From Pelomyxa schiedti (taxonomy: Eukaryota; Protista; Evosea), in assembly GCA_020536535.1 (NCBI GenBank), contig JAHLWZ010000016.1, positions 124,001 through 188,000 of the forward strand: 64,000 bases of DNA, in the 5' to 3' direction. How positions within the stretch are numbered: the stretch's first letter is position 1; each line of letters starts with the position of its first letter. The notes under the pieces were generated by a model. That model had not been told where the DNA came from and did not search any database. It saw only the letters and a program-made list of their open reading frames with translations. The translations under genes were made by a program, and so were the position numbers. Positions 1 to 64,000 of the stretch are shown one piece after another.

Positions 1-572
1 ATGTTTTTGGGAGTGAAAAAGTTCTGTATTCCTCTCCGTTCAACAGACACTCTTCTATAATCCTCCAAAAGAAATGGGATGATTGCCCTTGTTGGATACT
101 TGTAGTTGTTAGAAAAAGAAAATCCAAGGAGAAAAGATAGGAGGGATACAGTCATCAAAATTGGGCCTTTATATCTAAACCTGTTAAAAAAAAAAAAACC
201 CAAAAAGAAGTGGGTGTACCCTTTTTGTTCTGTGAAATGTGGCAGAGCTCCACAGTGATCCAAATGGCTGCATAAACGTCAGCAAAGAAGTATTGCAAAG
301 AAGGCTACAAATGGGATATTATCAAGCACTGTACGTGGTCTGTGTAAGGCCCAGTAGGAGCAATGCTGGTAAAATTAGGAAACCTGAAAAACAACCATAC
401 CAAATAGTTTGTTAGAAATTTGAAAAAAAAAAAAAGTGGTTCACCTGCGCTCGTCGTCAAATCCCATGTGCATCCCACAATCAAAAAGTATATTACGTCC
501 GCCTATTGTTACCCACACACAACTACCCCCTACATCCTGTCCAGCACCCAGCGGCCGCACAACAATCGGCAT
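1..572 (-). CDS. INTS11: Integrator complex subunit 11 / CPSF3L metallo-beta-lactamase endonuclease; 5' part only, runs off the window start
   Basis: Hand-spliced from ATG 572: [47 protein letters not shown]...[16 protein letters not shown]...[46 protein letters not shown] and the HxHxDH motif fit INTS11. Absent from the ORF track because the exons are short. Confidence 0.93.
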
Positions 573-1676
573 TTTGATGACGATAAAACACCTCTTGTAG
601 ATTTCAAATCTGGCGTGGCTACGCGGTTATGGGAGTAAGAGCAGCACGAAGTTTTGCTTCGGCGGTTGTGGATGTTGACAACTACGAGCCATTGTTGCTG
701 TAAATTGGGGGACACGAGGTTGGAAATGTGAATGTTGGAAATAGCTGTTGGTGGATTCGTTTTGTTTTGTTACTACTGTTGCAGTAGAATGATTACATAT
801 GTGGAATAAACTGCCCCTTTGACTCATTTCCACCATCCTTGGAGTGGCTCCGGAATGAATGCAGCTATAATTCCTTACTGTGGGAGAGGTGGCCACACCT
901 TTACCATGCACATAGATACCATACCACATAGATATAGTACCTGTGTTTCTCGCAATAATTTGGGCTCAGACACACCCAACACCTAGTTGCTGATTATTTG
1001 TGGCCTGACAAAATGTTCAAGGCCACATTTCATTGGCAGCTTGGTATTTTCCAGTTTGAACTTATGCACTTCTTGCTTGCATAGTTTGTCAACAACAAAC
1101 TAACAAACAAAAATTCCCAGGTTTCTTCTTCTCTGACTGAGAATATCATCAAGCAACTACCACAACTACTACAAGAGAGTGCTGGGCTGGGGTTTGTGAT
1201 TTATCTAACGACAAGAAGTTTCAGAACCACATAACCGTAACCAAGCACACACCTGTTCATACCAATAACGCTCTGAGTCTGGCATTGTGAAATTATGCTT
1301 CCTCAGGTTCTTTCTGTGCTTCACAAACATGGGTTAGGGTTAGGGAGAACCCTCACGAAAACACCAAGAACAGACAGTCCTCATTTCATATTTCTGAAGA
1401 AAAGAGAAAAACAAGGCTAAACAAAAGAATTTTTATTTGTTTTCTGTTTGTCCTGTAGTGAGAAGCATCAGAAAAGAAGCTGAATATTGGGAAGAGTGAA
1501 GAGTCCCAGGAAAGCCCAATAGAAAGATCTTTGCTGTAGCTGAGAACTCCGTGTGAGAAGAAGAGAACACACAAGCCATCTCCAGACAATTCAACCGAAT
1601 TCCTCCAGTGTGTGATCAGATCTACCGAGAACCTGGCCGAAAGGAAAAAGAAGGACAACAACGTGTGGGTGCAGAG

Positions 1677-4600
1677 ATGGACTTGGAGTCGCAGACACCG
1701 GCGGGAACATGGCAGCGTATGTCCGACAAGTACTACAGGTAAACTCAAAAAGAAAAAAAAAAACACGTTATAGTTGGGGGGTCTATGAAGATCTCCAGCG
1801 TTTGGTGGCTTGGTGTTGGTAACACTTAGATTTACGGTAGACGCCATCGTGTGTATGAAATGATGTGGAAAAATGTTGACTTGGAGAAGTATGTCTTGGC
1901 TGCATCACCTTACGGTGGCCCCATTGGTATGTGGCCACTTTCTTTTTTGTATGATACGGCACTTGGCCAATTTTGGGGGGGTTTTTTTCTTATTTGTTTT
2001 TTAAATCCAAAAACACGAAACACACAACCCTGACACACTCTATGTAGCTTTGACAAGAGATCCCAAAAAAATTGTCAAAGGCGTGGAGGACAACGTGAGC
2101 ATTTACACATCGGCTGGTGCGCTAATGCACAGATTTTTTGTTTGTACCTTGTTTGTCTTTTTTCTTTTTCCCTGATCGTCTCTGTAGCACGGCACGGGAA
2201 AAATTGCTGGTCTGGGGTGGACATCAAAAACCCACCTAGTCATAATTTTGGAGTATGTTCACACTGTTAGACCCCTTTTTTTTTTTTTTTTTTTTGCTTT
2301 CATTCAATAACTATCTTTTTTGTTTTAGGGATGGAAATGTATTATTGTATACTGTATATGGTAGCAAAGTGGGATCATTCCACCTTGGAGAGGATCTAAG
2401 GGCTGACCACCTCGTGGAGGTGCAAATGTGGGGAGACGGTTTTGTAGCTCTTACAGCAAATGTTCAATTTGTGGGAGTATTTGATGTATGCATGCACGCT
2501 CCTTCCAATATAAATGATTACAGTTTTATTCTCAGCAAATTTAGTAACATTATACTATACTTTTACAGGTGGAGAGTTCAGAACCAAGAATTTTTACTCT
2601 TGCCAATCCCAGTGAACCATTACCCCCGACAAGCTGGACTGTGTTCCCCCCTAACACTGCTGATCCCGAACAACCCCCTGTGGTATTACTTGCAAATGAA
2701 AAAGGCACGATAAAGGAAATCACTTTGACAGTATGCTGCTGCACTCTATTGCTCTGTTGGGGAAAAATGTCTCACTTTTCATCTCTCTGTAGAATGTTAC
2801 TGATCAACTGCTGAACAACGGTCCGTTTAGCAGAATGTGCATCTCACCTTCTGGAAAGCTTCTTGCTTGCTTCACTACCAGTGGGAATCTCTGGGTTGTT
2901 TTGGCAAATTTCTCCAAACAACTTACCGAGTTCAACACTGGAAACCGGGAATCTCCTCACCAACTTGCCTGGTACTCTTCTATCCCCAACTTCTGCACGG
3001 TTTTTCTCCAAGTAAATTTTTTTTCACGAGGTGCGGAAACGACTCTGTTTTATTATACTGGGACCAACTCTTGATGATGGTTGGTCCTGTTGGAGACCAA
3101 ATCAAGTAAGTTATTGTAGACATATTTCATTGAATAGCATAGCCAGACTTAACTTGAAACTGCTGCCAGGTGGTCCTACGACCAGCCGCTCATTCTTGTT
3201 CCAGAATCAGATGGCGTCAGAGTGTTCAGCAACGAGACATGCGAGTTTGTTCATAAAGTTCCTGATGTTTCAGTTCAAATATTTCAAATTGGCTCCACCG
3301 CACCAGCAGCCATGCTTTATGATGCCTTGGAGCATTACTTGGTGTGTAGTGCAGTATTATTCCTGAGATGCCATTTGTAAATTTCCTTTTTTTTTTTTTT
3401 GAATTAGAAAAATAGCCCAAAGGCAGACGAGAATATTCGCAGCATCAAAGCTGACCTGGCTTCTGCTGTTGATACCTGCATTGAAGCTGCTGGGCATGAA
3501 TTTTCACTGAAAACGCAAAGGACACTACTTAAAGTCAGTAACAACTCACTTTGCCACTGCTGCCCCCCCACACCCCGCCATTGATTACATCACTCAAACA
3601 ACCCATTCGATTCCCCCAATCTCATTCTCTCTCAGGCTGCTGCTTTTGGAAAAGCTTTCTTGGATTTTTACAGACCAGAAAAATTTGTCAATATGTGCAA
3701 AACTTTGCGTGTTTTAAATGCCATTCGATTTTATCAAGTTACCTATACAAATATGATGAAGTTTCGTCACTAGGGCTAACTGTTCATCCCAATACAATAG
3801 ATTGGCATCCCTCTCACTTATGCACAATATCAGAAGTTGACCCCTGAAGGACTGGTAACGCGGCTTATGAGTCTTCACAAGCATCTTCTTGCATACCACA
3901 TAAGGTTTGTCCTCTAGAATGTTGTCACTTTATGAAAATGGCCCTCTGTGCTCCAAAACAGCAAACACCTTGGACTCCCAGTGCAACGTGTATTACTTGG
4001 TTGGGCCTGTGAGAAAGTTCAAGCCTCCACCACGGACTCTCCAGAACTCAGTCGAGATATCTATGACCGATTGAAGGAATACCCGGGAATTTCTTATGCC
4101 AGGATAGCCTCTGTTGCGTACCAGTCTTCCAAGAGAACTTTGGCCACGAAGGTTGTGTTCATTCATCCCCAGAAATGATTGGTTTGGTTGCTCATCATCG
4201 ATATTTTTGCAACAAAGTTGCTTGATTACGAACCTCGTGCAGCTGAACAAGTACCTCTGCTACTGCGAATGGGCCAAGAGGAAGTGGCTCTGTCAAAAGC
4301 TGTCGAAAGTGGAGACACAGATTTGGGTAGGTCCCTTGCTCTAAGCCCTCCCGTATAGTGATTTAAAAACCGCACAGTATTTTTGGTTCTGCTTCATATG
4401 ATTCGCACCAAGCAACCCAGAGACTTCTTGGATATCGTGAGATTGCGACCAGCGGCTCTGGAGCTGTTGCTTTCTTATTGTAAACAAGAAAACTATGACT
4501 TGCTGAAAAAGATATACAACCACATGGATCAAGTCCACCTCAAAGCTTCCGTTCTCGTCAGAGATGCTCACAGAGATGAAGTGTGTGACCAAGTTTTTCT

Positions 4601-5476
4601 TTTTGCGGAATTATATTGACAATTGTGACTAATTTGTACCAGAATTTTGACACCGTTCTAGCTCTTATGCAAAATGCTCTTTCCCTTTACCAAACATCCA
4701 AGGAGCATGCATTCCACGCTAAGGTCGGGGTATTTGCTACCTCAATCCTTAAATGAGCAATCGTACAGGCTACAGAAGAGCAAACACGACTTTTTCTCAC
4801 TCAAAGAGATCTAGAGTTTGCTATTCCCAAACAGTCCTTCTTTGGATTATCTGTTAGCGAGACGATTCTTAAACTTCTGAGTTTAAATGAGCACAACAGA
4901 GTAAAGAAAATAGTGAAGGATTTCAAAGTTCCGGAAAAAAGGTAAGAGTAAAGCTAAACTATTTGCAGAGCCTGACTTTCAAATAAATGAAAGACTGTGG
5001 TGGTTGAGACTCAAGGCAATATCACAAATTGAAAATTTGGAGGACAGGTTCACGCAACTTTGGGCCTTGTCCCAAGAGAAAAAGTCCCCGGTCGGCTATG
5101 AAGTACGTAGCATATTCTAATCGCTTTGTACTCAAAATCTTCAGCCGTTTGCGGACGTTGCAATTGCAAGTTGTCTTCCGCCAAGCTTCGATCCAGTATT
5201 GCGTTATATACAGAAAATAACCGATCCCACGACCCGTGCTGAATACTACGTTCGGATAGGGTTTGTTTCTCACACCTTTCTGTTAACTCACACTCAACAA
5301 AGAGAGTGGCGTGTTGCTGGAGATACATGCTTCAGGGCAAAGAATTTGGAACAGCTTCAGCAAATAGCTTCCAAGTCCTGCTCCTCTCCCCTAGTCTTTT
5401 TCTGTAACGCCTCCTCAGATGTAACACTCCAGATAGAGGCTATCTAGACTCATTAATACAAAAGCTACAGGAGTAA
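1677..5476 (+). CDS. VPS16: HOPS/CORVET subunit Vps16 (many introns)
   Basis: Spliced segments [88 protein letters not shown] and EKKSPVGYE are Vps16 N- and C-terminal motifs; TAA at 5474-5476. Confidence 0.93.
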
Positions 5477-5617
5477 CAACACCACTAGACACCCCAACAC
5501 CTCACGAAATTTCGAAATTGCTGGGAATCAAAATAAAAAAAAAAACAAAATTCCATAAAACGATGGGGTCATTGCGGTTTTTTTTAAGAGCGCGTGGCAG
5601 CTGCACCAGAGACAACA

Positions 5618-7251
5618 ATGATGGGTGGACGTGATGCCTTTTTTGATCTGCGTGTTGGAGAGTGTCGATTCACGTTTGGCAGGAGGTACGCGATGCCAAT
5701 TATGTGGCAAACTAAATTTTTCCCTTTCTAAATTGCAGGTGGTTGGCGATTGTGGGACTGCTGCTTTCTAACTTCTCATTTGGGATCAATTTGTGCTGGG
5801 GGCTTGTGGCTCTATATTTGGACCCTAGCAGTTTGTCTCTGGGTGGAATCATGTGGCTTGTGGCTGCATCAATTTCAGCCTCTGTTGTTCTGAGTGCTGC
5901 ACTGCAGGAATTCACTTTCTTGTATAAGAACTCCTTTGTACCTTGCTTGTGCTCTTTGGCATGTGCATTGGTGGCTGGGGGTTGTGCTATTGGGAGCGGC
6001 TGGGTCAGGTGCTATGGACTGTATTTGCTTCTCTATGGAATATCGTGCTGCGGTGGCACTGGGCCGATTCTAACTCTGTCTGTCAATTGCGTGAGGAAGT
6101 GGTACCCAGTGAAGAAGGAAAGTCCAGTGTGCTCTAATCCTGCACTTTTTGCCGTGCCGGTCTGTGGGCTAGCCTGTGGTGGAGTGGCCTTTTCTCTGCT
6201 CATTTCGTTCTTGTTTGATCCACATCAGAGTCGCGCTTCAATGTCACCATGGTATGTCTGGGACATTAATCGAAGCAGACTTGCCATGGGAATTACAGGA
6301 GCTGTGCTTCTAGTTTCATCTATAGCAGCAGCTGTGTTAACACAAAACCCGCCACAAGTACCTCCAGAATTGCCCGACAAGTCACAGATACAAGGAGACA
6401 GAGGACCAAATACCCGGGATTTACAGAATCCGCATGTCTGCCCAAGAACACCCAAGATTCGGTCTATTGCTCTTTGGTTTTCCCAACTTTCACCAGCACT
6501 CGCATCAATTGCTCCTCTGTGTTCATTCTCACACTTCATGATCCAACGGAATGTCCGCGGAGTGAGTGCTCTCGTAGTATCTGCCGTGTCCCTGCTCATA
6601 TATTCCCTGGGCACTGCTGTCTGGCATATTCCTTGCTCTGTTCCGGATTCCCGCGCGCACCATGCACTTCGCTTGGTCGTGTGTCTCCTAGCCGGCGTTT
6701 TTGCTCTTATCTACCCTCTGACAACTTCCTCGGCCGCCTTCTTCACGTGCATCACTGCCGCCCACGCGTTTTGCATATCCTCAGCAGGGATTCTCTCTCA
6801 AGCGGCCTGCCACGACCTTGTTTACTCCGACGATTACGATGAAGATCCTGACTTTGACTTTGACAAAAGTACCTCCGCAACCCCCGCAAGGAGTTCCATC
6901 CCACCCACACCTGTACAACCACAAACAATCACAAGCTCAACGACATCAACAATAATCAGCAGTAGTGAGTTGTGTGAGGAATGTCAGAGGCGGCAGCGGT
7001 GGCTCTCAGGCCTTGGTTCCACAGCAGTGGCCACTGCCGCTGTGATATCAGCATGCTTGGTGAGTAGCACTTTGGAGTTGCGGCATGTGTTCATGATAGT
7101 TGGTGGTGTTGCAATCATTGTTGGTGTTCCTGCTTCCCTGGTTCTGGCTCATTGCAATCCAGTCTCCTTTTGTCATTTGAAAAGGTACTCCACTCAGCAG
7201 GCTCAAACAGTGCCCCCACCATCTGAGTTTGTAGAAATCGACCTCAAGTGA
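5618..7251 (+). CDS. Major facilitator superfamily transporter (OFA/MCT-like)
   Basis: Short first exon (MMGGRDAFF...GR) joined to the 502-aa ORF; about 12 hydrophobic segments. RWLAIVG...NFSFGINLCWG and VRKWYPVKK resemble OFA-family TM1 and the KWFP motif. Confidence 0.7.
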
Positions 7252-7377
7252 TAGGACTCCACCCTGCACCGAAAATGTTTTAAAAAAATCAAAACTCGCA
7301 ATTGCGGAATCAAAAACCAACTTTCCTTGTCCCAGTAAGAATAATAATAAAAAAAACAAAAAAAAATCATCGGTGGT

Positions 7378-8329
7378 ATGGCGTTGTTTGTAGGCCGGCT
7401 GTCGTACGAGACGACATCGCGAGATCTCGAGGAGCACTTCAGGAAGTTTGGGACTCTTGAAAAGTGTGAAGTGAAGAGAGGAAGAGGTAACACCGCCGTC
7501 GATTTTTTTTTTTTCATACACATTACTGTGTTGTTTTGTTTGCGTTACTTTTTCTCGGTTTTTTGGGTTTTTTTTTGTGGCAGTTGACGTTGTACAGTAT
7601 TTTAACCAAACAATAAGTGAGATGAAGAATCCACTTAACTCGTCACGCACGCTTGCTTTGCACTTCTTCACCCACACTCGCACGCACGCCATGCTGGGGC
7701 ACATTGCTTTCAGGGAGCAAACACAGTCAATGCTCATTGCTCACAGGTTACGGCTTCGTTGCTTACCGAGATAAGCGTGATGCTGAAGATGCTTTACATG
7801 ATTTGAATGGTGTTGTCCTGGGTCTGAATTTATCAGGCGTGTTTAACTTTTCATAGGTTCCCAGTTGATGGGTTGCAGGATTACTGTAGAGTGGGCTAAA
7901 AGCACTGGCTACGGCGGACCAAGTACTTATGACAAGTCCATTCTTTTAATAACTTGCACCAGATAACGATAGGTGCTTCCTTTGTGGAAGGGAAGGTCAT
8001 TGGGCAAGAGATTGCCCCGACAAACGGTAGTGTCACTAACCATTTCCTGCCACCTGTTAACACACCCGTTTCTTTCCTACAGACGTTCTTCCTCTTCCTC
8101 CCATCACCGCAGCACAAGGTCCCGCTCTCGTTCGCGCTCACGGTCACGCTCCCGCTCCAGGTCACCCCAACAACGAAGACACAACAGGTCTCGCTCCAGG
8201 ACCCACTCTCGCTCAAGGTCACCCCCCCACAAGAAGCACTCCCACTCTGCCTCCCGGTCACCCCATGGACCCCGCCATGACGAAGCACCCCCTGCCGAGA
8301 AGCCCGCTGTTGAAGAAAACCACTCCTAA
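7378..8329 (+). CDS. SR splicing factor, RRM + zinc knuckle + RS domain (SRSF7/9G8/RSZ-like)
   Basis: LFVGRL (RNP2), GYGFVAY (RNP1), DAEDALHDLNG, RITVEWAK, CFLCGREGHWARDC knuckle and RSRSRS tail. Confidence 0.9.
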
Positions 8330-8483
8330 GCAATCCTACAAAAAATATCCTCCCACCACCTGCTACACTAACACTCACACAACCAAGGGTTATTCAACTC
8401 CTTTCCCTTTGACCCTTTTCCTTCCTTTCTTTCGGTTTTATTAAGCAATTTACCTAGAAAATTGAGCAAACACCCACACCAAC

Positions 8484-9276
8484 ATGAGCAGTGTAAAAAG
8501 CAGCAAGCCACAGGACGAGAGAGTGGGGCTGTGGCGCGGGCGGTATGCGGCGGCGCAGGGGGGAGTCGTGGCGCTGCTGGCGGCGGGGCGCCGCGGGTCC
8601 GCGGGGGCGCTGCAGGGGCTGCCGCCCGAGGCGGCGCAGCGGGTGCGGAGGTGGCTGCTGCGCGACCTGGCCGGGAGCTTCTCGGCCTCGTGCGTCAAGC
8701 GGAACAGCTGGGGGTGGTGGGGCCACAGCATGGGGCCCGACGCGCCCACCACGCTCTCGTGGATGTTCTCGCTGGAGGAGGAGCCGGAGGAGGGGGAGGA
8801 GGCGGGGGGAAGCGAGGGGGAGAGGAAGACTGGGACGGGCAAGGGCAAGGGGAAAGGGAAAGAGAAAGTGAGCCGCCTCGAGGGGCGCTGTGTTTGTTAC
8901 GCTAGGGACTTCCCAGAACCTACGGATGAATTTAGTGGGCCTTGGAGAGTTGAGAGATGTAAGGTGTGCGTGTGTTCCCTCATATAACAACGCCAACGAG
9001 GAACCCAAAACCCACTTAAAATAATAACGGGGAAAAAACAAAACAAAAAATGTGCCATATGGAAAGCCAAGAGAGGGATTCCTGCCCTTGAGAATTATTG
9101 TGGATATGCCGTTTAAGCCATATTATTGCCAACTAGCTGATAAGTACACTATCATGGCTAACAAAAACACATTCTGTTTCGCCATAGCCTGTCACCATAA
9201 ATTCTTCCTGGAGTTGGAGGCCATTGACTCTGTGCCACTTCCTCCCAATGTCACCCTTTCATTCAAAATGCAATGA
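8484..9276 (+). CDS. Hypothetical protein, GC-rich first exon; 3' structure uncertain
   Basis: 167-aa ORF from ATG 8484 with strong GC3 bias; probably spliced to the 9070-9276 segment. No recognisable domain. Confidence 0.35.
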
Positions 9277-9440
9277 GCCTCAATCCAAATCACGCCACTG
9301 TATCCCGACTTTTTCTTCTTCTTAAATCTCAACTTTCCATTCCCAGCATCCGATCACAACGTCGCTTGAAAAAAGGGGCGTTTCCAAGTCGATTTTTTCC
9401 TTGTCATTGCTTTGACTTTCGAAAACAAACAAAAAAATTC

Positions 9441-11831
9441 ATGGGAGACAGGTGGGTGTTGCGGTGCATACCACCGGTGTTTGTCGAGGAAAACACAACC
9501 GAGTGCCGAGGGGCCAGATTCGAGCATGGTAATAGGCTGAGGCTGCCGGCGTCACTTCTCGAGAGATTCTTTGGAAGGCCTGACTCTGGCTATCGTAGCG
9601 GCAACAGGCTGGGATCTTCTGTTTGTACTTTTTTTTTTTTTGTTTTTGTGGGTGAAGGGCGTAGATCTGACGGTTTAAAGGAGCCAATTCTTTTTAGTGT
9701 GAGAAACACTGAAATTGGTTTTACTGGGGACAGAGGGCAAATGTACTTCTTCTATCCCTTGGTTTTTGATTTTTATTGTGTTGCATTTTTTTACCTAAAA
9801 TGTAGTGTTTGTGGCGCGTTAGACTTTGTTACTCCTGAAGGGCGGGTTGTTGTTCCCAAGTGGATCATGACATATCTCTGGCTGCAAGATGACTCCCCTG
9901 TTGAACTGACTTATTTGAGGAGAAGTCTCCCTCGTGCTCGTCAAGTATCTTTGAAGCCAGTGCACTACAGTTTTTATGAGAACATTACAAATCCCAGACG
10001 TTATCTGGAGGAGCACCTCACCAATTACTCGACTTTGACGCAGGGATCTACAATAAGTGTTGGGGACGAAACTAGGTTTTGTCTGCTCCCTTTTTTTCCT
10101 TCATTTCACAGAGTACAGGTTTTTTGACATTTTTGTGCAGAAATGCACACCAGAGGGCACAGTCAACATAGTAAACTCTGATGTCGAATTGGTCTTGGAA
10201 GAACCTATCACTCAACAACCAAACCCATCTCGTCGATTGGAGGTTGCTACGCCAATGGATGGAGAAGTAAAAGCAGGGGATTACTCCTATTTTAGTGTTG
10301 TAGTTCCAGAAGCAAATGCTACGGACACCCTTCGGATCGAATGTCAAGCAATATCTGGTGATTCTTGTAACACATGCTGCACGTTTCACGTCTTGTAGGG
10401 GACCCGGATATCTATGTCAGTGCTGATTGCCAGAAACCAAGTCGACTAGAATACACTTGGTCTGGTGTGACTACAGGTGGTGAAGAAATTGAGATTCCAC
10501 CAAATCAGAGAGATCCCCAAAACAGAACCTTCTTCATTTCCGTACTTTCTTTCCCTTTTCTTCTTTTATAGTAACTTTTCTCAGGTGTATGGATACAGTG
10601 CAAGCACTTTCAAAATTGCTGCATACCTTGAAACCAAAGAAGAGCAATCTGAGCTCCGTAAAAGTGGGCTTGCATCACGCACTATGTCCCTGAGGTCTTC
10701 TTCTTCTTCTTCGCACGATGGAATGTCTGAATGCCCCAATTGCGGTGGATGGGTACCTCAGCTTAGTTTTGAACGTCACACCGCCTTTTGTGCAAGAAAT
10801 AACTGGAAATGTCCTGTGTGCTCGTTGACCATGCCTGCCAAAGATCGTGCAGCACATGTTCATTGTACATTTGGATCTTGTAAAAAGTTAATGGATCCCA
10901 ATCACGGACACTGTCCCGACTGTTCTATGGAAATGGCACCCATAGAAATTACGAAACACCATGAAGTGTGTTTTCTATGACATTGTCTCTTTTTACCTCC
11001 GTACAAAGATTTATCACACACCGCTTCAATGTACATGTAGTGCTAAGTACACACTTGAAGACATGCGAATTCACAAACAATATGAATGCAGGTTACGAGA
11101 AGAACCCTGTCAGTGGTGTGCAGAAAAGGTTTGGGTTTAAAAAAATAAACGTAACTGATAAACAGTCTATCTAGATAACTGTGGAACTTCTTCCGCATCA
11201 CCAATCAGAATGCCAGAATAAAACCGTACCTTGTGAGAGATGTGGAAAATTGATTTCACACAGGGACATCAAGCACCACCTAGAAACACATTCAGAAAAC
11301 GAGATACCGCCATCTATTCTTTCTGGTGGCCTGGGCACCTCCGGCGAATGGGAGCGCATACCCCCGGGCATTTTCCACCCTCCCGTCACTGTTGATACAT
11401 CACTGCATCCCACAGCATCCAACCTTGGAACCTCTGGCGAGTGGGAGCCCATTCCCCCTGACATTATGAATCAAGCAGGAACAGGCTACCACCCTCCCAC
11501 ACTGGGAGCTTCCGGTGAGTGGGAACCCATCCCGCCCGGTCTTCTCCAACAATCGGACTCCTCCTCCCCACCATTCTTCTCGCCAACAACAGCCGCATCG
11601 ATACTCCACAGAACCCCTCCCCCATCCTCACTCTCGCCCTCCAATCACCCTCCCCCACTTCCACTTCCTTACACCGACATGTTTGGTGCTCCTTCTTTCA
11701 GACCAAGGGAATCACCACTCAAGTCCTCAGACTGGACATGCGCAGTGTGCCAAAAATTCTGCGCCTCTTTCGACCAACTCCAACGCCACGCTAACGAATC
11801 CCCAGAATGTGCCGCTATTCTAAATTCCTAA
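9441..11831 (+). CDS. UFD1-domain protein with PPC-like domain, TRAF-type Zn fingers and C-terminal C2H2 finger
   Basis: EHGNRLRLPASLL, CGALDFVTPEGRVVVPKWIM, LPRARQVSLKP and NPRRYLEEHLTNYSTLTQG (UFD1); GDYSYFSV...GDPDIYVS (PPC-like); CPNC...HTAFCARNNWKCPVC fingers; CAVCQKFCASFDQLQRH. Confidence 0.85.
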
Positions 11832-11958
11832 TCAAACTTCGTTGCTAAGCTTATGGTTTCTTCTCTTTTATTGATGACTTGTGTCACTTCCCTGCGGTTT
11901 TTTATTTGCGTGGATAACATGACACAAGTGATAAATAAAGCAGCAGACGGTGACTGCC

Positions 11959-13383
11959 ATGTGCGAATCTGGTGAGGAGATCTCGTTCGTGTTCTGCTCC
12001 TTGTTGGCAATTCTCTCACGCCTATTCCTTTGTTTGTGTGACAATAAGGCTCTACGCATGCACAGCAGTCGTGTGTTTCTCGTGGGTGGTCTGCTGCTGT
12101 GCCATCAGTCACGAAACTGGGTGAATTTCTAGCACGGAAGAACGCTCGTAACCCTTTCGATGTTTTTTACATTCCATCACCGGGAAGAAACCTGGCTCAA
12201 CAAGAATTACTTTATCACCCAACCTTATTCAAGGTATGCAATACTATTCTCCTTGTCCTGCTAAGTACCACAGACAGCTAAATGTGACAAGGATGGTGCT
12301 TGTAGGTAGGGTTAAATTTCTCTGTTCTCTTCATTAAATTTTCAACAGGTTTGGCCCACAATGTGCGTTCTATCACACTGCTACACAACAAGAAGAACTG
12401 ATAGGGGCAAATAAACTGCGTGCAGCGTCTGTATAATTTAGGAATCCTCATTTTTTAATTACGAACTTTAAAGGTGGGTCAGGAAACACACTTCCGAATT
12501 GCGAGCTCTACCGCCAAAGTTACGGGTGGGAAAATTCACAGTTGGTGCGCTTTCTTTGCATCTTTCCTCTACTGAATTTTCTTCAAGAGGAGTTACTTGT
12601 CCTAGCTGAAGTGAAACCTCCAAGAGATCACTATCGGGGCTGTTCTACGGATACTTTGCAAACTTTGAGCTATGCCAGTTGCCCGCCTGGGAATACAAAT
12701 CCGAATTCACTGCCTCCAATGAGTACTGGTCGCTCTGACGCTGTGGACGTTGTACTACAAGACTTTGGTAAGTGAAGTAATGGTACCATTTCTAAGCTTG
12801 GTAGAAAACGTGAAGCTACATATTGGGGACTTCTTTCCCCCATGTGCTCTTGCTCGAAATTCTCAGTGCACTGGGTTTGTAAGAAGTGTATGAGGAACCT
12901 TGCTGACCGAGACAGATATTCTTCTGTGTTTTGCCTTAGTTGCACCTGCTATATCTGCTCGGAATGCATCAAAAGCTCCCACAGGTTATAACTTCAGATA
13001 AAAATACTTCAACTAATCTCTACAGTCATCTTGTAGGACATATTTGTGTGCCCTTACACTCTGCCCTCTGTGCGGTATTTTACACCAATTTTTTTCAAAT
13101 GATCTGATACTTGGCGCTTTTAAGAATTGCAGTCAATCTGTTGCCTCGTCGGTCTGCCTAGAATGTACTCCATACAGGCTTGTTTGCGCCAGCTGTGAAA
13201 AAGAAGATATCCCACACAAGCCGGTAAATCTCTTTCACCACTTTATATCTGAAACTCAACTTGCAACAGTCCACCGGGCCAACCAGTGTACCAGGCACAC
13301 ACTGCTTTACTCCCCTTTCTTTGGTTATTACCTGCATAGCAAGTAGCACACAGCACGAGGAACTTGAGCACCATCAAGAGTGA
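11959..13383 (+). CDS. Unkempt-type CCCH zinc finger plus B-box-like Cys/His domains; stop uncertain (13339-13383)
   Basis: Spliced ELLYHPTLFK-TAKCDKDGACR-FGPQCAFYH fits the Unkempt-type CCCH finger; CKKC...VFCLSCTCYICSECIKSSH and CLECTPYRLVCASC are B-box-like. Confidence 0.6.
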
Positions 13384-13470
13384 TGGTGACAAACAACCCC
13401 TTTGGAATCAACCCTGCCAGCACTAATGGAAAATTCTCTTTTTTCTTTTGAATCTTTCTCACTTGAAATA

Positions 13471-15037
13471 TCATAGCGTCTCCCGAAACATTTTCCCCAA
13501 CAGCAAAAACATTGCGTGACTCCACGCCAGATTTGGAGCAGGGTGCCCATGCTCGGAAATCCAGCGATTTTTAGCATGCACATCAAACACAGTTTCGTCC
13601 CGTATTTCCTGGTGATGTGTTGAGTTAGTTTCCCTTATCATTGAGTGTGGTAGTTGTTTGCTTGGATTTGAATTGTGGGAGTGGGAATGCACCTGTTCCG
13701 GGAGCAGACAGCGATTGCTCTCCATTCTCATCAGTGACATTGCCCAGAGGAGGGTGGACTCTGCCCGGCGCGAGTCCCGAGCTATGCAGGCCAGCCAGAG
13801 GCCCAGGATGATCCAGGCGCCGCCGCCGTAGTAGGTGTCCCCTTGGTAGCGGCGAACTCCCCAGCAGTTGGTAGCGGCTGGATTCGGGACAGTGAGGTCA
13901 CTTTGTATCATGGCGATGGTATTCTGCATGGCCGGATGGGATGGGTCCACTACGTTGAAGGGGTACTGCAGCCACAGGAGACTGGCATCAACCTGTGATT
14001 GAAATTAGCTAGCTGGTTGGATGAACTAACAGCCACGCAGAACTCACTTGGTCTCTGGTCGGGCCTGAAGGGTCAGCGGATACCCACTGGCATAAAGTAA
14101 GTTTTGGGAAGCGAATCATAACGATACCTTTCTAAAGTAGGGGCCGCGGGCGTTGTGGCCAATGCACCGTTGATTGAGAAATGCCTCGATTCGTTGGAGA
14201 ACCTTTGGAATTCTGGTGTCAGCTACCCAGACAGAGATGTCACGCAGTCCAGCGTATACACAAGCAAGCGTACTTGGGTGTAAAACTCGTTGACCTGGAG
14301 GTCCGAATTCCTCCCAGCAATCATAGCAAGGCTCATCCCAGAAATTGACAAGGAAAGTGGTGACAAGCTACAAGAATTGAGTTTTTCGCCGAGATGAAGA
14401 AGATGCCTACCTCAAGGGAGGTGCGAATCTTGGAGATAAACATGTTGGCAGTAGTGTCGTTCAAATAGCTCTTTGCATGATATGCGGCTCCCCAAAGAAA
14501 GGCTCCTAAGGAAATTTGTTTTAATGTAACTGGATAATATTGAAGACGGCAGTAGAACAAACCATAGCCGTCAATCTGAAACGAACCCCTACATCATTGT
14601 GAAATGGATGAGTTGATTTGAAGGAATTGGTACCATTCGCCAGGGACTTCCTTCCCATCTACTGTAAACCTAGTATGAGGAAACATACCAGGCGGGATAG
14701 GGTGGCCGTCAGTCCTGGAGTGCAAAGCAGCCATTAAGGCCATGAATTTGTGTTGATACTCCAAAATCACACTGTGGACCCAGAAGTAGAAATTCTTGGC
14801 CTCAGGGCAAGACCCACCACCTGTGTGTTGAGTATCCCATAAGCATTTAATTTATTCCAACAGACTCACGTAACTGTAAACGTCCAATGCATAGGCACAA
14901 AAAGTGCCGTCACGCAACCAGCAGTACTTGTACCAATCAAACGCGTCAGACGCAATTATGGCACCTGTGCTCACGTCCCTAAGGTGCACTTTGAGCTCCT
15001 TATAGCTAGCCTCCATCCTCTCGTTAAACAGCTCCAT
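13471..15037 (-). CDS. Glycoside hydrolase family 15 (bacterial-type glucoamylase / isomaltose glucohydrolase-like)
   Basis: GAIIAS...YKYCWLRDGTFCAYAL, HTRFTVDG, FQIDGYG, DCWEE (catalytic acid), VDASLLWL, GVRRYQGDTYYGGGAW, LLPEQ and LAWSHAM; interrupted by introns. Confidence 0.9.
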
Positions 15038-15190
15038 CGTCGATGCTCACCCCTCCGTGGTCAAAACCAACTTTTTCTCAGTAGTTCCTCCGGAAACGTT
15101 GGTTTTTGTCTAGACGGCGTTGTCGATCTCAGAAAGAAACAAAAAAGCATTTCTCTTCGGTTGCGACGCTACCGTAGCCCGGGGTTTCTT

Positions 15191-15660
15191 TTAGTGAGCC
15201 AGTTGACTGATGCTTATGTCGGGTGTTTCAGAAGAGTACGGAAGACGAACGCAGACACCACTGTGCTGTCCCTGCACGTGTGCCTCTGTGTGCCATACAG
15301 TTCCACAGGTCGTTCTCATCTGCCCATTTGAAGTCAGTGGTGAGTGACATGCAGAAGAAGAAGCACTCATTGCCACACAGAAACCCGCGCAACCTCCCGG
15401 TAGAAACCGCCGGACTGTGGCACCGTCTCGCTGGGCCTGTCGTCGCGCGGCATCCACGAGATCTCGCGCCATCGCCTTGGCTTGTGTTTCCACCACGTAA
15501 TCCCAAAGGCACCCCGAGTACGGCGTGCGCCTGCCCCGCCACCGCCACGGAACCACAACCCCCCGCCGCGGCGGCCCGGCGACGCCAGTGCCAGTGCCCG
15601 CAGCTGCGTCGCAACATCATACTGGATGGAGGTGCTTTTCTTTTGTGTTGGCCCCATCAT
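15191..15660 (-). pseudogene. Possible frameshifted remnant of a lineage-specific gene family
   Basis: GC-rich coding-like segment. A plausible protein reads DVATQLRALALASPGRRG in one frame and CLWDYVVETQAKAMARDLV in another, with the shift near a G-run at about 15560. Confidence 0.25.
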
Positions 15661-15756
15661 TTACACAAGGCTAACGGGTTTTCGTTTTATGTTTTCTTTT
15701 GCAACACGCTCGTCAAATTCGTTGTTTCACTGTTCTATGTCGATTTTGACTGCAGT

Positions 15757-15828
15757 TTCATAAGTCCATAAGTTCATAAGTTCACCCACCACATGGCTTA
15801 GATGGCTATCATAAGTTCATAAGTTCAT
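15757..15828. repeat. Short tandem repeat of an 8-nt unit (CATAAGTT) in two clusters
   Basis: ttcataagtccataagttcataagttca ... tcataagttcataagttcat. Confidence 0.7.
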
Positions 15829-16970
15829 CAACATTCAATACTCCTCATCATCCCTGATTTTGGCGGAAGGTTTGTTCCATTCCAGCAGTTCCATTAAATA
15901 TGTGTTCCAACTCAATAATAATTTGCTCTCACAAACTCCATAGCTAGTAGCAGGAATTCTGGCCAAAGGCAAGTATTTTCCAAATAGGCAGAGACTTGAG
16001 TGCTTTGCTCTATTATTACCCCTTCCCACTTTTTTGTTTAATATTATCCAACCGGTTCTTATTGGCATCACATTGTGTATCCATTTTGTTGTTTTGGCCT
16101 TGGGGTTTTGAAATGAAAAAGGAAGTGCACTATTGAAAAAAAATTCAGTTTTTTTTATTTGTTGTTTGTGCAAATGTTTCAGTGAGGATGTGATGTTTGG
16201 GGGACAGAGGGCAGGAGGGGGTTCTTTTGGTAACAGTGGCAGTCAGTTTATGCTCCCATCAGCAGTGGTGTTGCATTTTATAAATGCTTCAGTGACTCTC
16301 TGTGAATTTAGAGCTGTTTCTCCATGACGAGTCCAGTGAGACCAGATTGGTGCCACTGGAAATCAACTCCCATCCACCATCTTGGGTGATGCTGAAGGTA
16401 TGAGCACCACTCATGACTGTGTCAATAATGAAAAAGCTCCATTTGGAGCTCCAGAACTTTGTCAGGGTATGTTCATCATGAGTGCTTAGAACATAAAGGT
16501 GTTGTGCAGCCTGTGAATCTCTTGTATCAATTACCAAGAAGTGGTGGGCTTGGGATGGAGTGGAGTCACTCAAAAGATACAAGGAGTTGATTTTTTTGTC
16601 CATTTTGTTGAAAGTAGTGCCCCAGAAATAGTGTGTTGGGCTGAGTACTGCATATGAATGGGGATGAGTTCACCAGTCATCCTAAGTTTGAGGAACCTGA
16701 ATGGTGGTGAGAGTGCAAAACTCACCCACATGTTCTGTTTTCATTACACTGGTCATCGGTGAGTGCATCCCACAACGTAAAGTACTCAATGCTGACAGCT
16801 TCCCAAGAGTTGCCAAACCTCTCTCTTCAGTGGTCCCTTTGCCTCTCACATTGCCTTTTCGATTCCTGTGCCACCCAGGTTCAATGGACACTCGGTGGGG
16901 CCCATACTGTGTGGGAAATTACAGCACAGTTGATACAGTTTCTCTTTCTTGATCTTGTTTATTGTTCTCT

Positions 16971-17133
16971 GGCTTTGTCATCACACAACAAACTACACAT
17001 CCCACATAAGCACACAGAGATGGGAGTGAAAAAACTGCCAAATGGCTGAATAAAAAAAACACCAGACCACTGATCCTGAGTGACAATTGTGTGTTTATGT
17101 GGGATGTGTGGTTTGTTGTGTGATGACAAAGCC
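16971..17133. repeat. 46-bp inverted repeat with a 71-nt spacer (hairpin or MITE-like)
   Basis: 16971-17016 is the reverse complement of 17088-17133 with 2 transitions; weaker pairing extends to about 16941/17158. Confidence 0.9.
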
Positions 17134-17377
17134 AAACAGAGAACAAGAAAGAAAGAGATTGTATTATTTGTTCTGTTTGTTTGTTGTTTGTTTCGATTTG
17201 TGGGGTTTAAGTCGCGATTCTAAGGTCGGAGAGTGTCGGGCTTAAAAGGACTTGAAAGCGAGGTAGATTTCCGCGAACTTGATTTCCTAAGAGGTAAGGT
17301 CCGAGTGCTGACTCGGCAGGTCAGTCTCTCAGTCTCGGTGTTCGTGCTCGTGCTCGCAGAGAGTTTGTTTGTGTATT

Positions 17378-17477
17378 NNNNNNNNNNNNNNNNNNNNNNN
17401 NNNNNNNNNNNNNNNNNNNNNNNNNNNNNNNNNNNNNNNNNNNNNNNNNNNNNNNNNNNNNNNNNNNNNNNNNNNNN
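17378..17477. other. Scaffold gap (100 N)
   Basis: Run of N. Confidence 1.
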
Positions 17478-17684
17478 ACTATCTCAGCACCCTCACGTCA
17501 CACCAGCCTGCCCTTCTGCATTCCTCTCCTACTTACTGTGTTCTACAATCTGCAAGTGAGTTTCACCAAAAAAAAAAAATGTTTTGCACATACACAACAG
17601 CGCTCCACTCCCTTTGGGGAGAAGAAGAGCAATAAGAATAATGATACTAGTCCTAGACACTGACCTCAATAAATAGCGTTCTGT

Positions 17685-17771
17685 GGAGCGGCGTTGTAGC
17701 TCAATGGTAGAGCGCCTGGGTTTCAAAACCAGGACGTGAAGCGAGGTTCGATTCCCGCCACGACCGTTCCA
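17685..17771 (+). tRNA. Atypical tRNA-like gene, anticodon loop centred on TCA (possible UGA-reading tRNA, pseudo-tRNA or tRNA-derived ncRNA)
   Basis: A box/D arm TAGCTCAATGGTAGAGC; anticodon arm CCTGG-GTTTCAAAA-CCAGG; B box/T loop GGTTCGATTCC; outer stem GGAGCGG/CCGTTCC followed by A; oligo-T downstream. Confidence 0.7.
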
Positions 17772-17772
17772 C

Positions 17773-17782
17773 TTTTTTTTTT
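17773..17782 (+). terminator. RNA polymerase III oligo(T) terminator
   Basis: T10 immediately after the tRNA-like element. Confidence 0.65.
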
Positions 17783-17917
17783 GAAAAAGAGAAAATCCTA
17801 CTGCAGCTTTTTTGTTTTCAGAATGATATTTCAAAGGCATCCAAAAAAGGACCTCCTTGTTGTTGGTGTTTTCCCTACAGTCTGCATGTGATGGCTTGAA
17901 TCACAGTTTGTGAGATA

Positions 17918-22266
<4,349 letters not shown>

Positions 22267-22473
22267 TTTTTTATTGTATGTAAAATAAAATTTCGATCTA
22301 TTAGCTATTCAAATCTACAATCAAATGGCAGAAGTGGTTTCCCGGACGATGATGAGAAAACCTCCGTCGGTGTTGGCCTCAGCATAAATTAAAAAAAAAG
22401 CTGTTGGTGGAACAGCGTAACGCGTGTGAGGCGTATTTTGTAGATAGTGTATATACAATAAGGACGGATCTCA

Positions 22474-23046
22474 ATGTCGTCACGTACGGAGAAGACGAAG
22501 ACGGGGGGCAGTGGGGAACGTTACTGGCAAGTTTTCTTTGTGCCGAAAGATTGTGTCAGTAATCCGACGTCATACGTCGCGTACTGCCCGTACACCCACA
22601 TCCTTGGTGAAGGAGACACTGTGAGGGAGGCAGCTACAAGATGGCGTAAGGCTGCGAAACGCGTCTTGCAATCAAACTGTGACATTCCAAAATACATGCT
22701 CATTCCTACAAAACTATTGTATGCTGCGTTTTGCATTCAACGTTTGAGTATGCTTCTCACTTAAAAAAATCAAACTTGACAGGTATGGGGAAAAGGACGG
22801 AGTTCCTTTCTATGCGATTTCTTGCCTCAAGAACTCGAAGCGGACTTATGACATATTCTCACCAAAGGTCAACGTGGGTTTTCCTTTTGTTACTTTAGAC
22901 ACTCTTCTTATCTTCTTCAGGCTCTGGATATTCCCTCTACAAGCTTACCAAGTGTGTGGATTGACTGGAATGTGCAGTGTACTCCACGCACTGTCATAAA
23001 TGAGCCGGCGGACCTAACCTCAATTACGCCGAACTGTATTAACTAG
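22474..23046 (+). CDS. Small protein (151 aa) with an N-terminal HicB-like domain
   Basis: Exons 22474-22718, 22783-22867 and 22921-23046 splice in frame (GT-AG). YWQVFFVP...SYVAYCPYTHILGEGDTVREAATRWRKAAKRVL...DIP resembles the HicB pattern Y.A.CP.L......GDT.EEA......A....L....IP. Confidence 0.6.
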
Positions 23047-23224
23047 GGGATCCAGCACCACAGTTTTGTAAATAGCCTACTATCCAACCACACATAATAC
23101 AACAAACAAACAAAAAGAGAAAAACCAAATCCCCACAGAGATAACTAAGAAAAAAAAAAAATAGTCTATTATTGGTTTTAACAAAATGGGAGGTGGTAAC
23201 AGTAACTTTTGGGTTACTTATGGT

Positions 23225-25170
23225 TTAAACTTTGTCTTCCATTTCAACCTCTGCCCCAACAGGAGCGGCCCTGTCGAGGTCCGTGTCCCAGTCGGGCATG
23301 TGCCAGGACTTCATGTCGTGGTAGAAGTTGTCGGGCTTGCCCATCAGGAACGGGATGCGAAGTACCAGGCCTGTTATGGTTCCACCAACAAGGGCCATGC
23401 CGAATGTGACTCCAATGCCGGCAAGCTGGGATTGGGTAGGGAATTAGTACCAAAAAAGGGGTGGAATGTTGGGTTGGTTACCTGGAGAAGAGCCTGGTCG
23501 CTGGAGCTTCTGCCTTCTCCCATTCTCGGGTAAACAACTCCGATGTTGACCAGTGCCTCGGGTTCTGTTGGGCCCCAGTCTTCCCACTTGACCATTGCGG
23601 CGGAGATAACAGCACATAATCCACCAAGAAGACCCGGCATACCATGCAAATTATGCACCTACAAGGCTCATCAGTGATTGCCTGAGGGAGAAGGGGACGT
23701 ACTCCGCAGGTGTCATGTAGCCCAATATGATTCTGTAAGAACGGCTGAAGATACCGGAATCCAAGAGTGCTAACGGATCCCGCAACAATACCAATTGCCA
23801 TAGCACCGACGAGATACAGGTTCATACAGGCTGATGCTCCAATGGCAACACCTCCAGCAAGGGTGGCATTTTGAATATCGACCTGACCACTATAAGATCT
23901 ACTAGTAATCAGGGAGAGGATACCATGTCAAAGTGGTGTCCAGGCCTTGTGATTTGAGACCAGGCGAATGCTACAACACAGCATGCGGCTAAGCTGACTG
24001 CTGTATTAAGAATTGTTCGTTCTTGTTTCGAGTTTTCCCCGGCAAGTGCGGCATTGAAACTGGGCCACATAATCCAGAGGAATATAGTTCCTGTTTTGAG
24101 ATGTTAGACATAGAGTAGAAAAGAAGTAGTACTCTATATATTAATTCGTGGAATTGCCTTGTACCAATCATCGCAAAAAGATCTGAGTGATACACGGACC
24201 CACAGTCATCATTGGTTTTTGCAGGCTTGGGAGATACAATTCTACTCACGGTGAGCCCAAAGTAAGCCCCAAATGCGTGGATGACAAGTGAACCTCCAAT
24301 GTCTGCACAAATAAACAAAAAAAAAGTCAATGCTACGAAACAGGAATTGGAGGTTCCCAACCTACAATCTCCAATTCTCTCTCGAGGATAACTTTATTTG
24401 CACCATAGATAATCAGATGCATCATAGTCATTATAGTAAGTTGAACAAGGGAGGTCTTCCCAATCACAGCGCCAAATGCAATCATTACAGAACCAGCGGC
24501 GAAATCGCCCTCAATGATCCTGTTGGGCCATTGTAAGCACAGAAAACAAAAAGAAGAAAACTGAGTGTGCGTTGCTGTGAGGGAGGCATTTAGGTACACA
24601 CGATTCAATGTCAATAGGTATCTTATGCCATTCGCCAGCACTAACACAGTTCCAGAAACCATTCACAAGCATCGCCCACTGAAATGCCAATGCAGATAGG
24701 AAGAAGTTGAATCCCACGGCACTGAAGCCGTACTTCTTCAGGAAAGTCATCAAGAATCCGAATCCCACGAATATCATGACGTGCACGTCGCTGAAGTAGG
24801 TGTATTCGTGCAGTCCCTCGTAATCATGGTCATCAGGATCGCCCATTGTGGGTTGTGCATCCGGAGCATATTGCGCACAAGCTCCAAATAGAATCAAGAA
24901 TAAGCCTTGACATGCCAACTACGGGTATTCGGGGAATACATTTGAGTATAGGAAAAAACCAAAACAAACAGAACGTAACAGAACAGAAACAAGCAAAGAT
25001 AATACGTATTGTACGGCGGTAGCAAACAACAATAACAACAACAACAAAAAAAAACAATTGGCGTCAATTTTTTTTTGGTTTTTAAAAGAGGTTTTGTTGT
25101 AGGTGTGGAAACCCACTGCCAAAAGAGCAAAACTGTCGGACTGAGCGAGTTTGATTGGGTTAAACTGCAT
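23225..25170 (-). CDS. Rhesus (Rh50-type) ammonium/CO2 channel
   Basis: [74 protein letters not shown] and [19 protein letters not shown]. Confidence 0.96.
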
Positions 25171-25544
25171 TCTTGTTCAAAAAAGAGACCGGGCCGGCGA
25201 CGAGCGATGTTAGGGTGATTGAGAAATTTTGTTTGGCTTCTTCTTGTTGCTCAAAGAAGAAAAAGAAAACGACAACGCGATGAGGAAAAAACTTCCTTGA
25301 AGAGCAAAAGCTGAGAAGGAAAAAATGGCGGGCGTCTAGAATTTTTAACCACTGTGGGTGTTCTCCAGGAGTTTTCCTCCATTTTTACGCTTCTTAGAAC
25401 AAAGACTGATCAGATCAAACCCCGGTAAACGAACGAGGATGACATAAACACAAAAAAACAAGTCAAATTTGACTTGGCACGGAACAGACCTCCACGTGGG
25501 CCCGGATCTGATATCTTCTGCGACCAGACCACCACCATCCTCGG

Positions 25545-26345
25545 TCAGGGCGGCATCTTCGCGATTGCCTTTGACTGCACCGTCAAGTTTTCCAGGATTA
25601 TGGGATTGCGCAGCACCATCAGCTTGTACTCCTCAAACGAGATCCTGCCGTCGTGATTGATGTCCACTTCGCTGAAAGTAGCGTCCAAAACCCTGATGAT
25701 CTGGTCCTCAGACAAATGCAGGGCGCCGAGATTGACGAGAGAAGCTCGCAGCATTGACATGAGCTCCTCTTTGCTTATGTAGCCGTCACCATCAATGTCA
25801 TACACGCGGAATGAAACTGTGCTTTTCGGTTGTTATATTGGGACAATGCCCCCATCTCCATTGATATATTCATTATTGTGAAGTGGTGTGAAATGCAAGT
25901 GTATGCAGTAGATATTTAAAATTGTGAGGGAGGAGTGGTTACGTTCCAATTTCTCATCTCTGTTGGCTCTGTCACAAAATCCGGATAATCCGTGCACGAA
26001 CTCGTCAAAAGACAGCAGAGAATCGTGATTACTATCAAAAATGGTAAATATGCGGTCCACAAAGACGGAATTGACTCCAGCGCCCAAGGCCTGTCTGAAC
26101 TCGTTCTGGTCAATGACGCCATCCCGTTGTATGGATGAACTAATTCTCTTATAGTGGTGATACAAAGCCGTCACTTCCGCCTCAGAAACTGTGTCAAGAA
26201 AACACGTTTGTTCGGGACCCGGTTTGAAACGAAACACAGTCTTAAAAAAACAAAAAAACGAAAGTTACATACAGTGAGTAGTTTGAGTGTACTGTTGTAG
26301 TTGTCTTTTGCTAAGTGGTGGTTCCCTTGCTGGTTTGTTGCCCAT
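25545..26345 (-). CDS. Calcineurin B-like EF-hand calcium sensor with a possible N-myristoylation start (MG)
   Basis: MGNKPARE...FSEAEVTALYHHYKRISSSIQRDGVIDQNEF, DSNHDSLLSFDEF, FSFRVYDIDGDGYISKEE and DINHDGRISFEEY. Confidence 0.92.
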
Positions 26346-26982
26346 TTGAGTTGTATTGGTGGAAAATTGTACAATGTGAGGTTGTGGTTGATGCCAACAG
26401 ACACCAACGTGCGCGTTATTGGTTATTTTTATTTTCTACGCGAACAAGGTTGCTTTGGTTTGCATTTTCGTGAATTTTTCAAGCCCTTGAACTCCTTCTG
26501 CCGAAGAAGAAACCTGCACAAATCGAAGAATTAGGGATGTACCGAAAAGTGAGTTTCTCCGACGTTCCCGCCCTTTGTCGGTCAAAGTGCATGTCGCCGA
26601 AGAGGACAACTTCGGCTAATTGCGTTGAAGGGACCGCGTGTTGCTGTGGGTTGGTTCTCTTGGTGATTTGTGTTGGTTGTTTTGTTGTGACAGTTGAGTC
26701 AACACTGCTTTTGCCTGGAACTGGGTCCCATAATCTGAAAGCAGTTTCAACAACCAGTGGTGGCCGTATCCACCCGCTCTCTCTTCGGTTTCACAATCTC
26801 AGTTGTGAGGCAGGCGACCACCACGACATTACCATCATTGTTCAACACGCCGGAGTTGGTTCAAGAAGAAGAAAATTTGATTTCAATCGAACCGACACAA
26901 ACTGGCTGCAACAACAACTTCCAGCTCCAAATCCTCCGCACGAACTGGCGACTCGGCTGCTCAGTGCCCACCTGCAGGCAAA

Positions 26983-27897
26983 GTGAGCCTGGGCTTGTTT
27001 GGCGACACCGGGGCGGGCAAGACGACGCTGTGCCAGCGCCTCATGGAGCTGTCGACCGACTCGCAGTCCGCGTCGAGCTCGAGCGTGGCCGAGGGCGAGG
27101 ATGTGTACGTGACCATGTGCGGGGGCCGCATCATGGCGCGCCAGGCTCGGTGGCCCTGCCCCACAATCCCATCAGGGGCATCTTCCACCCCTAAAAAGGG
27201 AACGAAGAGGAGCTCCAAGTCCCGCCAGGGCGGCTCCTCTGCTTCGTCCTCTACCTCAACAGCGGCGGACGATGATACAAATGACAATACAGTGTGTGGG
27301 GAGGTGTGGGACTATTGGGTCAAAGATGCTTCTTCAATATCTACAAGGATCTGGAGACAGGCAAACGGTACGAGAATTCTGAAAAAACAACCAACACTAG
27401 AAATGTATGAAGAAGAATGTCTTAAGTTCACAATTGCCCTGTAAATGTTTTCTGATACCTTTACCTTTTCTTTTTGTTACCTGGACAGCTGAATTGATTG
27501 TCCTTGACTTGTCTGTCGAAAACGAAATGGATAAAGTGGAGCATTGGACGCGCGAAATCGAAGCATACAATTCTGAACCAAAGGTGCTGTTCCTGATAGG
27601 CAACAAAACAGACTTGCCTTGCCTAACACCGCAGGAATTAGTTAGAGATTATGCAAATTCTCATTCACTCAAGTACTTTGAAGTGTGTTCTGTCTATTCC
27701 GAACCTCCCAGTTCCCGTTAACACCTTCACAGATTAGTGCAATGACAGGTGAAGGCGTGGATGTTATGCTGATGGAGATAGTGAGAGACGTTCTTATACT
27801 TCTAAAAAAACGGGAAAAGCCACCAGGTGACGAAATACGCGTCAGAACACCAGCAAAGAAACCAGCAACTTCTGCTGATAAATGTAATCTAATGTAA
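26983..27897 (+). CDS. Atypical Ras-superfamily small GTPase with CAAX; 5' end unresolved (possibly from ATG 26537)
   Basis: G1 GDTGAGKT, G4 IGNKTD, G5 ISAMTGEGV and C-terminal CNLM; the G3 region reads WDYWVKD. Confidence 0.75.
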
Positions 27898-27967
27898 ACT
27901 AGTCTCGAGAAAGAGATAGTGTCAATAAGCATTTATTATGTCCGCGGAAAAAAGTGCCTAGTACTGG

Positions 27968-28849
27968 CTAGCACACTTTCTTGGGGCCCAGCTGGAATTC
28001 TGTGGGATTAAAAAGCATACTCAGAAATGGTCCATGAAAGAAGTGCAAGGTATTCACGACTGCATGGAAAATAATCCCACTGGTTGTCCAGAGTGCAAGC
28101 CAAAGACCACAGTCATAGTCGAAAATCTCGCGCCAGTGTGACAAGTAGAGATATATTATCCAGGGTCCCCACAGAACCCGGAAAACAAACCACAAGACTG
28201 CAAATATGAATCCTGCAATGCGGGCAAGCAGTAGGAGAGCCTTGTTATATGAGTGGCGGCACATTCTTCCCAGACAAAACCATATTGCATTGATAGGAGA
28301 GGTCAATTCCATGAAATAGACACCACAACCGATCCCATGTGCATGGCCTGTGGACTGAGTTGCCACTATCAGAGTTATTGTAGGGTGTGCTGTGATACCA
28401 GTAGAATGCATGTCAGAGTTATAACAAGAATATGGTGAACGAGGATAATCTCCCAGTGTTTTTCTTTGGACCTACATATGGAAATAGTATCACAGAGAAA
28501 ATACCTTACGGAATGTTAGTACCTCACTTTCTATGCCAATTAACTTGCAATTACCCAATGGACATTGCCATTACGTAGGGCATCCTTGGGTGACTGTTTA
28601 TGAAAGGGTGCTCGTAAATGGATGGGAAATTCCAAGAAAGCATAATAATATTAACAGAAACGATAGAGCTGTGGAAAAATGTTTTCATCCTATTAGGAAA
28701 ACAAGATAGTTAGTACTGATAAACCTGCAATAGAAATTTACCATGAACACCACTCCAACTGTGTCTGTCTGTCCAATTTGTTGTAGTGAGGAACCATTTT
28801 GGCCACAAATGGGCATATTAACACTTCCAATACCTATCAACGCCTTCAT
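27968..28849 (-). CDS. TLC (TRAM/LAG1/CLN8) domain membrane protein; start approximate
   Basis: HSSIVS, YFLCD, LVHHIL, MELTSP, LWFVFRV; C-terminal KKVC fits the KKxx ER-retrieval signal. Confidence 0.75.
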
Positions 28850-29064
28850 GTTAATTAAATGCCACAACCTCGAGCAAAAATAAACAGTGTGATTCCCATC
28901 ATAACAAATGACACACGGTGTAAATAACGAATGAAAAGCCAATCACAGGGAACAACTCCCTGGGCACCGAGAACGTGTCATCTATTATTCTCATTCCCAA
29001 CCAAAGAAAAACGAAACTTTTTTTTTCCCACTTTTCTGTGAAACAAAGGTTCTTTCGACTTAGT

Positions 29065-30912
29065 TCACAAGCAGGCAGCAATGTACGACACGAGTACGGT
29101 ACCAATCGTGGAGGCGAGAATAATTACAACTGCCGTGATTTTATCTACAAGTTTGGCTCGGCGCATGCGGAGATCAAAAAGCCTGGCGTCCTGTGAAACA
29201 TTATGGGGGCGTGGTTATAAGTGTTCCCATAAAAGAGAGGGTGTTCCGTACTGCTTTTTGTTGAGTCGCAGCGGATACAGTGAGTGCATTTGTCGTTGCA
29301 TTCGCAGGAGCTGTTGTTGATGTGGTAGTAGTAGTTCCGGAACTCATGGGATGGAGTTCAATCGGCTTGGAGGGATCAGCCTCCTCCAATGCTTTGTGCA
29401 GAACTATGTTGTTGAACCGCTTCAACCACCTAAAGAGCTATGTTTAGAGATAGACGAATACTACTTGTTGCTAAAAAGTACCTGTGAACTACAATTGTCT
29501 CTATTACAGTGGCTAGGAGGATCAAGAAGTACCAATTATAAACCCAATCAGCTACAGTCACCTAACCAGATACATTATAATTTGAACTCACCCATAGACA
29601 ATTTTACTTGACCGACATCTGGAATCTTGGATCCTTTAGAGAGTGAATGAATGTACTTCATTGCATGCAAATGTACCTGTTCCGGTCGAGAGAAACACCA
29701 TTGAAAGAACTCCACTGACAGAGGATCCAAGCCGCCCTTGTAACTCGGTTGGATCAAGCCATAATACTGAAATTGAAACAGCCAACGTGACTATGGCCGG
29801 TGGGATTACCTTTTGAGGTGACTCACTGTGTATTAATCGACTTCAGGAAGGAACCTTCATTGTGAAAAAAGCCGCACTACGTTTGATTTGAAGACCAATC
29901 TCACAGTGAGAGTACTCAGCTTCACCACCACCCAAACTGAAATCAGTATGCATTACATTCGTTCCATTAGAAGATATCGTTGATCTGGAGACCTATCAGG
30001 GAGTTGAGACAATTCTCCAGGAGAAAACCACTTACACTATAACCGGGAACTTGAACATTGTCAGCAATTCCAGAACTTTCTTCAGGTATCAACCGAACCA
30101 TAGAGTAATCCCATAACATATCCTCGAAGGCTACAGAGAGAATTTGAGTGTCTAATGGGTACCGGGTGAACCCAAATGTCATAAAGAACTGTGCATTCCT
30201 TGTGTTAGAGCAGAGGTAGTTTTGGTTGCGTACTACCTGTGCGTTGAATTTGAAGTTGAAATATGACCACCCTGGCTCCGGTTTATTGCAAACAGGACAA
30301 CTTATATCGAGGCCTGGGCATATGTGCTCGGGAATGTTTTCTGAGCTAAACTCTGCAACATTCTCCATAAGTAGTGTCAAATCCGGTCTGAGAAGACTTA
30401 GGGGACACTGGTTGTGGGAGAACTTTACCGGTAATAGTCACCAAAAATAACTTCGCATGTGCGCCACCTATACCAAATATATCTGAATATCTTTCCTTTA
30501 AGATTGAACCCAGTGGGGAATTGGCAACTAACCCTTGCGCATGGAACAAGTTGGAAAAGGCATCCACATCCCCAAGTTGAGTGAAATAGACTCCAACATA
30601 AACTACCGCTGGTAGCACAGTTTCTTGTTCAGAGCAAACTGTATACTCCGGCCAACTCCCGTCGGAATCTAAGGCACAAAGTGATGAGACTGAGCAATTT
30701 CAAAGAGAAAAACGTACTGACACATAGAGTGCTGTTCTGAGGTACATCACGTAAAATGTCTTTTTTCTTTGTTAATGCAACGGGAAAACAAAAAAAAAAA
30801 GAGTGCGATGGGCAGGAGTACTCTTTTTCTGTGGAGTCCTCACAATAGCTGCCGAAGCAAAAATGGTAAAACTTGCAAAAAATAAGGCTGTTATAAAGCA
30901 GTGCTTTCGCAT
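29065..30912 (-). CDS. Pentameric ligand-gated ion channel, Cys-less Pro-loop type
   Basis: Signal peptide MRKHCFITALFFASFTIFASA; VYVGVYFTQLGDVD; YPLDTQILSVAFED (Pro-loop); pre-M1 IKR; M1 VIPPAIV...WLDP; M2 GRLGSSVSGVLSMV; IPDVG-VTVADW then M3; M4 AKLVDKITAVVII. Confidence 0.82.
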
Positions 30913-31170
30913 GCCCCTCGTGCCTCACGGGATTTACACAACACCAACCGTTATTCGGTTTTTTTTTTTTTCTTTCGTTTTCTCACAATCAACGTTTCTT
31001 CTATCTGTGCTATCGCTTATTCTAGAAGCAACTACACTTTCTTGGAAGGAGAAACTCTTCTAGAATTTCCCACCTTCCAAGGTTGGAAAGGTGCCCGCGT
31101 CACGACTTCAATTGACAGAAGTGGCAAGTCACAAAAAGTTTTGTGTGTTCGCATTTGCACTAACATAGGT

Positions 31171-33101
31171 CTAAAAACGGCCACGCTTTTTGAATGGTGC
31201 ACCTCTGCTCCCTCTGTGCTGTTGTCTTTGTCCGCCTCCTCCTCCTCCTCTTCTTGGTGTTGTTCTTGTTCCAGTTCCTGTTGCTTTTCCTTTTCCCCTC
31301 CCTCGGTGCCCAAGTCCGCGTCGTGGAGCGGGTGTGTCATCGCCACTGCCCAGGGCGTTGCCGTCCCCGTCGTCGCTATCCTCGTTGTAGTAGGTTCCGT
31401 CGCCGTCGGCAACATCGGAGTCGATTTCATCATCATCGTTGCGGAACTTGGGTCGTTTGCCTACCGTTTTTTCCCGGCGTGGGGTGTCACCTTCCTCATC
31501 ATTGTCCCTAGGATAGAGTTAGGAGATAGAGCCATCGTTGCATGTAGATGACCAACCTCATGACAACTGCATCGCCAGCCAAATCTTCATCGATTCCTTC
31601 GGAATCTTTCTCTATCACTCCAGCAGCCAGGTCGCCGTCATCAGAGTCCTCTTCATACCGGGCCTGCTTCCTTCTGGTTTCTCTCTGGCAAATTGTTTAG
31701 AGGGAGTCCAATCAGCATTCCTCTTACTTCAGCAGCTTTGTCGATCTTTTCTTGAGTGTAGTTTGCAAGAGGATTTTCTTCTTCGTCAGTGTCATCGTCT
31801 TCTCCAACTCCATTAAGAGAATAAAGTTTATCCAATTCCTTGTATGGGCGTTTGATCACTTGCAGTTTGGAACTGTACTTACTGCAAGTTCGTCTACAAA
31901 AGCATTGGTGGCCTTCTTCTTCTTCGTTTTTTTCTCATTTAAACGAACCATGTTATCTTCTTCATATTGCCGTTGTTCCTCATCACTTTCAGACTCGTCA
32001 TGTCTTGTAGCACCTGGGTTTCTTAGCTTTACATTTCTACAAATTGTAGTACATACCAACAACGGGCTCTTCTTCGGGCATCGTGCCATATTCCGCCCGT
32101 ATGTACTCCATAATACCACTTCTTGAAGCCTTTTTGTTCCTCCTTTCAATGGCATCCCGTTTACGTTGAGCATCTTTTTCTGGTCATTGATCACAAGGAG
32201 TACATAATTTGTACCTCTATCAGTATCATATGCAACTTCATGCAATTTTGGGGGGTGGTAGATTCCGTCAGAAGCAACAAGGGCAACCTTCTCTTCCACA
32301 TCGGCAGTTTCTTCATTTTCTTTTTCTTTTGCTTTTTCTTTCTCCTCCTCAATTTCATTAGTTGATGTCTCGGTGGTTTCGGAGTTGCCCTCAGTTAAGT
32401 TAGACGGATTAGGACGCAACAACAATGGGTCAGAGGAATCTAAGTTTGGTAAGAAAGTAGCGTCGTCATTCGGGAAACAATGCCTGATTTCCCAATAAGT
32501 GCCATTTTGGTTATTTTTTCAATTTCGTATCGCAGTTTTTTTCCTAATATCTTTTTGAATAGGAGGAGAAATAAATTAACGTGAAACAGGACAACACATG
32601 AGGGAGGGTGTACTTTGATTTTATCGAAGGTCACTCTCAGAGTGGCTAATCTCCAAATCACGGGGTGGTTTTCTACATTCTCCCCGTGCAATTTTAGCAG
32701 TATAAAGAAGCACAGGCAACGGCAATATTCAAGTAGCATGTCTTATGTGAGGGGAGAGAATGGCTATTAGAGTGAGAATTCAACATTATTTCAAAGTAGA
32801 AAAATACTATGTCTGAGCTCAAGGAAAGTGACTCCTTTGTCAGTTGGGTAATCACCAATTCTGAACTGAATAAGACTTTTTTTTTTTTGAAACGAAAATC
32901 CCCATAATTTGCGCACTTTTGGCTGTGGAGCCTGCACCGAGGCAGTATTTCTGTGTTGATTTTCTTTGTCAGGTCCTGCAGTACCATCTGCAACTGCGCG
33001 ACATCCTCAGCCTCTGAAAGCGTTACCCTCAGTCCTCCTGCAACAGAACTCGTCCCACTGGTGGGACACCCATCATCACCGCGTCGCTCGTCGTCTCCCA
33101 T
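31171..33101 (-). CDS. NGDN: Neuroguidin / Lcp5 (Sas10/Utp3/C1D family, SSU processome)
   Basis: KGVTFLEL, LLEYC...LLKLHGENVENHPVIWRLATLRVTFDKIK, LRYEIEK, LRPNPSNL, DGIYHPPKL and QRQYEEDNMVRL. Confidence 0.88.
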
Positions 33102-33374
33102 CCAATATTATTTGTGCAATTGTAAAAGGAAAAGCGCTACCAGATCACTCACTCCCTGAGGCTCAGGAATCCTGTGATGCAGCAGCACTCTTCCATGTGC
33201 TATTAAAAACACCTCCGTTTGCCCGCAGAGAGTCCTTCTTGTGGATTGGGAATGCTCTCTGGCTTCGTTTCGAATTCGTTTGATCGAAAAACAGTTGCAG
33301 CTATTAATTATATTAAATCGGCCAGTGTCGCTCTCTATCGCGGGTGTGAGCGTAGATCTGAGACCTGATCAGCA

Positions 33375-36300
33375 ATGGCGTCAGACCACCCTTACCTTCA
33401 GTACGTTCCCGAACGAGTTTGTGGCATTGTGTCGAGCACGAATGCCATGTGGACCTTCGCCCCCTCTGCGATCTCAAATTCGTCGACGCCATCTTCTGAG
33501 GCGAGCACGGTGACGGCTTCTGCTGCTTCTTCTTCTTCGTCGTCGTCGTCGTCGGGAAGTGCCAGGGAGGCCAAGTTGGTTGCCGTGACTGGTGGCGTGG
33601 ATAGAATCTTTGCTTGGAACATGAGAACCTCGTCAATGGTTTTTTTCCCCGGCTGTGCTGTATATATACATATATTATTTAGAGTGTCGGTTTTTTACTA
33701 TACCTTTAGGTTGTTTGTTTGTTGGCTGGTTTGTCTTTTTTTTTCCCCCCCCCTTGTTCTTTAACCGACTTCAAGGAACTGGCTGTGTCTGACCCAGAAT
33801 GCCAGTCTGAAATGACTGTCGTTTGTGCATTAAATCGCAATGACATTCCTGAGGCGATGATGGCAAGTATTGTTTCAGTTGCTTCGGGGTTTGCCTCCAT
33901 ACAGTACAGGCCTGTCTAAAGAATCACTTTGTTAGGCATGCTGATGGTAGTGTCCGATTGTGGAACTTGGCAGCAGGTGCCGTTGTTGTCACCTTTCATG
34001 GTCATAGGAAGGCTGTTTCTGCTATAGCTTTCAATGGGTATTGCCCACTACTCCATACCACACTTTTACTGATACATGTGTCAAAGTACTGGTGTTATGA
34101 TTGCATCAGGTGGCAAGGATAAAGAAATAGTTGTTTGGGATGTTACAACTGAACGTGGTTTGTACAGGTATGTGAGCTCTGCCCGTTCCAAGTGTAACAA
34201 GATACAGGCTCCGTGGCCATACAAATGCAATAACTTGTCTTGCATTTCTTGATGCACATAATATGCTAGTTTCAGCATCCAAAGATAAATTCGTTTGCAT
34301 ATGGGACCTGAAAACACAGCATTGCGTTCAAACAATAGTTGGGAGTGCAGGGGAAGTATGGTCACTAGCACTCAACCCAACCCAAACGAGATTAGTCACT
34401 GGGAGTGTGGACAATAGGTTGCGCGTATTCAGAATTAAACGCCCAGATGAAGAATATGAACCTACTACAAAGACTGGTGATGAGGTTCCATCCCAACAAT
34501 TTTTTTTTTGGTTGATGGCCATTCTAGTTCAATGTAGCTACATTTTTGGGGGAGTTCGTAACACAGTCTCCTAAAGTTTCTAGTATAATATTCAGTCCAA
34601 ATGGCAATCTTCTCTGCTATGTTGTGGACACCAATAACGTTTGTCTTGCCAAAGTACTTCCCATTCTCTTCAACCCAAGAGATCAACAAAAAGTAGATTA
34701 ATACTGAAGCAGAAGAAGTTCATGAACGTAAACGCAAAGCTGACAAGTAGTTACCGTGTTAGTGAGTGTATTTATTTACTTACGTCAAAAAGAGCTGCAC
34801 AAAAAGATGCCTCCTCCAAGAAACCAAAAACTACCGCATCCATGAAGAAAGAAGAGATAAAAGAAGATGAAGAGGAGCATTTGAAGTTGGAACCTGTTGA
34901 CCCAGATCCCGACAATGGTTACAAATTTCTTCCCGAAAATGCTCTAATAACCTTAGAAAATATTGTTCAAGAGGAAATCCAACCTTTAACTTCATTGAAA
35001 TCTGCTGTAAAAGTTGTCTCCGTAGCTTTTTCTCCTGATTCTGAAAATGTTTGCTTCCTCCAGTTTTTTGTTGTCTGAATCACCCAGATCTTGGTTTCAC
35101 TTATCACCAATACCCTGGAGTCGTATAACATTACCACTTCATCAAATACGACCAAAGTATCTCTTAGTTATCATCTTAATCAACATGGTCATCATACTGA
35201 CATCCGAGCAATATCCTTGTCAAGTGATGATTCCATGGTAGCCAGTGGCTCTGGAAGTATATTTGCCTTCAATCCACTTCCACTTACCTCTTCCAGCTGA
35301 ACTGAAAATCTGGAATCCCAAGAGCGGAATGTGCACAGGAACTATGAGCTCTGGGTACTGTTTATGTCTGTTGTTTGTCCCTGGGAATCGACATGTAAGA
35401 ACTTTATTTTGTAGATAAATTAAAAATAAGAATAGAAAACCCAATACAACAGGTTGTTCTTGGTACCAAAACAGGAACTCTGGAGTTATATGAATTAGGT
35501 TCTGCATCATGCCTAGAATCGATTCCAGCCCACCAAGGTACCTGCTTCCTCCTATCGAAGTTGATACCAAAATATATCTAGGCCCGATATGGAGTATGGC
35601 TATGCGGCCTGATAAATCTGGAATAGCCACAGGCTCAGCAGATCACAGTGTTAAATTTTGGAATTTTGACCTGATTGAAGATTCTGCCTATTCAACAGTT
35701 CTGCACTTATTTTTTGTATTTTCTTCTTATTGCACTGGAAGGGTTCGAAGAGACTCTCACTAAAGGAAGACAGTACACTACCTTTGTCAGATGACGTCCT
35801 TGTTGTCAAGTAGTTTGTCGGTGATTGCTACCTCCTGTCTTATATATTTCAAAGGTTCAGTCCTAACGGCAAATTGATAGCTTTCGCTCTTCTTGACAGT
35901 ACTATACGAGTGTATCATGCAGATACCTTGAACTTTTATCTCTCTCTTTACGGACATGCTGTGAGTTATTTTTTTTTTTTTTTTTTTTGTATTGTTTACC
36001 AATGCTATTAGCTCCCTGTCATGGGGATGGACATCAGTGAAGAGGGGCTTTTACTTGTCAGTGGATCGGCAGACAAAAACATTAAAATATGGGGTTTGTG
36101 ATCACTAATTCCCGTAATATGAATTTAATTATTCTCATAATAGGGTTGGACTTTGGAAACTGCCATAAATCCATATTTGCACACAATGACAGCATCATGC
36201 AAGTTGCATTTGTGCCAATGACCCATTACTTCTTCACAGCAAGTAAAGACAGAACAATAAAGTACTGGGATGCAGATAAGGTAATATTATTTTCTCTGGG

Positions 36301-37568
36301 TTTTTATGAAATTCCTTTAGCACGATGAGATACAGACACTCAAGGGGCACAAAGGAGAAATTTGGTGCATGGCCGTTTCCAGCAAAGGTGACTTCTTTGT
36401 AACTGGGAGCCACGATAAATCAGTGAGGGTTTGGGCCCGGAGTGAGCAACAGGTTTTTCCTCATTTTTTTGGTTCATTTACTTACCATTGTAGATTTTCA
36501 GACACGAAGCAGAGGAGGCACGGCTTGAGGAAGAGTTTGACAGTGTACTTGAGGATAAGGAGGCTTTCATTGCTAGGCATGATCCAAATGCAAGTTTCGG
36601 CTTTTTTTCTCCCCCTTCTCAACTTGCCCCAATTGTCACAGAGACCTGAAGTTGAAGCCCCCCAGCAAAAAACACTATCTACCATACGCTCAGGGGAGGT
36701 ACTTCTGGAGGCGTTAGAAATCGCTCTGGAAGACAAGCGGAAGAAAGAAGTCTACAAGAAAGCCCTTGACCAGTTCGAGCAGCAGCAAGCGGGTTGGGAG
36801 AGCCTCCACCCCCAAAGCAAAGCAGCCCCAACGCCACTGGACCCGCCCCCTCCCCCTCCAGAGGACATTATCCTGCAGGGACAGACGGCACAGGCCTTTG
36901 TGCTCAAGAGGCTGTCGGCTATACCTCCCTCGCACGTGGAGCAGTCTGTGTTGTTGCTTTCGTTCCACCATGTGAAGCTTATGTTGGAGTACCTTGAGGA
37001 CTGGATCAGACAGGTTTTTTTTTTAATTCCCTTTTGCAAAAGTTAGCTGATTCCTCTCCCTCTCACTTTTTTGTGTGCCTGTATAGGGGAAGAATGTGGA
37101 GGTTTGCTGTCATGCCCTCACTATCATACTTAGAATACACATGGCACAAATTCAATTCCACAAAGAACTCGTTCCCGTACTGAAGTCTATCAGGGAGCAC
37201 GCAAGTAAACACATTTCTTGTAGAAAGGCAAGCAGCCCCTTTGTTAACAAGCTGATTTGGCTTACTGTCAAACTCCGTTTTTATTTCTTAAAACAAACCC
37301 ACAGGATGTAATGGGCTTCAACCTTGCTGCACTGCGCTATTTCCAACGAGACCTGGAACAGTCATTCAACATATCTTTCTTTGAGGAAGTTCTTCCAGAA
37401 ATACATGAAGTGCAAACCAAGAAATACATGCAACAGGTTGCAAGGCAACATGGCATTCTTGAACGGCCCAAGAAGAGAGTAAGCAAAAGGATGAAAGACA
37501 AGCCCACAGATGATTTACCCACAACCCCAGCACCGGTACCAACAATAATAACTGAAAAAATGGAGTGA
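33375..37568 (+). CDS. WDR3: WD-repeat protein 3 / Dip2 / Utp12
   Basis: [73 protein letters not shown] and the C-terminal Utp12 domain [10 protein letters not shown]. Confidence 0.96.
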
Positions 37569-37613
37569 GCAGTGATGAAGGGAAAATAAGGAATACTTTG
37601 GTCTTCTTTCTTG

Positions 37614-40201
37614 TTATTCCTTTGAGGTTGTTACGTTTACTGTGTGTAGGTCAATTTGATGTTCACTCGTGAAAGTCACGGGATATTGCTCTTGCTGGTG
37701 GGAACTTCGGGTTAAACTGGGTGATTGAGGCTGAGACATACCACGGGACTGGGGGCACCAGATGGAGGCACTTGGACAGTCACCAGAAGATTCCCATCAG
37801 TGGGTCGGGCAATGAGAAAGCTTTTGTCCTTCAATTTTGGAGACTGGAGAATATTCTCTCTGGTTACGTAAGCATATCTAATGTAATTGTTAGCTTGGAT
37901 TACCTCAAACAACTAGAGCAACCTCATCGTGTTAGGATCTGCAAGGAAAGCCTGTAAATTCTGATGCAGGTTGGTGAGTTGGGTATCTAACTCGGCTTCC
38001 TGTGCCTTGAGGTCATCTATTTCTCTCTTAATTTGGGGTATTTGCTCCCCAGTAGTGGGGTCAGGTGATATTTTTACAGAGCTATTGAAAGGTAGATAAG
38101 TGGTAAAGCGCATCACTTGTCAGTACCAGTGCACATGATTCTTGAAATTCTTTTCCAGCATCCCAAGCCCTTCTAGCACATTAGTGATGTCATATATCCT
38201 CCGCTTTTGAACACCCAGTGCCGCTGCTGCCTGATTTAGTTCAACAAATCCTGTAGGAGAAAGCTTCATCTGTTCAAGAAATTGCTGCGTTAGAACCACC
38301 AAGCTGCTCTCCCGAGTTTTTGTCCCTGATTGTCTTTTTGTGCGAATTCGTTTCCGTGGTTGGGAATGACTGTCAGTTGTTGGGTCCAAATTTTCTTGTG
38401 ACGGGGACGTGACACTAGTGGAAGTTTGACTTGATGGTTGCTCTATGGTATTTGGGGAGCTAGAAATAGTTGAACCTGAAGACTGGGATTGAGAAGGTGT
38501 ATGTTGTACTTGGGGAAAAATTTCAGGTGACATTGTACTGCTTGAAAAGTCGTGCCCGGATTGTGTAGAGATCTCTTGGTTTCCGCGTTCTTCAAGTTGT
38601 GGTGCGGCCTCCAACCCTTTGCTGCCATTTGTAGTTCCTTGTCTATCCAGGGGTGATTCTAGAGGCTGTATTGGTAGGGCCTCTACGTCTACATTTTTGG
38701 TGTCTAATGGCTCCTTGCCGTCGACGACAACACAAACACAGGGGTGGGATCTCTGCGTTTGCGTTTTGGTGTTCGGTAATTGCTGTGATGTATCACTGCA
38801 ATGAGGTGGCACACAATGTGACAAAGCAGATGGATCCTGAGACTGAATGGCTTGTGACGTTTGATTTTGCATCTCATGTCCGCTACTTACAGCAAGATGA
38901 GGTGACAGTAAAGCAGTTGGTTCTTGTTCAAGTGGTTGCGTATTTGGGGGTGTGTTTCCCAGTGGGTCTGTGAATGGTTTATGGAGGTGAATTGGGAGTG
39001 GTTTAATTGGAAATGGAACAGAAGAGCCTTCCGTGATTTGTGCCAATGATCGGTCAGATAGCCTTGGCTCCCGTGCGATTGGTTGTAATGGAGTTCTTAC
39101 ACGAAAAAATTAGTATGGAGGCCTTCCTGTTTGTGCGCTGTTGTGGCAAGTTGTGTTGGTAGTATTAAGGGACTCCTTACCGTCTTTGATTTAAAGAGTC
39201 CTGACACATAGCTGGGTGTGGTAAGAATTCCATCTGTTCCTTCAGCTTTACTACCACTTCCCTTGGTAGAGGGGGCCCAGCTGGCAAGGTCCTTGACGAG
39301 TTGTATTCAGATGTGAGAGATTGTATTGCCCGTGCATAGTTGTTGCGTTTTCTTTTGGGCGCTGGTTGCAAAACAACTGTGTCCCCAGGAGACGCGTTCT
39401 GATTTTGACTTATTTGCTGTGGCTGGCAGTGTCTGGATTCTGTAACCTTTTCGAGCTGGTCTGGCTGTGGGGCTTGATCTTGTATATTGTGGTGTTTCAT
39501 ATGCATTTTGATTTGCTTTTGGAGTTGTGTTCTCTGCTCTGTGTCGAGAACTTCAGTGACAGCCCGCTCCCCTTTAGGTCTCCCCGGCTTGCGTGGCAAA
39601 AGTTGCACAGGAGGGCTCTCATTAACATTCACCACAACACCCAGAGGTTGACGAGAGGATAGAAAGTAACTGGGCTTTAACGCCTGTTGGTTGTCCGCAC
39701 AGGAAACACGTGGATTTTCCATTGCTGAGTTGTGTGGAGGTGGTGGGCACACGGTAGTAGGAAGGACAGCCGGAGGAAAAGTTTTTTTTCTTCTCGACGT
39801 CATCGAATAACAGCAGGTTTATTACGGCGTTCCCCCAATCTTGATGAGTTTGTTTGTGGTAATACCTTCACACATCACTGGAAATCCAGTCCCTGGTTTG
39901 ACACCTTGACGCAGGGAATTAAGGATGTCACTTGCCTCCTGGAAAGTTCCCCAGGTTCAGAAGAAAGTGGAAATTCTTGATCCTAGCGAAAATTGTTCTA
40001 TTTGCGCCTGGCACCAGTTGGTCCTCCAGTTGAAGTTTTCCATCAGAAGCTCAGCTTCTCCAGGATCTGTTTGGTTTTGAAAAACTTAGTTTTTGGGAAT
40101 CGGGTAACCATCATCACACCCGAACCATAATTGTAGAGCTGGGTGCTAGTCAACGACGGGTTATAAAGTTGGGGCTTCCCTCCTTTTGTTTGTTGTTCCA
40201 T
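37614..40201 (-). CDS. E2F transcription factor with a long low-complexity N-terminus; start tentative
   Basis: [12 protein letters not shown]...[32 protein letters not shown] (E2F DNA-binding domain); coiled coil [13 protein letters not shown]; marked box YAYVTRENI...LIARP...QIDLHTV, then stop. Confidence 0.88.
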
Positions 40202-40257
40202 TGTGCCACTGTTTTTTGTGTGGTTTAGGGGTGATGTTTCTTTACTTATAATATGCA

Positions 40258-43200
40258 GTGCAACGTTATGAAAAAATAAGAAGAATTGGAAAAGGGAGCT
40301 TTGGGACTGTTTATTTGTACCTGGATACTCAGCACCCTCAATGTAACTTTTCTTTTTGACGTCTCTCTAAGCCTATATCAATTCTAACACTCCATATACT
40401 TACTGAGCACAGATGCAAAAATCAAGTCCTATATGGGATGTGGCGCTGAGAGTGGGCCACCACCTATGAGTAGCAGTGGTGCCTATGTAGTAGTGAAAGA
40501 GATTGACATGAGTGGGTTGAGTGCTAAAGAGCGCAGCGATGTAAGGAATGAGGCTACTGTGCTACGCCAACTCTCTCACCCCAATATCATTAAATACCAT
40601 GCATTCTTTGAGGTGATTTTCCTTTCCTGTTTTCTATTACTGCCCTTTTCCAGGAAAATCACACCATGTACATAGTAATGGACTATGCCGATGGTGGGGA
40701 CTTGTTTCAACTCATCAAACAGCGAAATGGAGCTTACTTTACAGAAGAGGTCCCAATATTCTCACTTTTTGTTCGTCCTCTAAGGTCCATTAGGAAATTT
40801 TGGATTGGTTTGTACAAATGTGTTTGGCTTTGAAGCATGTACATGACAAGAGAATTTTGCATAGAGATTTGAAAACACAAAAGTACACTCCACTTGCTCG
40901 TTTCGGATTGTTGACCCAATTTCAGTGTTTTCTTGACACGTTCAAAATTGGTTAAACTTGGAGGTTTAACACCATCCTTTTTTTTTATTTATTGATTCCT
41001 TAAAGATTTTGGCATTGCTAGAATTCTCAAGTCAACTATGGATTGTGCAAAGACTGCTATTGGTACCCCAGGACTGGCAATAATACCTAACTTCATTAGG
41101 AACACCCTACTACTTATCTCCAGAAATTTGCGAAGATAAACCGTATGCAGTTTTTGTTATGTGGGTCTAGTTTTAATAGCCCCAAGGTATAATCACAAAA
41201 GTGACGTTTGGAGTCTTGGTGCGCAATTCCTCCCTTTTTTCCCCTTTAATTTTGGTAGGATGTGTACTGTATGAGATGTGCACTCTCAAACACGCTTTTG
41301 ATGCACAGAATATGAGAATGCTCATTGTGAAAATATTGAGGGGGTCCTATCCCCCCATTCCAACGTATGGCGAGGAGACCCTCACCAACACTAAATTCAG
41401 TGCAGAAATTATAGTAAAGATCTAAGAGAATTGGTGTCGTGCATGCTTAAGAGATCACCTTCACAAAGACCCAGTGTCAATGCTATCCTTTCCAAAGATT
41501 TCATCAAAAACAGAATATCACATTTTCTCTCCCAAACCACCATCATTCGTGAATTTGGCAGGGGAAGAGAAGGAAATTCGGCACCTGATCCTAGTAAACC
41601 AAAAGCTCCCTCGTTTTCAGTGTGCAGTCTCCTCACAGAATCTGAACTAACTCTCTTTTTTTCTAAAGGTTTCAAAGCCTCTTGAAAAAGTATTTTACTG
41701 GAAAAACCACGTTTTGTTTTATACTGACATCCTTTTTCCTCCCACAGCAACCTACATCCATATCACATGCATCATACGCACACCAGCATCAGACATCACC
41801 ACGCCAGCATCCTCCAGTTGTGAGTTCAGCATCACCACGCCAGCTCCCTCCACCCATTGCATCACCCCCGCGGCTTGGCCCAACACCAACTCAAGAACCT
41901 CGTCCTCTTCAACACATGTCATCACTGACACCAACTGTAAATAGTCACATTGAAGCACCTGAACTCAAGTTGTTGGATCTTGAAAGGAAAAAGAGAGACA
42001 GAGAGGTTTGACTGAAATATTATGTTACTTAACGTGATTTAAGGAGAGAGAGATTTTGAAACCGGATATCACAAAAGAATCAGCTCGTGACCCTGCTGTT
42101 GTTAAAGAGCCAACTCGTGACCCTCCTGCAAAGCGGGAAAGTATTAAATCCGATAGTGAGAGGTTGGAACCATACTTCCTGAAAATCTGTTGAATAATAA
42201 GCCATTACAGGTTAGAACTTGAGAGGAAGAAGAAAAGGTAGTCTTCTTTTTTTTGGTAAACCAATTTACCCAGATATCTCAGTGAAGAGCAAACAAGACT
42301 AAGCTACCTCCAAATGCAAAGTGAAGCCAATAGAATGAAAAATGCACGTGCGTTTATTTTCCTATTCCCCAATAATCTGGAATGTTCAGATAGAGGGCCT
42401 GTTTTACGACTCACATAGATCTCATGTTTCATCTGTGACTAATGATGCAAGCACCGAAGTCGAACTAAAAAGGAGAGAAACGGACCTTGCACAAGTTACT
42501 CACGAAAATGCTTTGATAAATAGAAAGATTACGGAGAGAGTAAAAAAATCGGTAATAACTACGGGTGAGGAAAAACAATAACAGGCTATAGGGGAATGAT
42601 CAAGGAGTGCAAGTGAGATTTGCAGAGCCTCAATTTATTATTTCCCCTCAGCAACAAATCAACCCACCAATATCTCCACCGTAAGAAAGCAAAGTGAAAA
42701 CCGCCATAATAACGAAAATTCAGATTAGATTTACCTCCTAAGACCACAGTACACCGTCAAGGCCCTTCCCAAGTAGAACACAGGAGAAGACCAGACACAG
42801 AGCACCAAGATTCAGCTCTTATGCCGCAATCTCGAGCGCCGACAAATATACTCAGTCAACCACAAAGTCACCATCAATCTGAGGCTAAGAGAAAACTGGA
42901 AGAAGAAAGATTAGAAGCATTGGCCCGAGCAAGGAAAGAAAACTACGCAGAGCGACTTGCCTTAGCCGCTAAAAACAAACCTGAACTCATTGGAGCCCCT
43001 TCGAGCGAAACAGCAGAGCCAACACACACCTCTTCAAACACTCCAGCATTACTATTGTCCAGGCAGCAACAACAAATTCTATCTCAAAGCCCTTCACATC
43101 ACCCAGAAGGGGTTCCTGTGCTCGAGGTTCATGCCACACTTCAACAGGAGCACCCACGCACTATACACAAGTTAGCTCTACTACCTTGCTGTGTTTGCTC

Positions 43201-44812
43201 AAATGTAAAATAGGAGCGATCCTGTTAGACAGAAACCCCGATTGTCATTGGTAGGCAAAAGGTTCCGAGCACAATACTAACACCTTGTGCACATTACTAG
43301 GACTCCCAACGGGATGCTCGAAACTCTGAACAATCGCATGATCTGCCTCCTGATTTGCGAAAAGCACAGGAAGACAAAAAAGTTATTAAAATGCAAGCAG
43401 ATGAAGCTCACAAGTACCCTTTCTCCTAACGTTTGGTTCCTGTCCAACTCAGTTAAGAGCTCATCTGCAAAGAATTAAAGAGGCCAGAGCTCGGGGCAGT
43501 GGCTTGGATGTCAAAAAGCTTCACACACAATCAACTATTAACGCTGATACACCACTCACACAGCCAACAGACTCGATTACCAAATTACCTCCAAACGTTC
43601 AGACACCAACCGATTTCAAGGTAGAAACACCTTCGAATCGTCCAACAGAACCAGTTACTGCAGTTTCTAGCCCAGCCAAACACACACCAAAAAAGCTTCA
43701 CAGAGGTATGTCACATTCCAATCTTCTTCAACTAATTAATACTCAATAGAAGACATTGTTTTCGAAATTTTTGAGCCGAAGAACCCAAGGCCTCCCCCAC
43801 AAGTTACCAACAATTCACACTCACAACCTCATGATGTAAAACTGTGTGTATTGCTTGTTCTCCATTGTTACCAATTCCCATACTTGCTAGAATCAATCAA
43901 CCAGTCAGTTCTGGTTTGGACATCGATAACACACCAGCAAAATCTGTATCACCACTTCTAGAAAACCATCTCCCAGCCCCTTCACCTGTTCAACAAACAC
44001 AGCCACAACCACAACCACAGCCACAACCACAACCACAGCCACAACCACAACCACCAACACAAACACCACAACTGCCATCATCATTACAACCCCAGCAAGT
44101 CGACCCACAGATATCTATCGATCAAGCACAAATAACCCCACAAAATTCGTTGCTTGTAAATGAAAACGAGGCACAGGATGAAGCAGAAGACTCCTATGAC
44201 AAGGATATACAAGATCTTATTCAAGAATGCCATGCAGCCCTGCTGATTACCGACACAGAGTCTCCGTGGACGCCGAGGCCCGCCACCGCCACCGCCACCG
44301 CCAGCACCCTGCCCAGTGGAATAGTCGTAGAGGGTGTAACAGAGAAAGATACAATGGCCTACCGCATTGAAATGCTCCGAATGCAACTCGAGGATTCCAT
44401 GGGATTTGATGAGTTTATCAGGGCCTACCAACTCATCAAAGCCGGCAGCGGAGGCGAAGACTCCTCCATCAATAACCCGCCCCCACCCACAATGGAACCG
44501 CCGCCGCCGCCGTCCGGCTCGGATATAACCAAACCCAACACAACGGCGCCAAGCAATCCCGCTTCTTCCAACAGTGACAACAACCCCGGAACAAACACAA
44601 CGACAGCAGCCATAACTTCTTCTTCATCTTCATCTTCACCACCTCAGCCAGCACACTCAATGTCGGTAAGCACTACTGGAAGCAACAACACATCACCTTC
44701 TCTTTCTCCACAAGCAACAACAGTCAATGTTGGAGAGGAATGGGACCCCCCCACAATTGAGAAGCTCATCCACCTCATTCACTGTGAGTCCGCTCTATTT
44801 GACAACTATTGA
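40258..44812 (+). CDS. NIMA-related kinase, NEK1-like; start codon unresolved
   Basis: [79 protein letters not shown]; C-terminal [23 protein letters not shown] resembles the NEK1 tail motif. Confidence 0.92.
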
Positions 44813-45291
44813 ACACCGTCTCATCATGATTGAATGGATGCACACCCCACCACAGCACGGAATCGCAGAGACTCAGCAGATAGGAGATTGTCCAAAAAGA
44901 TAGCACGGCCGGCAGAGGAGAATGAACTTTCAACAATTGTGTCGTTCTCTTCTGATCTGGTTTCGGATATCGGGACTAAGAGGGAACGCTTTGCACTTCA
45001 GATCTGTGGATCTGCGTTTCGTGCGAGTTTGGTGGTTGTGAGGTTTTTTCTTTATTTTTAGGCTAAACCAATTGGGACGTTGATTTTACCACGGCAGGAA
45101 TGGACTTAGGCTAAAAATACAAAAAACCTCACAAGAGGTTATTGTTCTGCACAACTTCAACAAACAACACACAAAACAAAAAGAATTAAACGCTGCCGCG
45201 ATCGGCAACGCCGTGAGCGACAAGGCCGGTATAAACAGGAAGAGACCTTAGCAACGACAACGTTTAAGATCTAGTTTTTGAAGCGATAGTG

Positions 45292-48200
45292 ATGCCGAAC
45301 TCCCATGCTCTTTTTACGCACCACGGTGGTGGTGGTGTTTGTTGCGTTCTATTGGCGTTACTCGTAGGAGGTAGCTTTTTTTTTACTTTCCCCATTATGT
45401 GCAACCGGAGTTAACTTTTTTTTTTTTTTTTCTCCCCTCCCTAGTATCGATGTCTTCCAAAGGTTTGATCCTCTTATAATCTTATGCAGGGAAATTTAAA
45501 AACCTTACTTTGGCTCCCCTTAGTTGGATTTTTTATTGGCAGAGATTCTTCCCATGAGTCTGTGTGGCCTCTCTTGTCCTCTTCTGCTCCCTCTATCTCT
45601 GAATGCCAGTTTTCGTCAACTACAATGGTAGTTTCATTCGGTGCTGGTGATTTAGTGGATGGACTGTTTTATGCCATAAACACTGCCGACCACAACCGGC
45701 TGTATTCCTTCACCTCTGGATGTGACACTCCGATTCCCATTGGAAGCACTCCACTAGCAACTTACCAGGTGTCTGGAATGACTTGGTCAGCATCCACTGG
45801 AACAATGTACATCTCCTACGCATCACCTAGTGGTGCCTTTGTCAGTACAATTGATTTGACGTCGGGAAATCTGGGGAAAACACCTATTATTTCTTCAGGT
45901 TCCACTATTGGCCCAATTGCATTTGATGATACACATGGACTGCTTTACGTTTTCATCGACAATATCTTGCATAGATACAATACCGGCTGGTCCATTGATA
46001 AGACTTGGTCCTATACCTTTCCTGAGTGGATTCCAAAAAGCTTGTCTTATGACAAGTGTGAAGAAAAGCTGTATGTTTGGGTGAATGTAGCTGGTTATTC
46101 CTGGATATACAGTTTAGATACAACGAGTGGTACTACTTCTCCCGTACTCTCGACAAAGGAGATATCACCTAGTTTTTTGTGCCACTCTGATTACTGTAGG
46201 GCTTACAATCTGAGAGCTGTCAGTTCCTACAGTTCCAGCGAGAGTTCTAGCCGGAGTTCGAGCGAAAGCTCCAGTGACAGTTCAAGTGAGAGCTCCAGCG
46301 AAAGCTCCAGTGAAAGTTCAAGTGAGAGCTCCAGCGAGAGTTCTAGCCGGAGTTCGAGCGAAAGCTCCAGTGAAAGTTCAAGTGAGAGCTCAAGCGCGAG
46401 TTCAAGCGAGAGTTCAAGCGCGAGTTCAAGCGCGAGTTCAAGCGCGAGTTCAAGCGAGAGTTCAAGCGAGAGCTCAAGCGCGAGTTCAAGCGCGAGTTCA
46501 AGCGAGAGTTCAAGCGAGAGCTCAAGCGCGAGCTCAAGCGCGAGTTCAAGCGAGAGCTCCAGCGAAAGCTCCAGCGAAAGTTCAAGTGAGAGCTCCAGCG
46601 AGAGTTCAAGCGAGAGCTCCAGCGAGAGTTCAAGTGAGAGCTCCAGCGAGAGCTCCAGTGAAAGTTCAAGTGAGAGCTCAAGCGCGAGTTCAAGCGCGAG
46701 TTCAAGCGAGAGCTCCAGTGAAAGTTCAAGCGAGAGCTCCAGCCAGAGTTCGAGTGAAAGTTCGAGCCAGAGCTCCAGCCAAAGTTCAAGCCAGAGTTCG
46801 AGTGATAGTGAGAGTTCGAGTGCGAGCTCTAGTGCAAGTTCCAGCCAGAGCTCCAGTGAAAGTTCTAGTGTGAGCTCGAGCACAAGTGAAAGCTCAAGTG
46901 CGAGCTCGAGCGCAAGTGAAAGCTCAAGTGCAAGTTCAAGTGAGAGTTCCAGCCAGAGTTCAAGTGAGAGTTCGAGCCAGAGTTCAAGTGAGAGCTCTAG
47001 TGTAAGCTCCAGCCAGAGTTCGAGTGAAAGCTCCAGTGTGAGCTCCAGTGAAAGTTCCAGCGAAAGTTCCAGCCAGAGCTCCAGCCAGAGTTCTCATTCG
47101 AGTTCCAGTGAGAGCCGAAGTGCCAGTTCACTGAGTGAAAGCTCCAGTGAGAGTTCAAGCGAGAGTTCCAGTGCGAGTTCCAGCGAGAGCTCCAGCGAGA
47201 GTTCAAGCGAGAGTTCCAGTGCGAGTTCCAGTGCGAGTTCCAGCGAGAGCTCCAGTGAAAGTTCCAGCGAGAGCTCCAGTGCGAGTTCCAGTGAGAGCTC
47301 AAGCATTAGCTCAAGTGAAAGCTCCAGCCAGAGCTCGAGTGAAAGTTCGAGCCAGAGCTCCAGCGAAAGTTCCAGTGAAAGCTCTAGTCAGAGCTCCAGC
47401 GAAAGTTCCAGCAGTGAAAGCTCCAGTAGTGAAAGTTCCAGCAGCGAAAGTTCCAGTTTGAGTTCCAGTCTGAGTTCCAGTGAAAGCTCCAGCAGCGAAA
47501 GCTCAAGTGAGAGTTCAAGCCAGAGCTCCAGCGAAAGTTCGAGCAGCGAGAGTATAAGTTCAAGTTCACGTAGCGAAAGTTCCAGTGAGAGCTCCAGCCA
47601 AAGTTCAAGCAGCGAGAGTATAAGTTCAAGTTTACGCAGCGAAAGTTCCAGCCAGAGCTCCAGTGAAAGTTCCAGCCAGCGTTCCAGCAGCGAAAGTTCC
47701 AGAAGCGAAAGTTCCAGAAGCGAAAGTTCCAGCAGCGAGAGTATAAGTTCAAGTTCACGTAGCGAAAGTTCCAGCCAGAGCTCCAGTGAAAGTTCCAGCC
47801 AGAGTTCCAGCAGCGAAAGTTCGAGCAGCGAGAGTATAAGTTCAAGTTCACGTAGCGAAAGTTCCAGTGAGAGCTCCAGCCAAAGTTCGAGCAGCGAGAG
47901 CATCAGTTCAAGTTCACGTAGCGAAAGTTCGAGCAGCGTGAGTTTCAGTTCAAGTTCCAGCAGCGAGAGTTTTAGTTCAAGTTCCAGCAGCCAGAGTTCT
48001 AGCGAGAGCTCCAGCGAGAGCTCAAGTTCCGGCAGCCAGAGTTCCAGTCAGAGCTCTAGTGTGAGTTCAAGTATGAGTAGCAGCGAGAGCGAGAGCTCTT
48101 CTACCTCAGGTACAACCCCCTTTTTACACCCGCTTTTTCATTTTTTCCTCACACATAAACAGAGTCGTCATCCACATCACTCTCTTCGTCCTCGAGCTCT

Positions 48201-48404
48201 GTGTCCTTGTCCTTGTCCTCTTCCAGCAACGGTGTTCCGGCCTATGCCTGGGCGATCCTTGGTGTTGGTCTAGCCCTTATTCTACTTACAGGATCGGCAT
48301 GCGGCGCCGTGTTTGCCTTGCACGCACACAGAAAGAAGTACACACAGACCTTCAAACCCACCGAGATGATGGTACTTGGTGGTTGGGAGGAAGACGTCGT
48401 GTAA
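45292..48404 (+). CDS. Type I surface glycoprotein: signal peptide, beta-rich head, roughly 600-aa Ser-rich stalk, TM helix, short tail
   Basis: First exon MPNSH...VCCVLLALLVG; 929-aa ORF with (SSSE/SSSA/SSSQ)n; last exon AYAWAILGVGLALILLTGSACGAVFALHAHRKK. Confidence 0.8.
46222..48100 (+). repeat. Coding minisatellite, 12-nt unit AGY-TCN-AGY-GAR (SSSE)
   Basis: About 1.9 kb of degenerate agttccagcgag/agctcaagcgcg units with higher-order blocks such as SESISSSSR. Confidence 0.95.
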
Positions 48405-48506
48405 AAAAAAAAAAATAGCTTGTTAAAATGACCCTTCCACGTACTGAAAAATGACTTTCAGAAAGAATTTCAAAAAAAAAATACTTGTTCTGGCATCCAC
48501 GTATGT

Positions 48507-50600
48507 CTAGGACTTGGTCGTTGTGGTGGTAGGAGCGGGTGTAGGTGTTACTGCTTCACTGGGCGTGGGTTGGGCGGCTGGCTTGGGTACTACGTTCCCG
48601 TAGAGCAAAAGCCTGAGGTCGCCGGTTGCCGCGAGTTTGTTGTGTGCTTCAAGGCACTTGGCTTGGAAGTTGACTCCTTTACCAATGCCATCAGCCACGT
48701 TGTGGTGGCGGAAGGGATCCTCAATGAAGACTGGGCCCTAAGATATTATAAGAAACTTGGAGTGCTTTGAAAGCTGTTTCCAACCTTCTTGCCGGTGTCT
48801 GTGCGTGGCACGTTGGGTGTTCCCAGGCGAATGCTCACCTAAAATATTGGAAGATACCACGAGGTGGAAAACCGTGCACTTACCATGTTCTTCCCGAAGT
48901 TGAATTCCTTTCCATAGAAATGGAACAGCTGAAGAAGCAGCTGGCCTTTGCCAGTGGCATCCAGAGGGCGCTTGGGAAGGAATTGACTTGAACGCCAGAA
49001 ACAGTTCTCACCCTCCACAGCAAAACCTCCGCGGCATTGATCTGCACTTGTGCGCTCAATGTCTTTCTGAAGATTAGGCAGAAGAGCTGGATTCCTTAAC
49101 GAATTAAGGAGACAAGAACCACCGAAAGAATATACCTTGTTTGGAAAAAGTAAATCACAAGAAGGTCAATGCAGAAGGAGCTGGACAACAGTTATCGGAA
49201 AAACAGGGGGGGAAAGGTGAAAGTTACCTCATCCAAGATTTCTTTGGGTTGAACCAACCTATGCTCTGTGCCCATGCCTTGAGTGCAACAACAATTGGCT
49301 TGTTTCATTCTTAGTATACCACAAACACAGTTATCAAATACCTGTATACGGCGATCCATCTGGATGTAGTCACGGGTAAGTTGAGTCGAGAAGATGCAGA
49401 TATCATGATTGATCACGAGATTGAAAGGAAAAGGGAAAGCACTGAATGAAAACAATCAGGTGGAAGTTAAGAACGAAAGAAAACTACTCTGTGGGTCGCA
49501 TCTGGGTAATGGCAGGTACATGTGTCTGAGTAAAGGACAAATTATTGGCCAGGTCTTTTTGCGCGTGAGAGGGGTTAAACAGGATAAGGAGCACACATAG
49601 ACTCAGAACTTGAAAAAAGGCTTGCAAGGCTTGTTTTTCGGGCACATTGGACTGGTGGATGACTGAAAGCTCAAAATGCTCACCAGGGACAGCAGTACGT
49701 TCATTCACAGAACCATAGGTGTACAAGGAGCCTAATTTGTATTGAGAAGGGATAAGAACATTTCATTCATACATGGAGGGACAAAGTTGTTGGCAGCAGC
49801 CTGTGCGAAAATGATTTGAAGCTGGGTCACAAATTCCTCCCTTGCACGGTAATCAGGTTCCTTCAAACTGATCTGGTACAGTGTTACAGGGGCTGTGTTG
49901 TTAAGGGGCCAACTTGTTTGAAGAATTCAATGAATTGCTGTTCGAACAATGCTAAAGCTCCTTCAGAGGCATGCACAACAGGGTGCAGAAGGGGGCATGT
50001 TTCCTGGTGCTTATGAGCTATTATATTTTGGAGATAAGAAAACAAGATGAGAAATGTATGAGCCCATACCAGAAGATTCATCTCCTTTCTGTGTGAGATT
50101 AAACTGAATTCCACAAGAGCACGTGAGAGCCCAGCCATTAAGCTTGTAAGTACTGCAGGGAGTTAAAACTTCTTGGAAACAGTTTGGTAGAACTTATATT
50201 ATATAGTTTTTCATACGTGGCAACTGGGGCAATATCTACTCTAAGCTTTTTCCCGCCCACTTCGCGTGCTCTTAGACTTTCTAATGCGGCCTTGACCAAG
50301 TCTGTTGTCTCAAAAAGGGCAAAAGCAACTGACTCCACAACAGAAACCTCCTGTTGGTGGAAGTAAATATCCAGCGAGTACTCCCAATGGCGTTACAAAA
50401 TGGACACGTACCTTGGCTCCAGAAGACCTCAACAAAGGCTCTATGGTCTTAGCATCAACTTCAGGTGTCAACCGGACACGTAGAATTGGGTGGTGTGCTT
50501 TGAGAGTGGCTTCAGAAGGTAAGGCAGGAGCCCTGGCAGGTTTTTTGTTCTGGGCGCGTTTCTTTCCTCTGGAACGTACATAAGGAGTTTGTGACGCCAT
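48507..50600 (-). CDS. RRM + non-canonical poly(A)/terminal uridylyltransferase fold (TUT1/Star-PAP-like), catalytic motif degenerate
   Basis: RRM (VAFALFET...KKLRVDIA); LYTYGS; STQLTRDYIQMDRRI; PAP-associated GQLLLQLFHFYGKEFNF, VSIRLG and FIEDPF..HNV. Confidence 0.78.
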
Positions 50601-51053
50601 TTAGTGGGTGCGTGGAGCAAAGCAAAGAAGCGATTCACTTAGGAGCGATTTCCACGTGAAAGGCACAACCGAGAGGGTGAGGTGCACTTTTGTTGGATCT
50701 TGCGAGTAGTCGGTGGTGTTGTGCTTTGTGCGTTTTTGTGGATCTACAAGACAAAATGGTAGTACCCAACAGCGGGTGTCGCAGTTGTCATAGCCGGTGT
50801 CGCGGATGCTGTCGTCGCCATGGTTTTTGTCGTTGTTTGGTTGCGGTGCTGGTGAGTGCCCCCCTTTTGGTTTCTTTTTTTTTTTTTTTTGTTTTGTGTT
50901 TAGTTCCGAAAAGATCCTTTTTTGCTTGGCGAAGTGACTTTTAAAAAAATGTTTCCTTGTCTTATTTTTTCTCTTTCAGTTGACGCAATTGAAGCGGTGG
51001 TTTTCACAAAAAAGCGAACGTAACTCGAACGCGCCCATAATCGCTTGTAGTGT

Positions 51054-51968
51054 CTACGTGGACTTGTTGCGTTTAGTTGTCCCCTTGCTCGGTGTGTGTC
51101 CCTCGTCGTCATCGCTGTCCTCAGACTCTTTGCTGTCGCTGTCGCTCTCACTTCCACTACTTTCACTGTCACTGCTATCACTGTCGCTGTCACTGCTCTC
51201 CTCATCATCTGATGAACTTTTGGTGACTTTTGGTGGCTTGCCCAGGGGCTTCTTGTTCTTTGTTGTTGATGATTTTTTAGTAGCAACAGCAGCCTGGCCA
51301 GAACCGACTGGGCCCGGCTTCTTCCCCTCAGCCGCATCAGCATCAGCACCGGCACAATCATAACCACAACCACAACCGGCAAAGTCGTTGGCCGCCATTT
51401 CCTTGAATATCTTGACCAGCACGTCGCCGTGGCACTGGTCGCCGGGCTTCTCCTTGCACCAGCACCCGAGGGTCTTGCCCTCGAGCTCGCGTATGTCCCG
51501 CATCAGCTCGGGGTGCTCGGTCCTGAGATAGTCCTCGTACTTGCGCACGGCCTCGGACAGGCCCCCGGGGCAGCTCTTGACGGCGAAGGGGTTGGCCCAC
51601 TTGCTCTTGGCCAGCCTCCAGCCCCCCATGTTGCACTGCCTGCCTATGTACACGTCGCAGTCCTGAACAACCACCCCGCCTTTTCTCTTTATCTTCACCA
51701 CTCGGGGTGGCTTCCTTGCCACCTTGTTGGCTGCTGCTGTTGCTGCTGGTGGTGGTGGTGGTGTTGCTGCTGCTTTTGGTGATGCCGAAACTGTTGTTTG
51801 TTGATGTGCAGTCTTAGTGCTTGTTGTCGATGCGGGTGGCTTTGTTGTTGTGGCTGTCGTTACTGCAGGCTTGAGCGCCTTTGGGTCCAATTTTGTAGTT
51901 GCAGATTTGGTGTGGTCCTTGTGCGTCGCGGGCTTCCTTGGTGGCACTGACGATTTTCCCTTCATCAT
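51054..51968 (-). CDS. DUF4326-domain protein with low-complexity flanks
   Basis: VVKIKRKGGVVVQDCDVYIGRQCNMGGW...SKWANPF...ELEGKTLGCWCK...CHGDVL matches the DUF4326 signatures; single exon. Confidence 0.88.
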   Translation of the reverse strand: MMKGKSSVPPRKPATHKDHTKSATTKLDPKALKPAVTTATTTKPPASTTSTKTAHQQTTVSASPKAAATPPPPPAATAAANKVARKPPRVVKIKRKGGVVVQDCDVYIGRQCNMGGWRLAKSKWANPFAVKSCPGGLSEAVRKYEDYLRTEHPELMRDIRELEGKTLGCWCKEKPGDQCHGDVLVKIFKEMAANDFAGCGCGYDCAGADADAAEGKKPGPVGSGQAAVATKKSSTTKNKKPLGKPPKVTKSSSDDEESSDSDSDSSDSESSGSESDSDSKESEDSDDDEGHTPSKGTTKRNKST

Positions 51969-52139
51969 TAACACGATTTTCGCGATGCCCAATGAGAAAA
52001 AAAAATTACTTTACGCCGACCAAAAAGGAGCTCCAATCCTTTTGGTTTTGTGCTCTCGTGTGGTGTGTCAAAATTAGCCTACTGGAGGAGGCAGACTTTG
52101 GATGCCTTTGTGTTCTTGTGCTGTGGTGATTGGTGTTGT

Positions 52140-52239
52140 NNNNNNNNNNNNNNNNNNNNNNNNNNNNNNNNNNNNNNNNNNNNNNNNNNNNNNNNNNNNN
52201 NNNNNNNNNNNNNNNNNNNNNNNNNNNNNNNNNNNNNNN
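52140..52239. other. Scaffold gap with exactly duplicated 121-nt flanks (52019-52139 = 52240-52360)
   Basis: N run with identical sequence on both sides. Confidence 0.95.
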
Positions 52240-52299
52240 ACCAAAAAGGAGCTCCAATCCTTTTGGTTTTGTGCTCTCGTGTGGTGTGTCAAAATTAGC

Positions 52300-53935
52300 C
52301 TACTGGAGGAGGCAGACTTTGGATGCCTTTGTGTTCTTGTGCTGTGGTGATTGGTGTTGTGTGGTTGGTGTGTGCTTCAGAGAAAGTGGGGGAATGTGAG
52401 TGACTGCCGGAGGTGATTTTGCGGATTTGGTGGCCAGTGGGGGTGACTTGGGATTGGAGCCGGAATTCACTTGCGGGGGTGACCGCGATACCGTGGGTGG
52501 TGATCTGGAAATTGTGGGATTGGGGGACCGGGAGCCCCCAGGAGGTTGTGGTGACCTGGAAGCCGTGGACCGTGGTGATTGTGATTGAGGGGGGTGTGTG
52601 CGGTGTGATTGTGGCTGTGATTGTGTGCTTGTTGTCGCGGTTGCGGTTGTGGTTGTGGTTGTTTGGTTCCCTCTGAGGGAGGAATGGTGCAGCGGGGTTG
52701 GTGTTACTACTTGTACTGGTGGGGAGGTTGTGGCAAGGGATGTATTGGTTGGTGAGGCTACTATTGCTGGGGATGTTGCCTGGTTTGGTGAGGTGTTTGC
52801 ACCATGTTGTGGGGGCTGCGAAGCGGATGAAGTGGTAAGCGGTGCTGATAGGGAAAGAGTGGGGGCAGCTGTAGTTGCAGTTGAGGGGGGACTGTGAGAC
52901 CGTGAAGCTGGCACGGATGCCAACCGAGAGGGAATGGAGTGACTTGGTGAGATACCTTTCTGGTCATGCTGAATGAACCCCTCAGATCTCATGAATGATA
53001 AAATGAGTTCGTCATCTAGACCAGGAGGTCCGCTGCAGGATGGAGTATCGTTCTGGGCTTCATCCCATAAAACCATAAACTAGCCTCATTTAGGGATATT
53101 TTGAGTGTTACAAGTCAAGGTACCTCAATTGTCTCCTCCCCATTCATTTCCCGGGAGTAGACCTTCAAATTAGAAACTGCAGAGAACCTAGAAGCGGCAC
53201 CCTCCAGTAGGCCAGTCACCAAAGGAGTGAGACCCTGCCGGGTTCGAGCCCCTGGTGAGTACTGCAATATCATGGTAGTTGTAGCATCCTGCTTGGTGAC
53301 TGACAGAATTTTAAACCTTGTGTGAGTGTTGGAAGCAGTTGGGGAAAAGTTCTAAATGGCACACATTGGACTTTTCATAGGAGTGACCTCAGAACAAAGT
53401 GAATGTACTCTATTAACATTTTGCAAAAATTGTAGGAAAGTGCTCCCTTCGGAGCAAGTGAGAAAAGCTTATTTAAAAAAAAAAAAAAAAACACGACGAG
53501 ATTCTAACCCGAAGTAGCCAGTATCTTCCTGAAAGTGGTGTCCGTTTCCTGCTGCTCCAGCCAATACCTCCCAAAGAGCACCATGACGTCCGCCGGCCTC
53601 ACTCCCAACGTCGCCGCCGCCGCGAAAACCAGCGCGAACGTCTCCGCGTCGTCGTACTGCTCGCCTCGTTGCCACTCGCCCCCGCCGCCGCCGCCGCCTG
53701 GAACAACACCGCCACCATTCGCTGTGCTTTTCCCACTCCCAGGGGTGCTTTGTTGGTTCTGTTGGTTGTCTGCGGCAGACGAAGACGATGAAGAGGACGA
53801 CGAGGCAGACTCTGACTGGGTGCTGGAGATCGAGCGGTGAAGGAGGTTGGCGGCTGTGAGGATTTTGAGCCACACATCGGCACCAAACTTGGTGATGACG
53901 AGGCTTTTGATGGCAAGGTTTATTACCCCCAGCAT
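52300..53935 (-). CDS. Stand-alone H-NOX (heme-NO/oxygen binding) domain protein with S/P/T-rich linker and C-terminal CAAX
   Basis: MLGVINLAIKSLVITKFGADVWLKIL; YDDAETFALVFAAAATLG...FGRYWL; FLQFLQNVNRVH (proximal His); LQYSPGARTRQGLTPLVTGLLEG; ends KNTKASKVCLLQ*. Confidence 0.85.
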
Positions 53936-54279
53936 TTGGTTTCTGCGTCTTTTTCGGTAGTGTGAAGGTCTCCGTCTGCCACCAAAAAAAAACCAATCGG
54001 GCTTCGTGTCGGGTGGCGCACTCACGAATCAAATGTAAATTGATAATTGATCCCCCCCGCTCCCAGGCCCTTTTTCGGATGGGGACTTTTTCAAGAATAT
54101 CACGTGATTTCGGTCGAAAGAAGGTCAGAATCTCGATTGTTCGCCTTTGAGTGTGCAAGTCTCCTTCCCGCCTGTTGTTGCCCGTTTCACTTTCTCTAGA
54201 ACTTTTTCAGAATGTTATTACTTGGTACTTCTCAACTCTGGGATAGAGACTTTGGAATAATGGTGGGTGTTTCTGTTGT

Positions 54280-55588
54280 TTACAGCTCTTGATGTTGTGG
54301 TGTTTTTTGGATGTGCTGGACATAGGGTCCCCCATTGCCTTGGTAGCCAATTCCTCTTCTAGTGAACAGAATGATATCTGACTTGGCTTTCTCATCCCGT
54401 GGAACTCCTCCAGGTACTGGTGTGTTGAACTGGTTGGCCCAGAATCGGTAGTCATATTGACATTGGAGCCCATTTTGCTTTATATCTGATTGGAGATAAG
54501 TACACTTACCATGTTGTAGTTAGCATACATATAGAAAATACAGCCTGGTCAAACCTGTGATTTTGAGTGGTTGCTCCTGTAGGTGCTATGCAATCAGCCT
54601 ATAGTTTTTTAGTTTTCTCTTAAAAAAAAATAGTACTGTTGCAGATTTGACACACCACAAGGGCGCAAGCAACAGTGGGGAGCAAAACATTGTAATACGC
54701 ACTGCTGTTGAGTGCATACCCTTGTATGCCTCCAGCACACATCACAGCATCCTCAAAGGAAGATCTGTCAATCCCCAAGTAATCACTAGTTCCTTTCTTG
54801 AGGTGTTAAGAAACCAAACAGACAGATAAAATGTGCAATTTACTCAAACCCAATTCTCCCTCTCCATTATTCAAAGATACATAATATATCAAATACAACA
54901 AGTCTATTCACATCTTCCATCTCCCCATAATGCCAAAACAGCCGCGCCTCATTTCCATAAAAAACAAACACCCAAGCCACAAATACACACCAGTGTGGCA
55001 CAGCTCCCCAATGGTCCCGCAGCACTTGGCCTTTGTCTTGAGGCCCTCCTGCACCACGAAAAAGTAGCCGTCCCTCCTCAGCATGGCCTCGATCTCGGCC
55101 AGCGGCGACCTGATCTCCTGCCCCGCGTCCTGGTACAGCATGAGGCCGCCGAACCCCGGCCGCGACATCGCGTCCAGCATGACCACGGGCTTCCACGCGT
55201 AGTTCCGCAGGTTACGCAGGTGCCCCGGGCGGCGCGAGAAGTCGAAGCGGCGGAGCTCCACGCCGAGCCAGCCGCGCACCTCGGCCCGCTGCGGCTCGTC
55301 CAGGCCCAGGTCGTAGACCACGACCGGGGTGCCCGGCGCCCAGAAGTGCAGCGACCCCACGAGGTTCTGCAGCCGCGTGAAGAACCCCGAGGACGCCGAC
55401 GTGACCACAGTAAGGGTGCGGCCGTCGGTCGCAGGGGGAGCCGCGGAGGAGGCCCCGGGTGGGTCTGATTGACCCTGCGCAGGCGACAAAGTCGGCACGG
55501 CTGCTGGTTCCTCGACTGCTAGCACGGACACCACGAAGGTCGCAAGGCACGCACACAGAACTACTACCTTTCGCCTCGCTGTCATCAT
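54280..55588 (-). CDS. DUF1647-family secreted or membrane protein (GT-A-like glycosyltransferase candidate)
   Basis: N-terminal hydrophobic segment; VVTSASS, VVVYDLGL, RRFDFS, YAWKPVV, YQDAG and CAL-ADCIAPTG...NHRFDQAVFS. Confidence 0.8.
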
Positions 55589-55649
55589 GATTGAAAGACA
55601 AATGCGTGTTTGTTTTACACGAAAACTCCAAGTTGAGATTCAGTGCCGG

Positions 55650-58600
55650 ATGGGCGGCGCCATAGCACCCGAGCCACGGCCGAGTGTTGTTGGGTACGAA
55701 GAGTTCCAAAGAGCATTGAGGGACCGCGGCGAGTTCTTTGCGAGGCTCGAACAATCAGCCAGCATCGCGGAGGTGCAAAACTCATCTGTGAGTGTAGTCG
55801 TGGCCAGAAACTTCAAGTTGGTGCGACCAATCTCACACGGATGCAACGGTAAAACAAAACCCCAAATCAAAGCAGCGTGTCACCGACTCATCTTGGGGAG
55901 TGGTGACGAATTGACACACGGTGACAGGAATAGTGTACGAGGTGAAGTGCATTGGGCAAGGACACCCTGAATTTTTCAGAGACCAGTCTTATGCACTCAA
56001 GGCCCCTTTCAATTTTGGCCACACGACCACAAACGTTCCGAATGAATTTGAGGTATCTGTCTGTCTTTGATTGTTGTACTGTGCATTCCTAACGACCCTT
56101 GCCTCCTCAAGAATGAGTTCCTTGTGTCATCGACGTTGAAACCACACCCGAGTGTCAATTTGTATTTCGGGCACTTCACTGACCGGATCCCACAAGAATA
56201 TTGGGACTGCCTTCCACCCGTGGCCAAAGAACTGGCATTTGACAAAGTGCATAAGAGGATGCACGCGTGCATGTGGATTGTGTTTGAGTACCACACTGGA
56301 ACTCTGGAGAAATTTTTGAGGGACATCGGCACGGCAGCTCCAAAGCATCCCCAAACCGCGGCAACACCGTGGCCCATTGTTCACAAGTATTCAAGGGATA
56401 TCTGCTCTGCCCTTGTGCATCTTTTCGAGAATCAAACGATTCACTTTGACATCAAGTTGGACAACATTGTAGTTTCCTCAGTGCGTTGTCTGTTTCTTTT
56501 TCACAAACTCAACCATCACAAAACCCAACAGAACAAAGAACAAGCAATTCTGATTGACCTTGGGTGTGCAAAAAACTTTCCAATTTCAACAACCGGCAAC
56601 AGAAGGGCATTTGAGATTGAAACAATGTCTCTCACTTCAGTAACAGGAAATCCAAGCCACCGAGCACCTGAAATCCTCAATGGACTTGCACGATACAGGC
56701 AGAGGCCAGATCCTACCTCGACATTGTGCTGTGACAAGGTTTTCCTGAAATCCCAAATCTATTCCTTTTCCACATCTTTGTTTCATCCTCCAATGAAAAC
56801 AGCAACCGTCATTTGAACTTGGGTGTATTTTGTTTGAACTTGCCATGTTTACACAGCATCCACTGCCTGGTTATCCTGCAGGTTATGGACCAAGTGGGCA
56901 GATAATATTTTCGTTTGAAAGTGAAGAACAGTTCCCCATTAAACCGCCAGCATTCCCCAAGACATTCTGTGACCTTGTTCGGGGATTGCTTCAGTTTGAT
57001 CCAGAAAAAAGGATGAACCTGTTGGAAGCTTCTGAGGTGTTGGCAAACTTAGAGTCGCCACATCCTCTTGAACTCCTCTCATTTTACCCTTGTGTGGTAC
57101 CTGTGGCAAATGATGCAGGTTAGGATAAAGCAATTAAAAACTCCAAAGCTGAAGCAACTCAGGGGCAGTTACAACCAAGGCAGTGTGCCAGATTCTGTGT
57201 GCTGAAACAGAAGCATGTATGGGCACCCTGCATAAAGCACTGGAAATTGAACCCCTATTTTCACTGGCCTTGTTGCTTCATCATTACCTAAATGCTTGTT
57301 CTCTCCATGTCAATCACACTACTCGTTTTGATTGCCATCCAGAAGTTGGCACAGTCTTCACAGGCAAAACAGCCTCATTCACAACTACGGATGTGGAACT
57401 TATGAGAGCGATTATCAACAAGCACGGAGCTACACTCCCTGAACTGGTGTTGGCGGCGCTGTGGACAAGGCACATTTCCCGCGAAGATGACAAGTTCCGC
57501 AGTATCATACAGTCTCTTCTAAAAAAAGTCCCCACAGCAACGATTCAGCAACCAGAGCTCTTGACAACCCAAATCTCCTCCACAGAAGGCTCAGTCATAC
57601 CCTCTCTTTTTTTGAGGAATGTAATTTTCACACGAAATGAGATTATTCTGGGTGCCCTTGCCCATCTGGACTCGGGAAACATCGACAGTGCTCTTGGTCT
57701 TGTGTCAGATGCTTTCACTTTGTTCGAATGTGAGATGAGCGCCATGAATAGTGTGTTGCCGAACATTCAATTGAAAGACCCTAAAAAAAAACAGAAGATT
57801 GGAAGGACATCCAACCTTGGGTGTATCTCCCTGGATTGTTGTTCCTTTATGGTCTGTGTATTACCCTCGCTGACCAAGTTGCTCTGCACCAACACATACC
57901 AACAAGTCTATCATTGGTGTTCTCTCTTGCCCTCAGTAGCACAGCACTGGAATTGAAGGACCACTGCATAGGTCTGCTTCAGAACAATATGGAAGGGAAT
58001 GTATGGCAGAACAAAGCAGAGGTACTAGCAGAATGGCAAGACCTCATTGCAACTGCTTCAGCGCTCTGTGGAGAACAACAATCGCCACATACAGAACACC
58101 AGCCACGAGCCTGCTGCGTATTTGTTGCCCTGTGGAAAACCTTCTGCACTGACCATCAATCCATGAGTGCACCCATAGGTGTGGGCCCGCATGTGCCTCT
58201 AGGATGTGCGGTACCAATTGACTGGTGGTCTTCTTCTCTCTTACTCCTGGGTATTTGTAACGACTTCGGCAAGTACATGAGCGAGGCAGTGGCGCTTTAC
58301 CAGCAGGCCGCTACTGCTGAAAATTCCATGGCAACACTGACTCTTGGTCTGTGCTATAGATTTGGCAATGGGGTTGCAAAGGACAAAAACAAGGCAGTGA
58401 CACTTTACCAGCAGGCTGCCGATGCAGGAAATACCAGAGCAATCTGTAACCTTGGACTGTGCTATGAGCACGGCAAAGGAATTGGCCAGGACAAAGTCAA
58501 GGCAGCGGCGCTGTACCAGAAGGCCACTGATGCCGGGAATTACAAGGCAATGTTCAGCCTTGGTCTGTGCTATGAAAGGGGTTCCGGCGTGAGCCAGGAC

Positions 58601-59349
58601 CAAAGCAAGGCAGTGACACTTTACCAGAGGGCCGCTGAAGCTGGGTACACCAATGCAATGTGCAACCTTGGCGCTTGCTATGAACTTGGCCAAGGTGTTG
58701 GCAAGGACATGAAAAAGGCGCTTACTCTTTATCAGAAGGCCGCTGATGCCGGTAGTTCCACGGCAATGTTCGGCCTTGGCCAGTTTTATCAACAGGGCAA
58801 AGGGGTTGTCAAGGACCTGAAGAAGGCAGCAACTCTTTACCAGAGTGCGATTAAAGCTGGGCATTCCGGTGCAATATGCAACCTTGGGCTGTGCTATCTT
58901 CTTGGCAGTGGTGTTGACCAGGACCTNNNNNNNNNNNNNNNNNNNNNNNNNNNNNNNNNNNNNNNNNNNNNNNNNNNNNNNNNNNNNNNNNNNNNNNNNN
59001 NNNNNNNNNNNNNNNNNNNNNNNNNNTTGTCAAGGACCTGAAGAAGGCAGCAACTCTTTACCAGAGTGCGATTAAAGCTGGGCATTCCGGTGCAATATGC
59101 AACCTTGGGCTGTGCTATCTTCTTGGCAGTGGTGTTGACCAGGACCTAGGCGAGGCCATAGAACTTTTTGTGAAGGCTGCTGATGAACATGGGGAGGCCA
59201 GGGCTATGTGTATCCTTGGCACAATTCTTGAAGAAGGCATTGGAATGGACAGGGACAAAGAGAGGGCTGAGAGTTTTTTCAAGAGGGCTGCTGCTACAGG
59301 GGATGCTTGTGGTATTGAAGCCTTGAGACAGTTTTACCTCAAGGGCTGA
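55650..59349 (+). CDS. Protein kinase (PINK1-like features) fused to C-terminal Sel1-like repeats
   Basis: ISHGCNG, YALKAPFNF, PHPSVNLYFGHF, HFDIKLDN, IDLG and GNPSHRAPE; about 7 Sel1 repeats A..NLGLCY..G.GV.KD..KA..LYQ.AA.AG. Crosses an artefactual gap. Confidence 0.85.
58927..59026. other. Scaffold gap with exactly duplicated 121-nt flanks (58806-58926 = 59027-59147)
   Basis: N run with identical sequence on both sides. Confidence 0.95.
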
Positions 59350-59403
59350 ACGAAAAAGAAAATTTTTGTTTTGTTTTTGTATGTACAGTAGAAAGTCCTG
59401 GCT

Positions 59404-62400
59404 TTACTCACTCTTGGAATGTGAACCTAGAAGTAGAAGGAGTTGTTGTATGGAGGCCCGGCTATGGGGTTCTGTGATCCAGCAGCTTTCAACTATGTAT
59501 TTTCCCCATTGGGGAATTCTGGGTGGTTCTGAACTGGTTTTGTTGGGTTTCGGGAGAGAAGGGACTACGGCTCCGCTGACGAGTGCCTTGGCTAATTGCA
59601 GTGTTTTGAATTCGGTTTTTATTTGGCCATTGCAAGACTGTGTTCGCGCATACTCGGGGTTATTTGCGAGTTCCGCAAATGGTGACGTGAATGGGTCGAG
59701 AAGAGTATAACAAACCATTCCTGTTTTGTCTTTTTTAGTTTTAGGAAAGCGACAGAATGTATACCAAAACTCCAAATGTCGGACTTTTCATCACAACTGG
59801 AACCCGAGAGCGCTTCGGGTGAATATACATTGATATTTGATAGTGTGGTTTGAACGCTCTGTGACCGCCCTGTGTAGAGTCTCTGTGACAACCCAAAGTC
59901 GGCAATCTTTAGGCTTTGAGTCGACACAGGGAAGAAAATTCTCATCTACACACTTTTGCCCAGGGGCCGCACCCTGTGAAGTCCAACGAAGAGATGAAAA
60001 TGTTTCCTATGATGTGATGAAACTTAAAAGAGGGGACAAAAAAGCGGACCAGCATGGAGGTCACCATGAACTATGGGAGGGGTTTGCGTATGAAGGTGAG
60101 TCAATCCTTGGGCAACATCAATCAGTATCTGCCTGCGCATGGGTATTGGTAAAACTTTATCCAGAATTACTGATGTCTTGTTGCCCTTAGTAATGCACAG
60201 TTCAAGGAATGCACTCAAATCGGGTTTGTTTATGATCGTTCCAGTCCCAAGAATTTCACTCAGATGCGGCGGCACAACCGGTAACACAAACTCCATGACC
60301 AGCCAGAGTTTTGGTTGTAGACATGCACCAAAGAACTTTACTATGTTAGGATGTGTGGAAACTGTACTCATTAGTGTCATCTCATACACGAAGTCCGACA
60401 AGGTGGCTGGGGTAACTTCTTTCAATGGTTCCTTTACTGCCACAGCATTTCCTTTCCATTCTCCTCTCATCACTTTTCCAAATCCCCCTTTCATTTCAGA
60501 TGGTACTGGTTTTGCAGCTGGAGCCAAATCTTGACTTTCGGAATCCACCGTTCTTCCAGGTTTTACACGGAAAGTGATGTCAGTCGCACATATTAAGGGT
60601 AAGTGGTCAAGTGTGATGTCTGGGGCAATATGTGTGAGCTCCACTTTGGGCATAATTTCACGCCCCGGTATCTTGCACACTAAGTATTTGGTTCCACACT
60701 TGGCAGCACTCAACACGTCTTCATACATAAAGAAAGACAAGCCGGGAGGCAAACCAATCGGCTTGAGCATTGGTCCATTTTTGGTCCTGAGTGTGGGAAC
60801 TACGGTTTCGAGACAAGGTATTTGTTGCACAAACTCTAGCAAACAATGAGGACAAGGAAATGACTGAACCATTGTTGCTGAAAGCTGAGAGTAAAATGAT
60901 GTGATAAACTGAGCCATAAGATTGAGAATTGATATCAACAAGCTGTTCTTTTTCCAGATGAAGTGTTGGCTGCCGTTCTCTGCTGACATATCAGTAGAAG
61001 AAAGGGCATCGCTCGGCTCCACCCAGTTCATAGTTGTTGTTCGCATGACAATACTAATGGTGTTCTCAACACTTTGGTATGTCATTAGGACTTTTTGTTG
61101 AACATTCAAAATGGAACTGGAACGTTCAACCAGGAGCCCTTCCTTCCACAGTACAAGTTGGACAAGGCCAGGAATTCCTAGCACCATTGCCACAAGTCTC
61201 GAAAAGAATCCAATTGGAATGAATGCGAAGTTGATGAGCCTACCATTCGTTATTACCTTAGAAGATGATGGAGCAGAAGCCCAAAAAGAACGGATTTCAC
61301 TTTCAATTTTTGGACCTGGTGGTAGTGCATCAGGAAGAAGAGAGGGAACTAACAGTCTTCCGTCAGGCATCTTTGTAACAATCTCGAATTTCTCCAAAAG
61401 CTCAAGAATAGCAGAATGCAATGCAGGAGGGAATTTAGAGAATGCATGAGGGACTTTGGTTTTGTCCAGGAATCCGCCAAATGCCCACCTCTCATTGCCG
61501 GTTATTGAAATGAGTGAAGTCATAACTTTGGAAAGCCAGGCTGGCTTCAAAATGACCAGATCCGAGAGATTTGTGCATGTTGAAGCCTCGCTACTTGATG
61601 ACAAAAGGGAAAGTTTAGTATCTGCCTTATATTGGTGATGCCTGAAATGTATTACGGTTCCAGCATCAGCCAAGAAATCTGAACACATGGTAATTTCAAG
61701 TTGTACAGCTGCGAGATCATTTTTCCCAACACCACAGGACCCCCCCATTACAACAAATTGGTCCCACAGCATAGTATCTTTCTTGGAAGCCAAGAGTGTG
61801 TTGTGGAAATCAATCCATTTTAGTGATACACGTATTTGATTCTGGCTGGCAATTTTTTCAAGGAGTTCAACAATGGAGGTGACACCTCTATCGTTCAGGG
61901 TTACCGAATCACGATCTCCTCCACGGGAAGATATGCTCATACCTTGCCCACTTTGTAAACTGATGCCAAAAACTCCAGCAAAACCATTTTTGTAGGCCTG
62001 GTTGATTTGCGAGAAGATAGATGCTGCGAGTTCAACTGTGGTGCCATCTAAGTGAGTCCCAACAAGAACTATGTGAGGTTTTTCTGGAACCTCAATTCTA
62101 CTTTTTGTGGCTTCCTTTTGGGAAACAGAAATCTGGTTCACCCAATATGTGATTTTTGGTGGAATGTTTAACTTTCCAGTGTCTGTTAGCTTTGCCAATG
62201 CCACATCGAATAGAAGCAGAAATATAGAGTTGCTGCATAAGAAGAATTGATGTGAAGGATACAACACATCTTGGCCTCCTTAATTACTGTAAGGATAATC
62301 AGTCTCACGGAGAAAGACAGACCTAAATCCCAGGCAACCCACATATGGTCACTCCTCTTCCTCAGTTTGAAGGGACTGTGAATAGCAACTCCATCTGTAG

Positions 62401-64000
62401 CGAGATTCTTCCTCACATTTGCCAACTCCTTCATTTTCTGCATGCACCTCAGTAAAGTCGTCTTGCCCACACCACCATCCCCAACTAACAAGAGCTTGTG
62501 ATTCTTCCACGGAACTGGTTCTTCTCCATTGAATTTAATAAAATGTGCCAGAACGTCCCAATGCTCATTTCGAAATCTCAGTGGAATGTTTTCCAATGGG
62601 TTTCCTTCAAAAATAACTTTCTCAACTCGGTGCATCCACTGTGGTAGTTCATCGATGGCATTGAATGATATATCCAGCATTGAGCAAGAGATTCCACAAA
62701 GAGCTGATGGGATGGTACGGAGTGAGAGGAAAGATAAATCCACATCTTGACCAGCCACTCCTCCTGCAAGGCATACTTCAGAAACAGCATCCCAGTTTTT
62801 GCTTTTCACCCATTCTCGCAGAAGTAAGGACACAATGTGTCGAAGTGGGGCAGTATCTTTTGGGTGTAGAAGAAGTTGAATAATCTCCCGCACAGTTGAA
62901 GGTCTCGCATTGCTGATGTCCAGGCCACCTTTAAACAGAAGAGATTCAATCATGACTTTGAAGGCAACTCCGCTTGGAGCTGTATGAAATGCAGTGTGCA
63001 GAATAGACAAGGCAGTTTCTTCGTCATCAATAAGTGCCACCTTCTTTATTGTAGTGGAACTTTGACTTACGCGAGGGATGTCTACTGCACTACTATCTGT
63101 TGGGAACAACTTGGCAAGTGACCGCGCTGAAGACCCTGAGCTAGAAGCAATACTAAAAATCTCGTCCAGCTCACTTGTTTCCAGCTCCTGCTGATTCCCA
63201 TGCAGGGTGCATGCAATAGAATTCATAAGTATGGCAAGCTCCACAGCATCGCCTGTCTTGATACAACTCCACAGCACCTTCACAAAGTCTGATCTTGTTC
63301 CGTGGCCAGAGAGGAGTGTGTTATGCTTTGTTTTGACTGCCTGAACTCGAGAAACGTTGGTTTCCAAGAAGGGTTTAATCTGAGCTTCAAACACTAGTGC
63401 CGCGGGTTGTTTGTAGGATGACAAAACGAGTGGCTTCCAAGAATCTCGATCCTCTGTCAAACAGCTCAGGAAAAGAGATACACAGAAGTAGTACCTTGGA
63501 GAATCCTTAAATATCTAAGAAACAAGTTACTCTTCAAAACAGCTGATAACGTTTAGAGGCTAAGGAGAAAATTCTTTCAGAGTACATTCCCAGTTGCTGA
63601 AAGTGGGGGGATCTGTATGAGGATACACAACAGAAAGTTTCTCAAGAGTGTGATGATTTTTCAATGCCTGAAGCATTTTTCCTCCTCCGTCAATGAATCT
63701 TGCTGGAGGTGAAGTTTATTTTTAGTCAAAGGGAAGCCAACACACAATCGAGACTGAGGCGTTTGAGGGTAAAATTCTTCTGTAAGTATCTGGGGAAAGA
63801 GAGACAAATATCAGGTAGGTAGCTTAGTTTGCCTGTCAGAGGGTAAAAGTGCACTACAAAGAAAGAAAGAAAAAAAAGAATTACGTGAAATGTCTAGTGC
63901 AGTAAGGTGATCCAAAACACGGAAAATGTGTGCTTCACATCCACGTGGCAAGGAATCTAGTGTGATTGTTTATGCTCTCTTCTTTTATATAATAAGGCAC
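59404..64000 (-). CDS. Roco protein kinase (LRR-Roc-COR-kinase); 5' end probably beyond the window
   Basis: LRR LDISFNAIDELP; Roc KLLLVGDGGVGKTTL, ATDGV, WDLG-GQDVLYPSHQFF, LVGTHLD; COR VILKPAWL, LLVPSLLP, FIPIGFFSRL; kinase GGFGKV, VAVKE, HGDLHAG, IADFGLS, KSDIWSFG. Confidence 0.93.

What the first reader, a model, noticed from the sequence alone, without database searches (positions are those of the whole stretch)
52300..53935. Prenylated stand-alone H-NOX: candidate membrane-anchored gas/redox sensor without a cyclase
Seen: four exons encode a complete H-NOX domain starting at Met1, with the proximal His in NVNRVH (codon 53405-53403), followed by about 250 aa of S/P/T-rich linker and a basic patch plus CAAX (KNTKASKV-CLLQ*). 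No PAS, coiled-coil or guanylate cyclase domain follows. Established: eukaryotic H-NOX domains are known mainly as the sensor of soluble guanylate cyclase, while stand-alone H-NOX proteins are bacterial and regulate histidine kinases or c-di-GMP enzymes in trans; CAAX ending in Q is typically farnesylated. Inference: a bacterial-style sensor adapted to eukaryotic membrane signalling, an architecture I do not recognise. The position matching the distal Tyr of O2-binding H-NOX proteins is Leu, which would favour NO/CO over O2.
Basis: partly seen in the sequence, partly recalled or inferred. Interest (0 to 1): 0.82.

Follow-up and report, generated by a model that had tools for sequence, protein, structure and literature searches.

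The report
Lipid-anchored gas-sensor domain in anaerobic amoeba
An oxygen-avoiding amoeba makes a protein that is only a haem gas-sensor-type domain on a long flexible tether ending in a lipid-anchor signal, without the enzyme such domains normally switch on, so it probably signals to a separate partner at a membrane; whether it really binds haem or gas is untested.

Summary
Real, expressed gene of Pelomyxa schiedti (NCBI Pelo_332, 'hypothetical', 493 aa). Four exons encode an H-NOX domain (Pfam HNOB 2.4e-23; model of the paralogue's domain matches Nostoc H-NOX at Z 23.8, 1.4 A), an extra helix, a ~220-aa disordered S/P/T linker and a terminal CLLQ. RNA contigs confirm introns 2 and 3 and read unspliced through CLLQ-stop; no PAS, coiled coil or cyclase follows. 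A syntenic paralogue (CLVQ, spliced away in its NCBI model) and an intronless homologue from another sample (CIVM) keep S-K-V-C-a-a-X while the linkers diverge, so the CAAX is selected. Proximal His, Pro, Tyr and Arg are kept and the distal site is Leu, but YxSxR has lost its Ser and gained three residues, so haem binding needs testing. 'Bacterial-style' origin is not shown: trees do not resolve it, and the altered motif is shared with undescribed eukaryote-like H-NOX-PAS-RasGAP proteins. Prenylated H-NOX proteins are known (worm GCY-35, Gucy1b2), but carry a cyclase. Best reading: farnesylated NO/CO/redox sensor acting in trans (0.55). The scan noted the paralogue separately (s1-611456).

The parts
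53509..53935 (-). Exon 1 (aa 1-142): distal subdomain of the H-NOX domain, starting at Met1 (MLGVINLAI)
   Evidence: Pfam HNOB 2.8e-10 for the exon alone; matches P0002 1-142; same start in both homologues. Not covered by RNA contigs.
53681..53833 (-). ~50-aa S/G/Q-rich insertion in the loop after helix B (aa ~35-85), much shorter in both homologues
   Evidence: Alignment; pLDDT 46-55 in this stretch.
53447..53508 (-). Intron 1, 62 nt, GT..AG
   Evidence: Sequence; same position in the paralogue; the intronless homologue P0003 aligns across it without a gap. Not seen in RNA.
53365..53446 (-). Exon 2 (aa 143-170): proximal helix F with His157 (53405-53403), family-specific Cys160 (53396-53394) and conserved Pro169 (53369-53367)
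   Evidence: aligns to Nostoc His105 and Pro118 via the paralogue.
53317..53364 (-). Intron 2, 48 nt, GT..AG
   Evidence: Skipped in RNA contig of run X1.
53124..53316 (-). Exon 3 (aa 170-234): beta-sheet and helix G; altered haem motif Tyr189-S-P-G-A-R-T-Arg196 (53261-53238); distal-pocket Leu202 (53222-53220); hinge Gly205
53080..53123 (-). Intron 3, 44 nt, GT..AG
   Evidence: Skipped in RNA contigs of runs X1 and X2.
52300..53079 (-). Exon 4 (aa 235-493 + stop): last beta-strand, family-specific helix, disordered linker, CAAX
   Evidence: Read through without a joint in RNA contig X1 record 1; no Pfam hit.
52975..53016 (-). Family-specific conserved helix after the H-NOX core (aa 256-269, DDxLIxxFxxxxGF)
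   Evidence: Conserved in all three members; predicted helix 257-266 (pLDDT ~81 in the paralogue model, ~51-60 in the full-length model).
52324..52971 (-). S/P/T-rich disordered linker (aa ~271-486; 53% S+T+P), not alignable between homologues beyond composition
   Evidence: pLDDT mostly under 50.
52300..52323 (-). Conserved terminus S-K-V-C-L-L-Q-stop (CAAX box CLLQ at 52314-52303)
   Evidence: Paralogue ends SKVCLVQ-stop, P0003 ends SKVCIVM-stop; transcript covers it.
52251..52299 (-). 3' untranslated region seen in RNA (at least 49 nt)
   Evidence: RNA contig X1 record 1 ends at 52251; a contig end does not fix the true mRNA end.

Best explanation
Pelo_332 is an output-less, membrane-tethered H-NOX sensor module. 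Shown: spliced, expressed gene; H-NOX fold from Met1; conserved CAAX; no PAS, coiled coil or enzyme domain; the genome has the CAAX-processing enzymes. Inferred: it is farnesylated and held loosely at the cytoplasmic face of a membrane; the domain takes up scavenged b-type haem on His157, with Tyr189 and Arg196 holding the propionates around a three-residue-longer loop; with Leu at the distal site it would bind NO or CO, or be switched by oxidation of the iron when oxygen enters, rather than hold O2 stably. Ligand-driven movement of the distal subdomain and helix F then changes binding to a separate signalling partner within reach of the ~220-aa tether, as bacterial stand-alone H-NOX proteins do with kinases and cyclases. 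The partner is not identified; candidates in the genome are the many class III cyclases (the six I inspected near their coiled coils look membrane-bound and lack an HNOBA PAS), a PAS-type hybrid histidine kinase, or Ras/RasGAP-type proteins, the last suggested by the H-NOX-PAS-RasGAP relatives.
For: Splicing and CLLQ end in RNA. HNOB only. Fold: Z 23.8, rmsd 1.4 A over 179 residues to Nostoc H-NOX for the paralogue's domain; full-length P0002 has the same helices and strands plus a disordered tail. His157, Pro169, Phe171, Tyr189, Arg196, Leu199, Gly122, Gly205, Trp125 invariant or nearly so across 98-131 homologues and kept in all three members despite 55-65% identity. CAAX kept in three proteins whose linkers diverged; chance rate 1.2%. 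Three prenyltransferase-beta loci, ICMT and PDE-delta-family genes in the genome. Three cytochrome b5-like loci show likely haem use; the relative Mastigamoeba lacks haem synthesis but keeps haem proteins (PMC8136499). Only two H-NOX loci in the genome, neither fused to an output. Candidate partners: dozens of cyclase loci, one hybrid histidine kinase. Trans action of stand-alone H-NOX and the distal-Tyr rule: PMC8196705, PMC8738867.
Against: YxSxR is not canonical: Ser is replaced by Lys/Arg and three residues are inserted, where 122 of 131 homologues have the five-residue spacing; Tyr2 is Leu and other pocket positions differ (Gln at a Thr/Ala site, Cys at His+3, Thr/Ala at a Leu site). Pfam score is about half that of typical H-NOX proteins and the branch is long. 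No ferrochelatase and no NO synthase were found (incomplete genome), so haem and NO must come from outside. No partner is linked genomically. Only one Lys before the CAAX is conserved, so membrane binding may be weak. No experiment on haem, gas or prenylation exists.
Confidence: 0.55

Rival explanations
1. Haem-free derivative: the H-NOX fold has been reused as a membrane-tethered adaptor, or senses redox or another small ligand through the family-specific Cys at His+3, without an iron-gas step (compare the haem-less alpha H-NOX of sGC).
For: Altered YxSxR and several pocket changes, including a Cys found in 3 of 3 members and 0 of 128 other H-NOX sequences; long stem branch; host appears unable to make haem; an added conserved helix suggests a new protein contact.
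Against: Proximal His, Pro, Tyr, Arg, Trp and the Met1 start are all retained in three diverged members; haem-less alpha H-NOX domains lose the His or the motif and carry an N-terminal extension that fills the pocket (PMC8196705), which this protein lacks. A bacterial H-NOX in an operon with a PAS-cyclase gene (P0007) has the same insert.
Confidence: 0.2
2. Haem handler or gas sink rather than signal switch: it binds haem released from digested bacteria at vacuole membranes (buffer, carrier or haem-level sensor) or mops up NO.
For: Probable haem auxotroph with cytochrome b5-like proteins to supply; no output domain; membrane anchor; RNA depth gives no sign either way.
Against: No characterised H-NOX that I know of is a dedicated haem carrier (own knowledge); the hinge glycines used for signalling are conserved; relatives with the same insert are fused to signalling outputs.
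Confidence: 0.15
3. True O2 sensor using a distal hydrogen-bond donor at a non-standard position, as would suit an anaerobe.
For: O2-binding H-NOX proteins come from obligate anaerobes and are membrane-bound (PMC8738867); prenylated animal sGCs are O2 sensors (PMC6920132); no NO synthase in the genome. Gln at one pocket-proximal position is family-specific.
Against: Positions matching the Tyr/Trp/Asn network are Leu202, Ile9 and Phe121 (residue correspondence to the Caldanaerobacter protein from own knowledge); structurally closer to the NO-type Nostoc protein (Z 23.8) than to the O2-type (Z ~17.5).
Confidence: 0.08
4. Mis-modelled or decaying piece of a longer sGC-like gene (splices onward to a cyclase, or a relic).
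For: NCBI names the paralogue 'guanylate cyclase soluble subunit beta' and gives it another end; an N gap follows the gene.
Against: RNA reads through the stop; no HNOBA or cyclase in the window downstream or in the paralogue's locus; three members end at the same CAAX; the gap is an unmerged 121-bp overlap.
Confidence: 0.02

Closest known systems
Bacterial stand-alone H-NOX proteins (Nostoc Alr2278, Shewanella SO2144, Legionella H-NOX1)
   Same: H-NOX as the only folded domain, Met1 start, proximal His, Pro, non-polar distal pocket; best sequence and structure matches.
   Different: Spliced eukaryotic gene; extra helix, ~220-aa disordered linker and CAAX; YxSxR altered; no operon partner; descent from them not shown.
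Prenylated animal soluble guanylate cyclases (C. elegans GCY-35 group, mammalian Gucy1b2)
   Same: N-terminal H-NOX plus C-terminal CAAX for membrane targeting (PMC6920132); a PDE-delta-family carrier gene is present here too.
   Different: They carry PAS, coiled coil and cyclase in the same chain; the worm enzymes are O2 sensors. Here there is no output domain and no distal Tyr.
Undescribed eukaryote-like H-NOX-HNOBA(PAS/CC)-RasGAP proteins (P0010, P0068, P0101) and H-NOX-HNOBA-CAAX protein P0050
   Same: Same eight-residue Tyr..Arg spacing (seven in P0050), I-N before the His and K-S-P before the Phe; P0050 ends KKCIVM and has no cyclase.
   Different: They keep HNOBA and, in three cases, a RasGAP output; only 24-26% identical to this family; common descent is not rejected but not shown; source organisms not identified.
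O2-sensing H-NOX-MCP fusions of obligate anaerobes (Caldanaerobacter/Thermoanaerobacter Tar4)
   Same: Membrane-associated H-NOX in an anaerobe.
   Different: Those have the distal Tyr and a fused chemotaxis output; 14-17% identity.

Membership tests
H-NOX / HNOB domain (PF07700) | Profile score above the curated cut-off | tested here: met
   83.3 bits vs 25.5 for P0002; exon 1 alone 40.8.
H-NOX / HNOB domain (PF07700) | Seven helices plus four-stranded antiparallel sheet, starting at the N-terminus | tested here: met
   Predicted models; Z 23.8, 1.4 A over 179 residues to 2o09 for the paralogue's domain. The model used an alignment of H-NOX homologues, so it leans to that fold.
Canonical haem-binding H-NOX sensor | Proximal His on helix F | tested here: met
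   His157, codon 53405-53403.
Canonical haem-binding H-NOX sensor | Conserved Pro (PxF) and hinge glycines | tested here: met
   Pro169, Phe171, Gly122, Gly205.
Canonical haem-binding H-NOX sensor | YxSxR propionate-binding motif | tested here: not met
   Tyr189 and Arg196 kept, but three residues inserted and Ser replaced by Arg/Lys in all three members. Filed therefore as a variant, not as a canonical member.
Canonical haem-binding H-NOX sensor | Binds haem and NO/CO/O2 | not testable with these tools
   Needs spectroscopy.
O2-binding H-NOX | Distal-pocket Tyr | tested here: not met
   Leu202 in P0002, Leu in both homologues; aligns with Nostoc Met144.
Soluble guanylate cyclase beta subunit | HNOBA (PAS + coiled coil) and class III cyclase after the H-NOX | tested here: not met
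   No Pfam hit; local HNOBA profile finds nothing in the window, the paralogue locus or the three proteins; RNA ends after the stop.
Bacterial stand-alone H-NOX | Single ~180-aa domain encoded next to its partner kinase or cyclase | tested here: not met
   493 aa, spliced; neighbours are DUF4326, DUF1647 and an unrelated gene with a Cid1-type poly(A) polymerase match in the paralogous block.
Bacterial stand-alone H-NOX | Descent from a bacterial clade (lateral transfer) | tested here: inconclusive
   Free tree puts it on the side of the short sequences without a starred branch (93/79); AU tests reject neither eukaryotic alternative.
CAAX-prenylated protein | Terminal C-a-a-X, conserved in homologues | tested here: met
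   CLLQ, CLVQ, CIVM.
CAAX-prenylated protein | Host has prenyltransferases and ICMT | tested here: met
   Three PF00432 loci, several PF04140 loci; subunit types not assigned, Rce1/Ste24 not searched.
CAAX-prenylated protein | Actual prenylation and membrane location | not testable with these tools
   Needs labelling and microscopy.

The most novel reading that the evidence does not exclude
A eukaryotic 'split' gas-sensing system: a farnesylated, output-less H-NOX that descends from a hitherto undescribed protist H-NOX-PAS-RasGAP/CAAX lineage, binds scavenged haem through a rebuilt propionate loop and a Cys next to the proximal His, and controls a separate membrane signalling protein (Ras/RasGAP, cyclase or histidine kinase) so that an anaerobic amoeba steers away from NO or oxidants.
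Probability: 0.3. Interest if true: 0.8.

Novelty: new variant of a known kind. Interest (0 to 1): 0.6.

Why it matters
Eukaryotic H-NOX domains are described almost only as the input of soluble guanylate cyclases; sensing in trans is regarded as bacterial. A conserved, spliced, lipid-anchored H-NOX without an output would be a eukaryotic case of the trans mode, and a concrete, small, expressible candidate for how a haem-auxotrophic anaerobic amoeba with oxygen-sensitive methanogen symbionts detects NO, CO or oxidants. Its natural rewrite of the YxSxR motif and the Cys at His+3 test how much of the canonical pocket haem binding needs. The search also exposed H-NOX fused to RasGAP and to protein kinase domains, which suggests gas input into Ras signalling in protists. 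Practical point: the public annotation hides this (one copy 'hypothetical', the other misnamed as a cyclase with its CAAX spliced out).

Tried and rejected
A first exon model with a 36-nt intron 2 (53387-53352) keeps the frame but deletes the conserved PxF; rejected by RNA and by the NCBI protein. Word search with exon 1 alone found nothing (low-complexity insert and length limit). Symbiont or contaminant origin: rejected (three spliceosomal introns, spliced RNA, eukaryotic neighbours, syntenic paralogue). Splicing onward across the N gap: rejected. A third H-NOX gene or an H-NOX-less PAS-cyclase partner in the genome: none found. Trees: a 142-row tree did not finish; the 51-row tree and two AU tests do not resolve the origin; the insert columns were not in the tree. 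ESM Atlas gave only generic HNOB clusters for the domain and nothing for P0010. I could not identify the organisms behind P0003, P0010, P0050, P0068, P0101 (run and sample ids only; one search found no paper). The founding HNOB paper (Iyer 2003) is not held. P0068's terminal CCVHI may be incidental, as it aligns with a non-terminal stretch of P0010.

Full report
Source. The assembly has 52,367,397 bases in 5337 contigs, matching the Pelomyxa schiedti single-cell genome (52.4 Mb, 5337 scaffolds; PMC8887013), and the database names both H-NOX proteins as P. schiedti. P. schiedti is an anaerobic archamoeba that lives with bacterial and methanogen endosymbionts (PMC10579272).

Gene structure. The gene lies on the minus strand in four exons: 53935-53509, 53446-53365, 53316-53124 and 53079-52300, 1482 nt in all, 493 codons plus stop, with GT..AG introns of 62, 48 and 44 nt. 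Each exon's translation sits in register in NCBI's Pelo_332 (KAH3767808.1, P0002, 'hypothetical protein'). Contigs of single-cell RNA runs skip the 48-nt and 44-nt introns, and one runs from 53390 through the CLLQ stop to 52251 without another joint. All three RNA runs are one sample of one study, and contigs show presence only. Exon 1 and intron 1 are not covered: the contig stops at 53390 in a template-switch adaptor sequence (my reading of the loose end). That junction is supported by the paralogue and by an intronless homologue. The N gap at 52140-52239 is flanked by the same 121 bases, which looks like an unmerged scaffold overlap, not a second gene end.

Domain content. Pfam finds HNOB only (83.3 bits) and nothing in exon 4. 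A local profile of the PAS/coiled-coil (HNOBA) region finds nothing in the window, the paralogue's locus or the three proteins. AlphaFold2 gives the paralogue's first 240 residues pLDDT 89.5, matching Nostoc H-NOX at Z 23.8, 1.4 A over 179 residues, human sGC beta at Z 21.5 and the O2-binding Caldanaerobacter protein at Z ~17.5. Full-length Pelo_332 shows the same elements, a ~50-residue disordered insertion after helix B, one extra helix (257-266) and a disordered tail from about 274 to the end. The tail is 53% Ser/Thr/Pro.

A small conserved family. The genome has exactly two H-NOX loci by two searches. The second (G000:C840) has introns at the same three positions and, read unspliced in its last exon, ends SRRGSKVCLVQ-stop. 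Its downstream neighbour is also paralogous to this gene's neighbour at 50570-48590, so the two come from a segmental duplication. NCBI's model of it (KAH3746279.1, 'guanylate cyclase soluble subunit beta') adds an intron that removes the CAAX; I judge that a prediction error, but did not test it with RNA. A third member, P0003, lies on an intronless 1239-base JGI contig, probably a transcript from another species, is about 55% identical over the domain and ends VSKVCIVM-stop. Among 1.84 billion representatives only these three score E<1e-30; the next is at 2e-20 (only the best 150 of 431 hits were seen). Domain, extra helix and S-K-V-C-a-a-X are conserved while the linkers are not, and only 1.2% of random open frames end in such a box. 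The CAAX is therefore under selection. X = Gln or Met points to farnesylation (established specificity, own knowledge). The genome has three prenyltransferase-beta loci, ICMT and PDE-delta-family genes. The upstream basic patch is weak: three basic residues in the two Pelomyxa proteins, one in P0003.

Haem pocket. Kept in all three: Met1 and Gly3 (P0002, P0001, P0003), Trp125, proximal His157, Pro169, Phe171, Tyr189, Arg196, Leu199 and the glycines 122 and 205. Changed: the YxSxR motif that holds the propionates (PMC8196705) reads Y-S-P-G-A-R-T-R, with three extra residues and no Ser in register; 122 of 131 aligned sequences have the canonical spacing. Tyr2 is Leu, and a Cys at His+3 occurs in all three members and in none of 128 others. 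Haem binding is thus likely but not assured. I found no ferrochelatase and no NO synthase (the genome is about 85% complete by BUSCO) but three cytochrome b5-like loci; Mastigamoeba likewise lacks haem synthesis yet keeps haem proteins (PMC8136499). Haem would be scavenged and any NO would be environmental.

Origin. Best hits by score are ~185-aa stand-alone proteins; the two whose contigs I read are bacterial in layout. But the eight-residue Tyr..Arg spacing occurs in only five other sequences: three H-NOX-HNOBA-RasGAP proteins (two of them seen on single-gene, transcript-like contigs; P0068 has no contig on record), a fragment that groups with them, and one bacterial protein. The RasGAP type also shares I-N before the His and, in most, K-S-P. 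P0050 is H-NOX-HNOBA-CAAX without a cyclase. In a 51-sequence tree the family is a 100/100 clade on a long stem, placed among the short proteins without a starred branch; AU tests reject neither a clade with the RasGAP type (p 0.48) nor one with animal sGC-beta-like sequences (p 0.48). The tree cannot decide. The shared indel makes loss of PAS and output from a eukaryotic multidomain ancestor at least as plausible as transfer from bacteria; that is inference.

Mechanism. Most likely (0.55) the protein is farnesylated, binds scavenged haem and acts as an NO/CO/redox switch on a separate membrane partner, as bacterial stand-alone H-NOX proteins act on histidine kinases and diguanylate cyclases (PMC8196705). 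The genome offers dozens of class III cyclase loci, whose HNOBA matches cover only the terminal coiled coil, one hybrid histidine kinase and several RasGAP-like loci; none is linked to the gene. Rivals: haem-free adaptor or Cys-based redox switch (0.2), haem carrier or gas sink (0.15), true O2 sensor with another donor (0.08), fragment of a cyclase gene (0.02).

Comparison and novelty. It works like a bacterial stand-alone H-NOX and is anchored like worm GCY-35-type cyclases and mouse Gucy1b2, which have a CAAX (PMC6920132). It belongs to the HNOB family by profile and fold, but fails the canonical YxSxR test, the distal-Tyr test and the sGC architecture test. Ten literature searches found no description of an output-less, prenylated eukaryotic H-NOX, of H-NOX in amoebozoans, or of H-NOX-RasGAP fusions; the library lacks most subscription journals, so this is not proof. 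Verdict: observation confirmed, interpretation partly supported, a new variant of a known kind, interest 0.6. The scan's other note s1-611456 (1768 letters, same genome) is evidently the paralogue and is not independent evidence.

Noticed in passing
P0010 (L021-L026), P0068, P0101 (L028), fragment P0080 (L041): Eukaryote-like proteins of 849-906 aa with HNOB + HNOBA + RasGAP; P0010 is on record in 40 blocks of the collection as ~3-kb single-gene contigs. No paper held has both 'H-NOX' and 'RasGAP'. A possible gas input to Ras signalling, arguably as novel as the finding itself; organisms unidentified.
   Followed up: partly
P0141, P0050 (L027), P0076/P0091, P0146: Other non-cyclase eukaryote-like H-NOX architectures: HNOB+HNOBA+protein kinase (P0141), HNOB+HNOBA+CAAX (P0050), HNOB+HNOBA only (P0076, Diphylleia rotans), HNOB plus an unassigned ~450-aa region (P0146).
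   Followed up: partly
L038:207-1911: Bacterial stand-alone H-NOX (P0007) directly followed by an HNOBA + guanylate cyclase gene: an sGC split in two genes; it shares the three-residue motif insert.
   Followed up: no
L003:5594-7360 (G000:C840): Paralogue; the NCBI model KAH3746279.1 is misnamed as a cyclase subunit and has an extra last intron that removes SKVCLVQ.
   Followed up: partly
window 48590-53935 vs L003:5594-9870: Two-gene syntenic block duplicated between contigs C16 and C840 (50-89% aa identity); the neighbour has a Cid1-family poly(A) polymerase match in the paralogous copy. The DUF4326 gene at 51054-51992 lies between them only in the window.
   Followed up: partly
window 52019-52360: 121 bases repeated on either side of the 100-N gap (52240-52360 = 52019-52139), duplicating the CLLQ end; probably an unmerged scaffold overlap.
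   Followed up: partly
window 45484-48273 (+): 929-aa frame: signal-peptide-like start, ~250-aa Trp/Tyr-containing domain, ~600-aa Ser/Glu repeat stalk, with a likely transmembrane exon at 48201-48404; no Pfam hit. Looks like a mucin-like surface protein.
   Followed up: no
window 54598-54654 (-): RNA-confirmed 57-nt intron of the upstream gene (probably the DUF1647 gene at 54908-55588), whose last exon may be the frame at 54207-54473.
   Followed up: no
G000:C920 (L048, L056): Spliced hybrid histidine kinase (HisKA, HATPase_c, receiver) with PAS-like frames upstream; the only clear HisKA-type kinase the HATPase_c search returned, and a candidate partner.
   Followed up: partly
window 56067-59041 (+): Protein kinase domain followed by Sel1 repeats.
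   Followed up: no
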